Of a stretch of 64,000 nucleotides of DNA, positions 1-64,000 are shown one piece after another. The notes beneath the pieces were generated by a model, which was not told the origin of the DNA, ran no database searches, and saw only the letters and a program-made list of their open reading frames with translations. Positions within the stretch are counted from its first letter, which is position 1, and each line of letters opens with the position of its first letter. A program made the translations under genes and the position numbers. This stretch comes from Candidatus Hadarchaeota archaeon (lineage in GTDB: Archaea > CAYQAE01 > CAYVLA01), in NCBI GenBank assembly GCA_964621445.1, contig CAZUNO010000003.1:1-64000 (forward strand). The letters run 5' to 3'.

Positions 1-1
1 C

Positions 2-691
2 GTCGATTGGTCAAACTCTCTGCAAAAAATACTTGATCTTGAGAAAAGTCCTGTCTCGATTAAACTCGTTTCGGACCCGAGCGAGGTCCCCGAGGAAGTG
101 AAAACGTTGGATTTTCCGGTGAGGCACTGTGTGTCGATAAGCATGGGGTCCCTAGGTGCGACATTTTATCTTCCCGAAGAGCAGCATGCTTGTGCGGCTG
201 CAAAAGCCGCTCTGGGAATATCGGAACTTCCGGAAAAAGTTAAGAGCGGAAAAGTGCCGTATATGCACGGTCTCGCCTCTTCTCAGAAAGCGGCCGCCCG
301 GATAATGGAACAAATTCCGAAGCTCTCAAACAATGAAACTATCGGGACTCTGGTTTCCCCTCTCAAGAACGCTCGATATGACCCGGATGTAGTTATTTTG
401 GTGGTTCGTCCGGAACAGGCTATGTGGGTTGCGAACTCGACAATTTTTGAAGACGGTGGCCCTCGAATAACTGCCAATTTTGCAGGTATGCAAGCCTCTT
501 GTGGAGATGTTACAGTCTTACCGTACAGGGAGAAAGAATTGAACTTTAGCTTGGGATGTTACGGTTGCAGATCCGCCGGCAAACTTGGTGAAGAAGAAAT
601 GTATGTGGGGATACCACGGGAGAAAATGCCGAGCATAGTTTCCGGTTTACAGGGACTTCAAAAAGCCATGAATAAGCTTAGAGAGGGATAA
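2..691 (+). CDS. DUF169 (COG2043) family protein, 5' end outside the window
   Basis: The frame is open from base 2 (VDWSNSLQKILDLEKSPVSIKL), so the listed GTG at 98 is internal. Cys-rich family motifs RHC, HACAAA, PDVV, QASCGD and SLGCYGCR. Confidence 0.8.
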   Translation, partial: VDWSNSLQKILDLEKSPVSIKLVSDPSEVPEEVKTLDFPVRHCVSISMGSLGATFYLPEEQHACAAAKAALGISELPEKVKSGKVPYMHGLASSQKAAARIMEQIPKLSNNETIGTLVSPLKNARYDPDVVILVVRPEQAMWVANSTIFEDGGPRITANFAGMQASCGDVTVLPYREKELNFSLGCYGCRSAGKLGEEEMYVGIPREKMPSIVSGLQGLQKAMNKLREG

Positions 692-695
692 CAAC

Positions 696-1293
696 TTGAC
701 GGAAGAAGATAAGGAAGTCGAAAAAGTTGAGGTGCCGGAAGAATACCCGCCGGAAGACGTGAACTATCTCAGAGGAAACGATTGCTCTCCAGTAGCAGTT
801 ATCGTAATTCTAAACCAGCCCTACGATAATATTCCAGAAAGAGTTGACGAAATCGTGAGAACATCCGTAGAAGCAGGAGCCGCCCTTGCAGGAACCCTTC
901 AAACTGAAAACATCGGAACAGAAAAAAAGAATTGCAAATTTAATCCCAAAACCCAACATAAGACACGCTATCCTTTGCGGAATCTAATCCAGAGGACACC
1001 TCACAAGAGAAGCTTTCACAGCACTCATAGAGAACGGGACAAACGAACACAAGAAAATCATAGGAACCGATTCTCCTGACCCATTTCTATACAACTCCTC
1101 TAAAGAAGCCATTGAAAGACTCAGAAACCAAATCAATCTAGCAAACCTGATGGGAGAAACCGATGTTCAAACGATCAAAGAAGCCGTTAACGCCTGCATC
1201 CAAGAAAAACCCACCTAATTTCGAGAATACGAAATCTACGATCCCGGAGCCATGTGTCTGGATGGGTATCCGCACGGGCGCGGGTGGGTATGA
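696..1293 (+). pseudogene. MtrA-like (H4MPT S-methyltransferase subunit A-like) corrinoid protein, frameshifted with two premature stops
   Basis: 5' frame reads YLRGNDCSPVAV...GAALAGTLQTENIG. After a +1 shift at the A-run 922-928 the next frame continues IANLIPKPNIRHAILCGI*SRGHLTREAFTALIENG...IIG...PFLYN...IERLRNQI...CIQEKPT*FREYEIYDPGA, with TAA at 985-987 and 1216-1218. Confidence 0.8.
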
Positions 1294-1312
1294 ATTCCTG
1301 AGAGAAAATAAA

Positions 1313-1337
1313 TTTAAATATGTGCATTTATACATAT
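1313..1337 (+). promoter_or_regulatory. TATA box and probable ArsR operator palindrome
   Basis: TTTAAATA at 1313-1320 after a purine-rich BRE-like tract. Inverted repeat ATATGT(1318-1323)...ACATAT(1332-1337) overlaps the arsR start. Confidence 0.55.
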
Positions 1338-1623
1338 GAGTAACATGGTTGAGGAAAAAGCAAAGTTTTTCAAAGCTCTGGGGAACGAAACCAGACTCAG
1401 AATCTTAAAGTACCTGTTAGAAAACGAGCACTGCGCCTGCGATTTCGAGTCGATGGTGGACAGGGACCAGACCACTATCTCACGCCACCTGAAGGTGCTC
1501 ACCGAGGCCGGGATACTTGAGAAAGAAAGAGACGGAAAAAACGTCATCTACAAAATCGGAGACGGAGACCTGAAAGATACTTTGCGCGAGCTTGGAGTAG
1601 ACGAGGTAGAACCATGTTGCTAA
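1336..1623 (+). CDS. arsR: ArsR/SmtB family metalloregulator
   Basis: FKALGNETRLRIL, CACD metal-binding motif, QTTISRHLKVL winged helix, C-terminal CC; directly upstream of arsM. Confidence 0.92.
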   Translation: MSNMVEEKAKFFKALGNETRLRILKYLLENEHCACDFESMVDRDQTTISRHLKVLTEAGILEKERDGKNVIYKIGDGDLKDTLRELGVDEVEPCC

Positions 1624-1624
1624 G

Positions 1625-2383
1625 GTGGAAAGAATGGATGATGAAGAGCTGAAAGAGTTTGTGAAGGATAGGTACTCCGAAATCGCGAGGACCTCCAACA
1701 GCTGCTGCTGCTCGTCCTCCTGCTGCGGGACCAGCCCCGAGACTCAAACCAGACAGATAGGCTACACTGAGAATGACCTGAAAAAAATCCCCCAAGAAGC
1801 AGTCAAAGGGCTGGGCTGCGGAAACCCCGTAAACTATCTGGAGCTGGAGAAAGGTGAAAAGGTGTTGGACCTCGGATCAGGCCTGGGCATAGACGTGTTC
1901 CTGGCTTCGGAGAAAGTTGGACTTGAAGGCAGAGCAGTGGGATTGGACGCGTCCGAAGAAATGGTTCAAGAGGCCACAGAAATAGCGAAGAGGAACAATT
2001 ACGAGAACATCGAGTTCGAACATGGAGAGATCGAAAATATACCGTTTGAGGACGAGACCTTTGACGCGGTAACCAGCAACTGCGTTATCAACCTCTCCAC
2101 GGACAAGCTCAGAACCTACGAAGAGATCTACAGGGTGCTGAAGTCAGACGGGAGAATACTGATCTCCGATATCGTGGCTGACGGAAAACTCCCGGAAGAG
2201 ATCAAGAACAACCCGGAAGCCTGGGCGGCCTGCATAGGCGGAGCAGTGAAAAAGGAAGATTACCTGAACACAATAGAAGAAGCAGGATTCGAGAAGATCA
2301 ACGTTGTATCCCAATCAGTTTTCGATTCGCATTACGAGTCTGATACCGAAATACTGAGTCTGCAGGTAAGGGCATCAAAGTAA
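1625..2383 (+). CDS. arsM: Arsenite S-adenosylmethionine methyltransferase
   Basis: N-terminal Cys cluster (SCCCSSSCC), LGCGNP, SAM motif VLDLGSGLG, SNCVINL, WAACIGGA. Confidence 0.92.
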   Translation: MERMDDEELKEFVKDRYSEIARTSNSCCCSSSCCGTSPETQTRQIGYTENDLKKIPQEAVKGLGCGNPVNYLELEKGEKVLDLGSGLGIDVFLASEKVGLEGRAVGLDASEEMVQEATEIAKRNNYENIEFEHGEIENIPFEDETFDAVTSNCVINLSTDKLRTYEEIYRVLKSDGRILISDIVADGKLPEEIKNNPEAWAACIGGAVKKEDYLNTIEEAGFEKINVVSQSVFDSHYESDTEILSLQVRASK

Positions 2384-2459
2384 GTAAAACAGGATCAGTA
2401 TACATTCAAAACCTCACACCACTGATGAGCTTTATGAATTTTTCCACTGGAGAGAACAT

Positions 2460-2478
2460 AAAAAATAAAAGAAAAAGA
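2460..2478 (-). terminator. Oligo-T archaeal terminator of the minus-strand peptidase remnant
   Basis: The minus strand reads TCTTTTTCTTTTATTTTTT about 25 nt after the stop at 2501. Confidence 0.45.
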
Positions 2479-2500
2479 GCTGGTGAGGTGAAGCCGTCAA

Positions 2501-2650
2501 CTAGTACAGCTCGTTGAAGCCGTCGGAGTCGCCCCAGGCCAGGTCTCTCTTGTAAACCTCGTCATCCTTCGTGATTACACCGTACATGGTCACCTCCTGG
2601 TACTTGCTGTCGTAGAGGTCCTTGAGCACGAGGGTGTGTCCGGCCTCGTA
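2501..2650 (-). pseudogene. C-terminal remnant of a metzincin/matrixin-like zinc metallopeptidase
   Basis: (Y)EAGHTLVLKDLY...EVTMYG...KRDLAWGDSDGFNELY resembles HExGHxxxLxD, a Met-turn and the final helix. The first His position reads Tyr at the apparent break. Confidence 0.6.
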
Positions 2651-3097
2651 CCTGAGGACACCAATATGGAGATTGAATCGATATCCTATGTGAACAGGAA
2701 GAACCATGTCACTTTCCATCAGAATCTCCTCAACAGAACCGTAAGATTCAACTCCGTGAACATTGCTGTGACCGGGAATGATTCGATTTCCAATTTCTTC
2801 ATTGATTGGACGGAGTTTGATCCTAAGGCATTCGACGTGGAGCTGTCTGAAGAAGAAGCGGTGAATGTCTGCAGGGAATATTTCAGGGAATGGTTTGAAG
2901 ATGAGGACGGCGACATAACGAGGGTTGAACTGATGTACCTAAAATCAAATGAATTCTTCGGAGGAGCCGATGACCAGAGTATCCACCTTGCCTACGCCGT
3001 TAGATATGTGCGTAATCCCAAGGAGCCGGAGTATTTCGCGGAGCTATGGATCGACGCCTCAACCGGCGAAATCGTGGGAGGGGACTTCGTCCCATAG
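2648..3097 (+). pseudogene. C-terminal remnant of a PepSY/FTP-like domain protein
   Basis: VTFHQ...V.FNSVNIAV, LSEEEAVNVCREY and LAYAVRY...LWIDASTGEIVG (PepSY-like ending). No plausible N-terminus or signal peptide; it abuts the opposite-strand peptidase stump. Confidence 0.5.
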
Positions 3098-3155
3098 GAT
3101 CTCCCATGATACGAACCCTCACCCATAGAGCGGAATAACCACCGGTGATTAGACC

Positions 3156-3245
3156 AGCCCCGGGTGGGATTCGAACCCACGACCTGCGGATCTCCTTTTT
3201 GGGTCAATACAAGTCCGCCGCTCAAGCCAGCTAAGCTACCGGGGC
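3156..3245 (-). tRNA. tRNA-Thr(UGU) with a 16-nt intron at 37/38 (intron 3192-3207)
   Basis: Minus strand: GCCCCGG acceptor stem, GCTT/GAGC D stem, GCGGA-CT-TGT-A[TTGACCCAAAAAGGAG]A-TCCGC anticodon arm, GTGGG-TTCGAAT-CCCAC T arm, CCGGGGC and discriminator T. CCA is not encoded. Confidence 0.93.
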
Positions 3246-3270
3246 CTAGGTAAATTGACCTTTCTTCCCA

Positions 3271-3280
3271 TTTTAAATAT
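3271..3280 (-). promoter_or_regulatory. TATA box of tRNA-Thr
   Basis: ATATTTAAAA on the minus strand about 26-35 nt upstream of the tRNA 5' end. Confidence 0.55.
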
Positions 3281-3343
3281 CTCCCACCCCCGGTATTCAA
3301 CCTTAATGGACAAAGTTATATTTGGAGATCCACCCAGGTCAAA

Positions 3344-4246
3344 ATGGAGATATTCATGGCCAAGTTTTCGGGAGTTTTCCCTCCTATGATAACCCTGTTC
3401 ACCTCCGACTTCGAGGTGGATGAGGAAGCGACGCGTGAACACATCGACTGGTTGATCGAGAAGGGTGCTCACGGCATGATCCCCTGCGGTAGCACCGGGG
3501 AATTCCCAACTCTATCCAATGAAGAACAGAGAAATGTGGTAGAGTTCACCATCGATCAGGTCAACTCTCGAGTCCCGGTGGTTGCCGGAACGTCCTCCAC
3601 GTCAACGGAGGAGGCCGTTGAACTGAGCAAGTTTGCAGAGGATGCCGGGGCGGATGGAGTTCTCGTAGTTCCCCCCTTCTATTACAAGCTTACCGAGGAT
3701 GAGATATACCAGCATTACAAGACCATCTCCGAGGCCATCGATATACCGATAATGCTTTACAACAACCCATGGGTTTGTGGAACCTACGTGAAGCCTCCCT
3801 TGGTAGCAAAGATGGGCAAGGACGGCATACTCGACTACGTCAAGGAAACCCATGGAGATCTGGCCTATGTCCACGAATCGGTTCAGAAGGCTGGCAAATA
3901 CCTGACCTTGTTCTTCGGACGTGACGAAAACTCCTTTGAAGCCCTAGTAGTCGGGGCCCAGGGATGGGTATCCGGTGCCGCCAACCTGGTAATCGAAAAG
4001 GAAGTCGAGATGTTCCGTCTATTTAAAGAGGGAAAGATCAATGAGGCCAAGGAGGCTTACTTCAACATTCTGCCCTTCTTCTACCTAACGGAGAGAAAAG
4101 GCCGCTGGATTGCTAGGGTCAAGGCCGGACTCGAGATGTTGGGTCGCGATGTAGGAGACCCCAAACCACCTCTGCTCCCATTGAACTCGGAGGAGAAAGA
4201 GGAACTTAGAGGAATCATGGTAGAGATAGGAATGCTGGACGACTAG
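3344..4246 (+). CDS. Dihydrodipicolinate synthase / class I aldolase family protein
   Basis: CGSTGEF motif, PPFYY, IMLYNNP, Schiff-base Lys in VKET. The start may be ATG 3356. Confidence 0.88.
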   Translation: MEIFMAKFSGVFPPMITLFTSDFEVDEEATREHIDWLIEKGAHGMIPCGSTGEFPTLSNEEQRNVVEFTIDQVNSRVPVVAGTSSTSTEEAVELSKFAEDAGADGVLVVPPFYYKLTEDEIYQHYKTISEAIDIPIMLYNNPWVCGTYVKPPLVAKMGKDGILDYVKETHGDLAYVHESVQKAGKYLTLFFGRDENSFEALVVGAQGWVSGAANLVIEKEVEMFRLFKEGKINEAKEAYFNILPFFYLTERKGRWIARVKAGLEMLGRDVGDPKPPLLPLNSEEKEELRGIMVEIGMLDD

Positions 4247-4384
4247 TAACCCGCACCTATTTTGTCCGTGAAGCTCCATCCCAAGGACCTGATTCCAGCT
4301 GAAATCTCTTTGACTAGGTTTCCCATGCCTAGCTTTCCAGTCTGGAAATAGGGTAACCTGATCGGCCAAACTAATTTAGCCCAA

Positions 4385-5629
4385 TTATTCATTGGGTTCA
4401 GAATTCTGGCCATTGAGCCCTGGATCTCGGGATTGGAAACGTGTGGCTTTCACGCTTCTATGAAGCTTTCTACGTACCATAAGAGTCCACAGAACCGATC
4501 CACAAATCAAGTAGGTTAACGTCACCGTTATCCATTCGAAGATATGGATCCACGTCATAGCCTGGTTCCGCAGTTTCTCCAGCTCTCCTTCGATTTCTGG
4601 GAAAACATCCATGGCTTCTCTCAAAGTTTCCGTTGCTCTGTTCAAATTGCTCGAAAGGTAATCATGTTCGGCTTTCACTACCCCGGAATCTAGGTGAGCA
4701 AGACGATCTTCCACACTTTCAAGTTTTGCACCAAACTTGTCGACGAACTCCATAGTGGATATGGTTATTCCTTTTCGAACTCGGAAATCTACAAATAGCT
4801 CCCTTGCCAGGTGGGCCAACTCCAGGTCAGCTGGAGGCAGGACGGCGGCCAGAAAATAGAGCTGATTATAAAGCAAATCTGGCATATATCGATATTTGTT
4901 GAAAACCTCCATTGGGGGGTTATGCCATCCCTGACCGAGATGTAGTGTCTTACCTGAACCATATGATCCGGTCACCATAACAGGGGTATTCCTTCCTCTC
5001 CAGACTGCTTGCACAATGCTTCCTGGCCTGGGTTCCAAGTCGCCTCCATGATTTCCAAGCGTCTGCATAGGCTGCTTCTCGATGTCCGGCAAATTAAGTA
5101 TAGGATCCTTCCTGACAACCGACCAGTATGTTCGGCCCATACGGGACGGGATATCATTCATAACAACATCTGCCGGAAAGAGATCGTAAAATTCCAAAGT
5201 CTTCCATATCTCAATGTTATTCGTCCCCGCTCCACCGCCCCAGAACATATACGATATTAACCCAAGGCCAATGCCGTCATTCTCGATACCTTTTTGAATG
5301 AACCCAAGAACACGATTTCCAATTATGCCAGGAGGTATATTGTGCAGGACCACAACATCGCTGCTGGCATTTAGGTTATTGTAGGTCCTTGGTAGGTAGA
5401 GGCGGGTCATTTTCCTGGCCTGAGGCAAGGGTATGAAATAGGTATCACAAGGCACGATGGAGGTGGAGAGCTTTGGTTCGGCCATCATCCATTGTAAGAC
5501 TCTTTGGTTGGGAAGGTATGAAGCATCTCCCAGATAGAGAACACGAATTCTAAGGTCAGCCTTATCCACCCTGGCAAAGACCAGAGAGGGTGCCAAAAAC
5601 AGGATTAAAAATAGAAACCTGCGATCCAC
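4385..5629 (-). CDS. Secreted, C-terminally membrane-anchored hypothetical protein (possible class I glutamine-amidotransferase-like domain and helical stalk)
   Basis: Signal peptide (RRFLFLILFLAPSLVFA), IRVLYLGD, PVMVTGSYGSGKT, coiled-coil-like segment, TM helix ending in VRRK. Confidence 0.6.
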   Translation of the reverse strand: MDRRFLFLILFLAPSLVFARVDKADLRIRVLYLGDASYLPNQRVLQWMMAEPKLSTSIVPCDTYFIPLPQARKMTRLYLPRTYNNLNASSDVVVLHNIPPGIIGNRVLGFIQKGIENDGIGLGLISYMFWGGGAGTNNIEIWKTLEFYDLFPADVVMNDIPSRMGRTYWSVVRKDPILNLPDIEKQPMQTLGNHGGDLEPRPGSIVQAVWRGRNTPVMVTGSYGSGKTLHLGQGWHNPPMEVFNKYRYMPDLLYNQLYFLAAVLPPADLELAHLARELFVDFRVRKGITISTMEFVDKFGAKLESVEDRLAHLDSGVVKAEHDYLSSNLNRATETLREAMDVFPEIEGELEKLRNQAMTWIHIFEWITVTLTYLICGSVLWTLMVRRKLHRSVKATRFQSRDPGLNGQNSEPNE

Positions 5630-5725
5630 GATAGAAACTCCGCAGGTGAAGCATAAAAGAATTGGGGGACCACCACAGAAAAGGATCCATCACATTCAAG
5701 AATGAATCAGGCCCAGTGACTGAAA

Positions 5726-6439
5726 ATGGTCTGCTTATGGGGATGGAGCTTTCTTCGTCCAGGAAATTCCGCCGATAGTGCCGAGAAATTTAATGAGAAA
5801 AGGCAGAAGATGGTGAATTCCTATATAGAAAGAGGCATCATCAGGACGGATACCCTGAAGAGAGCATTCCTCAAGGTTAAGCGGGAGGAATTCATACCCC
5901 AGGAATACAGGAGCCGTTCCTACCGGGAGGTTGCCATTCCACTACCAGCCTTGGAGGCAACAATATCCCGCCCTCGCAGTTACGCCACTTTTTACCAGGC
6001 GCTCGATTTGGGCCCAGGGGATAAATTTCTGGAGATAGGAACGGGCTCTGGATACGGCGCTGCGCTTGCACGCGAGGCTACCGAACCTGGTGGTCTAGTG
6101 GTCAGCATAGAGGTGGATCGATCGGCTCATGATTTTGCCCAGAGCAATCTCAAGAGGCTGGACTACCGGGACGTGATTCTTATCCCCGGTGACGGAAGAC
6201 TGGGATATGAACCTGAAGCTCCTTACGACAAGATCGCTCTTACCGCAGCGGTTCCCTCCATCCCGGAAACCCTACTGGACCAGCTCGAAGAATCCGGACG
6301 ACTGGTAGCCCCCGTGGGAAGGAGGGAAGAACAAACGGTAAAACTGGTGAGAGGTGACGGGGAAGAGAAGATCATCACCAAGTCGGCATCCTTCGTCCCA
6401 ATGGTGGGGATGTATGGACGTAATGAGCATCCTTTATAG
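5726..6439 (+). CDS. pcm: Protein-L-isoaspartate O-methyltransferase
   Basis: AFLKVKREEF, LEIGTGSGYGAA, GDGRLGYEPEAPYDKI, LLDQL..GRLVAPVG, FVPM. Confidence 0.9.
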   Translation: MVCLWGWSFLRPGNSADSAEKFNEKRQKMVNSYIERGIIRTDTLKRAFLKVKREEFIPQEYRSRSYREVAIPLPALEATISRPRSYATFYQALDLGPGDKFLEIGTGSGYGAALAREATEPGGLVVSIEVDRSAHDFAQSNLKRLDYRDVILIPGDGRLGYEPEAPYDKIALTAAVPSIPETLLDQLEESGRLVAPVGRREEQTVKLVRGDGEEKIITKSASFVPMVGMYGRNEHPL

Positions 6440-6447
6440 CTTCGAGC

Positions 6448-7731
6448 TTAACCATTGGTTACAGAATCTCTTGGTTCCCTGAGCCTGTTGGCCTGAAAAA
6501 AGGAGAGAACCATGATGGCCGCAGTCAACAGAAAGAGAGCATCGTACCCGGAGATGTCGATGATCAAGCCGCCGACCACGGGAAGCATCATGACGAAGGC
6601 CAGAAGCGTGTTTAACGCCCCCAAGTAGGTCGACCTCCTGGTAACCGGGGCGATCTCCAACGTGTAATTATTTTTCGCCATATAGATACCGGTGAGGCTG
6701 GCACCCTTGAGAATGAACACCAGGACGAACATCACATGATTCACGGCCATTATCGCCATTATAGGTGTCAGAGCACAAAGGAGTGAGCACAACCTGATCA
6801 TATTCCGATACCCGTACCTGTCCCCCAGGTGGCCCCAAACCAGGTTGGCGACGAGGGTGGAAAGGGTTTCGACCGTGACGTAAACACCAATCCAGCTGGC
6901 CGGGGCAGCCAGAATTCCCCTCGCATAAACCACGTAAAATGATATCGAAAGAGAGGATGAATAGCAGAGTACCATAGTTAAAAGAAAGTTCCTGTAGTTC
7001 GGATCAGCGGATACCAGTTCCCGCACGTTGGACAGATACTCTGAGGTGGTCTTTTCCCTTCGCTTCTTCACCGCACCCCTCGGCTCTCTAACCAGGGAGA
7101 ATATGATGATGGCTATCAGAATAAAGATGAAGGTTAAGGAGAAGAGCACCATATAGTTGCTGGGAAAGGGAAAAATCTCCGAGTTCCCGAGAACAAAGGC
7201 CACCACCACTCCTGCCAGGGAGGCTATTAACCCCCCGAAAAAACTCCGGAAACCGAAGTACCTTCCCCTGTTATCAGGCCGGATCGTTTTTCCCACGATT
7301 TCCAGAAAAGCAATTCCACTGCCTCCCCCCATCAGGGAATATAGGCCGAGGCATGCAAAGAATATAGAAAGGTACAATATCGGGCCAAGGTCCTTGACCC
7401 AGAAAAGAGAGACAATCAAGCCAAGCCATGACAGAAGACGGAAAACGGCGGCCGCTTTGTATAATATCATCTTTCTACCTAGATGCTCGGCGTATCTGGC
7501 CACTGCTATCTGGGGAAGGAGCCACCCCACACTCATCATGGTTCCCGTTAATCCAATTAACATGCTGGACCCGGTAAAGAGGGAAACGAATACCGGTAGT
7601 ACAGTTGAGGGGTGGGAAAAGGCCAACCCACCCTTGAATAGGGCACCGTTCAAGATTCCCAGAATGAAGTTACCTCTGTAATGCCGCCTGGCCTCGGGTA
7701 AATCCTCGTAGGTGGCTGTGTCCTCGCCCAT
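6448..7731 (-). CDS. MFS transporter
   Basis: About 12 hydrophobic segments; MFS loop motifs RGRYFG and WGHLGDRYGYR. Confidence 0.88.
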   Translation of the reverse strand: MGEDTATYEDLPEARRHYRGNFILGILNGALFKGGLAFSHPSTVLPVFVSLFTGSSMLIGLTGTMMSVGWLLPQIAVARYAEHLGRKMILYKAAAVFRLLSWLGLIVSLFWVKDLGPILYLSIFFACLGLYSLMGGGSGIAFLEIVGKTIRPDNRGRYFGFRSFFGGLIASLAGVVVAFVLGNSEIFPFPSNYMVLFSLTFIFILIAIIIFSLVREPRGAVKKRREKTTSEYLSNVRELVSADPNYRNFLLTMVLCYSSSLSISFYVVYARGILAAPASWIGVYVTVETLSTLVANLVWGHLGDRYGYRNMIRLCSLLCALTPIMAIMAVNHVMFVLVFILKGASLTGIYMAKNNYTLEIAPVTRRSTYLGALNTLLAFVMMLPVVGGLIIDISGYDALFLLTAAIMVLSFFQANRLREPRDSVTNG

Positions 7732-7940
7732 TCCCTCGATCGTCCCCTACCGCCTTAATAAATGCCAACCGATCGAACTCTGACAATTATCATCTATTTG
7801 ACAAAATTGAAAGGAATACACTTTTCACCATAATTCCCTGTTAATGAACAGTTCCTAGGTGCATCGCTAGATGGATTCGGGAAAATGTTCTAAGCCCTTC
7901 CGCATATTTGCGTGGACGAGGGTCCTTTGGAGGCCACAGC

Positions 7941-8498
7941 ATGAGAGAGGCGAAGGCTACCTCCATCATAGGAGAGACCTTACCAGTACTTATCCTAATG
8001 GCCCTAGCGGGCACCATAGCCGGGCTTTTTCTCAGCGCCGCACGTAGTAGTCTAGATGCATTTCCCGGGCTCCTTGTGCTGGTCCCCGCCATGCAGAATT
8101 TACGTGGAAGCATAAGCGGCAGTTTCGCATCCCGCCTGTCAACTGCTCTTCACAGGGGTACAGTACTTCCCACCTTCAGGGGCAACCCGGAATTACCTTC
8201 CTATGTGGTGGCCTCCCTGGTTATCAGCGCATTAATGTCCCTCATAGCCGGTCTTGGGGCCTTTCTGTTCTCCATGATGTTCGGTATACGAGCCCTAGGC
8301 ATCATGGGAATGGTAACCGTGTCAATGTCGGTCGGTGTTCTTGCGGGGACAATACACCTAATACTCAACCTAGGGGTTTCCATAACTAGTTACAGAAACG
8401 GCCTGGACCCTGACAACATATCCATCCCATCCCTCGCCATTTTTGGGGATATCGTCACCCTGTTCTGTTTTCTAATGATGATACGGGTGGTGACCTGA
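7941..8498 (+). CDS. MgtE-like divalent cation transporter membrane domain (subunit 1)
   Basis: LVPAMQNLRGSISGSFASRLST and GLDPDNISIP..GD. ATG 7941 follows GGAGG. Confidence 0.8.
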   Translation: MREAKATSIIGETLPVLILMALAGTIAGLFLSAARSSLDAFPGLLVLVPAMQNLRGSISGSFASRLSTALHRGTVLPTFRGNPELPSYVVASLVISALMSLIAGLGAFLFSMMFGIRALGIMGMVTVSMSVGVLAGTIHLILNLGVSITSYRNGLDPDNISIPSLAIFGDIVTLFCFLMMIRVVT

Positions 8499-9053
8499 TT
8501 GTCATCTTTTGACCCCAAGCGAATGCTGGTAAGATCGGTACCGGTTCTAACCGTGCTCCTCCTCATCGAGATGGTAGGGGGGACCGCCCTCGCCAGCTCC
8601 TATCAAACGGTAAGGGCGATCTTTCTCGTGCTCATTCCCCCTTTCCTGGCTGTAGGCGGGAATGTCGGAAGCGTTTTTGGATCACGTGTGTCATCAGGAC
8701 TACACCTCGGGCTGATCCGCCCTTCGTTGAGGGAAAACCCAGAGCTCAGGTCCAATCTGGTCGCATTATCAATCAGCGGGCTTGTTTCTTTCCTCTGTCT
8801 CGGCATTTTTGTTTATCTCATCGGCTCTTTAACCGGCATATCGGGTATTTCACCGCTCACATTCATGCTAATAACATTATTATCGGGGTGCTGTCTCACC
8901 TTCCTGACCATCGGAATATCACTTGGGGTCTGTTTCGCCTCCTTTAGAAGGGGATTGGACCCTGATGATGTGGTGGTACCGGTGGTAGCTTCAATGACGG
9001 ATCTACTGGGAATAATTCTGCTTCTGGGTTTCATTATCTTGCTGGGGAGTTAG
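8499..9053 (+). CDS. MgtE-like divalent cation transporter membrane domain (subunit 2)
   Basis: GGNVGSVFGSRVSSGLHLG and GLDPDDVVVP..TDLLG. Confidence 0.8.
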   Translation: MSSFDPKRMLVRSVPVLTVLLLIEMVGGTALASSYQTVRAIFLVLIPPFLAVGGNVGSVFGSRVSSGLHLGLIRPSLRENPELRSNLVALSISGLVSFLCLGIFVYLIGSLTGISGISPLTFMLITLLSGCCLTFLTIGISLGVCFASFRRGLDPDDVVVPVVASMTDLLGIILLLGFIILLGS

Positions 9054-9055
9054 CA

Positions 9056-9667
9056 ATGGATAGCTGGGAAAACACCACTGTCAGGGGCATTCTGATCGAG
9101 ATGAAGAACACCTCAGAGCTTGCCGTTTATCTCGCCTACTCAGCTCTGATGTTCCGAAACCAAAACATTGCGGATGAGGTAGCCGAGCTCGAGGAAAGGA
9201 TAGATGATCTCAACTCCAACATGAGAAGGGCGGCAATGCTATCGGTCAGGAACCCAGAGGATGCCGAGAAGTTGGAGCCGCTTCTTCGTATCTCATCCGC
9301 TGCGGACAGCATATCGAACGCAGCCAGCGAGATCGCAGAACTACTCCAGAGGGGGATGAAGATACACCCCATCATCTTCGAGGCTCTGGAAATGGCGGAG
9401 GAAAAGGTTGTAAGATGCAGGATCGAGCAGGAATCCAAATTAGCTGGAGTCTCTCTGGAGGATGCCAATTTAGAGTCCCGTATCGGATTAATGGTCATAG
9501 CCATCCGTATGCCGCGGGGCAAATGGATTTGGGGACCGGAGGATGAAACCCTAATACCGGTCAATGGTGTCATAATAGCCAGGGGACCCGGCGACGGTGC
9601 AGCAATACTCAGGCAGGTAGCCAAGGGGGAGAGAGAACTTCCTGAACTGGGGGTGGAAGAGGATTGA
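9056..9667 (+). CDS. PhoU-like + TrkA_C (RCK_C) domain protein
   Basis: LIEMKNTSELAVYLAYSA helical bundle, then IEQESKLAG...VIAIR...GP...IIARG. Confidence 0.8.
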   Translation: MDSWENTTVRGILIEMKNTSELAVYLAYSALMFRNQNIADEVAELEERIDDLNSNMRRAAMLSVRNPEDAEKLEPLLRISSAADSISNAASEIAELLQRGMKIHPIIFEALEMAEEKVVRCRIEQESKLAGVSLEDANLESRIGLMVIAIRMPRGKWIWGPEDETLIPVNGVIIARGPGDGAAILRQVAKGERELPELGVEED

Positions 9668-10257
9668 GGGAAAACGGAAAATTAAAGGATTTAATACTTA
9701 GCATGAAGAACCTCTCCGAGCTCACCCTAGATCTGTCCTATACCTCACTCCTATTCGATAGCCGGGAGATCTCGCGGGAGGTAGAGGAACTTGAAGAGGA
9801 GATGGACGACCTCTACTACAGAACACGCCTGGCAATACTTGACCTCGCCAAACGGGAGGAAGGGGATAGGTTGCTTAGCCTGATGCAGTTCGTGGACTCC
9901 ATGGAAAGGATAACCGATTCTGCCGCCGAGGTCTCGGAAATGGTTTCCGAGGGCATAGATCCCCATCCGGTTTTCGATATGGCCATGCGTGATACGGAGG
10001 ACATCATCTCCAGGGTCGACATCCAAGAGGAATCCGTGCTGGCCAACAGGAAGCTCGCCGAACTAAAGCTCGAAACCAAGGTAGGGGTCGACATCCTGGC
10101 CATAAAACGGGGTGGAAAACTAAGGTACCACCCCGGTGAGCAGGACCACCTACGCGTAGGCGACATGCTAATAGGAAAGGGTACGGAGGAGGCATTCGAT
10201 AAGCTAAGAAGCCTCGCCGGCGAGGAGGGAGAGGAAAAGCTCACGCTAGAGGAATGA
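9664..10257 (+). CDS. PhoU-like + TrkA_C (RCK_C) domain protein (paralogue)
   Basis: MKNLSELTLDLSYTSL, then ILAIKRG..YHP..LRVGDMLIGKG; overlaps the previous stop. Confidence 0.8.
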   Translation: MRENGKLKDLILSMKNLSELTLDLSYTSLLFDSREISREVEELEEEMDDLYYRTRLAILDLAKREEGDRLLSLMQFVDSMERITDSAAEVSEMVSEGIDPHPVFDMAMRDTEDIISRVDIQEESVLANRKLAELKLETKVGVDILAIKRGGKLRYHPGEQDHLRVGDMLIGKGTEEAFDKLRSLAGEEGEEKLTLEE

Positions 10258-10290
10258 ATCCCAAAAGCGAATGCTCCGCTCCGTCATCCT

Positions 10291-11313
10291 CTACAATGGG
10301 AAGTTGACGACTTTTCCCTTCTTGGAGGACTGGTATATAGCCATGATGACTTCTAGAGCCTTCTTACCCTCATAACCATCCACGACGGGCTTTCTATCCT
10401 CGTTTATTGCATCAACGAGGTCCTGTATCTGACGGGTATGTGAATTGGAGCTTATGGCAGCGGCATCAGAGGCTGCGCCTTCCTCAGTCTCTTCGGCAAC
10501 CTCTTCTTCCTCGCCCTGGATCTCCCATTTGGATATCTTTCCGCCCTCCAATATGGCGGTTCCTTTCTCTCCGTGGATCTCCAGTCTTGCCGTAAGACCG
10601 GGGTAAACGGAGGTGCTACCCTCGATTACTCCTCTAGCTCCGTTTTTAAAGCCAAGTATGCCCAGGCCCAGATCCTCAGTTTCGATATCATGGGTCATGA
10701 CGCCGATTTTTCCCCAGACCCACTCGGGATCGCCCATAATGTATCTCTGAAGGTCTATGGTATGTACGGACTGGTTAATGAGTGACCCCCCTCCATCGTA
10801 TTCCCAGGTACCTCTCCAGCCGCCTTTGTCGTAGTATTCCTGAGTCCTGTACCATTTCACATAGGCATCTCCGAGGAACAGCTTCCCGAACTTGCCCTCT
10901 TCAACGGCCTCCTTGAGCCTTACGGTTGCGTCATCAAACCTGTGCTGGAAGATGACCCCTAGCTTAACGTCCCCATCCTCACAAGCTGAGATAAGGGCAT
11001 CAGCCCTTTCTAGGTTGATGTCGATTGGCTTCTCGACCAAAACATGCTTGCCCGCCTCGGCTCCTTGAATTCCCAACTTGGCGTGAAGACCGCTGGGTGT
11101 ACATACATCTAGAACATCAAGGTCGTCCCTATCCAGCATCTCCGATAGCTCTGTGTAGTACTCCACGCCGAACTCCTGGCCGAACTCCTCTGCAGTTGAC
11201 TCAACTACATCACAGACTGCTACCACTTCTGCTCCTTCAACGTCGGCTATTGCTTTGGCATGGTGGGGGCCGATCACTCCGCCACCGACTATTCCAAATC
11301 CGAGATCACTCAT
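10291..11313 (-). CDS. Gfo/Idh/MocA family oxidoreductase
   Basis: GIVGGGVIG, CTPSGLH, HVLVEKP, WRGTW..DGGGSLINQSVHTID. Confidence 0.92.
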   Translation of the reverse strand: MSDLGFGIVGGGVIGPHHAKAIADVEGAEVVAVCDVVESTAEEFGQEFGVEYYTELSEMLDRDDLDVLDVCTPSGLHAKLGIQGAEAGKHVLVEKPIDINLERADALISACEDGDVKLGVIFQHRFDDATVRLKEAVEEGKFGKLFLGDAYVKWYRTQEYYDKGGWRGTWEYDGGGSLINQSVHTIDLQRYIMGDPEWVWGKIGVMTHDIETEDLGLGILGFKNGARGVIEGSTSVYPGLTARLEIHGEKGTAILEGGKISKWEIQGEEEEVAEETEEGAASDAAAISSNSHTRQIQDLVDAINEDRKPVVDGYEGKKALEVIMAIYQSSKKGKVVNFPL

Positions 11314-11420
11314 TGTTTATCTCCGTTAACCATTGATCCCAGCTGTTCTTTAGTCTTTTTCCATAATCCATGGATCCCAGCAGGGCTCACGGCAGCTTTA
11401 ATCATCAACTGATCTATCCG

Positions 11421-13577
11421 TTACTCCCTCATCCAGATATCTCTCTGGTTAAACGGCATCTTAATACCCCTTTTCGAGAACTCGCTTGCTATTTCGAGAT
11501 TGATTTCATGCTTGATCTTCAACCTTCGCCCAGGGTGAGGTATCCAGGCGAATACAACCAGGTTGATTGAGGAATCCCCGAATTCCACTATCCTTACCTC
11601 GCGCTCCGGATCCTCGAGGACCTCCTCGTGCTTTGATGAAACCTCCAAAAGGACCTGCCTGACCTCCTCTAAATCCGAACCGTATGGGACATGGACAGGT
11701 ATCTGCAAACGTATCTTAGGATCGTATTTCGAGTAATTGGTTATCCTGTTCATGACAACGTTGGCGTTTGGAATTAACATACTTACATTATCCCGAGTCC
11801 TTATGATTGTAGCCCTGAGACCCACCTCCAGAACCTCCCCTTTTGCACCCTGAACCTCGACCATATCTCCACGTCTTAACGGTCTGTCGATGGTTAGGAT
11901 TACTCCCGAGACCAGATTCGTCATGATCTCCTTGCTGCCAAAGGCTAGGGCGACCCCGCCAACCCCGGTCCCAACCAACAGGGGGGCAGTGTTTACATCC
12001 AACTGGGAGATAGCGGTCAACCCTCCTACAATCGCTATGCCCCACGTCACGGCCCTAGACACCAGGAGCTGGGTACTGGCCTCTGCTCTCCTGGGGATTA
12101 ACCATAGCTTGGTCACCGCCGACGCCGCTCCCCATCCTATAATGTAGCTAGCAACCAGGATGCCAACCACGGTAAGCACATCAACTATTGGACCGCTCAT
12201 TCCACCCAAACCCAGGAAGAATCCCGTTACGTTAACGTAGGAATGCTGGGTCGTGGGAGGGGTCTGATCGCTCCTTATGATGACCGTATTATCTATCCTC
12301 TCCCCCTTGCTTACGGTTTTACTAACCCGGGCTACTAGCTCCAAAGTTGTCCGGTTTGAGCCCGAATCGACGGTTCCGATAACCCAAATCGCCCGGCGAG
12401 AGCTCTCATCGTAGCTTGCATTACCGTTGGCGTAAACGAATTCAAGACCAGAGGGCAGGACATCCTCGGTAATGACATTGGTGAGGGTTTGCTGGTTCTC
12501 CGAATTATCGGAGGAAATCTGGTAAGTTATCCTGTTCCCGGGCGAGGCCTTTTCCCTGGAGGAGGTTACCGCGAAGGCCAGAGGATTATAGGAGATATCA
12601 CTTGATGGCACAACAATACCGGTAGGACTACCGGCCAGATTGGTCCCATGTAATAAATTCAAATTCGAGTCCAGAACCATCAGGTCCCCCGAGCCCCCTC
12701 CGCCTTGGTTCCCGGTTGCTATATACACCAAGCCTGTATCCTCGTCGACCGCAATCCCAACCACGTTATCCTCCGGATATCCCGTTAGCTGGCGGATATC
12801 TACGGAGGATTCGCGGCCCGTATCCAGTTCATACTTTATGAGAAGCCCCTTGCTCCCGTAATTGGGGCAGGATTTCCCGGTATATACGAATCCGCTCCTG
12901 GAATCTACGGCAATTGCCTGGACGGTTTGATTTACCGAATAATTTGCCACAGACGACCAGTCATCTGTCGAAAAGACCTTTATGCCGTCTCGCGGCCCTT
13001 CCGATAAACCGACCCCGGTCATGTCCCCCACATAGAGCAGGGCCCTGCTGCGATCCAGAGCCAAACCATGGGCAAGTTCCACCCCTTTTAGGTCTATGGT
13101 GGAAATAAGTGACAGGTTCTGGTTCTTGACATCCCAGGAATAGGTGTACAGGTTATCGGTTTCTCGGTCCACGGTGTAGACCTCTCTCCCCGTTCCATCA
13201 TAAACGATGCCGGCAAGGTTCTCAGTATCCGGAGCCTGGGAAGAACCAATGCTGAGCATGGAAGTGCCATTGACCAGCTCCACGGTATTGCTCTCCTCAT
13301 ATGTCACGAACAGGATGCCTGAATCACTGTCGATGGCCAGACCAACTCCACCATCCCCACGCCGGGGAACCATATTCACCGACTGGTAAACCAGATAATT
13401 CGGAGCTGGCTGTATATCAAAGGCACTTATCGGGGTCGGATTAGCGTTGATATTGCCTATTATGTATAGCGATTTCCCGGAAACCCCCTCAAAATACGAA
13501 ACGGATACGAGGGCCAATATCGCCAATACGATACACCATCTTATCTTCAAAGCTCCTCCCATCTCCAGGTCACCCAT
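11421..13577 (-). CDS. MscS mechanosensitive channel fused to signal peptide, beta-propeller and DUF11 ectodomain
   Basis: Signal peptide; repeated G[LI]A[ILV]D...[LV][YF]V blades (~13475-12600); DUF11 (PGNRITYQI...EDVLPSGLEFV...IDNTV, ~12590-12225); three TMs and MscS core (ALAFG..NLVSG..RP...GD.V...G.V..VGLR.T...IPN). Confidence 0.85.
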   Translation of the reverse strand: MGDLEMGGALKIRWCIVLAILALVSVSYFEGVSGKSLYIIGNINANPTPISAFDIQPAPNYLVYQSVNMVPRRGDGGVGLAIDSDSGILFVTYEESNTVELVNGTSMLSIGSSQAPDTENLAGIVYDGTGREVYTVDRETDNLYTYSWDVKNQNLSLISTIDLKGVELAHGLALDRSRALLYVGDMTGVGLSEGPRDGIKVFSTDDWSSVANYSVNQTVQAIAVDSRSGFVYTGKSCPNYGSKGLLIKYELDTGRESSVDIRQLTGYPEDNVVGIAVDEDTGLVYIATGNQGGGGSGDLMVLDSNLNLLHGTNLAGSPTGIVVPSSDISYNPLAFAVTSSREKASPGNRITYQISSDNSENQQTLTNVITEDVLPSGLEFVYANGNASYDESSRRAIWVIGTVDSGSNRTTLELVARVSKTVSKGERIDNTVIIRSDQTPPTTQHSYVNVTGFFLGLGGMSGPIVDVLTVVGILVASYIIGWGAASAVTKLWLIPRRAEASTQLLVSRAVTWGIAIVGGLTAISQLDVNTAPLLVGTGVGGVALAFGSKEIMTNLVSGVILTIDRPLRRGDMVEVQGAKGEVLEVGLRATIIRTRDNVSMLIPNANVVMNRITNYSKYDPKIRLQIPVHVPYGSDLEEVRQVLLEVSSKHEEVLEDPEREVRIVEFGDSSINLVVFAWIPHPGRRLKIKHEINLEIASEFSKRGIKMPFNQRDIWMRE

Positions 13578-13606
13578 CTATCAATAGAACAAGGGCCTCG
13601 GTCCCC

Positions 13607-14446
13607 TCATTCCTTCCTCATCCAGACATCCACCTGGGGGAACGGAATCGCGATGTCGTTCTTACCAAACTGGTCATCTATCTGCCAGTTGATTTCGTCC
13701 CTTATCTTGACCCTTTGGCCGGGGTCATCTATCCAGCCAAAGAGTATGACATCTATGGAGGAGTTCCCAAATTCGCTAAGCCTGACCTCCGGAGGCGGGT
13801 CCTTGAGAACCTTGGGGTGCTTATCAGCTATCGATAACAGGACCTTTCTGACCTTCTCGATATCGGATCCGTAGGCGACCCCGATCGGTATCTGGAGCCT
13901 TATCTTGGGGTCGTATTTCGAGTAATTGGTGATCTTGTTGAGGATTATCAGCTTGTTTGGTATGAGGTGATTGACGTTATCCAGGTTTCTAACAGTTGAT
14001 GCCCTCAAACCGACGTCCACTACCTTTCCCTCCGCTCCCTCCACATCTACAATGTCACCAGGCCTAATTGGCCTATCGACCATGATGATGATCCCCGACA
14101 CCAGGTTGGCCACTATCTCCTGTACGCCAAAAGCAAGGGCTAGGCCAACTACGCCGAGCCCCATCAGCAAAGGGGTTATCCTAATTCCGGCCTCAGCGAT
14201 TGCTATCAGCACCCCCAGGATAATGATGCTGTATTTAATCACCCTAGTAATCAGAAGATCGGTGCTCAATTCGACCTTCTTGGGCTCCAGCCATATCCTC
14301 CGAACTAGGTAGGCCACCGCCCAACCGACGATATAGCTCACTAGGAGAACTACTATTATGGTAATCAGGTCCCCCCACTCGAAGGTCTCCGGATTACCAC
14401 TAGGAAAACTAGGTAATTGCATTTTAACCCGGGTCGAGGTCTCCAC
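13607..14446 (-). CDS. mscS: MscS small-conductance mechanosensitive channel
   Basis: GLALAFGVQEIVANLVSG, DRPIRPGD, VGLRASTV, IPN, IGVAYGSD, IPFPQ. The start may be ATG 14422. Confidence 0.92.
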   Translation of the reverse strand: METSTRVKMQLPSFPSGNPETFEWGDLITIIVVLLVSYIVGWAVAYLVRRIWLEPKKVELSTDLLITRVIKYSIIILGVLIAIAEAGIRITPLLMGLGVVGLALAFGVQEIVANLVSGIIIMVDRPIRPGDIVDVEGAEGKVVDVGLRASTVRNLDNVNHLIPNKLIILNKITNYSKYDPKIRLQIPIGVAYGSDIEKVRKVLLSIADKHPKVLKDPPPEVRLSEFGNSSIDVILFGWIDDPGQRVKIRDEINWQIDDQFGKNDIAIPFPQVDVWMRKE

Positions 14447-14484
14447 TAACCAATATTTTAAGCTTTCTTACGGAACGCGCCCTA

Positions 14485-15852
14485 TTAGACATCGAGATAC
14501 ATCTGGAAATCTACATTTGATGGTCTGGAACTGTAGAGCTGAGCTTCCTCTCTCTTGATCTCCAGGAAATTGGACATTATATGATCTCCTATGGCTTCGG
14601 AGATGACCTCATCGGATTCTAGTTCATCCAGAGCTTCGGGGAGAGAACCCGGCAAAAACTCGCACCCGGCACCTGGCTTGTACAGATCCTTCTCGGTGAC
14701 CTCCCCTGGTTCGATCTCCTTATCTATGCCGTCCAACCCGGCCGCTAGCATGGCTGCGAATGCCAAATACGGATTGGCCGAGGGATCCGGTGAACGATAC
14801 TCGATTCTAGTTGATGAGACATCCCCGGATGGCACCCTAATCAGGGCCGTCCGGTTCCTACGTCCCCAGGCAATGTTAACCGGGGCTTCCCAACCGGGGA
14901 CAAGGCGCTTATAGGAGTTCGCTGTGGGGTTTGTGAGTGCGGTTATGCCCTTTGCATGTTTTAGGAGGCCTCCTATGTAATACAGGGCGATCTGGGAAAG
15001 GTCGCCCGTTTCGGGGTCAGAGAAAATGTTCCTCTTTTTGCCATCTTCAACGGCCACCAGATTTTGGTGGGTATGCATCCCGCTCCCGTTCATGGAGCCA
15101 AAGGGCTTCGGCATGAAGGTGGCAATCAATTCGTTACGGTAGGCGTACTGTCTGATTATATCCTTAATGGTGATGGTTGCATCCGCAATGGTTACCGCTC
15201 TGCCGTATCTGAAGTCCACCTCATATTGGCTTGGGGCCACCTCCTTGTGATAGGCCTCGTATCTAATTCCCATCATGGCCATGGCCTCCATAACCTTACC
15301 CAGGATCGATCGGCCTCGGGTAGGCGGCGCGTCAAAATATCCCTTGTCGTCTATTCTCCTATAATCATCCTCACCCCTTTCTAGAAGGAAGAACTCGAGC
15401 TCCGGAGCAACATAGAACCTGAAATCCAGCCCGTCTACGTCCATGTGGCCTGAAAGAGCGTCCGGAATCCTATCCAGGGTCCTGGCCAGAAGGTGTCGGC
15501 TGTCACCCTCAAATGGCAGGTACTCGGAGCCGGACTTTTGTGGATAATAGACATCACACATGGCACGCCATACATCGCGGGTCCAGGGAACGGGGGTGAA
15601 AGTTTCCGGGTCGGGAATTATGAGCAGGTCGCTTTCCTCCACCGGTACCCCGTACCCGTATATGGACGAACCATCGATCTTAAAACCATCTTGGAATACC
15701 TTTTCATCACGGAACTCCTCGATGGTAACGCTCTTGAACTTCAAATTTCCAAGCACATCAACGAACTGGAGGTCGACGATCTGGGCACCCTCATCGGTAG
15801 CTCGTTGTAGCTTCTTTGAGAAATTAGCTAATGATTCTGAACTCGGCGGCAA
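14485..15852 (-). CDS. glnA: Glutamine synthetase type I
   Basis: DGSSI, EESD, PELEFF, EVAPSQYE, FMPKP, NGSGMH, NSYKRLVPG.EAP, NRTALIRVP, RIEYRSPDPSANPY. Confidence 0.92.
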   Translation of the reverse strand: MPPSSESLANFSKKLQRATDEGAQIVDLQFVDVLGNLKFKSVTIEEFRDEKVFQDGFKIDGSSIYGYGVPVEESDLLIIPDPETFTPVPWTRDVWRAMCDVYYPQKSGSEYLPFEGDSRHLLARTLDRIPDALSGHMDVDGLDFRFYVAPELEFFLLERGEDDYRRIDDKGYFDAPPTRGRSILGKVMEAMAMMGIRYEAYHKEVAPSQYEVDFRYGRAVTIADATITIKDIIRQYAYRNELIATFMPKPFGSMNGSGMHTHQNLVAVEDGKKRNIFSDPETGDLSQIALYYIGGLLKHAKGITALTNPTANSYKRLVPGWEAPVNIAWGRRNRTALIRVPSGDVSSTRIEYRSPDPSANPYLAFAAMLAAGLDGIDKEIEPGEVTEKDLYKPGAGCEFLPGSLPEALDELESDEVISEAIGDHIMSNFLEIKREEAQLYSSRPSNVDFQMYLDV

Positions 15853-15919
15853 GCAAACACCGGGAATTCGTCCTTCACCGAGTGAATAAATCTTTCACCC
15901 ATATCTGACCTAAAAATGG

Positions 15920-17143
15920 ATGGCTTTTTCAAGTAGCACCTATCACCAGTCAGCGATCGATATGATTTCCGATGAAAAAATGATCCAAAGCGCGAAATCC
16001 ATAGTAAAATCGATGAATTTGAAGAGGGGAGACACGGTTGATTTACGGGGAGGTATCCACGCCAGGGAACTCCTGGAGGAGATCTACATAGAGTGTTATA
16101 GGACTGGAGCGATTCCCCAGATGAATATGACCTCGGATCATTTGGCCACCCGGGTCATGGACGAGATACCAGTTGAGACCCTGGAACAGGTACCCAGACA
16201 TCGGCTGGCTTCAGTCAAGGAAACGGACTGCATGATAAGTATAGAGCCCTACGAGGACCCAAGAACAACCACCAATTTTCCCCGGGACAAGGTCCAGGCC
16301 CGAGTGAAGTCCAGCGTACCAATAAGGAAGGTCATCCATGGTGAGGACACCGGGGAAGGTAAGAAATGTTGTTATGCAGGCTGGCCCACGGAAAGGGCTG
16401 CAAGCTTTTACGGAATAGACTATCCGCTCCTCGAGAAATTCATCATAGAGGGGATGACCTTCCCCCTACAGGACCTGCGAGACAGATGCCAGGTCATTGC
16501 CAGTCGCCTCAAGGGAGCAGAGAAGGTCCACCTAACGGACCCCCAGGGGACCGAACTAGAACTCCACATTAAGGGAAGAAGACTCAACCTCGACGACGGG
16601 TTCGTCAGCGAACAGGATATCAAGGAAAACGATAAGGGGAATAATCTTCCGGCAGGTGAGGTCTTCGTTGCTCCCCATGAAAACAAGGGCCAGGGAAAGA
16701 TCTTCTGCCCTCTGACCATAGACAGGCTCACCGGCAAGATAATCAAGGATGTTGAGCTCACCATAAAGGAGGGAAAGCTTCAGCTAGAAGATGCAAAGGC
16801 CTCCGAAAACCTTGATTCCCTGGTGGCCTCCTTCCAGCAGACAATGAAGGTGGACGAGAGTACCCAGGAAGAGGTGCGCACTCTAAACGTGGCCGAGCTC
16901 GGCATTGGCTGCAACCCAATGATTACCAAAGCAATCGGTTACGTCCTGACCGACGAGAAAATTGGCGGATCCGCGCATGTGGCATTCGGGTCCAACTTCT
17001 CGTATGGGGGCACCAGCAAGTCCTCCATGCACTGGGATTTCGTTACCGTGCCCAAGGCCACCATCGTGGCCGAGCTGAGTGGCGGGGAGAAGAGGACGGT
17101 AATTGATGCGGGCAAGCTGCCCGAACTTCCAGCCAAAACGTAG
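15920..17143 (+). CDS. M29 family aminopeptidase
   Basis: NLPAGEVFVAP, AELGIG.N, DEKI.G..HVAFG, SSMHWD. The start is probably ATG 15962. Confidence 0.88.
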   Translation: MAFSSSTYHQSAIDMISDEKMIQSAKSIVKSMNLKRGDTVDLRGGIHARELLEEIYIECYRTGAIPQMNMTSDHLATRVMDEIPVETLEQVPRHRLASVKETDCMISIEPYEDPRTTTNFPRDKVQARVKSSVPIRKVIHGEDTGEGKKCCYAGWPTERAASFYGIDYPLLEKFIIEGMTFPLQDLRDRCQVIASRLKGAEKVHLTDPQGTELELHIKGRRLNLDDGFVSEQDIKENDKGNNLPAGEVFVAPHENKGQGKIFCPLTIDRLTGKIIKDVELTIKEGKLQLEDAKASENLDSLVASFQQTMKVDESTQEEVRTLNVAELGIGCNPMITKAIGYVLTDEKIGGSAHVAFGSNFSYGGTSKSSMHWDFVTVPKATIVAELSGGEKRTVIDAGKLPELPAKT

Positions 17144-17162
17144 TACCTGAAACGGTGGTAAA

Positions 17163-17633
17163 ATGATAAGGGAGGCCTGGGAAGGAGACTTGCCGGATCT
17201 CAAGAGAATAATCATCTCCGCATTCTCAAAAAGCACCATCCATTACCTCCTGGAGGAGAGGTACGGCAGGATTGGAGACCGATCCTGGGCAGAGTGGAAG
17301 ACCCAGGAGATCGAGTCCTTCTTCAAATCCCATCCTGAACGGGTCCTGGTCACTGAGCAGGAAGGGAGGATAGTCGGCTTCGCGGCCTACGACCTGAAAC
17401 CGGAGCGAGAAATGGGAATAATTCTAAACAACGCTGTGGAACCCGACAGCCAGAACCAGGGACTGGGCACGGCCCAGATAAGACACCTTCTCAACATATT
17501 TCGGGAACGGGGAATGAGATTTGCCAAGGTGGTCACCGGTGGCGGAGAGGGATATGCGCCGGCCAGAAAGATGTATGAGAAGTGTGGATTCGAGGCCACA
17601 ATGAAAAGCGTAATCTACCATACTCGTCTCTGA
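17163..17633 (+). CDS. GNAT family N-acetyltransferase
   Basis: IVGF, AVEPDSQNQGLG acetyl-CoA loop, PARKMYEKCGF. Confidence 0.88.
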   Translation: MIREAWEGDLPDLKRIIISAFSKSTIHYLLEERYGRIGDRSWAEWKTQEIESFFKSHPERVLVTEQEGRIVGFAAYDLKPEREMGIILNNAVEPDSQNQGLGTAQIRHLLNIFRERGMRFAKVVTGGGEGYAPARKMYEKCGFEATMKSVIYHTRL

Positions 17634-17711
17634 ACCACCCCCGCCAAGATATTTATACATCCCTTAACTCTACAGGTATGCATATCCTTTTCCCGGTGAT
17701 GAGGAGAGTAA

Positions 17712-19037
17712 ATGAGGTTCGCCGTAAAGAAAATCAACCCAGGTAGGCAACGTAAGACGGTGGCCCTAATTAAGGGGAAACCTTCCAGATCACCGGCCGA
17801 ATCGGCCTACAGCACCACCAAGAAGGCCATCGATATCCTCTTTGAGAGCGATCGTAGTTTCGAGAACTCCACATACGAGGTTTATAGAAAGACGGTCATG
17901 ATAAAACCAAACCTCATAATGCCCAAGGCGGGGCCGGGACCCTCAAACATGACCAACACCGACCCCCAGGCCTGCAGGGCGGTGGTCGATTGGCTGATCC
18001 AGAAGGAGGCCAAGAAGATCCTCTTTGCCGAAAGCCAGGTATGGGATGATCTAGATCCCTGGGAGCTATGCGGATACCGGGACCTCTTCGAGGAAGAGCC
18101 CTATGAGGACATCGTAGAATTTGTGGATCTAAACCAGGCGGATGAAGACTTCATCGATATCGATTACGAGATGTCGAGGGACTTCTACACCCAGGAGGAT
18201 ATTGCATTCCTCAAGGGCTTCTTACAGGGTAGAGAGATCCCTCTCGAGAAGCCCAAGCAAAAACTGTTCCAGGAAGCCACATCAACCGCAGCAAGGTTCA
18301 ATAAATGCTTAAAGGAAGCGAGGGTTCTGGTTAACGTTGGAAAGCTCACCACCCATGTTCAGACCGGAGTGAGCCTAGCCGTCAAAAACCTCTTCCCATT
18401 CCTACAGACCCTAGAGCACCGCTCAACCAAGCACCTGGGAATGGATCCATTTCAAAGGGACCTCACCTACAACGAATTCCTGCTCTCCTCTCTAAATCTC
18501 CAGCGATCAATAGCCTGCGTTGCTGCTGCTTATAGGAAGCTTAGAATCCCACAGCTCTCAATCATAGACGGGATTGTGGCCCAAGAGGAAAACGGACCCC
18601 TGGACTCAGGGAAACCGCGGGAGGAGAACCTGATTGCCGCCTCCTGGAATTGCCCGGCCACGTTAGATACCATAATTACCCAGCGTTTCATGGGCCTTGA
18701 ATCCGATGGTAAGCCGTTCCTCCCCCCTCATGTCCAATGGGCCTCGGGGCTCGGGCTGGGAACCAGGGACGAATCGGAGATATGTCTCATACTGGCCAGG
18801 GAAGACGGCATACCTGCCTCCGAAGCCAGGGAGATGAGAACGGAGCCGGACAGGGCCTGGCAACCCCCATCCTCATTTGAGAACGGGATTTCTCCACATG
18901 TCTACCCCAGAGACACATTGCTACCTGTGGTCACCAGGGCTCGAGACTACCTGGAAGAACAGGGAATTGACCCCAGCGACAAGGTGGAGATCGTATCCAA
19001 AAAACTGGAAGTTCCAAACGGGCTGGTTTCCTGCTAG
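17712..19037 (+). CDS. DUF362 domain protein (cytoplasmic, with insertions)
   Basis: VMIKPN, TNTDP, VNVGKLTTH..TGVSLAVKNL, IIDGIVAQE.NGP..G.P. Confidence 0.72.
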   Translation: MRFAVKKINPGRQRKTVALIKGKPSRSPAESAYSTTKKAIDILFESDRSFENSTYEVYRKTVMIKPNLIMPKAGPGPSNMTNTDPQACRAVVDWLIQKEAKKILFAESQVWDDLDPWELCGYRDLFEEEPYEDIVEFVDLNQADEDFIDIDYEMSRDFYTQEDIAFLKGFLQGREIPLEKPKQKLFQEATSTAARFNKCLKEARVLVNVGKLTTHVQTGVSLAVKNLFPFLQTLEHRSTKHLGMDPFQRDLTYNEFLLSSLNLQRSIACVAAAYRKLRIPQLSIIDGIVAQEENGPLDSGKPREENLIAASWNCPATLDTIITQRFMGLESDGKPFLPPHVQWASGLGLGTRDESEICLILAREDGIPASEAREMRTEPDRAWQPPSSFENGISPHVYPRDTLLPVVTRARDYLEEQGIDPSDKVEIVSKKLEVPNGLVSC

Positions 19038-19079
19038 ATATTCATCAACATATAAAACCATGGATATCCGACCCAATCA

Positions 19080-20174
19080 TTGGTTAACATGGATGAACTG
19101 ATGAAGGCCGCCGTCCTCAGAGGCGAGGGTCAGCTGGAACTTATGGATGTACCGGTTTTCAAACCGCGCTACGACGAATTTCTTTTAAAAATCAGGGCAT
19201 GTGGCGTATGTGGTAGCGATATTCGTTACTTTAACGGGGAGAACCCCTGGTCCCTGCACACCCTGGGCTACGAGCAGGAAAACCCGCCCAACATAATCCT
19301 GGGACACGAATTCTCGGGGGATATCATCTCCGAGGGGAAGGAGAGGAACCCGGAGAGAATTAGCCAGAGGGTGGCGGTAGAGCCCTACAGGTCGTGTGGC
19401 CAGTGCTACTACTGCAGAATCGGGAAGCACAACATCTGTGCTGACCAGGAACATCATGGGCATGACCACGGCTGGAAGGGCTACGAATACGCCCCTGGAG
19501 GTATGGCAGAGTACACGCCGGCCTGGAAATCCCACAGCTATGAGTTGCCCTCCAATATCTCCTACGACGAGGCCACTTTCATAGATGGTCTTGCCGTAGC
19601 TGTAAGAGGTTTACATCTGGGGTCCATCGAGCCAGGCAGCGAACTGCTGGTGATAGGTGGAGGCCCTATCGGCCAGCTAATATCGCAGGCGGCAAAGGGA
19701 TTTGGAGCCAACCGCGTTTTCCTCTCCGATGTCTATGAAAAGCCCCTGGAGATTGCGGAAAAGGTGGGGGTCGATGATGTCATAGACGCCAGGAAGGAAT
19801 CGGTAAGCGAGTACGTAAGGCAGGAAACCGGTGGCCTGGGGGTCGGAGCCGTATTCGATTCCACGGGGTCCGAGGACGCGATCATCGACGGTTTAAAGGC
19901 CCTGCAGCGCGGTGGCACGGAGGTCCTTCTGGCCGGATATCACGAACCAATAAAGCTGCCCTTCTCACTAATCTCGGGAGATAGGATGATCAGGAGCCTT
20001 GCCAACAATCCCTATCGGACATTCCAGACCGCCGTTGACCTTATGGCCTCCGGCCGGGTGGATGTTAAGCCCATGATAACCCATAGCTTTCCGCTATCCC
20101 AGGTGAATGAGGCCTTCGACGTGGTGACCCACAAGGTGGAGAACGAGGCCGTGAAGGTAATCATTCACCCCTAA
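19080..20174 (+). CDS. Zn-dependent alcohol/polyol dehydrogenase (MDR family)
   Basis: CGVCGSD, LGHEFSG, CGQCYYC..C structural Zn site, GGGPIG. Confidence 0.92.
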   Translation: MVNMDELMKAAVLRGEGQLELMDVPVFKPRYDEFLLKIRACGVCGSDIRYFNGENPWSLHTLGYEQENPPNIILGHEFSGDIISEGKERNPERISQRVAVEPYRSCGQCYYCRIGKHNICADQEHHGHDHGWKGYEYAPGGMAEYTPAWKSHSYELPSNISYDEATFIDGLAVAVRGLHLGSIEPGSELLVIGGGPIGQLISQAAKGFGANRVFLSDVYEKPLEIAEKVGVDDVIDARKESVSEYVRQETGGLGVGAVFDSTGSEDAIIDGLKALQRGGTEVLLAGYHEPIKLPFSLISGDRMIRSLANNPYRTFQTAVDLMASGRVDVKPMITHSFPLSQVNEAFDVVTHKVENEAVKVIIHP

Positions 20175-20260
20175 TCGGCCATATCCGACGTATAGAACCT
20201 AAATCGGTAGTAGATAGAGTTATAACGAGGCAGCATGCCCATCTTAATGAGGTTGATCGG

Positions 20261-21031
20261 TTGAAACTCTGCTGCACAAGTTACTCGCTGAGGGACTATA
20301 TAAAGAACGAGAAGATGGATTTCTTTGGCTATATCGATTTTGCAAAGGAGCTGGGCTGGGATGCCGTTGAGCTGCACTATAGACATTTTCCCAGCATGGA
20401 GAAGGACTACCTTCGAAAACTGAAATACCACGCGGTGAAGGCTGGAGTCGAATTGGGCATAGTTTCAGGGGCCAATAACTTCACCCTGGCAGATGCTGAT
20501 GAACGTCAGGATAGCGTTGACGGTTTCATCAGGGCCCTGGAGATGGCTGAATACCTGGGATGCCCGCAGGTAAGGGCCTTCGGGGGTAGCATTCCCGACG
20601 ACATAGCAAAGGAGAAGGCCTTCAAGTGGGCCATAGACTGCTTCGAGCAGGTTGTTCCCCTGGCCGAGGAGAAAGGAATAGTGATCGGTCTTGAGAATCA
20701 CGGGGGAATCACCCTAACATCCGACGATGTACTGGCCATACTGGACACCATAGATTCCGACTGGCTTGGAGCCAACATGGATACCAACAACTTCCCCAAG
20801 GAGAACCGCTATGAACATATGGAGAAGGTAGTGGACAGGGCAGTTCAAATCCACGCCAAAATAATCGAGCCTGACGAGGAGAAAGGAGACCTGGTTATCG
20901 ATTACGACCGGGTTCTCTCCATGGCCAAGGAAGCCGGGTTCAATGGCTTCGTATCAATGGAATACGAGGGAAAGATCGACGCGAAGGAAGCGATGGCTGC
21001 ATCCTCCAAATATTTCCAGAGGGTCCTCTAG
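20261..21031 (+). CDS. Sugar phosphate isomerase/epimerase (xylose-isomerase-like TIM barrel)
   Basis: GWDAVEL, VRAFGG, LENHGG, DTNNF, HAK, SMEYEG. Confidence 0.88.
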   Translation: MKLCCTSYSLRDYIKNEKMDFFGYIDFAKELGWDAVELHYRHFPSMEKDYLRKLKYHAVKAGVELGIVSGANNFTLADADERQDSVDGFIRALEMAEYLGCPQVRAFGGSIPDDIAKEKAFKWAIDCFEQVVPLAEEKGIVIGLENHGGITLTSDDVLAILDTIDSDWLGANMDTNNFPKENRYEHMEKVVDRAVQIHAKIIEPDEEKGDLVIDYDRVLSMAKEAGFNGFVSMEYEGKIDAKEAMAASSKYFQRVL

Positions 21032-22050
21032 GGTTCCAGGACCACTTTCACCGGCTTGATTGAACCTTCATCTATCTTCCGGAATACCGAGGGTGCACTT
21101 TCCAGAGGGAACCGGTGGCTGACCAGAGCCCCCAGATCCACCTTACCCTCCGACGCGAGACGGATGGCCACGGGAAACATTCCATTGGAGTTTCGCGAGC
21201 CCATGACATCCAGTTCCTTTCTTATTAGGGTTATGGGCTCCATCTCCATTTTCTCCCCATAAAGACCCACGATGACAACCCTCCCGGCGGCAGATACCAG
21301 GTCCAGCGATTGCCTGATTGTAACCGGGCTGCCCACTGCCTCCAGTACAACGGTGGGTGGTCGTCCCGAGTAATCAAATATCTCCTCCTCCAGATCCGAT
21401 TCTGTGGGGTTAACCGCTAGATCGGCCCCCACCTGCCTGGCCATTTTCAAGCGATCCCCATCTACCTCGGACACCAGGACCCTGGCCCCCCTTGCCTTGC
21501 AGACCTGGGCTATGAGAAGGCCTATTGGACCAGCCCCAATCACCAGCACATCGTCCTCCTCGGTGACCTGCCCCCTTTTTACCACCTGGCAGCCGATGGC
21601 CAGTGGTTCGCACAGCGCTACCTCATGCATGGGGAGCGAGTCGGGAACCGGGAACACCAGATTCCGCGGAGCCCACATGAACTCGCACATACCACCATCT
21701 GCATGAACCCCGATGACCTTCAGGGCGGTACAACAGTTGTATCTTCCGCGTTGACAGGGATAGCAATCTCCACATCTGATCAACGGCTCCAGGGTAACCC
21801 TTTGACCTTTTTCCAGATCCCCACCGGACTCGGCCACCTCGGCTCCCAATTCGTGGCCCAGAACCCGAGGGTAGGTCTGGAAGGGCTGTGTGCCCTTATA
21901 GGCATGTACATCGGAACCACAAATTCCAATTGCCTTTATACGAAGAAGGATTGAGTCATCCGCCGGCTTGCCCCCCAATTCCTTCCTTTCGACCCTCATC
22001 TTTCGGGGACTATGTAGCGTAACACATCTCATGAAATACACCAAGACCAT
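21028..22050 (-). CDS. Zn-dependent sugar-acid/alcohol dehydrogenase (MDR family)
   Basis: GICGSD, LGHE, CGDCYPC..NCC, GAGPIG, GSRNS. Confidence 0.92.
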   Translation of the reverse strand: MVLVYFMRCVTLHSPRKMRVERKELGGKPADDSILLRIKAIGICGSDVHAYKGTQPFQTYPRVLGHELGAEVAESGGDLEKGQRVTLEPLIRCGDCYPCQRGRYNCCTALKVIGVHADGGMCEFMWAPRNLVFPVPDSLPMHEVALCEPLAIGCQVVKRGQVTEEDDVLVIGAGPIGLLIAQVCKARGARVLVSEVDGDRLKMARQVGADLAVNPTESDLEEEIFDYSGRPPTVVLEAVGSPVTIRQSLDLVSAAGRVVIVGLYGEKMEMEPITLIRKELDVMGSRNSNGMFPVAIRLASEGKVDLGALVSHRFPLESAPSVFRKIDEGSIKPVKVVLEP

Positions 22051-22150
22051 TCAAATTAGGATTGCCTCAACCCTTCAACCCGTGCGAGGTCCTGAAAAAT
22101 CTCTCCGGGCATATCTTCGGGGAAAGGCATATGAGTCCGAAATTCCCTAA

Positions 22151-22921
22151 ATGCTGCGGGTTCTTAGCATGTCTTCCGAGGATATTAGGACTGAGCCCTT
22201 CGACACGGTGGTGGTCATGGGCGAAAGCACGGTTGAAGGGGGGCCATGGTTAATAAAAAAGGAGGACAGGTGGCCTGATGTCCTGGTCCGCCTCATAAAC
22301 AGATGTCAGGCTCGACCAGTAAAGTACCACAATAGGGGAATCGGTGCAAACGTCATATCGCCACGTAGCCCTGGATATGAGGGCTCGGCCAAGCCCAGCG
22401 CCATTGAGAGGTACAGAGAGGATGTAATAGCCTTGGAACCCGACCTTTTCATATTGTCCTATGGATTGAACGACATGAGGGCAGGAATGGAGGTAGGAAA
22501 ATTCCTCCGGGATATGAAAACGATCATCAGAAATGTACAGAGCGAATGCTCTCCGGTTACGGTTCTCACCACGGTCTATAACATGACGGGTTGGGGAAGC
22601 TATCCCCCATTCGATAAGGGAAGCCGGGAGCTCACAGAACGGTACAACCAGGGAATCCGGACCCTTGCCGAGCAGAATGGCTGTATACTGTCCGATGTAT
22701 GGGAGGCCGAGGGATGTGCTGACTGGTTGATCAACCCTGACGGGGTTCATGCCAATTTCGTGGGCAACCTTATCATAGGGCACCGGGTTTTCAGGGACAT
22801 CGCGATAAACTGCAGTTGCCTGACCTCCGATACATTCGAGAAAACACGATCAACTAGGTGGGTTAAAAATACCACCTCCGATCGGCGGGAGGCTGGAGAT
22901 CCATTCACCAAGACCTGGTAG
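22151..22921 (+). CDS. SGNH/GDSL hydrolase
   Basis: Block I MGEST (GDS variant), NRGIG, YGLND, PDGVH. Confidence 0.82.
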   Translation: MLRVLSMSSEDIRTEPFDTVVVMGESTVEGGPWLIKKEDRWPDVLVRLINRCQARPVKYHNRGIGANVISPRSPGYEGSAKPSAIERYREDVIALEPDLFILSYGLNDMRAGMEVGKFLRDMKTIIRNVQSECSPVTVLTTVYNMTGWGSYPPFDKGSRELTERYNQGIRTLAEQNGCILSDVWEAEGCADWLINPDGVHANFVGNLIIGHRVFRDIAINCSCLTSDTFEKTRSTRWVKNTTSDRREAGDPFTKTW

Positions 22922-22937
22922 TTACCATTATGGGAAT

Positions 22938-25340
22938 TTACCAGGTATAATCCTCGCGGGGCGCTTTCTCCTTCCCGGTTACCTTCTCCAGCATTATCCT
23001 CTGTTCTACGGCAGCAACCTTCTTCTTTACACTCTTCACCGCATCCGGGTTCACGGACATCGAATCTATCCCGGCTCGGACAAGGAACTCAACAAATTCC
23101 TCGTACACCGAGGGAGCCTGTCCGCAAATGGAAACCGTCTTGCCATCCTTGTGGGCTACCTCTATCAGGTGGGCTACTGCCCGCTTGATGGTCAGGTTCC
23201 TCTCATCGAACACCTTTGCCACGGTCTCATTATCCCTGTCGGCCCCCAGAAGGGTCATGGTCAGATCATTGCTGCCTATGGAATAGCCGTCCACGTACTT
23301 GTTGAACTTGTCGGCGAGAATGATGTTCGAGGGTATCTCGGCCATGAGCCAAACCTGGAAGTCGGGGCCTCTTTCCAGTCCCTCTTCCTTCATGATGGCA
23401 ATGACCTTCTCGCATTCCTCGACGGTACGACAGAAAGGTATCATCACCCACAGGTTCTTGAGCCCGAATTCCTCTCGTACCTTCCTCACGGCCTTAACCT
23501 CAAGCCGGAAGGCGTCGATATAATCGGGGTCATAGTACCTGGAGGCGCCTCTCCAGCCGAGCAGTGCGCTCGGTTCTTGGGGCTCGAACTTCTCTCCTCC
23601 TCGCAGGTTCCTGTACTCCGAGGTCTTGAAATCGCTGAACCTAAGGACCACCGGTCTTGGAGCCATCCCGGAACAGGTCTGTCTGATGAACTCGGCCAGT
23701 TGATCAACTACCTTCTCGGGCTTCCCCTCCTCAATCAGCTGAAGCGGGTGGTCCTCGATGTAATCGGTCCAGATGAATTCCTCCCTCATCAGTCCGATAC
23801 CATCACAAGGCAGGGCACCGTGTTCATCCTGGTACTCGATGCCTAGATTCATGTAAACCTTGGTACCTGTTACTGGTACCGTCTCCGCGGCCACGGCAGC
23901 AGCAGGAGCTTCCTCCTTCTTCTTTACTGCCTCCTCGAGTATTCCCTCGTAGACTATGCCGTTCTTGGCATCGACGGTAACTGAAGCACCGTTCTCAATG
24001 ACCTCGGTAGCTTTTTCGCCCCGTGAGCTGGTTCCAACTATGCACGGTATTCCTAGTTCACGGCTCACAATTGCCGCGTGGCAGGTCATGCCACCGGAGT
24101 TGGTAACTATGGCCTTTGCCTTCTTCATTGCTGGTACCCAGTCGGGAGCCGTCATTTCGGTGACCAGGATCTCCCCTTTCTCGAAATCATGGATACCATC
24201 AACTGACATTATCACGTGTGCCTCGCCAGCAGACAGTCCGGGACTGGCAGGAAGGCCCTTGCAGACCACGTTCCTCTCGGTGGTGGTTTCCATTCCTTCC
24301 TCCTCCTTCTCGGGGATCTCTTTCTGGGACCAAACGGTCTCCGGGCGCGCCTGGAGGATCCACAGCTTGTCCGTTCGCTCATCAAGCGCCCACTCTATGT
24401 CCATGGGCATCTCATAGTGCTTCTCAATATCTACGGCATACTCCGCCAGCTTGACTATCTGTTCATCGGTGATAATTTGGGCTTCCTTCTTATCGTCCGG
24501 GACCTCCTTCTCCTCGACTCCTCCCCCGGGGTTGCGAATCATCATCTGTTCCTTGTTGCTAACCGATTTGGAAATTATCTCGAGGTCGGACTTCCTTACT
24601 ATGTATTCGTCGGGATTGATCGTTCCCTGGACAACGAACTCACCTAGCCCCCAGCCGGCCTCTATAAACACCACATCACGGTCGCCGGTGCTCACATTAA
24701 GTGTGAACATCACGCCCGCTGACTCCGAGAAGATCATTAGCTGAACCACAGCGCTCAGAGCCACGTCCATGTGGTCGAAACCCTTCTGGACCCGGTAATA
24801 GATCGCCCTGTTGGTGAACAGCGATGAATAGCATTCCTTGACCCTCTCCACGACCTCGTCTGCTCCCTGGACGTTGAGGTAGGTCTCCTGCTGACCGGCG
24901 AAGCTGGCATCGGGAAGATCCTCAGCCGTGGCGCTGGATCTGATGGCCACGAAGGGCAGCTCGTCAAGACCGCTCTCCTCCTGGTATCGCTCGGTCAATT
25001 CCTCGTATGCTTCCCGGATCTCCTTATCCAACTCCTGGGGCATGTCTGCAGCCATGATCGCTTCCCTAATATCAGCCCCTATCCTGTGCAGAGTTCTGGT
25101 GTCCTCCGGGTCCTCAAGCTCATCCAGGAGGGAACGTATCTCATCTTCTATTCCCGCCTCCTCCATGAAAACCCGATAGGCACTTGCCGTGGTGGCAAAG
25201 CCAAACGGAACCGGAACTTTAGTCTTAGAGGTCATCTCCCCCAGGGATGCGGATTTTCCGCCCACCAAAGGGACCTCCTCCTTACCTAATTCATCAAACC
25301 AGAGTACATTTTTTTCTTCCTTCGGAACACTCTTAGCCAT
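22938..25340 (-). CDS. ppsA: Phosphoenolpyruvate synthase (pyruvate, water dikinase)
   Basis: VGGKSASLGEM, RSSATAEDLPDASFAGQQET, phospho-His GGMTCHAAIVSRE, LGWRGASRY, SIGSNDLT, ICGQAPS. ATG 25340 follows a GGTGA ribosome-binding site. Confidence 0.95.
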   Translation of the reverse strand: MAKSVPKEEKNVLWFDELGKEEVPLVGGKSASLGEMTSKTKVPVPFGFATTASAYRVFMEEAGIEDEIRSLLDELEDPEDTRTLHRIGADIREAIMAADMPQELDKEIREAYEELTERYQEESGLDELPFVAIRSSATAEDLPDASFAGQQETYLNVQGADEVVERVKECYSSLFTNRAIYYRVQKGFDHMDVALSAVVQLMIFSESAGVMFTLNVSTGDRDVVFIEAGWGLGEFVVQGTINPDEYIVRKSDLEIISKSVSNKEQMMIRNPGGGVEEKEVPDDKKEAQIITDEQIVKLAEYAVDIEKHYEMPMDIEWALDERTDKLWILQARPETVWSQKEIPEKEEEGMETTTERNVVCKGLPASPGLSAGEAHVIMSVDGIHDFEKGEILVTEMTAPDWVPAMKKAKAIVTNSGGMTCHAAIVSRELGIPCIVGTSSRGEKATEVIENGASVTVDAKNGIVYEGILEEAVKKKEEAPAAAVAAETVPVTGTKVYMNLGIEYQDEHGALPCDGIGLMREEFIWTDYIEDHPLQLIEEGKPEKVVDQLAEFIRQTCSGMAPRPVVLRFSDFKTSEYRNLRGGEKFEPQEPSALLGWRGASRYYDPDYIDAFRLEVKAVRKVREEFGLKNLWVMIPFCRTVEECEKVIAIMKEEGLERGPDFQVWLMAEIPSNIILADKFNKYVDGYSIGSNDLTMTLLGADRDNETVAKVFDERNLTIKRAVAHLIEVAHKDGKTVSICGQAPSVYEEFVEFLVRAGIDSMSVNPDAVKSVKKKVAAVEQRIMLEKVTGKEKAPREDYTW

Positions 25341-25566
25341 ATTCTCACCATAAGGGAGGTTAATCAAGACGCGGCAAATACAAATAAGTAACTCTAGCCA
25401 CGGCTTCTTGGGCGCCGATCCCCCAGAACTCTATTAAATGTTTTTTGGACCTTTCAATTCTCGCTGTTATCCGCTCATCTCCCCGATCATAAACCCGTTA
25501 TGATTGACTACTGGGCATCTGGCGAAGGAACAGTTAAGATATCTCCCAACGGAGGTTAGCGGGAAA

Positions 25567-26550
25567 ATGTCTCAGCGAACCGGGGCGCGATCCGAGAAAA
25601 TCTCAAATCTGCCCTTGCTGATCCTGATAGTAGCTCTGGGCGGACTGTTATTCCTCCTTCTGGTTCAGAACTCCAGGCTCAAGGCCCGATACGAAAGCAA
25701 CTCGGAGATCCTGGAAAATCTATCAACACAGCTCCAGGTAGCCCTTGACCATAACTCCGAACTCAGGCAGGAGAAGGAGAGGCTCGAGGACACCCTGGAG
25801 GAGTACCAGAAAAGGGTCAGGGATTACCAGGACCAGCTCTACGAACTTCGCCAAGGGGCTAACATAAGCGTTAACGGGACCCCCTTGGATCAGAGGATCT
25901 CCCCATCCGTAATAGCTCCAGCGCTTAAGGCGGAAACCTACACCGATATCTTTGGAAGACAACGCGTCGAACGATACGTGGGTATACCGACCAACCTTTC
26001 CCTGGAGGTGGTACCTGGCATGGGCCGGGTGCTCATGAATACCGAACCACCTATGGGAGAGGTATTTCAGGATACGGCGGTTAACGCCAAGGAAACGGCA
26101 GAGAGGATAAGCGGCCTGGATATCGTTGGCCACGATCTCATATTCTCAATCCAGGCTCCCCAGGAGGTTCCCTCTGTCGACGGGCCGAGCTCGGGAGCTG
26201 CCATGACACTTCTCATTCTATGCGTGCTCGAGGGAAGGAGCCTAAAGGATGGGGTATCCCTAACCGGAACCATATCACCTGAAGGTAGCATCGGGGCCAT
26301 CGGGCACCCGGTGGAAAAGGCAGAGGCGGCCGATGAAGCAGGTGCAACGAAATTCTACCTGCCGAAGGGCAATCGATATACCACGGTTAAATACAACGAG
26401 GAGATACCCTGGGGTCCCGTGGTTATCACTAGGCCGCGGTACGAGAGAATGGAGACCAAGGACCTAATACAGAACCGGACAGAGCTCACCGTGACCCTGG
26501 TGGATGACATCCAGGAACTACTATCGGACGCAACATATAAGCAAAGCTAG
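25567..26550 (+). CDS. Membrane-anchored ATP-independent Lon-like (S16) serine protease with coiled coil
   Basis: N-terminal TM, heptad coiled coil, DGPSSGAA (Ser), TGTI...G.IGAIG...EK (Lys). ATG 25567 follows GGAGG. Confidence 0.85.
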   Translation: MSQRTGARSEKISNLPLLILIVALGGLLFLLLVQNSRLKARYESNSEILENLSTQLQVALDHNSELRQEKERLEDTLEEYQKRVRDYQDQLYELRQGANISVNGTPLDQRISPSVIAPALKAETYTDIFGRQRVERYVGIPTNLSLEVVPGMGRVLMNTEPPMGEVFQDTAVNAKETAERISGLDIVGHDLIFSIQAPQEVPSVDGPSSGAAMTLLILCVLEGRSLKDGVSLTGTISPEGSIGAIGHPVEKAEAADEAGATKFYLPKGNRYTTVKYNEEIPWGPVVITRPRYERMETKDLIQNRTELTVTLVDDIQELLSDATYKQS

Positions 26551-26568
26551 ATCAGAGGTATCCCCGTA

Positions 26569-27975
26569 ATGAAAAAGACGGTAACCGCCCACCTTGATCT
26601 GGACAGGAACCAGGGAACACTGGAACTGAAAACCGAGCCTCGAACGGGTATACCCATTAAAGGCGATTTCGACTTCCTGAGTAGAGGGAAGGGGCGAGGA
26701 GAATACGAATGCCTCCCCATGTATTTTGCCAAGCTCGTTTCCGGACTGGAGAAAGCCGGATTCATCGTTGAAACCGAACTTGATAAATCCAAACCAATGG
26801 GCTTTGATCTTAAAATGTCCGGAGAAACCAGGCCTTACCAGGAGCAGGCCTATCTCCGCTGGGCTGAAGCGGGACACAGGGGTGTTGTGGTGATGCCCAC
26901 GGGCTCGGGTAAGACCTTCGTGGCACTTCGGACCATGGAAGAGGTTGGGGAAAGCACCCAGATTTTGGTGCCCACCATAGATCTCATGACCCAGTGGCAC
27001 GAAAATATCTGTGAGGTGTTTGGATTGAAGCCGGACCGGGTTTCCAGATGGGGCGGAGGATTTCAGGAAGTTGGGCCAATCACGGTGATGACCTATGAAT
27101 CGGGTGCCATTCACAGCCGCGAGTTCGGCGATAGATTCGGTTTTCTGGTTTTCGATGAAGTCCATCATCTCCCGGCCGAATCCTACCGGACAATTGCGGA
27201 GAACAGCCTAGCCCATAAGAGACTGGGGTTGACCGCCACCCCGGAAAGGGTCGACAGGCTGGAAACGGACCTGGACTACCTGGTCGGTAAGGTCGTATAC
27301 AGCATATCCAAGGAGGAGCTGGAAAGGAAGAGCTACGTGGCCAGCTTTAGACAGGAACGCATCCTGGTCGAGCTAACCCCCGAGGAAAGAGCCGAGTATG
27401 ACGAGCTATGGTCGAAATATAGGAAGAATCTCAAGAGGGTTTTTGCCAAGGCCCGTGGGCGCCGTGGTAATCCCATCCGCCTGCTCGTTCGCCGGCTACC
27501 CTTCGATGAAAATGCCAGGATCGCCCTAGACTCCTGGCGCAGGGCGAGGAGGATAGCCCTGGAGGCCGACTCCAAGGTAGACCAGGTGGAGAGGCTCCTC
27601 AAGAGATATAGAGACAGAAAGGTATTGATATTCTCCGAGTTCATCTCCATCGTGCGTAGCATAGCCCGGAAGTTCGGAATAGCCAAGATAACCTCGTCCA
27701 CCCGCGCCTCGGAGAGGAAGAGAATACTGGAGATGTATCGCAACGGGGATATCACCAAACTGGTGTCCGGCAAGGTGCTCGATGAGGGGGTCGACGTTCC
27801 CGATGCCAGCGTGGGCATAATCGTTTCCGGGAGCTCCACCAAGAGGCAGTACGTGCAAAGACTGGGCCGGATACTCAGGCCCAAGGAGATTCAGGCGGTT
27901 CTCATCGAGATTGTTTCCAGGAAAACCACCGAAATGCAGGCCTCGGAAAGAAGAAAGAGGCCGGTTAAGACCTGA
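26569..27975 (+). CDS. xpb: XPB/Rad25-like SF2 DNA helicase
   Basis: RPYQ, MPTGSGKT, DEVHH, GLTATPER.D, LDEGVDVP, QRLGRILR. Confidence 0.85.
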   Translation: MKKTVTAHLDLDRNQGTLELKTEPRTGIPIKGDFDFLSRGKGRGEYECLPMYFAKLVSGLEKAGFIVETELDKSKPMGFDLKMSGETRPYQEQAYLRWAEAGHRGVVVMPTGSGKTFVALRTMEEVGESTQILVPTIDLMTQWHENICEVFGLKPDRVSRWGGGFQEVGPITVMTYESGAIHSREFGDRFGFLVFDEVHHLPAESYRTIAENSLAHKRLGLTATPERVDRLETDLDYLVGKVVYSISKEELERKSYVASFRQERILVELTPEERAEYDELWSKYRKNLKRVFAKARGRRGNPIRLLVRRLPFDENARIALDSWRRARRIALEADSKVDQVERLLKRYRDRKVLIFSEFISIVRSIARKFGIAKITSSTRASERKRILEMYRNGDITKLVSGKVLDEGVDVPDASVGIIVSGSSTKRQYVQRLGRILRPKEIQAVLIEIVSRKTTEMQASERRKRPVKT

Positions 27976-28043
27976 TGCCAACATCGGGAACCGCAGGATC
28001 TCTATGAAATATCTAAGAGGCGTGAAAAGGAGATATCAACGAA

Positions 28044-30392
28044 ATGACCTGTTCCTGTGCGCTCTGTAAGGAGACCAGGGGACTCATTGAGCAGGCCCTG
28101 ATGCAGAGAAAGACTGAATCACCCGAATTTGCGGAATCATGCGCAACCCTTGCTACCCTCTATGAGAGATACGGTGAGCTAAGCGAGGCATCAGAGGATG
28201 AAGAAGAGAGGATTAAGCAGGAACTCAATAACATACGGGCCCTTTGTAGCGATGAAGACCTGTGCACCAGAGTCGATTGGGCCTTGGAGGAGTATATCTC
28301 CATAGAGGAACTAATAGAGGAATTGGACGCCGCCCGAACCAGGCCAAAATACGTTTCCCAGATCATAGGCAGGCTGGCCGAACTCTCCCAGAACACCATT
28401 GACCTCCTGCCGTTCCGGCCCAAGGGTAGCTACACGGTGGAAATCCTGGAGATGGACGAGAGCAGGGCGTTGGCCAGGCTCAGCACGGAGATCGGGACCC
28501 ACCAAAAGGCCATATACATATACCTCTTCGTCGATATCGGCGGGACGCATGGCCAACCCGAGGTTACCATAAAACGGGGTATAGTGGAGACCGATATACC
28601 CCTCCAGCCCACGGTTCGTACCGAGGCTTTCAAGGACAAGATATACGACAAGATCGAGATAAAGCTTTTACACGAGCGCTTTACCGAGCTCATGATACCC
28701 CCGGAGGCGGTGGAAGCCCTGGTTACCGGTAGTTCCTGGTACTCCGAACTCGCCGATGTGGTGGTGGTACCTCCGCTGACAGAGTTGGTCGATGACTTCA
28801 AACCCCACACGGGATCGCCTACATACGAGGAGATAGAACGCCTGGAGGAGGAAATCAGGCCCACGGTTCTGTCCTATCTTCTGGACAAGGTCCGGCCTCT
28901 TCACCAGGAGCTAGCCGATCTCAGGGCTAGGAAAGGAACCGACGACGAGGCGGAGAGCGAACTGGAAAAGAAAATGGCCGAGAGGAACAAGCTCTTCGGC
29001 ATGATGAAGCTCAGGCTGTCCACTGATGAAAGGACCACTATACACATTCACGATCATACCATCCAAAAAGTAACCACCATGCCCCTACCCCACACCATAG
29101 ATGTCCACATAAAGACCTGGGAGGATGAACCGTGTATGGCCAGGCTGCTAACCAAGGCCATACGTGAGATCCAGGAACAGGATATCCTTAAACACACCAT
29201 AATGGAAGTCAAATCAGTCCTACTCCCAGAGCCCAAGGTAGCCCCACCGAAGAGGATAGAAGCCGAGACCATACTGGAGAAATACCCGATACCAGATGAG
29301 CAAGAGGCATTGGTGTTCAGAAACGGGAAGATGACCATCGAAAAGCAACAGCTCACCAAGGATTTGGGCCTGACCGAGGTTTTAGTTAGGATACTATCAT
29401 CGGCCGTCGATGTGGATGAATGCAGGAGGGAACTCTGCACGGAAGATATGATCCCCGGTGACAAGTTCGCCGGTACTGTTGTCGCCGTGGGGAGGGACGT
29501 GCAAAACCTCGCCCAGGGAGATATGGTGGTTGGAGTCCCAATCCTGAGGTGCGGTAAGTGTCCAAATTGCATGGAAAGCGGAGCCTGTAGCGACCCCCTG
29601 AAGGTCGGGTCCGATGTCGATGGTTCACACGTGCAATTCATGAAACTCCCGGAGGAAAACCTGCTCCGGGTACCATGCGGAAAAGTCAACCTGGATAGCC
29701 GACCGGATGCCGCCTGTCTGGCCGAAGCTCTGGCCATTGCCGAACACGCGGTCACCAAGAGCACCGTTTTTACCAAGAAGGGGATCATGGACTACCAGCT
29801 CAACAAACCCATCCTGGTCATGGGAACCAATCTGGTGGCTCTAAACATACTACAGCGTCTTCTAGAGGGATATTCCGATAACATAATAGTTCTCGACCAC
29901 AGCGAGGAAAAGCTGGAAAGGCTCAACGCTCTTCCCGACGGCCCTGACCTCTTCGGAAGTCGGATATTCCCGGTTCTCGTCACATCGGTTTCGGAGGCCG
30001 TTCCAAAGGTGCTGGAGCTGGCAGGTAGAAGAATCCGTATGATCTTCAACGCCCTTGGTACCAGGCGTTCCATGGAGATAGCCTACCGGGTCACCGACGT
30101 ATACGCCATACTTGTTAACGTGGCCTATAAGACGGAGGATATCGGCGGACTCCATCCCCTAATAGAGGGGAAGAAGGTAACCATTTACGACTGCGCAATG
30201 GTGCCCTTTGATGAGCTTAAATTCTATATGGAGATGGCACTAATCTCCATGAGCTACTCCAGGCTTGAACCCTGGAGGTTCAAGTCGCTCCGACTGGGTA
30301 TCGAGGATGCACCCCCAATACTGGAGAAGGTTATGAGCAGGGACAGCGAGATGATGGGGCTGACCCAGATCACGGTGAGACCACGGGTTTAA
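28044..30392 (+). CDS. Unknown ~420-aa N-terminal region fused to a degenerate Zn-ADH (MDR) domain
   Basis: The C-terminal part has EVLVRI, G.VVAVG, CGKCPNC..C and AACLAE, but GxCGSD reads AVDVDE, GHE reads GDK and GxGxxG reads GTNLVA. Confidence 0.7.
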   Translation: MTCSCALCKETRGLIEQALMQRKTESPEFAESCATLATLYERYGELSEASEDEEERIKQELNNIRALCSDEDLCTRVDWALEEYISIEELIEELDAARTRPKYVSQIIGRLAELSQNTIDLLPFRPKGSYTVEILEMDESRALARLSTEIGTHQKAIYIYLFVDIGGTHGQPEVTIKRGIVETDIPLQPTVRTEAFKDKIYDKIEIKLLHERFTELMIPPEAVEALVTGSSWYSELADVVVVPPLTELVDDFKPHTGSPTYEEIERLEEEIRPTVLSYLLDKVRPLHQELADLRARKGTDDEAESELEKKMAERNKLFGMMKLRLSTDERTTIHIHDHTIQKVTTMPLPHTIDVHIKTWEDEPCMARLLTKAIREIQEQDILKHTIMEVKSVLLPEPKVAPPKRIEAETILEKYPIPDEQEALVFRNGKMTIEKQQLTKDLGLTEVLVRILSSAVDVDECRRELCTEDMIPGDKFAGTVVAVGRDVQNLAQGDMVVGVPILRCGKCPNCMESGACSDPLKVGSDVDGSHVQFMKLPEENLLRVPCGKVNLDSRPDAACLAEALAIAEHAVTKSTVFTKKGIMDYQLNKPILVMGTNLVALNILQRLLEGYSDNIIVLDHSEEKLERLNALPDGPDLFGSRIFPVLVTSVSEAVPKVLELAGRRIRMIFNALGTRRSMEIAYRVTDVYAILVNVAYKTEDIGGLHPLIEGKKVTIYDCAMVPFDELKFYMEMALISMSYSRLEPWRFKSLRLGIEDAPPILEKVMSRDSEMMGLTQITVRPRV

Positions 30393-30543
30393 CTTGAATA
30401 CTCTGGGGCCAAAAAATTTGGCTGGAAATATGAAACCCTTCTCCTCCACAAGGGGCAATATACCTCATTTTCCAGCATTTTGGGCGACACAAACCCCTTT
30501 ATGAAGGACGAAGAACGCATTTAAGCACCTTATAAGCAAAATC

Positions 30544-30574
30544 TTTTTAAACCGAAAAACGAGCCTTTTAAATA
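30544..30574 (+). promoter_or_regulatory. TATA-like boxes upstream of tbp
   Basis: TTTTTAAA (30544-30551) and TTTTAAATA (30566-30574) upstream of ATG 30588. Confidence 0.45.
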
Positions 30575-30587
30575 GGGGCCCATCTTT

Positions 30588-31136
30588 ATGGATACATCTC
30601 CGAATATCGAAGTGCAAAACATCGTAGCCTCGGTTGATCTCAAGACTGAACTAGACCTGGTTGAACTAGGTTCTCTTTTAGACGAGGCCCAATATGATCC
30701 CGACAGCTTCCCTGCCTTGATCGTGAAGCTTAAGGAACCCAAGGTCTCCTTCCTGGTGTTTAGAAACGGGAAGATAAACTGCACCGGAGCCAAGAGCGTT
30801 GACATGGCCAAGGAAGGAGTGGGAGAGCTGGTCAGAAGGCTGAGAAACGTCGGAATAGATATCAAGACCAAGCCGGAGATAATAGTCACCAACGTGGTGG
30901 CCACCGTTGATCTCGGTGTAACCCTGAACCTGGACGAGATAGCACTGAACATCGAGAACATCGAGTATGAACCGGAGCAATTCCCGGGCTTGGTCTACAA
31001 GCCATACGGTTCAAGGATCTCGGTGCTGGTTTTTGGAACCGGGAAGCTCGTGCTGGCTGGAATGAAACACTCCTCTGACGCCATAGGTATTGTAGACGGA
31101 TTGATGCAGCGCCTAACCGACCTCGGATTAATGTAG
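30588..31136 (+). CDS. tbp: TATA-box-binding protein
   Basis: Two TBP repeats: QNIVAS..YDPDSFPAL..VFRNGKINCTG and TNVVAT..YEPEQFPGLVY..VFGTGKLVLAG. Confidence 0.95.
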   Translation: MDTSPNIEVQNIVASVDLKTELDLVELGSLLDEAQYDPDSFPALIVKLKEPKVSFLVFRNGKINCTGAKSVDMAKEGVGELVRRLRNVGIDIKTKPEIIVTNVVATVDLGVTLNLDEIALNIENIEYEPEQFPGLVYKPYGSRISVLVFGTGKLVLAGMKHSSDAIGIVDGLMQRLTDLGLM

Positions 31137-31147
31137 AAAGCACTGAG

Positions 31148-31201
31148 AAATAGAAAACGAAAAAAAGAAACGAAAACGGCGGCCGTTAGCTAGCCGCCGT
31201 T
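31148..31201 (-). terminator. Hairpin plus U-tract terminator of the thermosome gene
   Basis: 9-bp inverted repeat AACGGCGGC(31175-31183)/GCCGCCGTT(31193-31201), followed on the minus strand by a long T-rich tract. Confidence 0.7.
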
Positions 31202-31213
31202 GGACTCACTCAA

Positions 31214-32869
31214 TCAGTCAAAGTCCATGTCAGAGTCCTCATCCTCTCCTTCTCCAGCGCCACCTGCGCCTCCGCCTCCGGCGCCCTTAGATGATATCAC
31301 ATCATCTATTCTTAGAAGCATTGAAACGGCCTCGGTGGCCGATGTGATGGCCTGTCTCTTGATACCAGCAGGATCGATCACATTTAGCTCTGACATGTCT
31401 GCGACCGTCTTGTTGATAACATCCAGGCCGATCTTTGTCCCCTTTTCACTCGATTGGGCTATTAGATCCTGCACGGTGTCGATGGGATCCATACCAGCAT
31501 TTTCGGCCAGGGTTCTTGGCACGCGCTTAACGGCACTTGCAAAGGCTTCAACTGCCAGGCCTTCTCGTCCACCTATGGATTTCGCATGCTGGCTAAGGCC
31601 CGTGGATATTACGGCTTCGCAGGCACCCCCACCGTAGACGATGAATGGGTCCCGGGCAACCAGGCCGGTGACGGATACTGCATCGTGTAGAGCTCTCTCC
31701 GTCTCGTCCACCACGTGCTCGGTTCCTCCACGAACCAGGATGGTAACTGCCTTTGGGTCCTTACACTTCTCGACGAAAATCATGTCGTCGCCAGCAACCC
31801 TTCTCTCCTCGACAATCCCGGCCTCTCCAAGGTCCTCAGCACTTAGTTCCTGGACGTTATTGGTTATGGTAGCTCCGGTTGCTCTGGATAGCTTCTCCAT
31901 ATCACTCTTCTTTACCCTTCTCACAGCCAGTATGCCCTTCTTGGTCAGGAAATGCTGGGCCAAATCATCGATGCCTTTCTGGCATAGAACCACATTGGCC
32001 CCACTCTCCACGATCTTGTCAACCATTTCACGGAGCATATCCTCCTCCTGGTCCAGGAACTGCTCCAACATGTTTGCATCCGAAACGTGGATCTTAGCAT
32101 CGGTCTCGGTGTCCTTTACCTCGAGGGCGCAGCTGAGGGTCGCTATCTTGGCGTTCTCCACCTTCTTGGGCATTCCGGATTGGACCCTTTCCTTGTCTAT
32201 GATAATGCCCTTGACCAGTTCGGTGTCGGCAACGGTGCCTCCTTCCTTCTTCTCGATCTTTATGTAATCGATGTCGAAGTCGTAACCCTCTCCCTCTCGC
32301 TTCTCGGTCACTACCTGCTTCACGGCGCCAACCGCTATATCAGCGAGATAGTCAGAGATATTATCGGTGCCCTTTCCGGTCATGGAGGTGATTGCCACCT
32401 TCCTCAGCACCTCTTCATCGTCGGGGTCGACCTTTTCTGCGATTTCATTTAGGATTTCGAGGGCTTTCTCCTCGGCTGCTCTGTATCCCTGAACTATTAG
32501 GGTGGCGTGGACGTGCTCGTCGAGCATATCTTCCGCCTCCTTGAGCAGCTCCCCGGCCAGAACCACTGCCGTGGTCGTACCGTCGCCAACCTCATCATCC
32601 TGGGCTTTGGCAACCTCCACCATCATCTTGGCGGCAGGGTGATCTACGTCCATCGCTTCGAGTATGGCCGCACCGTCATTAGTTATCACCACGTCACCCA
32701 GGGTGTCCACGAGCATCTTGTCCATGCCCTTGGGCCCCAGAGTGGACCTCACGGCCTCTGCGATAACCTTCCCAGCCAAGATGTTATTGGACTGAGCGTC
32801 CTTTCCTCTCGTTCGCTCGGTCCCTTCTTTCAGAAGAAGAACCGGTGTACCTCCAAGTTGTCCTGCCAT
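31214..32869 (-). CDS. ths: Thermosome (group II chaperonin) subunit
   Basis: [40 protein letters not shown], Gly/acidic tail. Confidence 0.96.
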
Positions 32870-32902
32870 ATTTTTTCACCTTCAGTCTCATGATAGTGTA
32901 CT

Positions 32903-32933
32903 TTTCATCGAAATGACTTCTTGGTTATATAAA
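32903..32933 (-). promoter_or_regulatory. Thermosome promoter: consensus TATA and downstream palindrome
   Basis: TTTATATA (32933-32926), palindrome TTTC-GAT-GAAA (32913-32903), and a GGTGA ribosome-binding site before the ATG. Confidence 0.6.
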
Positions 32934-33021
32934 AATATTCCCCCGGCTCGATCGGCTGAAGCACCGGTTACTAAACGCCGTAACAACATCCATTAGTGGA
33001 ATCGAGTTCACGTTTCAGGGT

Positions 33022-35397
33022 ATGAACCATATGACTCAGGAAACCCCGGAGGTCTTCCTTGCTCCCAACGGCTTTGACTGTGACGTCGCATTTCACCGGG
33101 GGGGATGGACCGCCTTCTATGTCTCCACTCCCAGCGTGGACTTCGACCATCTGGAAGAACTGGGTAGATACAAGGTCAGCTTCAGGCATGGGTCCAGTGA
33201 GAAGAATTGGAGGGATGCCTTCATCTCCCAGAAACGAGAGATGCATATGGTGGGTAGTACAGATGAGGGCATCAAGGAGGCTCATCTGGCTTCGGGTGAG
33301 CGCATGACCGCCCCCTCATTAGTAATAAGGGATGGTTTATACGCGGTTTGGGGGCAGCGCAGCGGTGGAATCTGGGAACTACAACTCTGGAATAAGGGTT
33401 CTATTAGCACCCTGTACCAAACACGGAATGTCATTAGGCGGCCCAGACTGGCGGCTGACTCCTCTGAAACCCTTTGGGTTGCCTGGGAGGAGACGACTCC
33501 GGACGGACACATGGTCTCCTTGATGTCCCAGGAAGAGGCCCCAAAAACCCGTTGGTCTTCACCGGGCACTGGAATCAACATCTCCTCCGGGTCCGGAGGA
33601 GCGGTTTGGCTCCTTTGGGAGTGCCCGAGTAAAGAGGGCACGCAGCTAAAGCTCTGGAACGTAAAAGAGGACGGAGCTCCTTCCGTCGTGCCCTCAAATG
33701 GCACCATGAATATAAACCCGGATCTTACCGTCGATGGCGAAGGGAATGTACTAATGGTCTGGGAATCCTCCCTGGCTTGGGGAAGGGATCAAAGAGCGGG
33801 ATTGAATCGTAGGATCGAGGGGTGTATATACGACCCCCGACCGGACGAGTTTAGAAGGATCCAGGGAACTGAAGAAGGGTACCTACCCATTCCCGACCTG
33901 GCCTTCAAGGACTTCAGCGTCCAGAACATCGTACCCATCCATCCCAAGATAGCTAACTCCTCGTCGGGAATAATCTGCACGTTTAGGATGTTCCACCCCC
34001 GGGGGATCAAATCCTTCGGCTGGGACATCTGCAAAATACATCGACACGATGGAAAATGGGTTCAACCAACGGTTATCAGCCAGGGGCCGGGTTATCCCGA
34101 TTCCGCCTACGGTGTCTCCCTCAAGGGAGATAGATTACTACTGGCATCTCATCGGTGCGATCATAAGCCGCAGCTTACCTACGAGGAGCAGGATCGGGGA
34201 GAAGAGGCCAGGGATACCCAACGGGCGGTAAATCACAGGATATCAGTGATCAACCGTCCAGCCTTTGAATCGAAAGGGCAAGAGGCACCTGTTCTGGAAA
34301 GGGGTCAGGCGCAATATGTCCCGGACCTGGACGTCCCTGACCCCATAGCCGGCCCCGGAAAGGGGATTCCCGATACCGGGTATCAGCTGATATGGGGAGA
34401 CATACACGTTCACTCCACCGCCTCCAAATGCATGAGCGCCAACGACGGCACCCCCATGGACAACATCCGTTGGCAGAGAGATGTCATGGATTCCCAGGTC
34501 CTCACTTTGACCGAGCACGTGGAGTACATGTCGGGACAGGAATATACTCGTAATGCGGATTTGCTGGAGGGAGAGGCCTGTGAAGACCGAGCTATACTCT
34601 ACGGACTGGAGTGGGCAAAGAGCCCGGCCCATCACACCAACTTCTTCTGCATCTCCAGAGTGGTATATGACCACCTGAGGACCATCCTACTTAGCGAAAA
34701 TCACCTAAGTGAGGTCTTCGACAGGGTGAAGAAGGAGCTACCTCCCCAATCGGTTTGTGCCATAAGGCACTTTCATGGGGAAAACGCCGACCAGTTCGGG
34801 GTTTCCGGGCCCAGAGTTACGGAGACCTTTGACGGGGAGGTAGAATGGGCCATGGAGGCCGTCCAGTCCAGGATAGACGCGATGACCGGGGATAATGGGC
34901 GTAGACTACCCCGATTTCCCGCTAATTTCCTCCAGCAAGGCGCTAAAATCGGGTTGGTGGGTGGGTCCGACCACTGCAGGGATAGCAGAAGGAGATTTTG
35001 CTTCACCGGGTTCTGGGTTGACGAGATATCTCCTCGGGGAGTTTTCAAGGCCCTCAGGGAGCGTCGGACCACGGCCACCGCATCCGGTAGGATAGCTCTC
35101 TGGCTGGAAACCGAAGGCGGAGAGGTGGAAATGGGCTCGGAGGGGCGAACAACATCACCGGTTGTCCTTAGGATAAAATATTCAGCCGAATCGCCTCTGA
35201 AATCCCTCCAGATATGGAAGGATGGGGAGTTCATCGACCTGGACACACCTGAAGAAAGCAGTGGAACGGTTAAATTCGTGGACCCGGACAGCGAAGGGCA
35301 GCACTGTTACCTGGCCCGTGCCACGTCAAGTAGCCATTTTCCCAAAATCAACGTTCTTGCCTATTCATCCCCCATATGGATAAAAGTAGAAAGATGA
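33022..35397 (+). CDS. Beta-rich N-terminal domain plus PHP-like (DUF3604/CehA-McbA-like) metallohydrolase
   Basis: Repeated P.L..D....WVAWE blades; WGDIHVHS, LTEH, GLEW...H, GGSDH, AL.ERRT.A.SG. Confidence 0.7.
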   Translation: MNHMTQETPEVFLAPNGFDCDVAFHRGGWTAFYVSTPSVDFDHLEELGRYKVSFRHGSSEKNWRDAFISQKREMHMVGSTDEGIKEAHLASGERMTAPSLVIRDGLYAVWGQRSGGIWELQLWNKGSISTLYQTRNVIRRPRLAADSSETLWVAWEETTPDGHMVSLMSQEEAPKTRWSSPGTGINISSGSGGAVWLLWECPSKEGTQLKLWNVKEDGAPSVVPSNGTMNINPDLTVDGEGNVLMVWESSLAWGRDQRAGLNRRIEGCIYDPRPDEFRRIQGTEEGYLPIPDLAFKDFSVQNIVPIHPKIANSSSGIICTFRMFHPRGIKSFGWDICKIHRHDGKWVQPTVISQGPGYPDSAYGVSLKGDRLLLASHRCDHKPQLTYEEQDRGEEARDTQRAVNHRISVINRPAFESKGQEAPVLERGQAQYVPDLDVPDPIAGPGKGIPDTGYQLIWGDIHVHSTASKCMSANDGTPMDNIRWQRDVMDSQVLTLTEHVEYMSGQEYTRNADLLEGEACEDRAILYGLEWAKSPAHHTNFFCISRVVYDHLRTILLSENHLSEVFDRVKKELPPQSVCAIRHFHGENADQFGVSGPRVTETFDGEVEWAMEAVQSRIDAMTGDNGRRLPRFPANFLQQGAKIGLVGGSDHCRDSRRRFCFTGFWVDEISPRGVFKALRERRTTATASGRIALWLETEGGEVEMGSEGRTTSPVVLRIKYSAESPLKSLQIWKDGEFIDLDTPEESSGTVKFVDPDSEGQHCYLARATSSSHFPKINVLAYSSPIWIKVER

Positions 35398-35401
35398 CCG
35401 G

Positions 35402-37627
35402 CTATCCCCCGGGATAGTTCTCATCAACCCATTTCTTTATCCTGGGGGCCAGCCTGCTGCCGATCCCGGGAACGTTGGACAGCTCCGCCACATGGGCCTC
35501 CTTTATATCAGGAAGCCCGCGGTAACCGGCATCCAGAAGGGCTCTCCCTCTAACCCGGCCCACCTGGGGAATGGAAACCAGAGGCAGGACCTCCTCCTTA
35601 ATCCCGTATCTTACCCGGTTTCGAAGCTTATCGATCTCTCCCCTCCCCCCGCTTCTCAGGACCCTGCCGATCTCGCTAGCTGCGTAGAGAAGCCAGTCCG
35701 CCGTCTCCAGTTTAGCTCTGAGACCGCCTGGAGCCACCCCAAATCGCTTCATGATGAGGTTCTCCCCGCATTCCTCTATCCAGGCCTCAAACATGGTGGC
35801 GGTCCTCAAGGCCTTCAGGAACTCCTCATATGAATATCCCCATTCATTGGGAATGGGAACTATCCCATCGGACTTCACCTCCTCCATTCGGTCCTCCATA
35901 TCTCCCCAGTCACCCTTGAGCCTCAGTAGCGGTCTCATCTCCACGGTATAACATATCATAAGTAGCAGGGAAAGAGGACTTGGTTTCCTATCCCTCTTTT
36001 TCATTCCCTTCATGGCCTCACATAGCCGGTACCCGGTATCGGGATCTATGTAGAGCTCGGATACCCGCTTGCCGATCTTGGTAGGACGGTACCTCCCGTC
36101 CCTCATTTTGATAAATCCATAATCCACAAGATCCCGGACCACGCCCTCGATCTTGGATTCCAACTCCTCGCTGGCGCCGAATTGATGGCCGTGAAACGTG
36201 GTACCGATAACCCTCATCAGGTCATGCCACTTGGACACGAAGTCGGATGCTATTAGCCCCAAAATATGCATTCTGAGCACCGGCTCCAGGGCCATCTTGG
36301 ACCTTATGGGCTCGATGTCTCCGCGGAGATACCTCTCCTCTATCTCCTTCTCCGACCCCTTGGACTTTGCTATGCATACCGCCTCGCCATGGTCGTCGTA
36401 CTGGGGCCTCCCCGCCCGGCCGCACATCTGACGATACTCGAGAACTGGGATATACTCGGCTGCAAATCCGGTGAATCTTTTCAGATTACGAATTACCACC
36501 CTCATGGCCGGCAGATTAACACCGTAGACCAGGGTGGGGGTCGCAGATACGACCTTGATCAGCCCGGATCTGTAGCTATCCTCAACTATCCTCTTCTGCT
36601 CGCTCGTCTCCCCTGCATGATGAAAAGCTGTTCCCTTTCTGACACAATCGGCCAAACGCTCGCATTGAACTGTGGGGGTCTCCACGGCGGAAAGTATCTC
36701 GTCGGCCAGACCCGAGAGCTGCAATAGGTGTTCCTCTCCCAGCAGCGACTCCATGGCGGACGCTGCGTCCTCGGCCAGACGCTCGGCCCCCCTGCGGGTG
36801 GACGCAAAGAGAAGTGCTTGTTTTCCCTCTCTAACCACCTCCCGAGCCAACATTATTGCCGGCGAACCGCCCTTCTCGCCCACTTCACGTAGGTCCTCCT
36901 CATCGCCATCGATGAACCTGATCCGTCCGTTTCTGTATATGCCCTGGCTAAGTTTAACCGGTCGCCAGTCGGAGGATACCAACACTCCATCCAGCCAGGC
37001 GGCGACCTCCTCAGGGTTCCCTATGGTTGCCGACAGGGCCAGAATCCTGGTGCTGGGATTCATCTCCCGAAATTTGGTTATCACCATCTCCAGTGTTGGG
37101 CCCCTTCTCTCGGAGTCCATTAGGTGAATCTCATCCACCACTACTATGCCCACGTCATCGAACCACATGGGCCTGGACCTGAGTATGGAATCGCATCTCT
37201 CCGAGGTGGTGATAAGGATATCAAAATTCAAGTGGTAGGGCGACCTCGAAAGATCTCGATCCCCGGTTTGTACCCTCACCTTGTATCCAAGTGGGGAATA
37301 TTTTTTCTCGAACTCCGTGTGTTTCTCCTTGGCCAATGCCCGTAAGGGCACTATGTAGACCACCTTCATTCCGTATTTGACCAGCGCTTCCATGAATGCA
37401 AACTCGGCCACGGCGGTTTTTCCGCTGGCGGTGGCTGAGCATATGACCATGTTCCGATCGCCCAAAGCCCCCTTTTCTAATGCAAGTTTCTGCACCGGGT
37501 TGAGCTCCTGGTACCCCGATTTCTCCATTACCAACTTGACGACATCTTTTTCAGCCCGATCCTCTTCCCGGTCCTCGGGTTCCACAAGTCGTCTCTGACC
37601 TCTGAGATCTCTTCCCGATAGCCTCAA
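35402..37627 (-). CDS. hel308: Hel308/Hjm Ski2-like DNA helicase
   Basis: TASGKT, PLRALA, VDEIH..RGPTLE, LSAT, FHHAG, ATPTL..GVNLPA, QMCGRAGRP, C-terminal HhH motifs. Confidence 0.93.
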   Translation of the reverse strand: MRLSGRDLRGQRRLVEPEDREEDRAEKDVVKLVMEKSGYQELNPVQKLALEKGALGDRNMVICSATASGKTAVAEFAFMEALVKYGMKVVYIVPLRALAKEKHTEFEKKYSPLGYKVRVQTGDRDLSRSPYHLNFDILITTSERCDSILRSRPMWFDDVGIVVVDEIHLMDSERRGPTLEMVITKFREMNPSTRILALSATIGNPEEVAAWLDGVLVSSDWRPVKLSQGIYRNGRIRFIDGDEEDLREVGEKGGSPAIMLAREVVREGKQALLFASTRRGAERLAEDAASAMESLLGEEHLLQLSGLADEILSAVETPTVQCERLADCVRKGTAFHHAGETSEQKRIVEDSYRSGLIKVVSATPTLVYGVNLPAMRVVIRNLKRFTGFAAEYIPVLEYRQMCGRAGRPQYDDHGEAVCIAKSKGSEKEIEERYLRGDIEPIRSKMALEPVLRMHILGLIASDFVSKWHDLMRVIGTTFHGHQFGASEELESKIEGVVRDLVDYGFIKMRDGRYRPTKIGKRVSELYIDPDTGYRLCEAMKGMKKRDRKPSPLSLLLMICYTVEMRPLLRLKGDWGDMEDRMEEVKSDGIVPIPNEWGYSYEEFLKALRTATMFEAWIEECGENLIMKRFGVAPGGLRAKLETADWLLYAASEIGRVLRSGGRGEIDKLRNRVRYGIKEEVLPLVSIPQVGRVRGRALLDAGYRGLPDIKEAHVAELSNVPGIGSRLAPRIKKWVDENYPGG

Positions 37628-37667
37628 CGTGGTTAAATGGGCAGGACGACGAATAAATCTTCTGAAA

Positions 37668-38870
37668 CTAGGAAAGGTTTGAAATCTCTCTTGCCAGACT
37701 CATCTGTCTACTGAAAGCTCCCTTCGCCTTTCCCCGTCTTGTTAGGTCGCCGATATTGCCCATTACTTCACTTGAAATTGGTGCCGGCTGCTCCCCGGCC
37801 ATCGATGAGCCGGACAGGGGCATGAAATGATGAATCCTGATCTCACATCCCCGGTCGACGAGCTCGGAGATCAAACCCACGGTTTCCAGCTGATCGCTCT
37901 CGGTTTCTCCTGGAAAACCGAACATCAAATCCACACAGGGAACCAGGCCTGCATCCAATAGAATATCCACCGCGGAACGAATATCCCTCACCTTATGTCC
38001 CCTTCTCATTTTCCTGAGAATATCATCCGATCCCGATTGCCCCCCGATACTCACTCGTTCATTATCCGCCAATCGGGATATCAGATCTGCAGTCTCTGGG
38101 GTCACGAAATCCGGTCTGGCCTCGCTGGGAAAGGTTGAGAAGAATATCCTCTTCCTTCCCGGGAGGTTTCTCAGGGATTCTAGAAGCTCCTGAACCCGTG
38201 AAACATTGGGATTTCCATTCATTGACCCGTAACCCAATGAGTTAGGAGATATGAATCTGAAATCCCACCGATCCCTTAGCTCAACCAATCTCCTGGCAGC
38301 CTCCAGAACCGAGCCAACGGACCTGTGACGAAGTGGTCCGCAGCATTTCGGAACCGAACAATACCTGCATTTAAAGAGACATCCCCGGCTGATCTCAAGT
38401 GGGGGGTACAGAGCATGCTTGAAGGAAACCGGTGGGTAGCGGTCAAGGCTATCGATGGGTTCTCCCCTTACGATGGGCCATGAACCCGGCCTTTTTTCTC
38501 CACAGAGCGCATTCAATACACCAGGGAAAATTATCTCCCCTTCACCCCTCACCACGGCGTCAAACCCGATTTCCAGCACCTTTTCCGGCGATCCCGTCGC
38601 ATGGGGCCCACCAGCAAGCAGTTTTGCCTCATGACCGAATTCTTTCCTGATGTCCCTTACCAGTGACATCGTTTCCAGGAATTCCGTGGTCATGAAGGAC
38701 ATGCAACATATCACCGGTTTGAAATCCGGGATGAGCCGACCTATACGGGAAATAACATCCTTGGAGAGGAATACCTTCCCCTCAAAATCCGACTGCTCTA
38801 TGGAATTGACCAGAGGAACGTAGCTATACCAATTTCTATTCGTAGTATGAAAGACGATCGCTGGTCTCAA
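37668..38870 (-). CDS. B12-binding domain / radical SAM protein (TIGR04013-like)
   Basis: SFMT, AGGPHATG, GEGE, EISRGCLFKCRYC, FISPN...YG, FPSEARP, IHHFMPL. Confidence 0.85.
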   Translation of the reverse strand: MRPAIVFHTTNRNWYSYVPLVNSIEQSDFEGKVFLSKDVISRIGRLIPDFKPVICCMSFMTTEFLETMSLVRDIRKEFGHEAKLLAGGPHATGSPEKVLEIGFDAVVRGEGEIIFPGVLNALCGEKRPGSWPIVRGEPIDSLDRYPPVSFKHALYPPLEISRGCLFKCRYCSVPKCCGPLRHRSVGSVLEAARRLVELRDRWDFRFISPNSLGYGSMNGNPNVSRVQELLESLRNLPGRKRIFFSTFPSEARPDFVTPETADLISRLADNERVSIGGQSGSDDILRKMRRGHKVRDIRSAVDILLDAGLVPCVDLMFGFPGETESDQLETVGLISELVDRGCEIRIHHFMPLSGSSMAGEQPAPISSEVMGNIGDLTRRGKAKGAFSRQMSLAREISNLS

Positions 38871-38883
38871 CTCATCTCCTCAG

Positions 38884-40020
38884 CTAAATCCCGATGAGAA
38901 GGGGGAGGTCCTGAAGCTTTCCCTCGGGCAGGACACCGTCTGCATACCTCTCAACCATGCCCCCCTTATCATATGCTATTCCGGTTCCCGCCTTCCGAAT
39001 AATTGAAAGGTCATTCGCCCCATCACCCACCGCCAATACCTGGTCCAGGGTTAAGCCGAGGTCGCTGGCCAGCTCCTTCATCTTCCTGCACTTCATCTCC
39101 CGGTCGATGACCTTCCCTCTCACCGTTCCGGTCAGACGCCCGTCCTTGATCTCAACCTCATTCCCTATGGCGTGGTCCATTCCAAGTCTCTGTCTGGCCT
39201 TCTCGGTGAAGAAGGTGAAAGCACCGCTTATGATTGATGTCTTCATGCCTCCCATTCTCAGCCTTCTCAGGAGCTGGGACACGCCCTCCGTGGTATCCGC
39301 CTTGGCCCAAACGTCCTGCAACTGTTCCTCGGTGACCCCTCTCAGGAGGGCAACCCTCTGTAGAAATGATCTCCTGTAATCCAATTCACCCGACATGGAT
39401 CTCTCTGTAAGCTCCTCGACCTGTTCCTTCTTTCCCGCCACCTTCCCAACCTCAACTATAAGTTCCTGGGCCACCAGGGTGCTATCAAGGTCAAAACAGG
39501 CCAGCTTCTTTCCTTTTTTAAAAAGGGAAAGGGGCTGGGAGATCATCCCTAAATCATGCCTCTCCGCCATATCAAGGAAATCCGGTCTCTTCTCGATTAG
39601 AGGGGTATGTCTCTCAGTGGAAAGACGGAAGTCCAAAGCGGCTGGCTGACCGGGATTGTGGTCCATCCTCACCAGGTCCAGTCCTGGGACCTCGTTTGAG
39701 AGATTCTCAAGCTTTCCTAGAAGGGCGGATTGACATTCCTCGGTCCTATGGACATTTCCAACCGCTCTAATAAACCAGTCCGATCCGGGAGGCGGGGGGT
39801 TATCGGCCACGGGGTTTCCCAGAGAAACGGAAATTCCCGGACCAACGATATCGGAGACTCTTTGGGTGGAGGTAGAGGAGGCAAGCCAGACATAGAGTAG
39901 GGTCTCCTTCCTCAGGGTTCCCAGGAGCGACAGACCTTCCTTGTCGAGAATTCTAACGATTTCTATTGCAGAATCGGTGGGATCCAGTTTCAGCAGGAAG
40001 ATCTTACCCCTGGGGGTCAT
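38884..40020 (-). CDS. serB: Phosphoserine phosphatase with degenerate N-terminal ACT-like region
   Basis: FDLDSTL, TERSMSGELDY..S...RV, ISGAF, K, VGDGANDL. Confidence 0.85.
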   Translation of the reverse strand: MTPRGKIFLLKLDPTDSAIEIVRILDKEGLSLLGTLRKETLLYVWLASSTSTQRVSDIVGPGISVSLGNPVADNPPPPGSDWFIRAVGNVHRTEECQSALLGKLENLSNEVPGLDLVRMDHNPGQPAALDFRLSTERHTPLIEKRPDFLDMAERHDLGMISQPLSLFKKGKKLACFDLDSTLVAQELIVEVGKVAGKKEQVEELTERSMSGELDYRRSFLQRVALLRGVTEEQLQDVWAKADTTEGVSQLLRRLRMGGMKTSIISGAFTFFTEKARQRLGMDHAIGNEVEIKDGRLTGTVRGKVIDREMKCRKMKELASDLGLTLDQVLAVGDGANDLSIIRKAGTGIAYDKGGMVERYADGVLPEGKLQDLPLLIGI

Positions 40021-40135
40021 GCCTTGGGCACGTCTAAGTTAGCTAATTAATATTGTCGCCTTGAGATTGTCCTTTCCAGTCCTGGATTTTGGTATCCGAA
40101 TAGATTTTATAAGCTCAAGAGGACTTGGAAGAAAG

Positions 40136-41215
40136 ATGGAAAACGGTGTCTCCCGGCGGCAATTCATCAAGGCCAGCTTTGCTGCATCCGCCCTTGCGCT
40201 TGCAGGTTCCAAAACGGTCGCTGCCCAAACGGAGCCGGGACCCGACTCCATAATAATGGCCAGGGACGGGACCCCAAATGAGCTGGTATCAGCGGCCCTG
40301 GAGCCCATCGGGGGGATGGAACGTTTTGTCAGCCCCGGTGACACCGTGCTGGTTAAGCCTAACGCAAGTTTCGCCGTTGGACCCGATACGGGACCCAACA
40401 CGAACACGGCCGTTGCATCAACGGTAGTTGGGCTGGCCCTCGAGGCAGGGGCAGACCGGGTTGTCTTGGCCGATCACACCATAAGTAAGCCTGGTTCAAT
40501 AACCACCAAAATCAATGGGCTCAAATCCGCGGCAGAGAGCTACGGAGGAGAGTTCCTCGTCCTACAGGAAAGCTCAGATTTTCAATCGGTACCCGTTGAA
40601 GGGGCAACAACGCTGACCGACACCGATGTCGCAAATATTTACCTAGATTCCGACACCCTCATCAACCTCCCCGTGCTCAAACACCATGACGCAACCGGCT
40701 GTTCCATTGGTCTCAAGAACCTGATGGGTCTCGTATATGACCGTAGCTTTTTCCACAAATACGGGCTCTACACCTGCATTGCGGAACTGTCCCTGGCCAT
40801 CAAGCCCGACATTACCATCGTGGATGCCACCAGGACATTAATGACAAACGGTCCTCGAGGACCCGGCGAAACACAAGACCTGGGCAGGATTGTAGCGGGT
40901 GTAGATCCAGTGGGCGTGGACGTCGCATGCATCGGACTGGGCTCTTCTCTAGGCTATTCGGGTTTTGATCTGGATAGGCATAATGAGTATATATCCATTG
41001 CACAGGACCTTGGTATCGGCGATGGTAATCAGGCGTCCGTGGCCGCCAAGACCTTTGACTGGGACTCCTCCCAACAGGATTGGAAGTGCATCGCAACCGA
41101 GGATAATGGAGGTCTGCCGGAATGGACTCCCTACGCATCCCTATCCCTGGCATCGATTGCACTGGGACTGGCTGCCACCACTTTCGACCGCAGGAGGGGC
41201 CGGGATGTCCAGTAA
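40136..41215 (+). CDS. Tat-exported DUF362 protein with C-terminal membrane anchor
   Basis: VSRRQFIK Tat motif, VLVKPN, NTN, PVLKHH..S.GLKNLMG, GPRGP, DPVGVD; ends LPEWTPY-hydrophobic-RRR. Confidence 0.8.
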   Translation: MENGVSRRQFIKASFAASALALAGSKTVAAQTEPGPDSIIMARDGTPNELVSAALEPIGGMERFVSPGDTVLVKPNASFAVGPDTGPNTNTAVASTVVGLALEAGADRVVLADHTISKPGSITTKINGLKSAAESYGGEFLVLQESSDFQSVPVEGATTLTDTDVANIYLDSDTLINLPVLKHHDATGCSIGLKNLMGLVYDRSFFHKYGLYTCIAELSLAIKPDITIVDATRTLMTNGPRGPGETQDLGRIVAGVDPVGVDVACIGLGSSLGYSGFDLDRHNEYISIAQDLGIGDGNQASVAAKTFDWDSSQQDWKCIATEDNGGLPEWTPYASLSLASIALGLAATTFDRRRGRDVQ

Positions 41216-41882
41216 GGATGGGGAAAATACACCGTTCAACGATATGAGCAGGCGCAAATTCCTCGGGGTTGTCGCTGCAGGCGGTGCTATCTCAGTGGCC
41301 GGGATTAGCATGGGCGGGAAAACAGAGGAAGTCGATCTACTCAGGCCACCGGGCTCCATCGAGGAGGATGGATTTCTATCCCTCTGTGCTCGCTGTGGGA
41401 GATGTGTGAGCGTGTGTCCCAACTCGGCGCTGCGCCTCCAGGGATTTGAAAATGGTGTACATAATTGGTTGACCCCGGAGCTAGTTCCGGGAAATGGCTA
41501 TTGCATCATGCCCGTAAACGGTTGTCAGAGGTGCATAGAGGCCTGTCCGGCCAAGGTTCTCCAGCCCATCGATCTGGAGGACGTGGCTCCTGGCGAGCTA
41601 TCAGGCCGGCTGAAGATGGGAACGGCGTCGGTGGACACCGACATCTGTATCCCCTATTCCCTTAAGCAGCCCTGTCTTGCATGTAAGGAGATATGTCCCG
41701 TTGAGGGAGCAATAACCACACACGGAGGAGAGGGAGAGGGAGGCCGGATCAAGAAACCCGAGTTCAATAACGATATTTGCGTGGGGTGCGGGGCGTGTGA
41801 GAATGCCTGTCCCACCACCCCCAAAGCGGTTACCGTATCCTCGGAAGGTGCCTTGAGAACCGGGTGGAGGGACAGAATATGA
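41205..41882 (+). CDS. NapG/MauM-like Tat-exported 4Fe-4S ferredoxin
   Basis: ATG 41205 after AGGAGG; SRRKFLG, LRPPG, CARCGRCVSVCP, C..CIEACP, CLACKEICP, CVGCGACENACP. Confidence 0.85.
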   Translation: MSSKDGENTPFNDMSRRKFLGVVAAGGAISVAGISMGGKTEEVDLLRPPGSIEEDGFLSLCARCGRCVSVCPNSALRLQGFENGVHNWLTPELVPGNGYCIMPVNGCQRCIEACPAKVLQPIDLEDVAPGELSGRLKMGTASVDTDICIPYSLKQPCLACKEICPVEGAITTHGGEGEGGRIKKPEFNNDICVGCGACENACPTTPKAVTVSSEGALRTGWRDRI

Positions 41883-42649
41883 CTGAGGAGAAAGGCTTTC
41901 TCTCCTCCATAAAGGCCAGGTACCTCAGGCACATCGTCCAGGCCCAGGTGATGATCGTGATGATATATGCGGTCAGCCATCCGCAGATCCCGGTCTTCGT
42001 TCTTTGGAGGATCGACCCTCTGCTGAGTTTCGGTGCCGCCCTGTCAGGGGAGGTAATTGCTCTTGGATTCATAATTCTGGCCATTGCCATGCTAGTTCTC
42101 GCCGCAATCCTTGGCCGGGCTTTCTGCGGATGGGTGTGTCCCATCGGGTTCCTCCAGGATTTAACCTCCTATGGCACAAATAAGAAATGGATGCCCGAAT
42201 CCCTCAGATACGTCAAATACGCGCTATTAATCGGAGGTCTCGGCATGGCCGCTGTGTCGGGCTGGAATTTTCTGCATTGGATAACACCACTAAGCATGTT
42301 TCCTAGAGGTATTTCACCGGTCTGGGAGTGGTTCGATACCTCAGTATTTGGGCTTTCCATCCTATTATTGGCCCTGGGGTTTTCTGCCGTTACCGAAAAG
42401 AGAGCCTGGTGCAGGTATGTGTGCCCTCTCGGAGCAATGCACTCCCTTCCCTCCGGGTTCCGCGCGGTAGGAATCGACCTCGACCGGGATAAATGCATCA
42501 AATGCATGAAATGTGAGAAGGCATGTACAATGGGCATCATAGACATAAAGGGGCAATGGGGGTTGAGATGGGATTCCGAGTGTATCGACTGCCTTTCCTG
42601 CCGTGATGTCTGTCCGGTTGATGCCATAAATCTATCAACTAGGTTTTGA
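41879..42649 (+). CDS. NapH/MauN-like membrane 4Fe-4S protein
   Basis: ATGA overlap; GRAFCGWVCPIG, R.WCRYVCPLG, CIKCMKCEKAC, CIDCLSCRDVCP. Confidence 0.85.
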   Translation: MTEEKGFLSSIKARYLRHIVQAQVMIVMIYAVSHPQIPVFVLWRIDPLLSFGAALSGEVIALGFIILAIAMLVLAAILGRAFCGWVCPIGFLQDLTSYGTNKKWMPESLRYVKYALLIGGLGMAAVSGWNFLHWITPLSMFPRGISPVWEWFDTSVFGLSILLLALGFSAVTEKRAWCRYVCPLGAMHSLPSGFRAVGIDLDRDKCIKCMKCEKACTMGIIDIKGQWGLRWDSECIDCLSCRDVCPVDAINLSTRF

Positions 42650-42659
42650 TACGGAAATC

Positions 42660-43088
42660 ATGCGAATTTTATTCATACATGTGGAATCATTTCATTACGA
42701 GGTAAAGGAAAGCACCCCGGTGGCCATGGATATTGGCCCATCGGAGAGGGAGAAAACCCTGGGAGAATCGCTCCTCGTCCTCTATGCCGTCGAGGATGTC
42801 GATGAAAAAGATCCTATAATGGTGTCCGAACTGGCTGCACTGCAAATCGAGGAATACCTCTCAACTATAGGCAAGAAACAGATAGTGCTCTTCCCCTTCG
42901 CCTACCTTATAGGTAAGGACGAGAAAGGCTCTGCATCCACCGCAGGTAGGATGCATCATCTACTTATGGATGCCCTTGGGAAGAGGGACTTGCCGGTAGT
43001 TCCCTTTGGATGGTATAAAAAATTCTCCTTAACCTCTAAAGGACACCGATATGCGGTTCATTCCGCCAGGGTTGTCCCCGAAGGTTAG
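42660..43088 (+). CDS. Free-standing archaeal-type threonyl-tRNA synthetase editing domain (divergent)
   Basis: MRILFIH..F.YEVK, AVE..DE, FPFAYL, PFGWYK.F....KGH. Confidence 0.8.
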   Translation: MRILFIHVESFHYEVKESTPVAMDIGPSEREKTLGESLLVLYAVEDVDEKDPIMVSELAALQIEEYLSTIGKKQIVLFPFAYLIGKDEKGSASTAGRMHHLLMDALGKRDLPVVPFGWYKKFSLTSKGHRYAVHSARVVPEG

Positions 43089-43091
43089 TCA

Positions 43092-43652
43092 TCAGCCCTT
43101 GTTGGCCTTGTCCAGAAGCTTCATCATGAGGTCCTGTTCCCGGTTCTTTCTCGACTCGTATATGGAATCCACGACCTTCCTCGCTTTATCCCTCTTCTCG
43201 AGTCGCATAAGCTCATCAACATACTCCTTGTCTATGCCGGTGAGGAGCCGAGACCGGCGTTTTCCACCATTCGTCGACCCATCTGGCTTACCAGCTCTGG
43301 ACTTCACTCTTTCTATCTCCTCTTCCTCTTCCATCATTTCCAGTATTTCAATATACTCTTTATCTATTGGAGAGAGTCCATCACCATCAACGTTCCTTCT
43401 TCTGTTATAGGAAAGGTCTAATGCCTCCTCGGCCTCTTCCTTATTCCCACCCTCCAGCAGGGCCTCGTAGCATTCCCTTTCCTCCGGGGTAAACAGGGAA
43501 TCCTGTTTTCTCTTGCTTTTCTGATAGAATTCATCCACTTTGTTCTTCGCGTCTTCGTTATAGCCAAGTCTGATGAGTTGCTCGATATAATCTCTGTCCA
43601 GGGGTGACATAAGCGCCCCCTGGAAAACCTTGACTACCTCTTGCTCAGACAT
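43092..43652 (-). CDS. Hypothetical charged helical protein with four internal repeats
   Basis: LMSPLDRDYIEQL / LFTPEERECYEAL / GLSPIDKEYIEIL / LLTGIDKEYVDEL; GTGA-type RBS and consensus TATA upstream. Confidence 0.7.
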   Translation of the reverse strand: MSEQEVVKVFQGALMSPLDRDYIEQLIRLGYNEDAKNKVDEFYQKSKRKQDSLFTPEERECYEALLEGGNKEEAEEALDLSYNRRRNVDGDGLSPIDKEYIEILEMMEEEEEIERVKSRAGKPDGSTNGGKRRSRLLTGIDKEYVDELMRLEKRDKARKVVDSIYESRKNREQDLMMKLLDKANKG

Positions 43653-43691
43653 CCCATCACTTCTTCACGGATCCTATTGAACTGGGTTAGC

Positions 43692-43790
43692 TAAAATGAT
43701 TTAATATATAAATATCTTGCATTATACCTGAAAAAAATTTTGTATTTTACTATAATTATTTTTCAAATTGAATATTTTCCCTTTGAAATC
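43692..43790. promoter_or_regulatory. AT-rich divergent promoter region
   Basis: TTTATATA on the minus strand (43712-43705); long A/T tracts between divergent genes. Confidence 0.55.
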
Positions 43791-43874
43791 TCTTCTCCTT
43801 CCTTGATCCCCCCGGGAATTTTATCAGATCATAATAGTTATCTGTTCCCTGAACAAGACGTCATGGGAATATCC

Positions 43875-45113
43875 ATGGCCCAACTCGCAATTGATGGTGG
43901 CCCCAAAACAAGGGACAGATCTTTTCCAGGCTCTAGGTGGATAGGAAATGAGGAATTAAAGGAACTCGTTGACGTGATCTATTCCCAGAAGCTAAACCGC
44001 GTCGCGGGAACGAAGGTATCCAAACTCGAGAAGGAATTCTCAGAACTCTATGGTGTTAACCACGGCATAGCCTCCACCTCGGGGACATCCTCAATACACG
44101 TTGCCTTGGGAGCAATCAATCCTGATCCTGGGTCGGAGGTAATTACCACCGGAATCTCCGATATGGGAAGCATAATCCCAATACTGGCCCAGAACTGCAT
44201 CCCGATATTTGCCGATATGGACCCCAAGACCTACTCAATGGATCCAGATGACCTAAAGGATAAGATAAGCGAGAGAACCAAGGCGGTGATCGCCATTCAT
44301 CTGTTCGGGCTAATGGGGAATATGGAAGAAATCCGTGATATATGTGATGAAAATGACATATACCTTATCGAGGATGCCTGCCAGGCCCATATGGCCGAAA
44401 GCAATCAGAAATTGGCAGGGACATATGGCCATTTCGGGTGCTTCAGCTTCCAGCAATCAAAGCAGATAACATGTGGGGACGGGGGCATGACCATTACCGA
44501 CGATCCCGACCTAGCTTCACGGGCCCGTCTTTTTGCGGATAAGGCATGGCCTAGGGAAGGAGGATGGGCAAAGCGGGGCTACCTTTTCTTTGCCATGAAC
44601 TACCGCATGACCGAGCTACAGGGAGCGGTTGCCCTGGCCCAGCTGAAGAAAGTGAAGGCGATAGTGGATAAGAGGAGAAAACTAGCCTCGCAACTCTCTG
44701 CCGGACTGGAAGAGGCCCAGGGCGTGAATACCCCCTGGGTTCCGGAAGGGTCAAAACACTCCTGGTGGCTTTATCCAATAACCATAGACCAGGAACTGCT
44801 CGGAGTTACGCCTGAGGAATTTGCTAAGGCGGTGAGCGAGGAGGGAATACCGATTTCCCAGGGCTACATAAAACGTCCTCTGTACATGTTCCCGGTTCTC
44901 ACCGAGAAGAGGACATACGGATCATCCCACTGCCCCTTTGATTGCCCCATCTATGGAAAAGAGATCGAGTACAGAAAAGGCCTGTGCCCGGAAACGGAGC
45001 GCATACTGGAGGAAGTCATTACCCTGCGGGTCTGGGAATCCTGGGAAGAAAGCGATGTCCAGGACGCAGCCGAGGGGATAATCAAGGTGAGTGACCACTA
45101 CGCCAAACCGTGA
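43875..45113 (+). CDS. DegT/DnrJ/EryC1/StrS PLP-dependent aminotransferase
   Basis: LAIDGG, SGTSSIH, IEDACQA, FSFQQSKQITCGDGG (PLP Lys), NYRMTELQGA. The listed 43740 start runs through AT-rich promoter sequence. Confidence 0.9.
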   Translation: MAQLAIDGGPKTRDRSFPGSRWIGNEELKELVDVIYSQKLNRVAGTKVSKLEKEFSELYGVNHGIASTSGTSSIHVALGAINPDPGSEVITTGISDMGSIIPILAQNCIPIFADMDPKTYSMDPDDLKDKISERTKAVIAIHLFGLMGNMEEIRDICDENDIYLIEDACQAHMAESNQKLAGTYGHFGCFSFQQSKQITCGDGGMTITDDPDLASRARLFADKAWPREGGWAKRGYLFFAMNYRMTELQGAVALAQLKKVKAIVDKRRKLASQLSAGLEEAQGVNTPWVPEGSKHSWWLYPITIDQELLGVTPEEFAKAVSEEGIPISQGYIKRPLYMFPVLTEKRTYGSSHCPFDCPIYGKEIEYRKGLCPETERILEEVITLRVWESWEESDVQDAAEGIIKVSDHYAKP

Positions 45114-45843
45114 ACCCGGTGACCAGGTAATTGATTGTAACACCTTTTTTGGGTCACGTCCAAGACAGGGCTTAACGGTCACCCATGAAAACCTCATCGA
45201 GAAGCTTAGAGAAAGAGGTGTTGGGAGAACGGTCTCCATCTCTCTCCAGGGCGTCTACCACGATTTCGAAAAAGGCAACCTCGAAACCCTATCCGTGTCA
45301 AAATCGAGCCAAGAGTTCATCATTCCTGCCTGTACTATTGATCCAAGGCGGTTCTATGGTCAGAGGTGCAAACTCGGGCTGGAAAAATTCGCGGTCCTAC
45401 GACTTTTCCCGGATCGGCAGGGATGGCCAGTTGACTATGCTCCATTCCACAAGATTCTAGATATTGCCTCCTCGGCCGGGATCCCGATAATGATACCGGC
45501 TGGCGGAAAGGGGAGACCAACCCAGATAGCAAAGGCGGCTGAGGATTATGCAATCCCTATCATATTTAGCTCCGTCAATTATTCCACGCTTTCCGAGATA
45601 CTGGTCCTGCTCGGCAAGCACTCAAACCTGTATATAACAAATGACATGTTAAACACGCCAGACGGGGTGGAGCTTTTCTGCGACCAGGTGGGACCCGAGA
45701 GACTCCTCTTCGGATCAAATTTTCCCTTCACCTATCTCCAAGGGCCCTTGATCACGATCAAAAAGGCCCAGATCCCAAGAACCAGCAAGATCAAGATACT
45801 GAAAGAGAATGCTGAAAGGATTCTGATTTGCGATGATATTTGA
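45091..45843 (+). CDS. Amidohydrolase-2-like TIM barrel lacking the HxH motif
   Basis: IDCNT replaces xDxHxH; RLFP...W, RLLFGSNFP, ILKENA. Confidence 0.7.
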   Translation: MTTTPNREPGDQVIDCNTFFGSRPRQGLTVTHENLIEKLRERGVGRTVSISLQGVYHDFEKGNLETLSVSKSSQEFIIPACTIDPRRFYGQRCKLGLEKFAVLRLFPDRQGWPVDYAPFHKILDIASSAGIPIMIPAGGKGRPTQIAKAAEDYAIPIIFSSVNYSTLSEILVLLGKHSNLYITNDMLNTPDGVELFCDQVGPERLLFGSNFPFTYLQGPLITIKKAQIPRTSKIKILKENAERILICDDI

Positions 45844-46570
45844 CGTGCATGCCCATTGCGGAACCTGGTTCTTCCCCACATTTTGTGAAACCCCCGAACA
45901 AATGTCCGGTATTTGCGACAGGTTTGGAGTGGAGAAGGTGGTGGTCTCCTCCTCTCGAGCCCTAACCTACGACATGGTTACCGGCAACGCGGAGGCACTT
46001 GACTTCGTAAAACAGGACCCGAGATTCTTTGCTTACCTGTACCTGAATCCTAACGACCTCCAGGGATCGAGGGCGCAAATAGACCGCTACCTGGAAATGG
46101 ACAAATTCGTGGGAATCAAACTACACCCCTCCTATACCGGCCTAAAGGCTGACTCCGAGGAAACCCTCGGACTTCTTGACTATCTTCCCCATGGTGCCAT
46201 CCTCCTCATCCATACCTGGGGAGAGGACGGGGTTGGTAGGGTACATCATCTAGCCGAAAAATTTCCCAACTTCGATGTAATTATGGGGCACATGGGAGGT
46301 ACCTCTCGATCAGGGTGGATGGCAGCAATAGACTCTGCATCAAGAATAGAAAACGTGTATCTGGAGATATGTGGTAGCCTCCTGCATTACGACCGGATAA
46401 AGATAGCCGTGGGCTCAGCGGGGGCTGAAAAGGTTCTGTTCGGCTCCGATATGTCCCTCCTTAACCCCTCCTTTGCCCTGGGCCAGATCATTGGGTCCTC
46501 AATATCGGAGGGGGATAAGAAGATGATACTCCGGAACAACGCGGTCCGTCTTTTTGGATTCGAGGACTAG
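45833..46570 (+). CDS. Amidohydrolase-2 family metal-dependent hydrolase
   Basis: FDVHAH, GIKLHP, LIHT, MGHMGG, VLFGSD, NAVRLF. Confidence 0.88.
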   Translation: MIFDVHAHCGTWFFPTFCETPEQMSGICDRFGVEKVVVSSSRALTYDMVTGNAEALDFVKQDPRFFAYLYLNPNDLQGSRAQIDRYLEMDKFVGIKLHPSYTGLKADSEETLGLLDYLPHGAILLIHTWGEDGVGRVHHLAEKFPNFDVIMGHMGGTSRSGWMAAIDSASRIENVYLEICGSLLHYDRIKIAVGSAGAEKVLFGSDMSLLNPSFALGQIIGSSISEGDKKMILRNNAVRLFGFED

Positions 46571-46626
46571 AATCCGCCTGATAAACGAGGAATCCTTTTT
46601 GAACCTAGATCCCTCTTTGAGAATGA

Positions 46627-47331
46627 ATGCTGCCAATCAGGGATAGAAATCCCGGGAAGACTTTCCCCTATGTAACCTATATGCTGATAGGGATAAACGT
46701 GGTGGTCTTTCTCTTCGAGCTCCTTCTGGATGGCTTCGGGCAGCTCAATTCATTCATAAGGACCTTTGGCATGGTTCCCAAATTCGTCCTCTCGGGCGAA
46801 AGGCTCCATACCCTCCTGACCAGCATGTTCATGCATGGGGGATTCATGCACATATTCGGGAACATGCTATACCTGTTCATCTTCGGGAATAACATCGAAG
46901 ATACACTGGGACACTTCAAATTCCTGGTCTTCTACACCTTCTGTGGGCTCTGCGCATCTTTTCTCCACATCCTGCTGACCACGAACCGCAACATCCCCAC
47001 GCTCGGGGCCAGTGGGGCCATAGCGGGTGTGCTGGGCGCTTACCTACTACTTTTCCCCCAGGCCAAGGTTGACACACTAGTTTTCTTCTTCATCATCACC
47101 TGGGTCACCATACCGGCATTCGCCCTCCTAATATTCTGGTTCGTTCTGCAATTATTGACCGGTATCTGGTCAATCGCCTCGGTCAGCTCCGGCGGGGTGG
47201 CCTATTTCGCCCACGTAGGTGGATTCATAGCCGGGGTCCTAATCGCAATTCCATTCAGAAACAAGGTAAGTAGGCCCAGGCAACGGCCTAGATTCCCCTC
47301 TTTTGAAACCGAGGACAGTTACTGGCGTTAG
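46627..47331 (+). CDS. Rhomboid intramembrane serine protease
   Basis: MFMHGG..HI.GNM, GASGAI (Ser), AYFAHVGG (His). Confidence 0.93.
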   Translation: MLPIRDRNPGKTFPYVTYMLIGINVVVFLFELLLDGFGQLNSFIRTFGMVPKFVLSGERLHTLLTSMFMHGGFMHIFGNMLYLFIFGNNIEDTLGHFKFLVFYTFCGLCASFLHILLTTNRNIPTLGASGAIAGVLGAYLLLFPQAKVDTLVFFFIITWVTIPAFALLIFWFVLQLLTGIWSIASVSSGGVAYFAHVGGFIAGVLIAIPFRNKVSRPRQRPRFPSFETEDSYWR

Positions 47332-48233
47332 AGGTATTCCTTCCAGTAGGCGACGCTAGTATCCAGGTCCTCCAGTACCTTCTTCTCGCTGGCCTCAAAA
47401 GCGTGGATTATCTCCAATACCAGGTCAACCTGGCTGGCACCGGAATTGTCTATGGCCTCTATGATATCCTCTGCATCAATAATTCCCTTCTCATTGTACT
47501 CCGGCGTAAACGGCCAATGCTGGTCCATTTGACCATCAGTCTGCTGGACATGCATTACCGGAGACATCGGTCCTATCTCCTCGATCCAGGTGTAGGTATC
47601 GAGGTCCTTGCCGCTCTCGCTGTAGGTACATTGGTGACCGGTGTCCATGCAGAAGTAGATGGGAACGCCAGACGACTTATTGGCCCTCATGTATAGTTTC
47701 TTTGCATCGTCTATCCTGCAGGGAGGTTCCCTCGGAACGGGCATAGGTTCCCATAGCAGGAACTCCTGACCAAGGTCCGAGGCCAGCCTGGAGAGATGCT
47801 GGAGCGAGTCAACGAGACAGGAGCGGAGGTAGCTTCTTCGATCCTCATCACGGTAGTCGTTATAGCTCATGGAGGCCACATGCCCCCCAGTGCCCGCCGC
47901 CTCCATCTCAGCGGTCATGTGGACCGCCTGCTCGTACCATTCAAGGGCGTCGCTCCTCATGCCAATGTCGGGGTGCATGAGAAGATTGAAGGAATAGGCG
48001 CCCAGCCCGGTAAATGTGCTGTGCACCTCAACTCCATAGCGCTCCCCGGCCTCAACTACCTCTCTACTCTTTCTCGCTCTCACCGACTTGCGAACCCTGG
48101 GGTCCACCAGGTCGAACGAGAACTGAGCCAGATCCAAGTCCAGCCTTGAGCCCACGATCTCCATCCATTCACTTGCCTCGGGCCATCTCTTGACGGCAAA
48201 ACAGGTATTTATTCCTAGATTAAGCTTGGCCAT
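47328..48233 (-). CDS. Xylose-isomerase-like TIM barrel, EryC-like sugar-phosphate epimerase
   Basis: LGINTCFAVKRWPE, STFTG, GGH, WEPM...RE, DTGH, HVQQTDG..D.HWPFT. Confidence 0.78.
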   Translation of the reverse strand: MAKLNLGINTCFAVKRWPEASEWMEIVGSRLDLDLAQFSFDLVDPRVRKSVRARKSREVVEAGERYGVEVHSTFTGLGAYSFNLLMHPDIGMRSDALEWYEQAVHMTAEMEAAGTGGHVASMSYNDYRDEDRRSYLRSCLVDSLQHLSRLASDLGQEFLLWEPMPVPREPPCRIDDAKKLYMRANKSSGVPIYFCMDTGHQCTYSESGKDLDTYTWIEEIGPMSPVMHVQQTDGQMDQHWPFTPEYNEKGIIDAEDIIEAIDNSGASQVDLVLEIIHAFEASEKKVLEDLDTSVAYWKEYL

Positions 48234-48353
48234 ATCCTACACCCATAGAATGGAAAATATCCCCGTCTAATATGAGTTTTCAAAGATATCTCAATATACC
48301 AAGCAAGGCACCGTATACACCAAAGTTAAGAGATGCTCGGAGCTATTTAACCC

Positions 48354-49472
48354 GTGAAATTATCCTCAGGGAGGTCATTTCTAGCCAAAGGGCCGATAAG
48401 AATCGAAATCCAAGAGGGATTGATCTCCTCTCGCGGAATGACATTTGATCCCTCAGCAAGCCCCCTAATCGTTAAGGCCTGGGAAGCCTTCGATCTAGAG
48501 GTTCGTGAGGATTCCGTCATATCGGTGACCGGTAATGGAAATCTATCACCTGAAGTTAATCCATACCCCGAGCCATGGTCGGGCTTTCTAGAAAATTGGC
48601 CGTCGGATTTTCAGGGGAATACCTTAATGGTCTTCGGGAAATCAGATACCGGAAAATCAACGCTTTGTACCCTTTTACTAAATGGGATGATCAAACACGG
48701 TCTTGCCCCGTGCATGATAGATGGGGATGTGGGACAATCCGATATCGGGCCTCCAACCACCGTGGGGCTGGGATTCACTGAATCACCCCTGATCCGGCTT
48801 CCCGAATGCCCAATGGTCGACGCCTTCTTCTTCGGTGACACCTCCCCTGCAACCTGCATTGAAAAGCTAATGGACGGCATATCAATCATCGTTAAGCGCT
48901 CCCGGGAGTATTCCCGGAACGTGATTATCGATACCTGCGGGCTGGTGACCGGTGAAATAGGACGTGGGTTAGCCCTTGGGATGGTGGAGAAGATATCTCC
49001 GGATGCAATCGTGTTGCTGGAAAACGACGGCGAGCTGGAATATATGACCGGAGGTAGTCCTTCAATCCAAAGGCTTCCCGCTCTACAAACCAGCAAGAAC
49101 AGAACCGAAAGGCGAACCTTTAGGTTCAGCCAATTCATCTCCTCATTGGAGGACTCCCAAGAACGGGTGATGGATCTATCGAAAGTTACCGTGGAAGGCT
49201 TCCTGGCCGATTATTCTGAAACAGCCTCACCTGAATTCAAGCCTACCATGACCTCTAATTCCTTGAGTCTAAAGTCCCTCGCCGACCTGGAGAACGCATT
49301 GCTTGGTATTCACAACAACCAGGTATTCGAGGGGATAGGTATCCTGGACTTCGTTGACTGCAACGGAAACAGGATAGAGGTAAAGACAAATTGTAAGAGC
49401 GATGTCGATCGCCTGGTGGTTGGCAATATAATTCTTGACGATCAAAGGGAGCACCGGATATGCAAGAACTGA
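48354..49472 (+). CDS. Clp1/Grc3-like polynucleotide 5'-hydroxyl kinase
   Basis: Walker A GKSDTGKST, DGDVGQSDIGPP, FFGDTSP, IIDTCG, R..RR..R lid. Confidence 0.85.
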   Translation: MKLSSGRSFLAKGPIRIEIQEGLISSRGMTFDPSASPLIVKAWEAFDLEVREDSVISVTGNGNLSPEVNPYPEPWSGFLENWPSDFQGNTLMVFGKSDTGKSTLCTLLLNGMIKHGLAPCMIDGDVGQSDIGPPTTVGLGFTESPLIRLPECPMVDAFFFGDTSPATCIEKLMDGISIIVKRSREYSRNVIIDTCGLVTGEIGRGLALGMVEKISPDAIVLLENDGELEYMTGGSPSIQRLPALQTSKNRTERRTFRFSQFISSLEDSQERVMDLSKVTVEGFLADYSETASPEFKPTMTSNSLSLKSLADLENALLGIHNNQVFEGIGILDFVDCNGNRIEVKTNCKSDVDRLVVGNIILDDQREHRICKN

Positions 49473-49518
49473 ATCTAGGAAATCCTGGTTAGGTCACCTC
49501 AGACAAATCTATAAGTAA

Positions 49519-50952
49519 ATGGACAGCTCGGATTACTATAGGGATATGATGAGCGATCAGAGACCCAATGTTATCCTGTTCACGACCGATCAACATCGGG
49601 GAGACCACATCGGGCTCTCAGGTCACCCTGTTGTCGAGACCCCGAATCTCGATAGTTTCGTTAATCAGGGCGCCTACTTCCCAAACGCCTACACCGAGAT
49701 ACCGTCAACTACCGGTGCGCGAAGATGTCTACTATCAGGCAAGGGAAGCTTTGACTGCGGTCTGGTTGGATATTCCTCGGTCGAGTGGTTTGAAACAAAC
49801 ACCTTGGCCAGGGTCCTGGCAGATAACGGCTATCACTGTATGAACGTCGGATTTCGCAACCTTCATCCCCGAAGGAAGCTCTACGGCTTTCATAACGTGA
49901 TATGCCACGATCTCCGTCCCGGCGAGGACGATTACATGGAATGGCTGAAGAAAGAGGCGGGGTACCATGCAAACGAGAGGGATCATGGAATAGACTCAAA
50001 TGGCTGGTTGGCCCGGCCCTGGCACCTTGAGGAAAGATATCATCCCACGGTATGGACCACCAACACCGCATTGGAAATGCTTGAGAAAAGGGATCCAACC
50101 AAGCCTTTCTTCATCTGGATATCCCACCACAGACCTCACTCGCCATACGACCCGCCCAAGTTCTTCTGGGACATGTATATCGACCGTGAGCTCCCCGAAA
50201 TACCCAGAGGCCAGTGGTCGGAAGAACACAACGTGGAAATGCCCCCTGACATGAGGGCATGGAGAGGGGAACTCTCACCGGAACAAAATCAACGCATGAG
50301 AGCCGGATACATGGGCCTGATAACTCATATCGATTACGAACTGGGACGAATGATAGAGCGGCTAAGAAGAATAAATCTCAACAATAACACCCTTTTCCTT
50401 TTCACGGCCGACCATGGAGATATGATGGGCGACCACTACCTCCACAGAAAGACCTATGCCTACGAGGGGTCGGCCCGAATACCTTTCGTGGTTCGGTACC
50501 CAGATGGCTTTGACCTGCCAACCGGAACCTACAGCCAGGTGGTGGGGCTTCAAGACGTGATGCCAACCATTATGGACGGACTGGATATCGATATCCCCGA
50601 AAATATAACTGGCAACAGCGTTCTCAAGGCCATACGAGGCGGGGAATGGAGGGAGTACCTGCACGGGGAGCACAGTCCCTGCTATTCGAACCACGAGGCC
50701 ATGCACTTTCTCACCGACGGCAGGGAGAAATACATATACCTCCCGGCAACAGGCAGGGAAAGGTTCTTCGACCTGGAGGAGGACAAGCAGGAGATTTACG
50801 ATCTTTCCCAGGACCCTGATTACCAAGAGCGGCTGCAAATGTGGAGGAATCGGTTGGTGGACCGCCTGGCCAACAGGGGAGACGGATTCTCGGACGGAAA
50901 AAAGCTGCTCATAAAAAAGAGCTGGAGCCCGGTCGCAGAGGAAAATATCTAG
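49519..50952 (+). CDS. Sulfatase-family hydrolase with Thr at the formylglycine position
   Basis: PNVILFTTDQHR, TPNLD, NAYTEIPSTTGARR, RPHSPYDPP, FTADHGDMMGDH...K..YE. Confidence 0.85.
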   Translation: MDSSDYYRDMMSDQRPNVILFTTDQHRGDHIGLSGHPVVETPNLDSFVNQGAYFPNAYTEIPSTTGARRCLLSGKGSFDCGLVGYSSVEWFETNTLARVLADNGYHCMNVGFRNLHPRRKLYGFHNVICHDLRPGEDDYMEWLKKEAGYHANERDHGIDSNGWLARPWHLEERYHPTVWTTNTALEMLEKRDPTKPFFIWISHHRPHSPYDPPKFFWDMYIDRELPEIPRGQWSEEHNVEMPPDMRAWRGELSPEQNQRMRAGYMGLITHIDYELGRMIERLRRINLNNNTLFLFTADHGDMMGDHYLHRKTYAYEGSARIPFVVRYPDGFDLPTGTYSQVVGLQDVMPTIMDGLDIDIPENITGNSVLKAIRGGEWREYLHGEHSPCYSNHEAMHFLTDGREKYIYLPATGRERFFDLEEDKQEIYDLSQDPDYQERLQMWRNRLVDRLANRGDGFSDGKKLLIKKSWSPVAEENI

Positions 50953-50958
50953 CCGGAA

Positions 50959-51726
50959 TCAGAAAATCCATCCACCGGTCCTTCCCAGCATCATCCACAC
51001 CGTGTTATTTGCAATGTGGGCCACCGAGGGGGCCACGAGGCTCCCTGTCCTCTCCAAGATATAAACCATGATTACCGCGAAAAGGAGTGCCGCGGCCAGG
51101 GCTGACGGCGGATTCGGGTAGTGGACGGCGCTGAAGAGCAGGGCCTGGAAAAGTGAACCCCATCTGGCCCCAACCAGGTTTCTGGCTGGCAGGTATATAA
51201 CGCCTCGGAACAGAAGCTCCTCAAGCAGTCCCACCAAAACGGATAGGGATATGATCCAGACCAGCGACCAGCCAAGGCCAAGATCCGGCAGGGTCACGAT
51301 CCTTTCCCCCGAAACATAGTCCAACACCCCGAAGGGCAGCCCTATCCCAGCACCAACTACAACTGCCCTGACAATTCCCCTGGAGGTGAGCCGAAGCATC
51401 GAGAACGAGAAGAAATGCCTGGCCAGGGGGAGAAGCACCAGTAGTGCCAGGGCCTGCTCAAGGTGCAGGCTCACAATATCTCCTATGTTCAGGGAAATCG
51501 CTGAGGAAGAGGCCAGCACCCTGACATACAGGGTGACGAAGAGCAGGCTGTGGGCCAGGCAGAGGTTAAAAAGTGGTTTGTTCTCCGTAAAAAAGACGGG
51601 GGATACTAGCCAGGTCACCGAGATTATGAGGAACAACAAAGGCTGTTTCTGGGCAAGTATCAATCCCGCAGGTATTGAAAGCAGGGAAAGAATCATTATG
51701 GCCTTTGCCTTCATTCCCGTGTCCAC
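50959..51726 (-). CDS. CPBP (CAAX-like) intramembrane metalloprotease
   Basis: EELLFRG, LFSAVH, AHIANN; multi-TM. Confidence 0.85.
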   Translation of the reverse strand: MDTGMKAKAIMILSLLSIPAGLILAQKQPLLFLIISVTWLVSPVFFTENKPLFNLCLAHSLLFVTLYVRVLASSSAISLNIGDIVSLHLEQALALLVLLPLARHFFSFSMLRLTSRGIVRAVVVGAGIGLPFGVLDYVSGERIVTLPDLGLGWSLVWIISLSVLVGLLEELLFRGVIYLPARNLVGARWGSLFQALLFSAVHYPNPPSALAAALLFAVIMVYILERTGSLVAPSVAHIANNTVWMMLGRTGGWIF

Positions 51727-51752
51727 TTCAACGCAGCCCGCCCTTACATGGC

Positions 51753-52877
51753 TCAGCTAGGAGCGTAATGGCCTAATCTATTGATTTCTTCCAGCATGGC
51801 ACAGTAGTTCTCGAACTTGGTACCCACCAGGAGGGAATGGCTGGACGCGCATATGAAGCCACCTCCGGGGGAGGCGTACTTGAGTGCATAACGAGTGAGT
51901 TCCCTGATCTCCTCAACGGTTCCACCGGCAAGTCTCTCACATGATACTCCGCCCCAGAAGGTTATCCTATCCCCGTAAAGGTCCTTGAGCTTCGCGATCT
52001 CCATACCCGCAGTCGGTTGGATTGACTGGTAACCGTCATAGCCAGCACGGACGAAAAGATCCATTATGGGCCAGTTATTTCCACACGAGTGTTTCAGAAT
52101 CCAGACCCCCTGCTCGTGTGCTGCATCGCATTGCTTTTTCATCGCCGGAAAGTAGAGATCCTCTATTATCTCGGGCCTGAGAAAGGTCCCCTTGTTGTAT
52201 CCGTAGTCAGCGCCCGGGGCCAGAGCATCAACGCCCTCACGGGCCAGGATCCGGTCGATGTACATGGCCCTCTTAAGATTCACCTCAACCGCCTTCTTTA
52301 CGACCCAGGGTTTGGTGAGGCAAAGCCTCAGACCTCTCCTCAGGCCGCCGGGAAGTGCATAGGAACCATCCGGGCTTCTGGCAAAGATGAAATGGGTGTC
52401 ACCGAGCTCGTTTATCACATAGCGCACGAGTTCCAGGCTGCTCTCATCGATCTCTGGTTCCACGTACTCGAAGTCATCGACCGTATAATCACGATCCTCA
52501 TCGGAGTCATTCACCTTTATGATATTCTGGCTGGCCTCCGCGACCTTGTACACGTCCCCATTCTCGTATTTCCACATGTTCTTGCCTATTCTCTTCGGCT
52601 TTTCGTATTCCTCATCCTTGGAGGGGACGAGTCGCACCGGAACCATTTCCAGACCCATCTTCTTGCTGAACTCCACGATGTCCTTCTTCTTGCTCTCAAC
52701 GATTTTGTCCCTTTCCCCTTTCCATAGGCCCTTCCATTCCCTTACCTTGGCTCGCCAGTAGGTCTTATGGCCCAGCGCTGCCTCAATAGTCGGGAAATCC
52801 GTGGCGAACTCGCCGCTTGGTACCTTATCGGGTTCCTCTCTCATAAGGGTGGTGTGGACTCTTTCCTTTGGAAGCAC
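51753..52877 (-). CDS. Uroporphyrinogen decarboxylase/MtaA-like TIM barrel family protein
   Basis: M.PKERV...EEPDKVP, GADYG....F, KHSCGN, SIQP.AGM, LK..YG....WGG, GGFI.ASSHS. Confidence 0.8.
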   Translation of the reverse strand: MLPKERVHTTLMREEPDKVPSGEFATDFPTIEAALGHKTYWRAKVREWKGLWKGERDKIVESKKKDIVEFSKKMGLEMVPVRLVPSKDEEYEKPKRIGKNMWKYENGDVYKVAEASQNIIKVNDSDEDRDYTVDDFEYVEPEIDESSLELVRYVINELGDTHFIFARSPDGSYALPGGLRRGLRLCLTKPWVVKKAVEVNLKRAMYIDRILAREGVDALAPGADYGYNKGTFLRPEIIEDLYFPAMKKQCDAAHEQGVWILKHSCGNNWPIMDLFVRAGYDGYQSIQPTAGMEIAKLKDLYGDRITFWGGVSCERLAGGTVEEIRELTRYALKYASPGGGFICASSHSLLVGTKFENYCAMLEEINRLGHYAPS

Positions 52878-53085
52878 AATTCGTTTGCTAAATCATCTAG
52901 AAGAAAAATGTGCTCTTGCTAACAATAATCCTTTAAGCTCCACAGAGTATTGGTGGCATGACCCTCCGGTATCCATTCATTCCTGACCTCCGAGCATGGT
53001 CTGGATCCGTAAGCAATTGCCGCTAAGACGATGCCACGCCCCTACTCAGTAACCGTTTTATGGCCAGCCCAGTCTAGAAATCCCC

Positions 53086-53997
53086 ATGGCAGTAACAATT
53101 CTTCATGGAAGGTCGCCGCGGGTAATAATAATTCTGGGTGTACTTCTAATGGCTGTTTATCTTTCCGGCTGTCTATCGGAGGGAGAAGAGGGCGAAAACA
53201 TAGGGGTCATTGTCACCCTACCACCTCAAAGGGAAATGGCAGAAGCTCTGGGAGGAGACAGGGTAGATATCACGGTCATGGTCCCCCCTGATAAAAGCCC
53301 CCACGCCTATGCACCTCTACCGGCTCAGATGACCGCGGTGGCCGAGGCCGAGGTCTACATGAAGATGGGGAGTGGTGTGGAATTCGAGAACAATTACATG
53401 GACGAAATCATGGACCAGAATAAGGATCTACTGGTGGTCGATTGCTCCCAGGATATCCAATTAATAGATATGGGGGAACACCTTCAACAATCGAGCCCGG
53501 CCAATGCTCACAAGGATACCCATATCTGGCTCTCCCCTGAAAACGCCGCCGTTATCGTGGAAAACATGTTCCAGGGACTTGTGGAGGTCGACCCGGAGGG
53601 GCGAGAATTATACGAGCAAAACCGAGACGATTACCTGGAACGTCTACAGGGCCTTGACTCCTATATAGAGGAGCAGCTTCAGGGCATGGAGGGCGAAAGC
53701 TTCCTGGTATATCACCCCGCATGGGGATATTTTGCCGATGCCTACGGCCTCCGGCAGATGGCCATAGAGGAAGAGGGCAAGAAACCCGGCCCGGCCGGGG
53801 TGGCGGCCATAATCGAACAGGCCAAGGAAATGAATATTGGTGCCGTCTTCGTCTCTCCCCAGTTCGATCGCTCCGATGCGGAGACCATCGCTGATGAGAT
53901 AGACGGCGAGGTTATCGTTGTGGACCCCATGGCCCCGGATTACATCGAGAATCTTAAACACGTGTCCCGGATGCTGGCCCAGGGCCTCTCCGAGTAG
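53086..53997 (+). CDS. znuA: Zn/Mn ABC transporter substrate-binding lipoprotein
   Basis: Lipobox LSGC, SPHAYAP, DTHIWLSP, YHPAWGYF, IEEEGK, DP. Confidence 0.85.
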   Translation: MAVTILHGRSPRVIIILGVLLMAVYLSGCLSEGEEGENIGVIVTLPPQREMAEALGGDRVDITVMVPPDKSPHAYAPLPAQMTAVAEAEVYMKMGSGVEFENNYMDEIMDQNKDLLVVDCSQDIQLIDMGEHLQQSSPANAHKDTHIWLSPENAAVIVENMFQGLVEVDPEGRELYEQNRDDYLERLQGLDSYIEEQLQGMEGESFLVYHPAWGYFADAYGLRQMAIEEEGKKPGPAGVAAIIEQAKEMNIGAVFVSPQFDRSDAETIADEIDGEVIVVDPMAPDYIENLKHVSRMLAQGLSE

Positions 53998-54075
53998 CTC
54001 CATCTTTCCAGCAATCGGTAGGACATTAATAGACCCCTCGCCAAGATATTACAGTTCGCGAAAGATCATTAAAAC

Positions 54076-54864
54076 TTGGATAGGAGGGGTGAATTGACCG
54101 AGGAAAACTCGCCTTCAACCGTGATCTCTCTGGACGGAGTATGGGTGAGATTTGACCAGACGACGGTTCTGGAAGGCATAGACCTTTCGGTTCCCAGAGG
54201 AGACTATCTGGCCATCCTGGGACCCAACGGCGGTGGCAAGACCACCCTACTGCGTACGATTCTGGGTCTCGTGAAGCCCGATAAAGGCAAGGTTAGGGTG
54301 CTTGGAAAACCGCCCTCAAGGTCCAGGGATAGAATAGGATACGTTCCACAGTACACCAGGTACGATAGGGACTTCCCGATCAGCGTTTGGGATGTTGCCC
54401 TCATGGGCCGCCTACCACATAACGCACACGTGTCCGGTTACTCCAATGTGGACGAGGAGAAGGTCATGGAGGCGCTGGAAGCGGTTGATATTCAGGATCT
54501 CAGGGACAGACAGATAGATGAGCTCTCCGGCGGTCAAAGGCAACGGCTTTTCATCGCCAGGGCACTGGCCGTTGAACCGGAGATACTTCTACTTGACGAG
54601 CCCACCTCAAGCATCGATACCAGGGTGCAGACAAGCGTCTTCGACCTGTTGGCAGATCTTAACCGGGAAATAACCATAATGCTGGTGACACATGATTTAT
54701 CCGTGGTATCGACCAGAGTAAAAAGGGTCGCCTGTCTAAACAGGAAGCTCATTGTTCATGATGAAAAGCAAGTCTCCAAGGAGGAGCTTGAGGAGACATA
54801 CCAATGTCCCGTGGACCTCATCGCTCACGGGCGTCCCCACCGGGTTTTCGAGGAACATACATGA
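54076..54864 (+). CDS. znuC: Zn/Mn ABC transporter ATPase
   Basis: GPNGGGKT, GYVPQ, LSGGQRQR, LLLDEP, VTHD, C-terminal CP..IAHG.PH. Confidence 0.9.
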   Translation: MDRRGELTEENSPSTVISLDGVWVRFDQTTVLEGIDLSVPRGDYLAILGPNGGGKTTLLRTILGLVKPDKGKVRVLGKPPSRSRDRIGYVPQYTRYDRDFPISVWDVALMGRLPHNAHVSGYSNVDEEKVMEALEAVDIQDLRDRQIDELSGGQRQRLFIARALAVEPEILLLDEPTSSIDTRVQTSVFDLLADLNREITIMLVTHDLSVVSTRVKRVACLNRKLIVHDEKQVSKEELEETYQCPVDLIAHGRPHRVFEEHT

Positions 54865-55703
54865 GCCTTGCTGATCTTTTCATGGCATTCCAGTACGCCT
54901 TCGTGAGGAATATGTTTCTGGCTGGCGTGTTGGCCAGCATAGCCTGCGGCATCATCGGAACCTACGTGATCGTGAAGAGATTGGTGTTCATCAGCGGGGG
55001 AATAGCTCATACCTGTTTCGGGGGCATTGGCTTGGCCTACTGGCTTCAATTCGAGCCCATGCTGGGTGCCGTTCTTTTCTCCTTGGTGACCGCGGTAACC
55101 GTGGGTATAACCAGCTTACGGACCAGGATAAGAGAGGACTCGACCATAGGAGCCCTTTGGGTGACGGGAATGGCTCTAGGAGTTATCTTCATAGACCAGG
55201 CTCCAGGTTACGTGCCGGATCCCATGAGCATTCTATTCGGGGACATCCTCCTAGTAAAGACACCCCACCTGTGGCTAATGCTTCTACTGGATATTGGCGT
55301 GGTGCTTACGGTGGCGATTTTTTATCGCCAGCTGCTGGCCATCACCTTTGACCGGGAATTTGCAGAGATCTCCGGCGTGAACACGGATGCACTGTACGTT
55401 TTGCTTCTAAGCCTGGTAGCCCTCACCGTTGTTTTATTGCTAAAGGTGGTGGGTGTGGTGCTGGTAATCGCCTTGCTAACGCTCCCCCCCACGATTGCCG
55501 GTCTATTTACCAACAGGATGAAGAGGATGATGGGACTGGCGGTCCTGGTAGGATTGGTGGTCACCACCCTGGGTTCGACCCTATCATGGCAGTACAATGT
55601 ACCGTCTGGACCTATGATCGTGGTGGTGGCCGTCTCCGCCTTGTTACTTTCCATGGGGGCAAGGAGAGTACTGGACGAGGTTAAAAACAAGGACGAGAAC
55701 TAG
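54861..55703 (+). CDS. znuB: Zn/Mn ABC transporter permease
   Basis: ATGA overlap at 54861; SGGIAH..FGG, REDSTIG, LFGDIL, FDREFA, KVVG..LV. Confidence 0.88.
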   Translation: MSLADLFMAFQYAFVRNMFLAGVLASIACGIIGTYVIVKRLVFISGGIAHTCFGGIGLAYWLQFEPMLGAVLFSLVTAVTVGITSLRTRIREDSTIGALWVTGMALGVIFIDQAPGYVPDPMSILFGDILLVKTPHLWLMLLLDIGVVLTVAIFYRQLLAITFDREFAEISGVNTDALYVLLLSLVALTVVLLLKVVGVVLVIALLTLPPTIAGLFTNRMKRMMGLAVLVGLVVTTLGSTLSWQYNVPSGPMIVVVAVSALLLSMGARRVLDEVKNKDEN

Positions 55704-56689
55704 GCAACCCATTCCATCATGGACTTCGTTACCTCATTATTCGGTTTCCGGCCCCTTAAAAAAAGATCCAGATCCTCCACCACGGTTCTTCCCTGCCTCC
55801 AGCGCGCCTCCCGGGTCTGACCCGCAATGTGCGGTGTCATGATGGAATTTTTCCCATTCTTCCCCAGATCCTCGGGCTCGAGATCGTAAGTGTCCAGAGC
55901 ACATCTAATCCTACCGGAGTTAACTTCCCGGGCCAGAGCGTCCTCATCCACCAGCTGGCTGCGGGCTGTATTCACGAAGATAGCCCCATCGGGCATTCTA
56001 GCCAGGAGCTCCTCGGTTATCATGCCCCGGTTTGCAGGTATATTTGGCGCATGCAGCGATACGACCCTTGAGCCGGACATTAGCTCCTCCAATGAACAGG
56101 GAAACGCACCTGATTTGCGTATTTCATCCCCGGGTTTGTACGGGTCATAGACGAGAACCCGACAGGAAAAGCCTCGCAGCAAGTCAACCACCCTACGGCC
56201 GACCTCACCCATACCTATGATGCCCACGGTTCGTCCGGTGAGCTCATGCATATCTCCAAACTCAGGTCGCCCCTCACCCCCGGCTTGGACGAAGCTGTTA
56301 TACCTACAGAGATACTTCAGGGAGGACAGTACTAGACCGACGGTAAATTCCGCAACTGAAACCGCTATTGCTGAGGAAGCGTTGGTAACGCAGATGCCCC
56401 GATTGAACACCTCGGGCTCGATATATGATCTAACGCTACCCGCAGCGTGGGAGATTATCTCCAGGATCTCCGCCTTTTCCAGAACATGCCGAGTCACTTT
56501 GGGCGAACCCCAGGAGGTGATTAATCCTCGATGCTCTGCAATGATTTCTGAAAGTTCCTCCTGTTCCATGTCTCCGGGGCCCTGGTAGTAGGTCACCCGG
56601 GCGAAGGACTCGAGCCTGGCGAGCGCATCCTTGTCAAATAGTCTTTCCTGAAGCGAAGGGCTTACAGCCATGAGTATCTTTGGTCCCAT
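55700..56689 (-). CDS. D-2-hydroxyacid dehydrogenase family protein
   Basis: HAAGSV, SVAE, GIIGMGEVG, YDPY, SLHAP, VNTAR, ALD, TPHIAG. Confidence 0.9.
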   Translation of the reverse strand: MGPKILMAVSPSLQERLFDKDALARLESFARVTYYQGPGDMEQEELSEIIAEHRGLITSWGSPKVTRHVLEKAEILEIISHAAGSVRSYIEPEVFNRGICVTNASSAIAVSVAEFTVGLVLSSLKYLCRYNSFVQAGGEGRPEFGDMHELTGRTVGIIGMGEVGRRVVDLLRGFSCRVLVYDPYKPGDEIRKSGAFPCSLEELMSGSRVVSLHAPNIPANRGMITEELLARMPDGAIFVNTARSQLVDEDALAREVNSGRIRCALDTYDLEPEDLGKNGKNSIMTPHIAGQTREARWRQGRTVVEDLDLFLRGRKPNNEVTKSMMEWVA

Positions 56690-56756
56690 GTCCAGATCCC
56701 TTGCACTTCTTTCTATTAACCGTAATTGGAAAAGGAGGGGTCGGGCAGCGAGAGAC

Positions 56757-59117
56757 CTACCTTTGTCTCCTTCTCAGCCAGGTCTCTGCAACACCTATGC
56801 CCCGATATTCGCCAACCATGGACCAGACCAGGGTTAATGATCCCCCCTCGGTTGCCTCTCTGGGTAATTCGAAAACGAACTGCTTGGGCTGTTTTGGAAT
56901 TTCCATTGGTCCGTGGACCTCGATACCACTGTTGGCGTCCAACTTTAACCTCGTGGTGTGTCTGTATCCCCCATAAGTTACCGTCAGCTCGTAAACCGAA
57001 ACGGGATCGAGGTTCTCGTAACGCATCTTCAAGGGGGCTCCCCAAAGGGTGTTTATCTGTCTCCTCCAGGACAGCCTGCCACCTTTGGCCTTCTCAAAAT
57101 CGAATGCCAGGGCCGGCCTCTCCACCCTGCCGGGATCCTCCTCCCAATCGATTTCCCTGACCAGGTGGGGTTGTTCCTCCGGGTTCCCTAGGTCGTCGTA
57201 AAACCCTCCAGGACCGGCGTCCTTCCAGTTAATCACCTGGTCCACGACCCGCGGGGTCTCCTCATCATTCCCGCTATCCAAAAGGGGTTCTAACTTGGCG
57301 GTAATCCATTCGGAATTATTCAGTGGCTCGTCGAGAAAGTCAAGAATGTCAGCTCTTTGCCGTCCTGCACCGTACTTCCTGCCCAGTTTCATGCCTATAT
57401 TCTGATTTAGTGAAGCAGCCAGAGCTTCGACCCTTTTTCTCAGATCGGTGTCTCCCCCTCTTCGACCAATGATATCCAGGCACGATCTTAGCGAATCCAC
57501 CGATACCTTGCCAGAAAGTTCCTTGAGAGCTTTTTTCTCCAGCTCGTGTTCCTCTTCAAGTTTCCCCTTCACGTATGCATCGAGGTAAGCTCTCAGCACA
57601 AGGAGCTGGAACCGCCAGTTATTCTTCACCGTCTGGGGAGCATCTCGCTCTATCTCACGCCACAATTCGAGAGTGGCTTCAACTGACTCGTTGGTCAGAA
57701 GACTTCCTTTCCAGTTTTGTTCCAGGGCCAAGATGCCCCTTGCCATCTCACCGTTCATGCGGCCTCCCATCAGGTACCGCGAATAATCCGTTAATATCTC
57801 CATCAAAGGGGTGTCGGGGTCCCAGTCCAGGGCGCTCCAAAGTATCTTGTTCAGGTCATCGTTCACACCATCTGAATATGTGACACTACCGCAGAAGTTC
57901 TCGGCGTACAGGTTATGGATATGCTTATGATCCCTGGGACGGGGGTTGGGACACTCCCGGCCCTCAATTAGGGCATATGCGTGGTCCCAATCAGGGGCCT
58001 GGTATTGACACCTTACCGAGTGGCATATATCCGGGTAATTCCGTACCTGGTAATCCCCGGGAAGCCTTTCTCGCATGGTCTCCACCTTCTGGGTTGCCCA
58101 TGGAGAATAAACGAGGCCCCCCAGCCAACTCGGCATATGTTCCTCGATATACTGGTATAGGTAATCATTTTCCCGTGGAGTGAACATCTGGTTGGAAACC
58201 CAAATCTTGGCCTGGGGATGATTTTCCCGGAGTATTGGTGCTAGCTTTCCGGCCAGCTCCATCATCGTCCTTGCCCAGGGCTGACATTTCTCGCATTCGC
58301 ATCCTCCAGGGTCCCCGCCAGGTATGAATACGTGATCTATCCTCTCCAAAGCTCCGAAAAGCTTACGCCTTGATTCCAGTAGTGCCTTTAGACCATTTGA
58401 GGTTGAAGGACAGAGGCGTTCACCGGGTTTGAAACCTTCAATTTCCTGACCCTCGAGAACCGTGTCATTCATGGGCATCCAAACATGGACCTGGAGATCA
58501 TAGGAGTCCAATATCCTCGATAGGTCTTTTGCCATTTGCCAGGCCTTACGCCCGAACCCAGCTTCGTTGATTACCTCCTTGGACGTAGACGGTGCTATGA
58601 GTTCTATGCTGTTGGCTCCCCAGGCCACGAGGTCCCTTATATACTGCTCGTATTCCTCCGTTCCCCAGGAATCGTAGGTGTTGCTCTTGCGACGATAGCC
58701 AATCTGATGGCCTCTCATGGGGTACTGGGGATTACTATGAAGGGAGAAATCGTGTTCTACCCCCACGCCACCGATGGAATATACCATCCTTCTCAGAAGA
58801 CGGCCCACCCCGAAGAGAAGTCCCCTGGAATCCGATCCAAGCACCCAGACCAGATTCCTGTCGCCATCAGCGCCAATGAAGTACCCCTCGGGTTCCACCG
58901 GGCAATTTTCGGTCCCAACTTCCTGGCCTAGATACCCCGGTTGATCCCTGGTTCCTAGTGCAATAACCGGCCGGGAATCATCACCCTCCCAATCTCCTAG
59001 ACGTACTCCGGTTCTCCTCTCAATCTCCTCCACCAGCATCTGTTTTGCCTTGGGTCCTGGTTTATCTTCGAAGAAAAGACGAACGCAGGCTTCGCTCAGA
59101 TCGAATTCCCTCTCCAT
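56757..59117 (-). CDS. Glycoside-hydrolase-like protein (GH20/GH67-type N-terminal domain plus TIM barrel)
   Basis: PEGY....V.G.D.RGLLFGVGRLL, P.YPMRGHQIGYR, PGGDPG, YSDGVNDD.NK. Confidence 0.6.
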   Translation of the reverse strand: MEREFDLSEACVRLFFEDKPGPKAKQMLVEEIERRTGVRLGDWEGDDSRPVIALGTRDQPGYLGQEVGTENCPVEPEGYFIGADGDRNLVWVLGSDSRGLLFGVGRLLRRMVYSIGGVGVEHDFSLHSNPQYPMRGHQIGYRRKSNTYDSWGTEEYEQYIRDLVAWGANSIELIAPSTSKEVINEAGFGRKAWQMAKDLSRILDSYDLQVHVWMPMNDTVLEGQEIEGFKPGERLCPSTSNGLKALLESRRKLFGALERIDHVFIPGGDPGGCECEKCQPWARTMMELAGKLAPILRENHPQAKIWVSNQMFTPRENDYLYQYIEEHMPSWLGGLVYSPWATQKVETMRERLPGDYQVRNYPDICHSVRCQYQAPDWDHAYALIEGRECPNPRPRDHKHIHNLYAENFCGSVTYSDGVNDDLNKILWSALDWDPDTPLMEILTDYSRYLMGGRMNGEMARGILALEQNWKGSLLTNESVEATLELWREIERDAPQTVKNNWRFQLLVLRAYLDAYVKGKLEEEHELEKKALKELSGKVSVDSLRSCLDIIGRRGGDTDLRKRVEALAASLNQNIGMKLGRKYGAGRQRADILDFLDEPLNNSEWITAKLEPLLDSGNDEETPRVVDQVINWKDAGPGGFYDDLGNPEEQPHLVREIDWEEDPGRVERPALAFDFEKAKGGRLSWRRQINTLWGAPLKMRYENLDPVSVYELTVTYGGYRHTTRLKLDANSGIEVHGPMEIPKQPKQFVFELPREATEGGSLTLVWSMVGEYRGIGVAETWLRRRQR

Positions 59118-59178
59118 GATCTATCCTCCACGGTCACCGCTCTTCAATGAAACACATGTTTATCCTCCAAGGTATTGT

Positions 59179-59400
59179 TTATTCAAAGACCCTTACGCTA
59201 GGAAGAATGCTCATCCTGATATAGAGAAGGAAAAGGCCACCGAAAAGTATCAACACGCCCCAGGGAACGAACTTCCAACGCTCCGCCATGTCAGGTAAGG
59301 CCAAACCGAGAAGAAGAACCCCGACCACGAGCAGTACCAGGCCCATAAGGACGGGAAGCACTTTCTGGGTCCCTGACCAGGGTTCAAGGGCTTCCTTCAT
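59179..59400 (-). CDS. Small two-TM membrane protein at the end of the hydrogenase operon
   Basis: ATGA overlap with the ehbP stop; two hydrophobic helices. Confidence 0.6.
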   Translation of the reverse strand: MKEALEPWSGTQKVLPVLMGLVLLVVGVLLLGLALPDMAERWKFVPWGVLILFGGLFLLYIRMSILPSVRVFE

Positions 59401-59672
59401 TCCTCAGCATCCCCCGATTTCATTGATTCCATGGCCTTCTTCACGACCTCAATGGCCTGTACCAGGTTTTCCCCCTCCTTGACCGGTCTCACCACCAGAT
59501 CCAGCTCCCTGATAGCCTCAATCATCCCCTCCGAATATATGGGTATATCGATCTTGACCGGCTCGTCCAAAGGATTACCAACCACAACGTCCCTGTAGGG
59601 CAGGTCGGCCACGGGCTCGCATATGTATCCTCCTAGATTTATGACCTTGCCCGGTTCAAAGTAATACTTCAT
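59397..59672 (-). CDS. ehbP: Energy-converting hydrogenase B subunit P
   Basis: LGGYICE...PYRDVVVGNP.DEPVKIDIP; position after the NuoH-like subunit. Confidence 0.75.
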   Translation of the reverse strand: MKYYFEPGKVINLGGYICEPVADLPYRDVVVGNPLDEPVKIDIPIYSEGMIEAIRELDLVVRPVKEGENLVQAIEVVKKAMESMKSGDAEE

Positions 59673-60691
59673 CAGACGAAACCTCCTATGGTCATCACAA
59701 AGGTGAAGAACCCGACCAGGGTAAGGGCGATCGACAGCGGGATGAGCTGCCTAAAGGTCAGTATGGGACTGAAAGCGCTGAGAATTGACATGGCCACTGG
59801 CAGTATGAGGACCAGTAACAGGTGCAAAAGCAAGGCCACCTCATCCAGAGGGTTCAGCGGGATGCCAAGATATAGGGTAACAAATATGCTGGAAACGGCA
59901 AACATGACCAGGGCCCGCATGAGATAGTAACTAGCCCTCCAGCTGGAGGCCAGCTCCATCATAGGTCCCTCCAGGATGTCCGCCTTGGCCTTACCAATGG
60001 AGAACGGATATTCGTTAAGGATGGCCACGTATCCGAAAAAGAAGACTATGGCCCCGATAATCCCCGGAACGGTTAATATGAAGGGGTTTCCCCCAGATTG
60101 GGCATTGATAATATCCAGGATGTTTATCGATCTGGTGTAGGCAACCGGTATGAAAAGTGCCACGTAAAGGGGAAGAGAGGCTAGCATTATCATCTTCCAC
60201 ATTCTCACGGATCCCCAGTTCTCAAGGGTTGACCTCGCCGCCTGAGGCCACTTGGACCCCTTTGCGGTGTCCGGATATGGAAGCCTGACCGATAGAATGT
60301 TGGATGAGAGGTAGCCCATGACCACGTATACGAATTCCTCCACCTTGAGCAGCCCGATAATTGCCACCAAGCTACCAAGCCCCAGGATATCCGACCACTG
60401 GGGAGTGAGGAAAAGCACCACGAAGTAAACGGACCCAATGCCCACGAAGGGGCTCCACTTGTAGAGCGTGGGCATGGAGGATGTAATTATGGGCTTGTGC
60501 TTGAAGATAAACTTGAAAATGCTGAAGAAACCCGGGGTTAGGATACCGGGACCAATTCTCTGCTGGATTCGGGCCTGGATTTTTCTCTCAATCCCCGGTA
60601 ACACCGTTGCATAAAGCATGGAAACCATGGGTATTCCAAATGAAGCGATGAGAACGCCGCCAATGAAATCTGGATCGGTTAACCAGTCCAT
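59672..60691 (-). CDS. ehbO: Energy-converting hydrogenase NuoH-like membrane subunit
   Basis: GIERKIQARIQQRIGP, PF....K.D..EG...E; about 8 TMs. Confidence 0.8.
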   Translation of the reverse strand: MDWLTDPDFIGGVLIASFGIPMVSMLYATVLPGIERKIQARIQQRIGPGILTPGFFSIFKFIFKHKPIITSSMPTLYKWSPFVGIGSVYFVVLFLTPQWSDILGLGSLVAIIGLLKVEEFVYVVMGYLSSNILSVRLPYPDTAKGSKWPQAARSTLENWGSVRMWKMIMLASLPLYVALFIPVAYTRSINILDIINAQSGGNPFILTVPGIIGAIVFFFGYVAILNEYPFSIGKAKADILEGPMMELASSWRASYYLMRALVMFAVSSIFVTLYLGIPLNPLDEVALLLHLLLVLILPVAMSILSAFSPILTFRQLIPLSIALTLVGFFTFVMTIGGFV

Positions 60692-60693
60692 CG

Positions 60694-61902
60694 TTACTGC
60701 CTCCTCATATCCTCCACGCTCATGATCCTCTCATCTCCCCTCTCATCAACCACCACGAATCTGTTGCAGCAGGTCAAACAAGGATCACAACTGGCTAGAG
60801 TAACCACGCCGTCGGTGAGTTGATCCCCTATACACGCAACTTCCATGGTGGCCAGGTTGGTCATGGTCGGTGTTCTGACTATGTAGTGATTGATCTTACC
60901 CAGAGCATTCAGGGAATACGAATGGTATAGCTCACCACGAGGGACCTCCGTATATCCATGTTGCATCTCCATGGCCCCCGTCTCCCAGTCCCTGTTCAGA
61001 ACCTGATCGTCCCCCATGGCCATTTCAACGCACTGCTTTGCGATATCCAGGGAGACAAAACACTCCAGGGCCCTGGTCTTAATTCGTGCCGCGTTGTCGC
61101 CCTCGTCGAGAACGACCATCTCCCAATCGAAGTTCTCGTACTCATACATGTGGGTCCGATGATCAAATTCCAGGCCCGAGGCCCTTCCCGTGGGCCCGTT
61201 TGCGTGGTACTTCTTGGCCATATCCCTGTCACAGAGCCCGACTTCGCTCAGCCTGGACATGACCATCACGTCGGATAATACACGGTCCACGAATTCCTTC
61301 AACTTTGCCTCCAGATCGTCCATGGCCGCCAGTATCTTCTTGCCCTTCCATTCCGGGATCTGTGTTCTGGGCCTCACCCCGCCGAGGACCGGTATGGAAT
61401 AGTGTACTCGATTTCCGGAGATCATGTACAATAGCTGCATGACCGGCTCTCTCATCAGGAAGGTCCGGTAGGCAAATGTCTCATGGCCCAGGACCTCACA
61501 AGCATGGGCTATGAAGATAAGGTGGCTATGCAGCCTCTCCAGTTCCTGGCCCAGAACCCGTATGGCCACTGCTGCCTCGGGTGGCTCTATTCCCAGGCCG
61601 ATCTCGGCTGTACGCACGGAGTTGAAAAGATGGCCATGGCTGCAGATTCCGCATATACGCTCGGTGATTATATTCGCCTTTTCCACCCGCATGCCCTGCA
61701 GTATTCTCTCTATACCTCTGTGAGCCGGGTCCACCTCGATTTCGCAGTCCCGAATTATCTCGTCCTCAACGAAATACCTGGTCCTATAGGGTTCAAGCAA
61801 CGCGGAGTGGTTGAAACCTATGGGAACCTCGGTCTCGAAGGTTTTTTCCCTCGACCTGCCCTTTCCCATGAATTCGGCATATGGATCATCTTCGGTAGCC
61901 AT
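60694..61902 (-). CDS. ehbN: Group 4 [NiFe]-hydrogenase large subunit (Ehb-type)
   Basis: L1 ERICGICSHGH, L2 DPCLTCCNR followed by a C-terminal extension, HRGIE, ELERLHSH, EVPRGE, RTPT. Confidence 0.85.
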   Translation of the reverse strand: MATEDDPYAEFMGKGRSREKTFETEVPIGFNHSALLEPYRTRYFVEDEIIRDCEIEVDPAHRGIERILQGMRVEKANIITERICGICSHGHLFNSVRTAEIGLGIEPPEAAVAIRVLGQELERLHSHLIFIAHACEVLGHETFAYRTFLMREPVMQLLYMISGNRVHYSIPVLGGVRPRTQIPEWKGKKILAAMDDLEAKLKEFVDRVLSDVMVMSRLSEVGLCDRDMAKKYHANGPTGRASGLEFDHRTHMYEYENFDWEMVVLDEGDNAARIKTRALECFVSLDIAKQCVEMAMGDDQVLNRDWETGAMEMQHGYTEVPRGELYHSYSLNALGKINHYIVRTPTMTNLATMEVACIGDQLTDGVVTLASCDPCLTCCNRFVVVDERGDERIMSVEDMRRQ

Positions 61903-62348
61903 CAGTCGGACCTCGCAGAAAGTATCTTGATCGCCGTTGCAGCTGTAGATATTATGTCCCGGGGGCGTGGTGGACAGCCAGGGACCTTGGCGTCGACCGG
62001 TATTATCTCTTCAACCGGGCCCGCCAGTTCCCAGCTTGATCCAAGGTCGCCTCCCAGATTCTTGTACACGTTTCCATTTATGGCACAGGCACCAACCGCA
62101 GCCACGACCTTGGGCTCCGGTATCGCTTCGTATATCTCCTTCAACGCGGGTGCTATCTTTTTGGTAACCGGGCCGGTCACCAGTAAAACGTCAGCCTCTC
62201 TCGGATTCCAGGTGAGCAAGACGTTGTACTGCTCCAAATCGTGGACCGGGGAAAACATGGAGGCTACTATCTCTATATCACAGCCATTACATCCGCCGGT
62301 GTAGACCACCATGACATGAATTGAACGCTTTCTGGCCAGGGATTTCAT
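61902..62348 (-). CDS. ehbM: [NiFe]-hydrogenase small subunit (NuoB-like)
   Basis: [33 protein letters not shown]. Confidence 0.85.
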
Positions 62349-62875
62349 TCCACTTCCTCCTGGTCTATTATGGTGCTGGCCTCATCGGCAAGAAGCCTCT
62401 GTATCTCAGCCATCTTGTTATCGGGTATCTTTACGGGTATCTCCAAGAGCTCCGTGGGGTCCTTGGTCAGGTCGGATAGGTCCCTTGGATTGGCCACCTC
62501 TCTGGGGTGGATGGTGGCCGGGAGCCCAAATAAGGCGGTTACCGGACAGTTGTCGTGGCACTGGAAACAGTAGATGCACCTCATGGTATCGATCCTTGGT
62601 ATGCTCTTCTTAACGTAACCGGGAAGTATCTCAACCGGTTCATCTATGGGAACCATCTCAATGCAGTCCATGGGGCACACATTGGCACAAGCACCACATC
62701 CCAGACAACCGTCAACGTTCTCCAGCTGATTAGGTTTAACCGAGCCCGTTAGTATCTCCTTTCTAAGATCCATGCTGGTGGCTCGATCATACCCGAATAA
62801 TAACCTGGAAAGATTCGTGTAGATCCCCTTGAGGAACACCCTGAGGAAACTGGATAATGACATGCCTCGCATCAC
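62345..62875 (-). CDS. ehbL: 2x[4Fe-4S] NuoI-like subunit
   Basis: [12 protein letters not shown] and [12 protein letters not shown]...TIHPR. Confidence 0.78.
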
Positions 62876-63999
62876 CTCTCTCCAAGTTCAACTCCGTTAT
62901 CGAATTTTCTCCATACCCTTATGGCATTCACCGGACATATATGGCCGCAGGCTCCGCAATGCACGCACTTCTCGGGGTCGACGTTAATATCTTCGTCTAT
63001 GGCGTCATGGGGACAGTTCTGGACACAGAGCATACATTGCACGCATAGATCCTTGTCAACCTTGGTCTCTCCCTCCACAACCTCCTTCTTCGGCAGGTTG
63101 GTGAGAATTGGTATGGCATCGTACGGACAATAGGATGCACATGTCTCGCAGAGTATGCATTTATCGAGATCGACCTTTACATTCTCGCCGGGCGATAGGG
63201 TAATGGCCCCGGTGGGACATACCTGAGAACAGGTACCGCACCTGGTACAGGCGTCAGTAACCGACCCATCCCATTTCACCCTGGCAAAGGATATGGCGTC
63301 CTCCGGGCATTCCTTGATACATTTCCCACATAATATGCAGGTGCCCTTGTAGATGCCGTTCTCCTCATGTCTAATATCCATGGGGCAGACATCGATACAC
63401 CTGCCACACTTTACGCAGACGCTGGGATCATTGAGGTACTTGCCCCTCTCCTCATAGATGGCCCTGGTAGGACAGCTCAATTCGCAGATGCCGCAGTTCG
63501 CACACCAGGTTATGGTTCCCTGTATCTCCTCGTCCTGAGGCGGCCTAATCTTTACTTCCCCATCCTCCACATAGATGGCTCCCTGCGGGCACTCGGGGAT
63601 GCACTTTAGGCAGTTGGTACATCTTCTGAGCATCTCGTAGTTATCCAGGTCGATGGCGTTGAAGGGGCATACATCCACACATCGGCCACATCTTGTGCAA
63701 CCCTCGGTCTCTATATCAAGGCTTATGGCCGAGGCAGGGCATATGATCTCGCAGCGGCCGCACTTAACGCACTTCTCCTCGTCAATGGTGATGCTTCTCT
63801 TCTTGATCTCGCCTTTGGGCTCCTCTTCCTTACGGAGGTCCTCCTTGATCTCCTCGGCCGTCTTCTCAATATAGGCCAGGTCCATCAGCTTGTCCACGAG
63901 TTCCTCCTTTCTGTATTTCAGGAACCCTCCACCATCGACCCTGGCATTTACTGGACAGACATCCACGCACTTACCACATCTGCTGCAGATGCCGATTGG
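62872..63999 (-). CDS. ehbK: Polyferredoxin, 5' end outside the window
   Basis: The frame is open to the window edge (PIGICSRCGKCVDVCP); 11 CxxCxxCxxxCP motifs are visible. Confidence 0.8.
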   Translation of the reverse strand, partial: PIGICSRCGKCVDVCPVNARVDGGGFLKYRKEELVDKLMDLAYIEKTAEEIKEDLRKEEEPKGEIKKRSITIDEEKCVKCGRCEIICPASAISLDIETEGCTRCGRCVDVCPFNAIDLDNYEMLRRCTNCLKCIPECPQGAIYVEDGEVKIRPPQDEEIQGTITWCANCGICELSCPTRAIYEERGKYLNDPSVCVKCGRCIDVCPMDIRHEENGIYKGTCILCGKCIKECPEDAISFARVKWDGSVTDACTRCGTCSQVCPTGAITLSPGENVKVDLDKCILCETCASYCPYDAIPILTNLPKKEVVEGETKVDKDLCVQCMLCVQNCPHDAIDEDINVDPEKCVHCGACGHICPVNAIRVWRKFDNGVELGER

Positions 64000-64000
64000 A

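What the first reader, a model, noticed from the sequence alone, without database searches (positions are those of the whole stretch)
11421..13577. MscS channel carrying an adhesin-like beta-propeller + DUF11 ectodomain (candidate tethered mechanosensor)
Seen: one uninterrupted 718-aa ORF. It has a signal peptide, at least five propeller blades (GLAID/GIVYD/GLALD/AIAVD/GIAVD), a DUF11 Ig-like module, several N-x-S/T sequons (NGT, NLS, NYS, NQT, NAS, NRT, NVT), then a complete 3-TM MscS with cytoplasmic cage. Established: MscS forms heptamers gated by membrane tension; the larger members I know (MscK type) have helical periplasmic domains, while propeller/DUF11 modules are typical of archaeal surface proteins. 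Inference: the channel may be gated through an extracellular tether (S-layer, surface, partner cell or ligand). I do not know a described example of this architecture.
Basis: partly seen in the sequence, partly recalled or inferred. Interest (0 to 1): 0.75.

Follow-up and report, generated by a model that had tools for sequence, protein, structure and literature searches.

The report
MscS channel with propeller ectodomain
A rare archaeal pressure-relief channel carries a large beta-propeller surface module in place of its usual short outer cap, so it could be used to test whether such channels can be tuned or pulled from outside the cell.

Summary
Window 11421..13577, minus strand, is one uninterrupted 718-aa gene. 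It encodes a signal peptide, a six-bladed beta-propeller, a DUF11 Ig-like domain, a ~16-residue linker and a complete 3-TM MscS with its cytoplasmic cage.

Contigs from two sequencing runs cross the domain junction with no differences. The same fusion occurs in eight 90%-identity clusters, in a second genome of the same small archaeal phylum, and in three metagenome loci.

It is rare. All copies fall into one 50%-identity cluster among 1.84 billion representatives.

The fused channel parts form a single clade beside the lineage's plain MscS genes, one of which lies directly upstream. The ectodomain belongs to a widespread family of surface modules. These are normally held by a C-terminal TM or PEF-CTERM anchor, or by an OmpA barrel. 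The likeliest origin is therefore an anchor swapped for an MscS.

Best reading: a tension-gated heptameric valve whose ectodomain crown modulates gating, as the periplasmic rings of MscK and MscM do. Tethered gating remains possible but untested. This is a new variant of a known kind.

The parts
11421..13577 (-). Whole CDS, 718 codons plus stop: the propeller-DUF11-MscS fusion protein
   Evidence: Single ORF. Pfam domains. Same architecture in 8 aligned proteins with 71% mean column identity.
13476..13577 (-). Signal peptide, residues 1-34, with probable cleavage after VSG, just before K35
   Evidence: Hydrophobic stretch centred on residues 13-26. Helix 9-26 in the model. The mature N-terminus 'KSLY(V/I)I' follows A-S-A-type sites in homologues. 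Cleavage itself is inferred.
12591..13475 (-). Six-bladed beta-propeller, residues 35-329
   Evidence: AlphaFold2 pLDDT 94.4, pTM 0.91. VIA-align Z 30.5 to the nidogen YWTD propeller, with NHL and LDLR-type propellers next. Pfam Lactonase reaches only 20.8 bits, below its 21.7 cut-off.
12228..12590 (-). DUF11 (TIGR01451) Ig-like beta-sandwich, residues 330-450
   Evidence: PF01345 E 5.4e-12 and TIGR01451 32.6 bits against a cut-off of 24. Beta strands 336-450 in the model. The best Foldseek match is an archaeal S-layer propeller+PKD tandem, 1l0q, E 1.8e-15.
12180..12227 (-). Gly-rich linker, residues 451-466 (GFFLGLGGMSGPIV)
   Evidence: pLDDT below 50 for residues 454-467. The 'NVTGF..GLGG..P.V(R)D' pattern is partly conserved in the 8 fusions.
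11889..12179 (-). MscS membrane domain: TM1 467-491, TM2 501-524, pore helix TM3a/b 531-563
   Evidence: Aligns to E. coli MscS TM1-TM3. Helices in the model. The TM3 Gly/Ala motif (G536, G538, G541, A543, A545, G547) is invariant in the fusions.
11424..11888 (-). Cytoplasmic cage: beta domain and alpha-beta domain, residues 564-718
   Evidence: PF00924 at 69.6 bits and PF21082 at 68.4 bits. Alignment to E. coli MscS up to residue 276.
13607..14446 (-). Plain 279-aa MscS paralogue, 29 nt upstream on the same strand
   Evidence: 53% identity to residues 466-718 of the fusion. Pfam MscS domains. The same order (glutamine synthetase, plain MscS, fusion) occurs in metagenome locus L017, but not in L007 or L019.
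14485..15852 (-). Glutamine synthetase, 38 nt upstream of the plain MscS on the same strand (context only)
   Evidence: Gln-synt_C E 1.5e-110. The gene order is shared with L017.

Best explanation
This is one real gene for an MscS-family channel. The short outer N-terminal cap of a normal MscS has been replaced by a ~415-residue all-beta surface module: a six-bladed propeller followed by a DUF11 Ig-like domain.

Proposed route and mechanism:
1. The protein is exported by its signal peptide.
2. The module stays outside the cell.
3. A ~16-residue Gly-rich linker leads straight into TM1 of a canonical 3-TM MscS, whose cage sits in the cytoplasm.
4. Like other MscS proteins it should form a heptamer. 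That would place seven modules as a crown around the outer mouth.
5. The pore is most likely still opened by membrane tension and acts as an osmotic release valve.
6. Because the crown hangs on the tension-sensing TM1 paddles, it most likely shifts the threshold, kinetics or ligand dependence of gating. The periplasmic rings of MscK and MscM act this way.

Origin: the fusion arose once. A cell-surface protein normally held by a C-terminal TM or PEF-CTERM anchor was joined to a plain MscS of the same lineage.

Shown here: gene integrity, domain order, predicted topology, conservation, rarity and single origin. Inferred: signal peptide cleavage, the heptamer, tension gating and any modulation by the crown.
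For: Integrity of the gene:
- The ORF is intact and the domains are present.
- Contigs from two runs bridge the junction without any difference.

Channel core:
- It aligns to E. coli MscS 28-276 at E 5.6e-35.
- The gate positions I recall as L105 and L109 are V and F here. The pair I recall as D62-R128 is E499-R565.
- The TM3 Gly/Ala motif and 'DRP' are invariant in all 8 fusions.

Topology:
- There is a signal helix plus three TM helices.
- K490, R496 and R497 follow TM1, as the positive-inside rule expects.

Conservation and distribution:
- The 8 fusion proteins share 54-67% identity with the window protein across both halves.
- The fusion is present in 2 of 5 species genomes of the phylum and in loci L007, L017, L018 and L019.

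Single origin: the channel parts of the fusions form one clade with support 99/100, next to the plain MscS genes of the lineage.

The ectodomain keeps its family core: 91 of the 141 positions invariant among the fusions are also at least 80% conserved in 62 other family members.

Anchor swap: stand-alone homologues end in a short linker, a TM helix and a basic tail. Of 7 scanned, 2 pass the PEF-CTERM cut-off. Bacterial homologues carry OmpA barrels.

Precedent for outer rings that take part in gating: MscK and MscM (passages of PMC13591265).
Against: - No functional, expression or structural data exist for the assembled protein.
- The linker is Gly-rich and of low model confidence, which argues against rigid coupling.
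- The ectodomain shows only 8 fusion-specific invariant positions, so there is little sign that it was reshaped for a new coupling role.
- Seven ~45-kDa modules on one heptamer may be crowded. This is my own geometric estimate and was not computed.
- The ectodomain family has no known ligand or activity.
- 3 of the 5 genomes in the phylum lack the fusion, so it is dispensable.
Confidence: 0.5

Rival explanations
1. Anchor or scaffold only. The MscS part works as an ordinary tension-gated valve and also serves as a heptameric membrane anchor. It displays seven copies of a surface module that binds or acts on something outside the cell. The module has no effect on gating.
For: - The module is a mobile surface cassette found with many different anchors: C-terminal TM or PEF-CTERM, OmpA barrel, PKD, dockerin-like.
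- The spacing from DUF11 to the TM helix is the same short length in stand-alone proteins and in the fusion.
- Only 8 fusion-specific invariant positions exist in the ectodomain.
- The linker is flexible.
Against: - The module is attached within ~16 residues of TM1, which I recall to be the tension-sensing paddle of MscS. Seven bulky domains there are unlikely to be energetically silent (inference).
- The outer rings of MscK and MscM do affect gating.
- The fusion has been kept through divergence down to 48-55% identity, with both halves equally conserved.
Confidence: 0.28
2. Tethered mechanosensor. The propeller binds the S-layer, an external matrix or a partner cell. Force or displacement passes through the Ig-like stalk to TM1 and opens or biases the channel.
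For: - The topology is right, and the module sits directly on TM1.
- The propeller+Ig tandem most resembles an archaeal S-layer protein fragment, 1l0q.
- Five clade-specific conserved sequons fit an exposed, possibly glycosylated surface domain.
- A six-bladed NHL propeller is the extracellular domain of M. tuberculosis PknD, 1rwi, Z 23.0.
Against: - No partner has been identified.
- The Gly-rich, low-confidence linker would transmit force poorly.
- From my own knowledge, every MscS relative studied so far is gated by the lipid bilayer.
- Nothing in the neighbourhood encodes an obvious partner.
Confidence: 0.15
3. Artefact. Two genes (a surface protein and an MscS starting at M460) were joined by an assembly or sequencing error.
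For: An in-frame Met (M460, 'MSGPIVD') lies just before TM1.
Against: - Contigs of two runs bridge the junction with 0 differences.
- The same uninterrupted fusion occurs in 8 protein clusters, in genome G002 and in 3 metagenome loci at 48-67% identity.
- M460 is not conserved in those proteins.
Confidence: 0.02

Closest known systems
E. coli MscS (small-conductance mechanosensitive channel, e.g. PDB 2oau, 6rld)
   Same: A 3-TM core, pore helix TM3, beta domain and alpha-beta cage. Residues 464-715 align to MscS 28-276 at E ~1e-34. The gate positions are hydrophobic.
   Different: MscS has only ~27 outer N-terminal residues. Here a signal peptide and a ~415-residue propeller+Ig module precede TM1. 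The position I recall as G113 is Glu here.
MscK and MscM (large E. coli MscS paralogues, PDB 7uw5, 11so)
   Same: An MscS core plus a large extracytoplasmic N-terminal domain of similar size (~470 aa in MscK). That domain forms a ring over the channel and takes part in gating.
   Different: Those channels have 11 TM helices and helical-bundle periplasmic domains. This protein has 3 TM helices and an all-beta module. It has no PF12794 or PF12795 hit, and the NCBIfam MscK score is 137 against a cut-off of 991.
Stand-alone propeller+DUF11 surface proteins (JGI name 'uncharacterized repeat protein, TIGR01451 family'), e.g. P0032 labelled Methanoculleus sp., and P0053
   Same: 34-50% identity over the listed non-fusion rows, with 26 invariant positions in 70 aligned sequences. 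They share the signal peptide and the 'KSLYVIA' mature N-terminus.
   Different: They end in a single TM or PEF-CTERM anchor, an OmpA barrel, PKD or other domains, not in a channel. Their function is unknown.
Methanosarcina surface-layer protein fragment, YVTN propeller + PKD (PDB 1l0q)
   Same: The same two-domain plan, a beta-propeller followed by an Ig-like domain, in an archaeal surface protein. It is the best Foldseek match, E 1.8e-15.
   Different: Only 14-18% identity. As I recall, that propeller has seven blades, against six here. It carries PKD rather than DUF11 and has no channel.
Eukaryotic tethered mechanosensitive channels (NOMPC, TMC with tip link, MEC-4 complex)
   Same: Only the proposed principle that force could arrive through a protein link rather than through lipid.
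   Different: There is no homology. No tether partner is known here, and the principle is untested for this protein. This comparison rests on my own knowledge.

Membership tests
MscS family (Pfam MS_channel_1st/2nd/3rd) | The three Pfam core domains score above their gathering cut-offs | tested here: met
   27.2 against 23.1, 69.6 against 20.2 and 68.4 against 21 bits.
MscS family (Pfam MS_channel_1st/2nd/3rd) | Full-length alignment to solved MscS from TM1 to the end of the cage | tested here: met
   Residues 464-715 align to E. coli MscS 28-276, E 5.6e-35.
MscS family (Pfam MS_channel_1st/2nd/3rd) | Hydrophobic constriction in TM3a and the Gly/Ala helix-packing motif | tested here: met
   V and F at the positions aligned to L105 and L109 (the roles of these residues are recalled). 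G536, G538, G541, A543, A545 and G547 are invariant in the fusions.
MscS family (Pfam MS_channel_1st/2nd/3rd) | Heptameric assembly and tension-activated conductance | not testable with these tools
   Needs cryo-EM and patch-clamp.
MscK/MscM-type large MscS paralogues | Eight extra TM helices (11 in all) and a helical periplasmic domain | tested here: not met
   Only a signal helix plus 3 TM helices. The ectodomain is all-beta. The NCBIfam MscK match covers only the core, at 137 bits against a cut-off of 991.
DUF11 / TIGR01451 repeat domain | Profile match above the cut-off | tested here: met
   PF01345 46.5 against 24.6 bits. TIGR01451 32.6 against 24 bits.
Pfam Lactonase (PF10282) / YncE seven-bladed propellers | Profile match above the cut-off, and seven blades | tested here: not met
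   Lactonase scores 20.8 bits, below its 21.7 cut-off. YncE scores 16.7 against 400. The model has 24 propeller strands, which is six blades, and its best matches are propellers I recall as six-bladed.
Six-bladed beta-propeller fold (YWTD / NHL-like) | Six four-stranded blades, closed by the N-terminal strand | tested here: met
   Model pLDDT 94.4. Z 30.5, rmsd 2.3 A over 254 residues to 1npe, then LRP4, ApoER2 and TRIM71 NHL. This is fold level only and implies no shared function.
Propeller+DUF11 surface-module family (unnamed) | High identity over the whole ~425-residue module, and the family's invariant positions | tested here: met
   228 hits at E<=1e-3, with listed non-fusion rows 33-50% identical. 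26 invariant columns in 70 sequences, which include the fusions.
Tethered (force-from-filament) mechanosensitive channels | A physical link from the channel to an external or cytoskeletal element that carries the gating force | not testable with these tools
   No partner is known. Two copies of the ectodomain gave no verdict in the complex predictor (see Tried and rejected).

The most novel reading that the evidence does not exclude
A prokaryotic MscS whose gate is opened or strongly biased from outside. A rigid crown of seven propeller/Ig modules would contact the S-layer, a glycan matrix or a partner cell and pass displacement or ligand binding to the TM1 paddles. This would be the first natural 'force-from-tether' or ectodomain-gated member of a family so far known only as lipid-gated. 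In a wall-less, S-layer-clad archaeon it could sense how close the membrane is to the S-layer.
Probability: 0.15. Interest if true: 0.85.

Novelty: new variant of a known kind. Interest (0 to 1): 0.55.

Why it matters
MscS channels are the textbook case of gating by force from lipids. The only large outer domains studied so far, in MscK and MscM, are helical and come with eight extra TM helices.

Here a compact, confidently modelled all-beta module sits directly on the minimal 3-TM core. A plain paralogue 53% identical in the channel part lies next door as a natural control. That gives a clean system for asking whether an outer domain can set the threshold, hysteresis or ligand dependence of an MscS, or can act as a tether.

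It also shows how a channel can be recruited as the membrane anchor of a mobile surface cassette, in a barely studied archaeal phylum that has five species genomes in the collection searched.

Tried and rejected
- **Ectodomain self-association.** Complex prediction with two copies of the ectodomain (alignment A2) returned 'no answer': score 0.01 against a mark of 0.42, and the controls were not run. This is no evidence either way on ring formation.
- **Cluster names.** The taxa of those seven clusters remain unknown.
- **Expression.** The look-up of sequencing runs listed no RNA holder. There were four DNA runs from one study, so expression is untested. The runs are kept only as contigs, so read-level depth and strand are unavailable.
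- **Literature.** Six searches found no paper on a propeller or DUF11 ectodomain on an MscS, judged from listings and abstract starts only. The terms were: MscS / beta-propeller / extracellular domain / archaea; MscS superfamily / periplasmic domain / domain architecture; MscS-like / tethered / force-from-filament / prokaryotic; DUF11 / mechanosensitive; MscS-like channels / tinkering; MscK / periplasmic / cryo-EM. Subscription-journal reviews of MscS diversity are not in the library, and InterPro/CDART could not be queried.
- **Sequon enrichment.** Rejected as a statistical claim.
- **Recent tandem duplication as the origin.** Rejected. In the tree the adjacent plain MscS groups with that of L017, outside the fusion clade.
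- **A second, distant MscS fusion.** P0237 (700 aa, match running to query residue 554) turned out to be an OmpA-barrel fusion.
- **Archaeoglobi locus L009.** The homologue stops after ~120 codons, just upstream of an opposite-strand ORF that looks like a mobile element. It says nothing about fusion.
- **ESM Atlas.** For the ectodomain it gave only sub-0.9 leads, 'lactonase / DUF11'.
- **A conserved 414-aa neighbour as a possible partner.** Rejected, because that family has ~150 copies per genome, so adjacency is expected by chance.
- **DUF11 alone.** Its fold assignment rests on the profiles and on the two-domain match to 1l0q.
- **Earlier findings of this scan.** Three look-ups returned nothing.
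Full report
**1. The observation**

Window 11421..13577 holds one uninterrupted ORF of 718 codons on the minus strand.

- Pfam places DUF11 at residues 336-443. The three MscS core domains are at 513-549, 551-617 and 626-707. All four score above their gathering cut-offs.
- A weak Lactonase-type propeller match at 83-184 falls just below its cut-off.
- NCBIfam matches MscS and MscK models only over the core, plus TIGR01451.
- Against solved structures, residues 464-715 align without large gaps to E. coli MscS 28-276 (E 5.6e-35), that is, from TM1 to the end of the cage.
- At the positions I recall as the hydrophobic gate (L105, L109) the protein has V and F. The pair aligned to D62/R128 is E499/R565. 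G113 is replaced by Glu.
- Hydropathy finds one N-terminal hydrophobic stretch and the three TM segments.
- The start codon is uncertain: ATG at 13577, ATG at codon 6, or TTG at codon 10. The database copy P0002 has 709 aa, which matches the TTG start.

**2. Structure**

AlphaFold2 on residues 35-460, with a 70-sequence alignment, gives pLDDT 94.4 and pTM 0.91.

- There are 24 strands up to about residue 329, followed by a beta-sandwich.
- An all-against-representatives structural search ranks propellers I recall as six-bladed first. They are nidogen YWTD (Z 30.5, rmsd 2.3 A over 254 residues), LRP4, ApoER2 and TRIM71 NHL. The extracellular NHL domain of M. tuberculosis PknD scores Z 23.0.
- The best Foldseek match is the archaeal S-layer YVTN-propeller+PKD tandem 1l0q (E 1.8e-15).

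The full-length model (pLDDT 85.3) has these elements:

| Element | Residues |
|---|---|
| Signal helix | 9-26 |
| Ectodomain | 36-450 |
| Linker, pLDDT below 50 | 454-467 |
| TM1 | 467-491 |
| TM2 | 501-524 |
| TM3a / TM3b | 531-545 / 549-563 |
| Cage | 564-718 |

K490, R496 and R497 follow TM1, as expected for an N-out helix. The module is therefore outside the cell and the cage inside, the same topology as MscS.

**3. It is not an artefact**

- Contigs of two runs from different samples of one study cross the DUF11/TM1 junction (12179-12228) with no differences or gaps. They are X1 at 12089-13095 and X2 at 11910-12891.
- A search with the ectodomain lists 120 best rows. Eight of them (P0002-P0009, 681-716 aa, one being the window's own protein) also carry the MscS domains.
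- Aligned, the eight fusion proteins have 71% mean column identity. Both halves are equally conserved and the junction is open in all. M460, the possible internal start, is not conserved.

**4. Distribution**

- The window's genome is a 3.2-Mb, 96%-complete assembly. It holds one copy of the ectodomain and five MscS-family genes.
- Its phylum, as held in the genome collection, has five species genomes. The fusion is in two of them, G000 and G002 (716-718 aa open frame, 49% identity).
- G002 corresponds to locus L007, whose record title reads 'Candidatus Hadarchaeota archaeon'.
- A pattern scan of 185,579 species genomes found no other full-length copy (sensitivity is limited to two peptide patterns).
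- The metagenome scan gave three full-length loci: L017 at 67%, and L018 and L019 both at 55%.
- An exhaustive HMMER search of 1.84 billion 50%-identity representatives gave 47,885 hits at E<=1e-3. Among the best 150, only P0007 (712 aa, query 12-717) and a 419-aa fragment, P0123 (DUF11+MscS), span both halves.
- I Pfam-scanned 7 of those 150. For the rest I rely on the matched ranges, which cover either the ectodomain or the channel.
- A search with the channel part among longer proteins gave 93 hits. Eight carry DUF11, and all eight belong to this family. The other 85 are MscK-like, DUF3772, cNMP-binding or unannotated forms, none with a propeller or Ig domain on record (the candidates were capped).

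**5. Origin**

- A plain 279-aa MscS lies 29 nt upstream on the same strand, preceded by glutamine synthetase. It is 53% identical to the fusion's channel part.
- The same three-gene order is in L017. In L007 and L019 the fusion is followed by a sulfatase-like gene instead.
- In a maximum-likelihood tree of 19 channel sequences the fusions form one clade with support 99/100. That clade also holds P0224, a 218-aa N-terminally incomplete protein. It sits next to the plain MscS genes of the same lineage. The adjacent plain gene groups with its L017 orthologue outside that clade.
- So the fusion is old and arose once.

The ectodomain belongs to a large family found in archaea and bacteria.

- There were 228 hits at E<=1e-3 among capped candidates. 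Source names include Methanoculleus, Methanoperedens, Methanophagaceae, Planctomycetota, Methylomonas and Chloroflexota.
- Stand-alone archaeal members end in a short linker, one TM helix and a basic tail. Of 7 scanned, P0053 and P0108 pass the PEF-CTERM cut-off and P0032 is just under it.
- Bacterial members carry OmpA barrels, PKD or dockerin-like tails.
- An N-out C-terminal anchor helix has the same topology as MscS TM1, so replacing the anchor with an MscS is a simple event.
- 141 of 426 ectodomain positions are invariant among the fusions. Of these, 91 are at least 80% conserved in the other 62 aligned family members, and only 8 are fusion-specific. The module has kept its family core.
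- Five sequons are kept in 7-8 of 8 fusions but in few other members. This fits lineage-specific N-glycosylation, although shared ancestry alone could explain some of it. The raw sequon count is not enriched.

**6. Mechanism**

The invariant pore-helix motif, the 'DRP' turn and the cage argue that the channel is functional. By homology it should be a heptamer opened by membrane tension.

The module hangs on TM1 through about 16 residues. From my own knowledge, TM1-TM2 form the tension-sensing paddle, and the outer N-terminus of E. coli MscS contributes to gating. Seven 45-kDa modules there would form a crown.

The review PMC13591265 (passages read) gives the best-supported analogy:
- MscK carries a ~470-aa periplasmic helical domain whose ring dilates on gating.
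- The MscM ring disassembles on gating, and deleting it lowers hysteresis.
- Both channels have 11 TM helices.

I therefore favour a lipid-gated valve whose crown tunes threshold, kinetics or ligand dependence (0.5). The rivals are an anchor-only reading (0.28), true tethered gating (0.15) and an artefact (0.02). None of the coupling steps is shown. The Gly-rich, low-confidence linker and the lack of any known partner count against rigid force transmission.

**7. Comparison and novelty**

The protein is a member of the MscS family and of the DUF11 and propeller+DUF11 surface-module families. It is not an MscK/MscM-type protein, because those defining features were tested and not met. My searches found no described MscS with an all-beta ectodomain. 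However, InterPro could not be queried and subscription reviews are not held. I rate it a new variant of a known kind, with interest 0.55.

**8. What remains open**

- Expression (no RNA holder was listed).
- Ring formation (the complex prediction gave no verdict).
- The ligand or activity of the ectodomain family.

Noticed in passing
window 4385..5629 (-): A 414-aa protein with a signal peptide and a C-terminal TM helix plus basic tail, and no Pfam hit. It belongs to a hugely expanded family. There are 155 matches in this 3.2-Mb genome, and 157, 145 and 106 in three genomes of the same family, but 0 in the one genome of the sister family. ESM Atlas leads point to archaeal 'GATase1_like' (PF07090) clusters, where that family is carried by only 12-30% of members. 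At about 1.2 kb each, roughly 5% of the genome may encode these anchored surface proteins.
   Followed up: partly
window 13607..15852 (-) and L017 3467..7956 (+): Glutamine synthetase, the plain MscS and the fusion lie on one strand with gaps of 38 and 29 nt (61 and 58 nt in L017). This may be an operon linking glutamine or glutamate metabolism to solute-release channels. The order is absent in L007 and L019.
   Followed up: partly
window 7908..10257 (+): Two tandem half-size MgtE-type membrane genes (196 and 184 aa) are followed by two tandem PhoU+TrkA_C genes (203 and 197 aa). This looks like a split divalent-cation transporter with its own regulators. The same block occurs in L017.
   Followed up: no
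L009 5986..7374: In a locus whose record title reads 'Archaeoglobi archaeon', the propeller-module gene stops after ~120 codons. It is followed by an opposite-strand 219-aa ORF that looks like a transposase or integrase by eye. No family scan was run.
   Followed up: no
proteins P0118, P0237, P0086 (relatives of the ectodomain): The same propeller+DUF11 module, 41-42% identical for P0118 and P0086 and 35% for P0237, is fused in bacteria to OmpA-type beta-barrels or to a dockerin-like tail. The cassette therefore moves between domains of life and between anchor types.
   Followed up: partly
P0001 residues 336-343 and 430 (window about 12286..12572): DUF11 gives weak hits to an isopeptide-forming fimbrial domain model: TIGR04226 at E 0.0039 here and 2.8e-6 in P0108. 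The first-strand Lys seen in most family members is Val in the window protein, and it varies among the fusions. Any stabilising cross-link is therefore not conserved.
   Followed up: no
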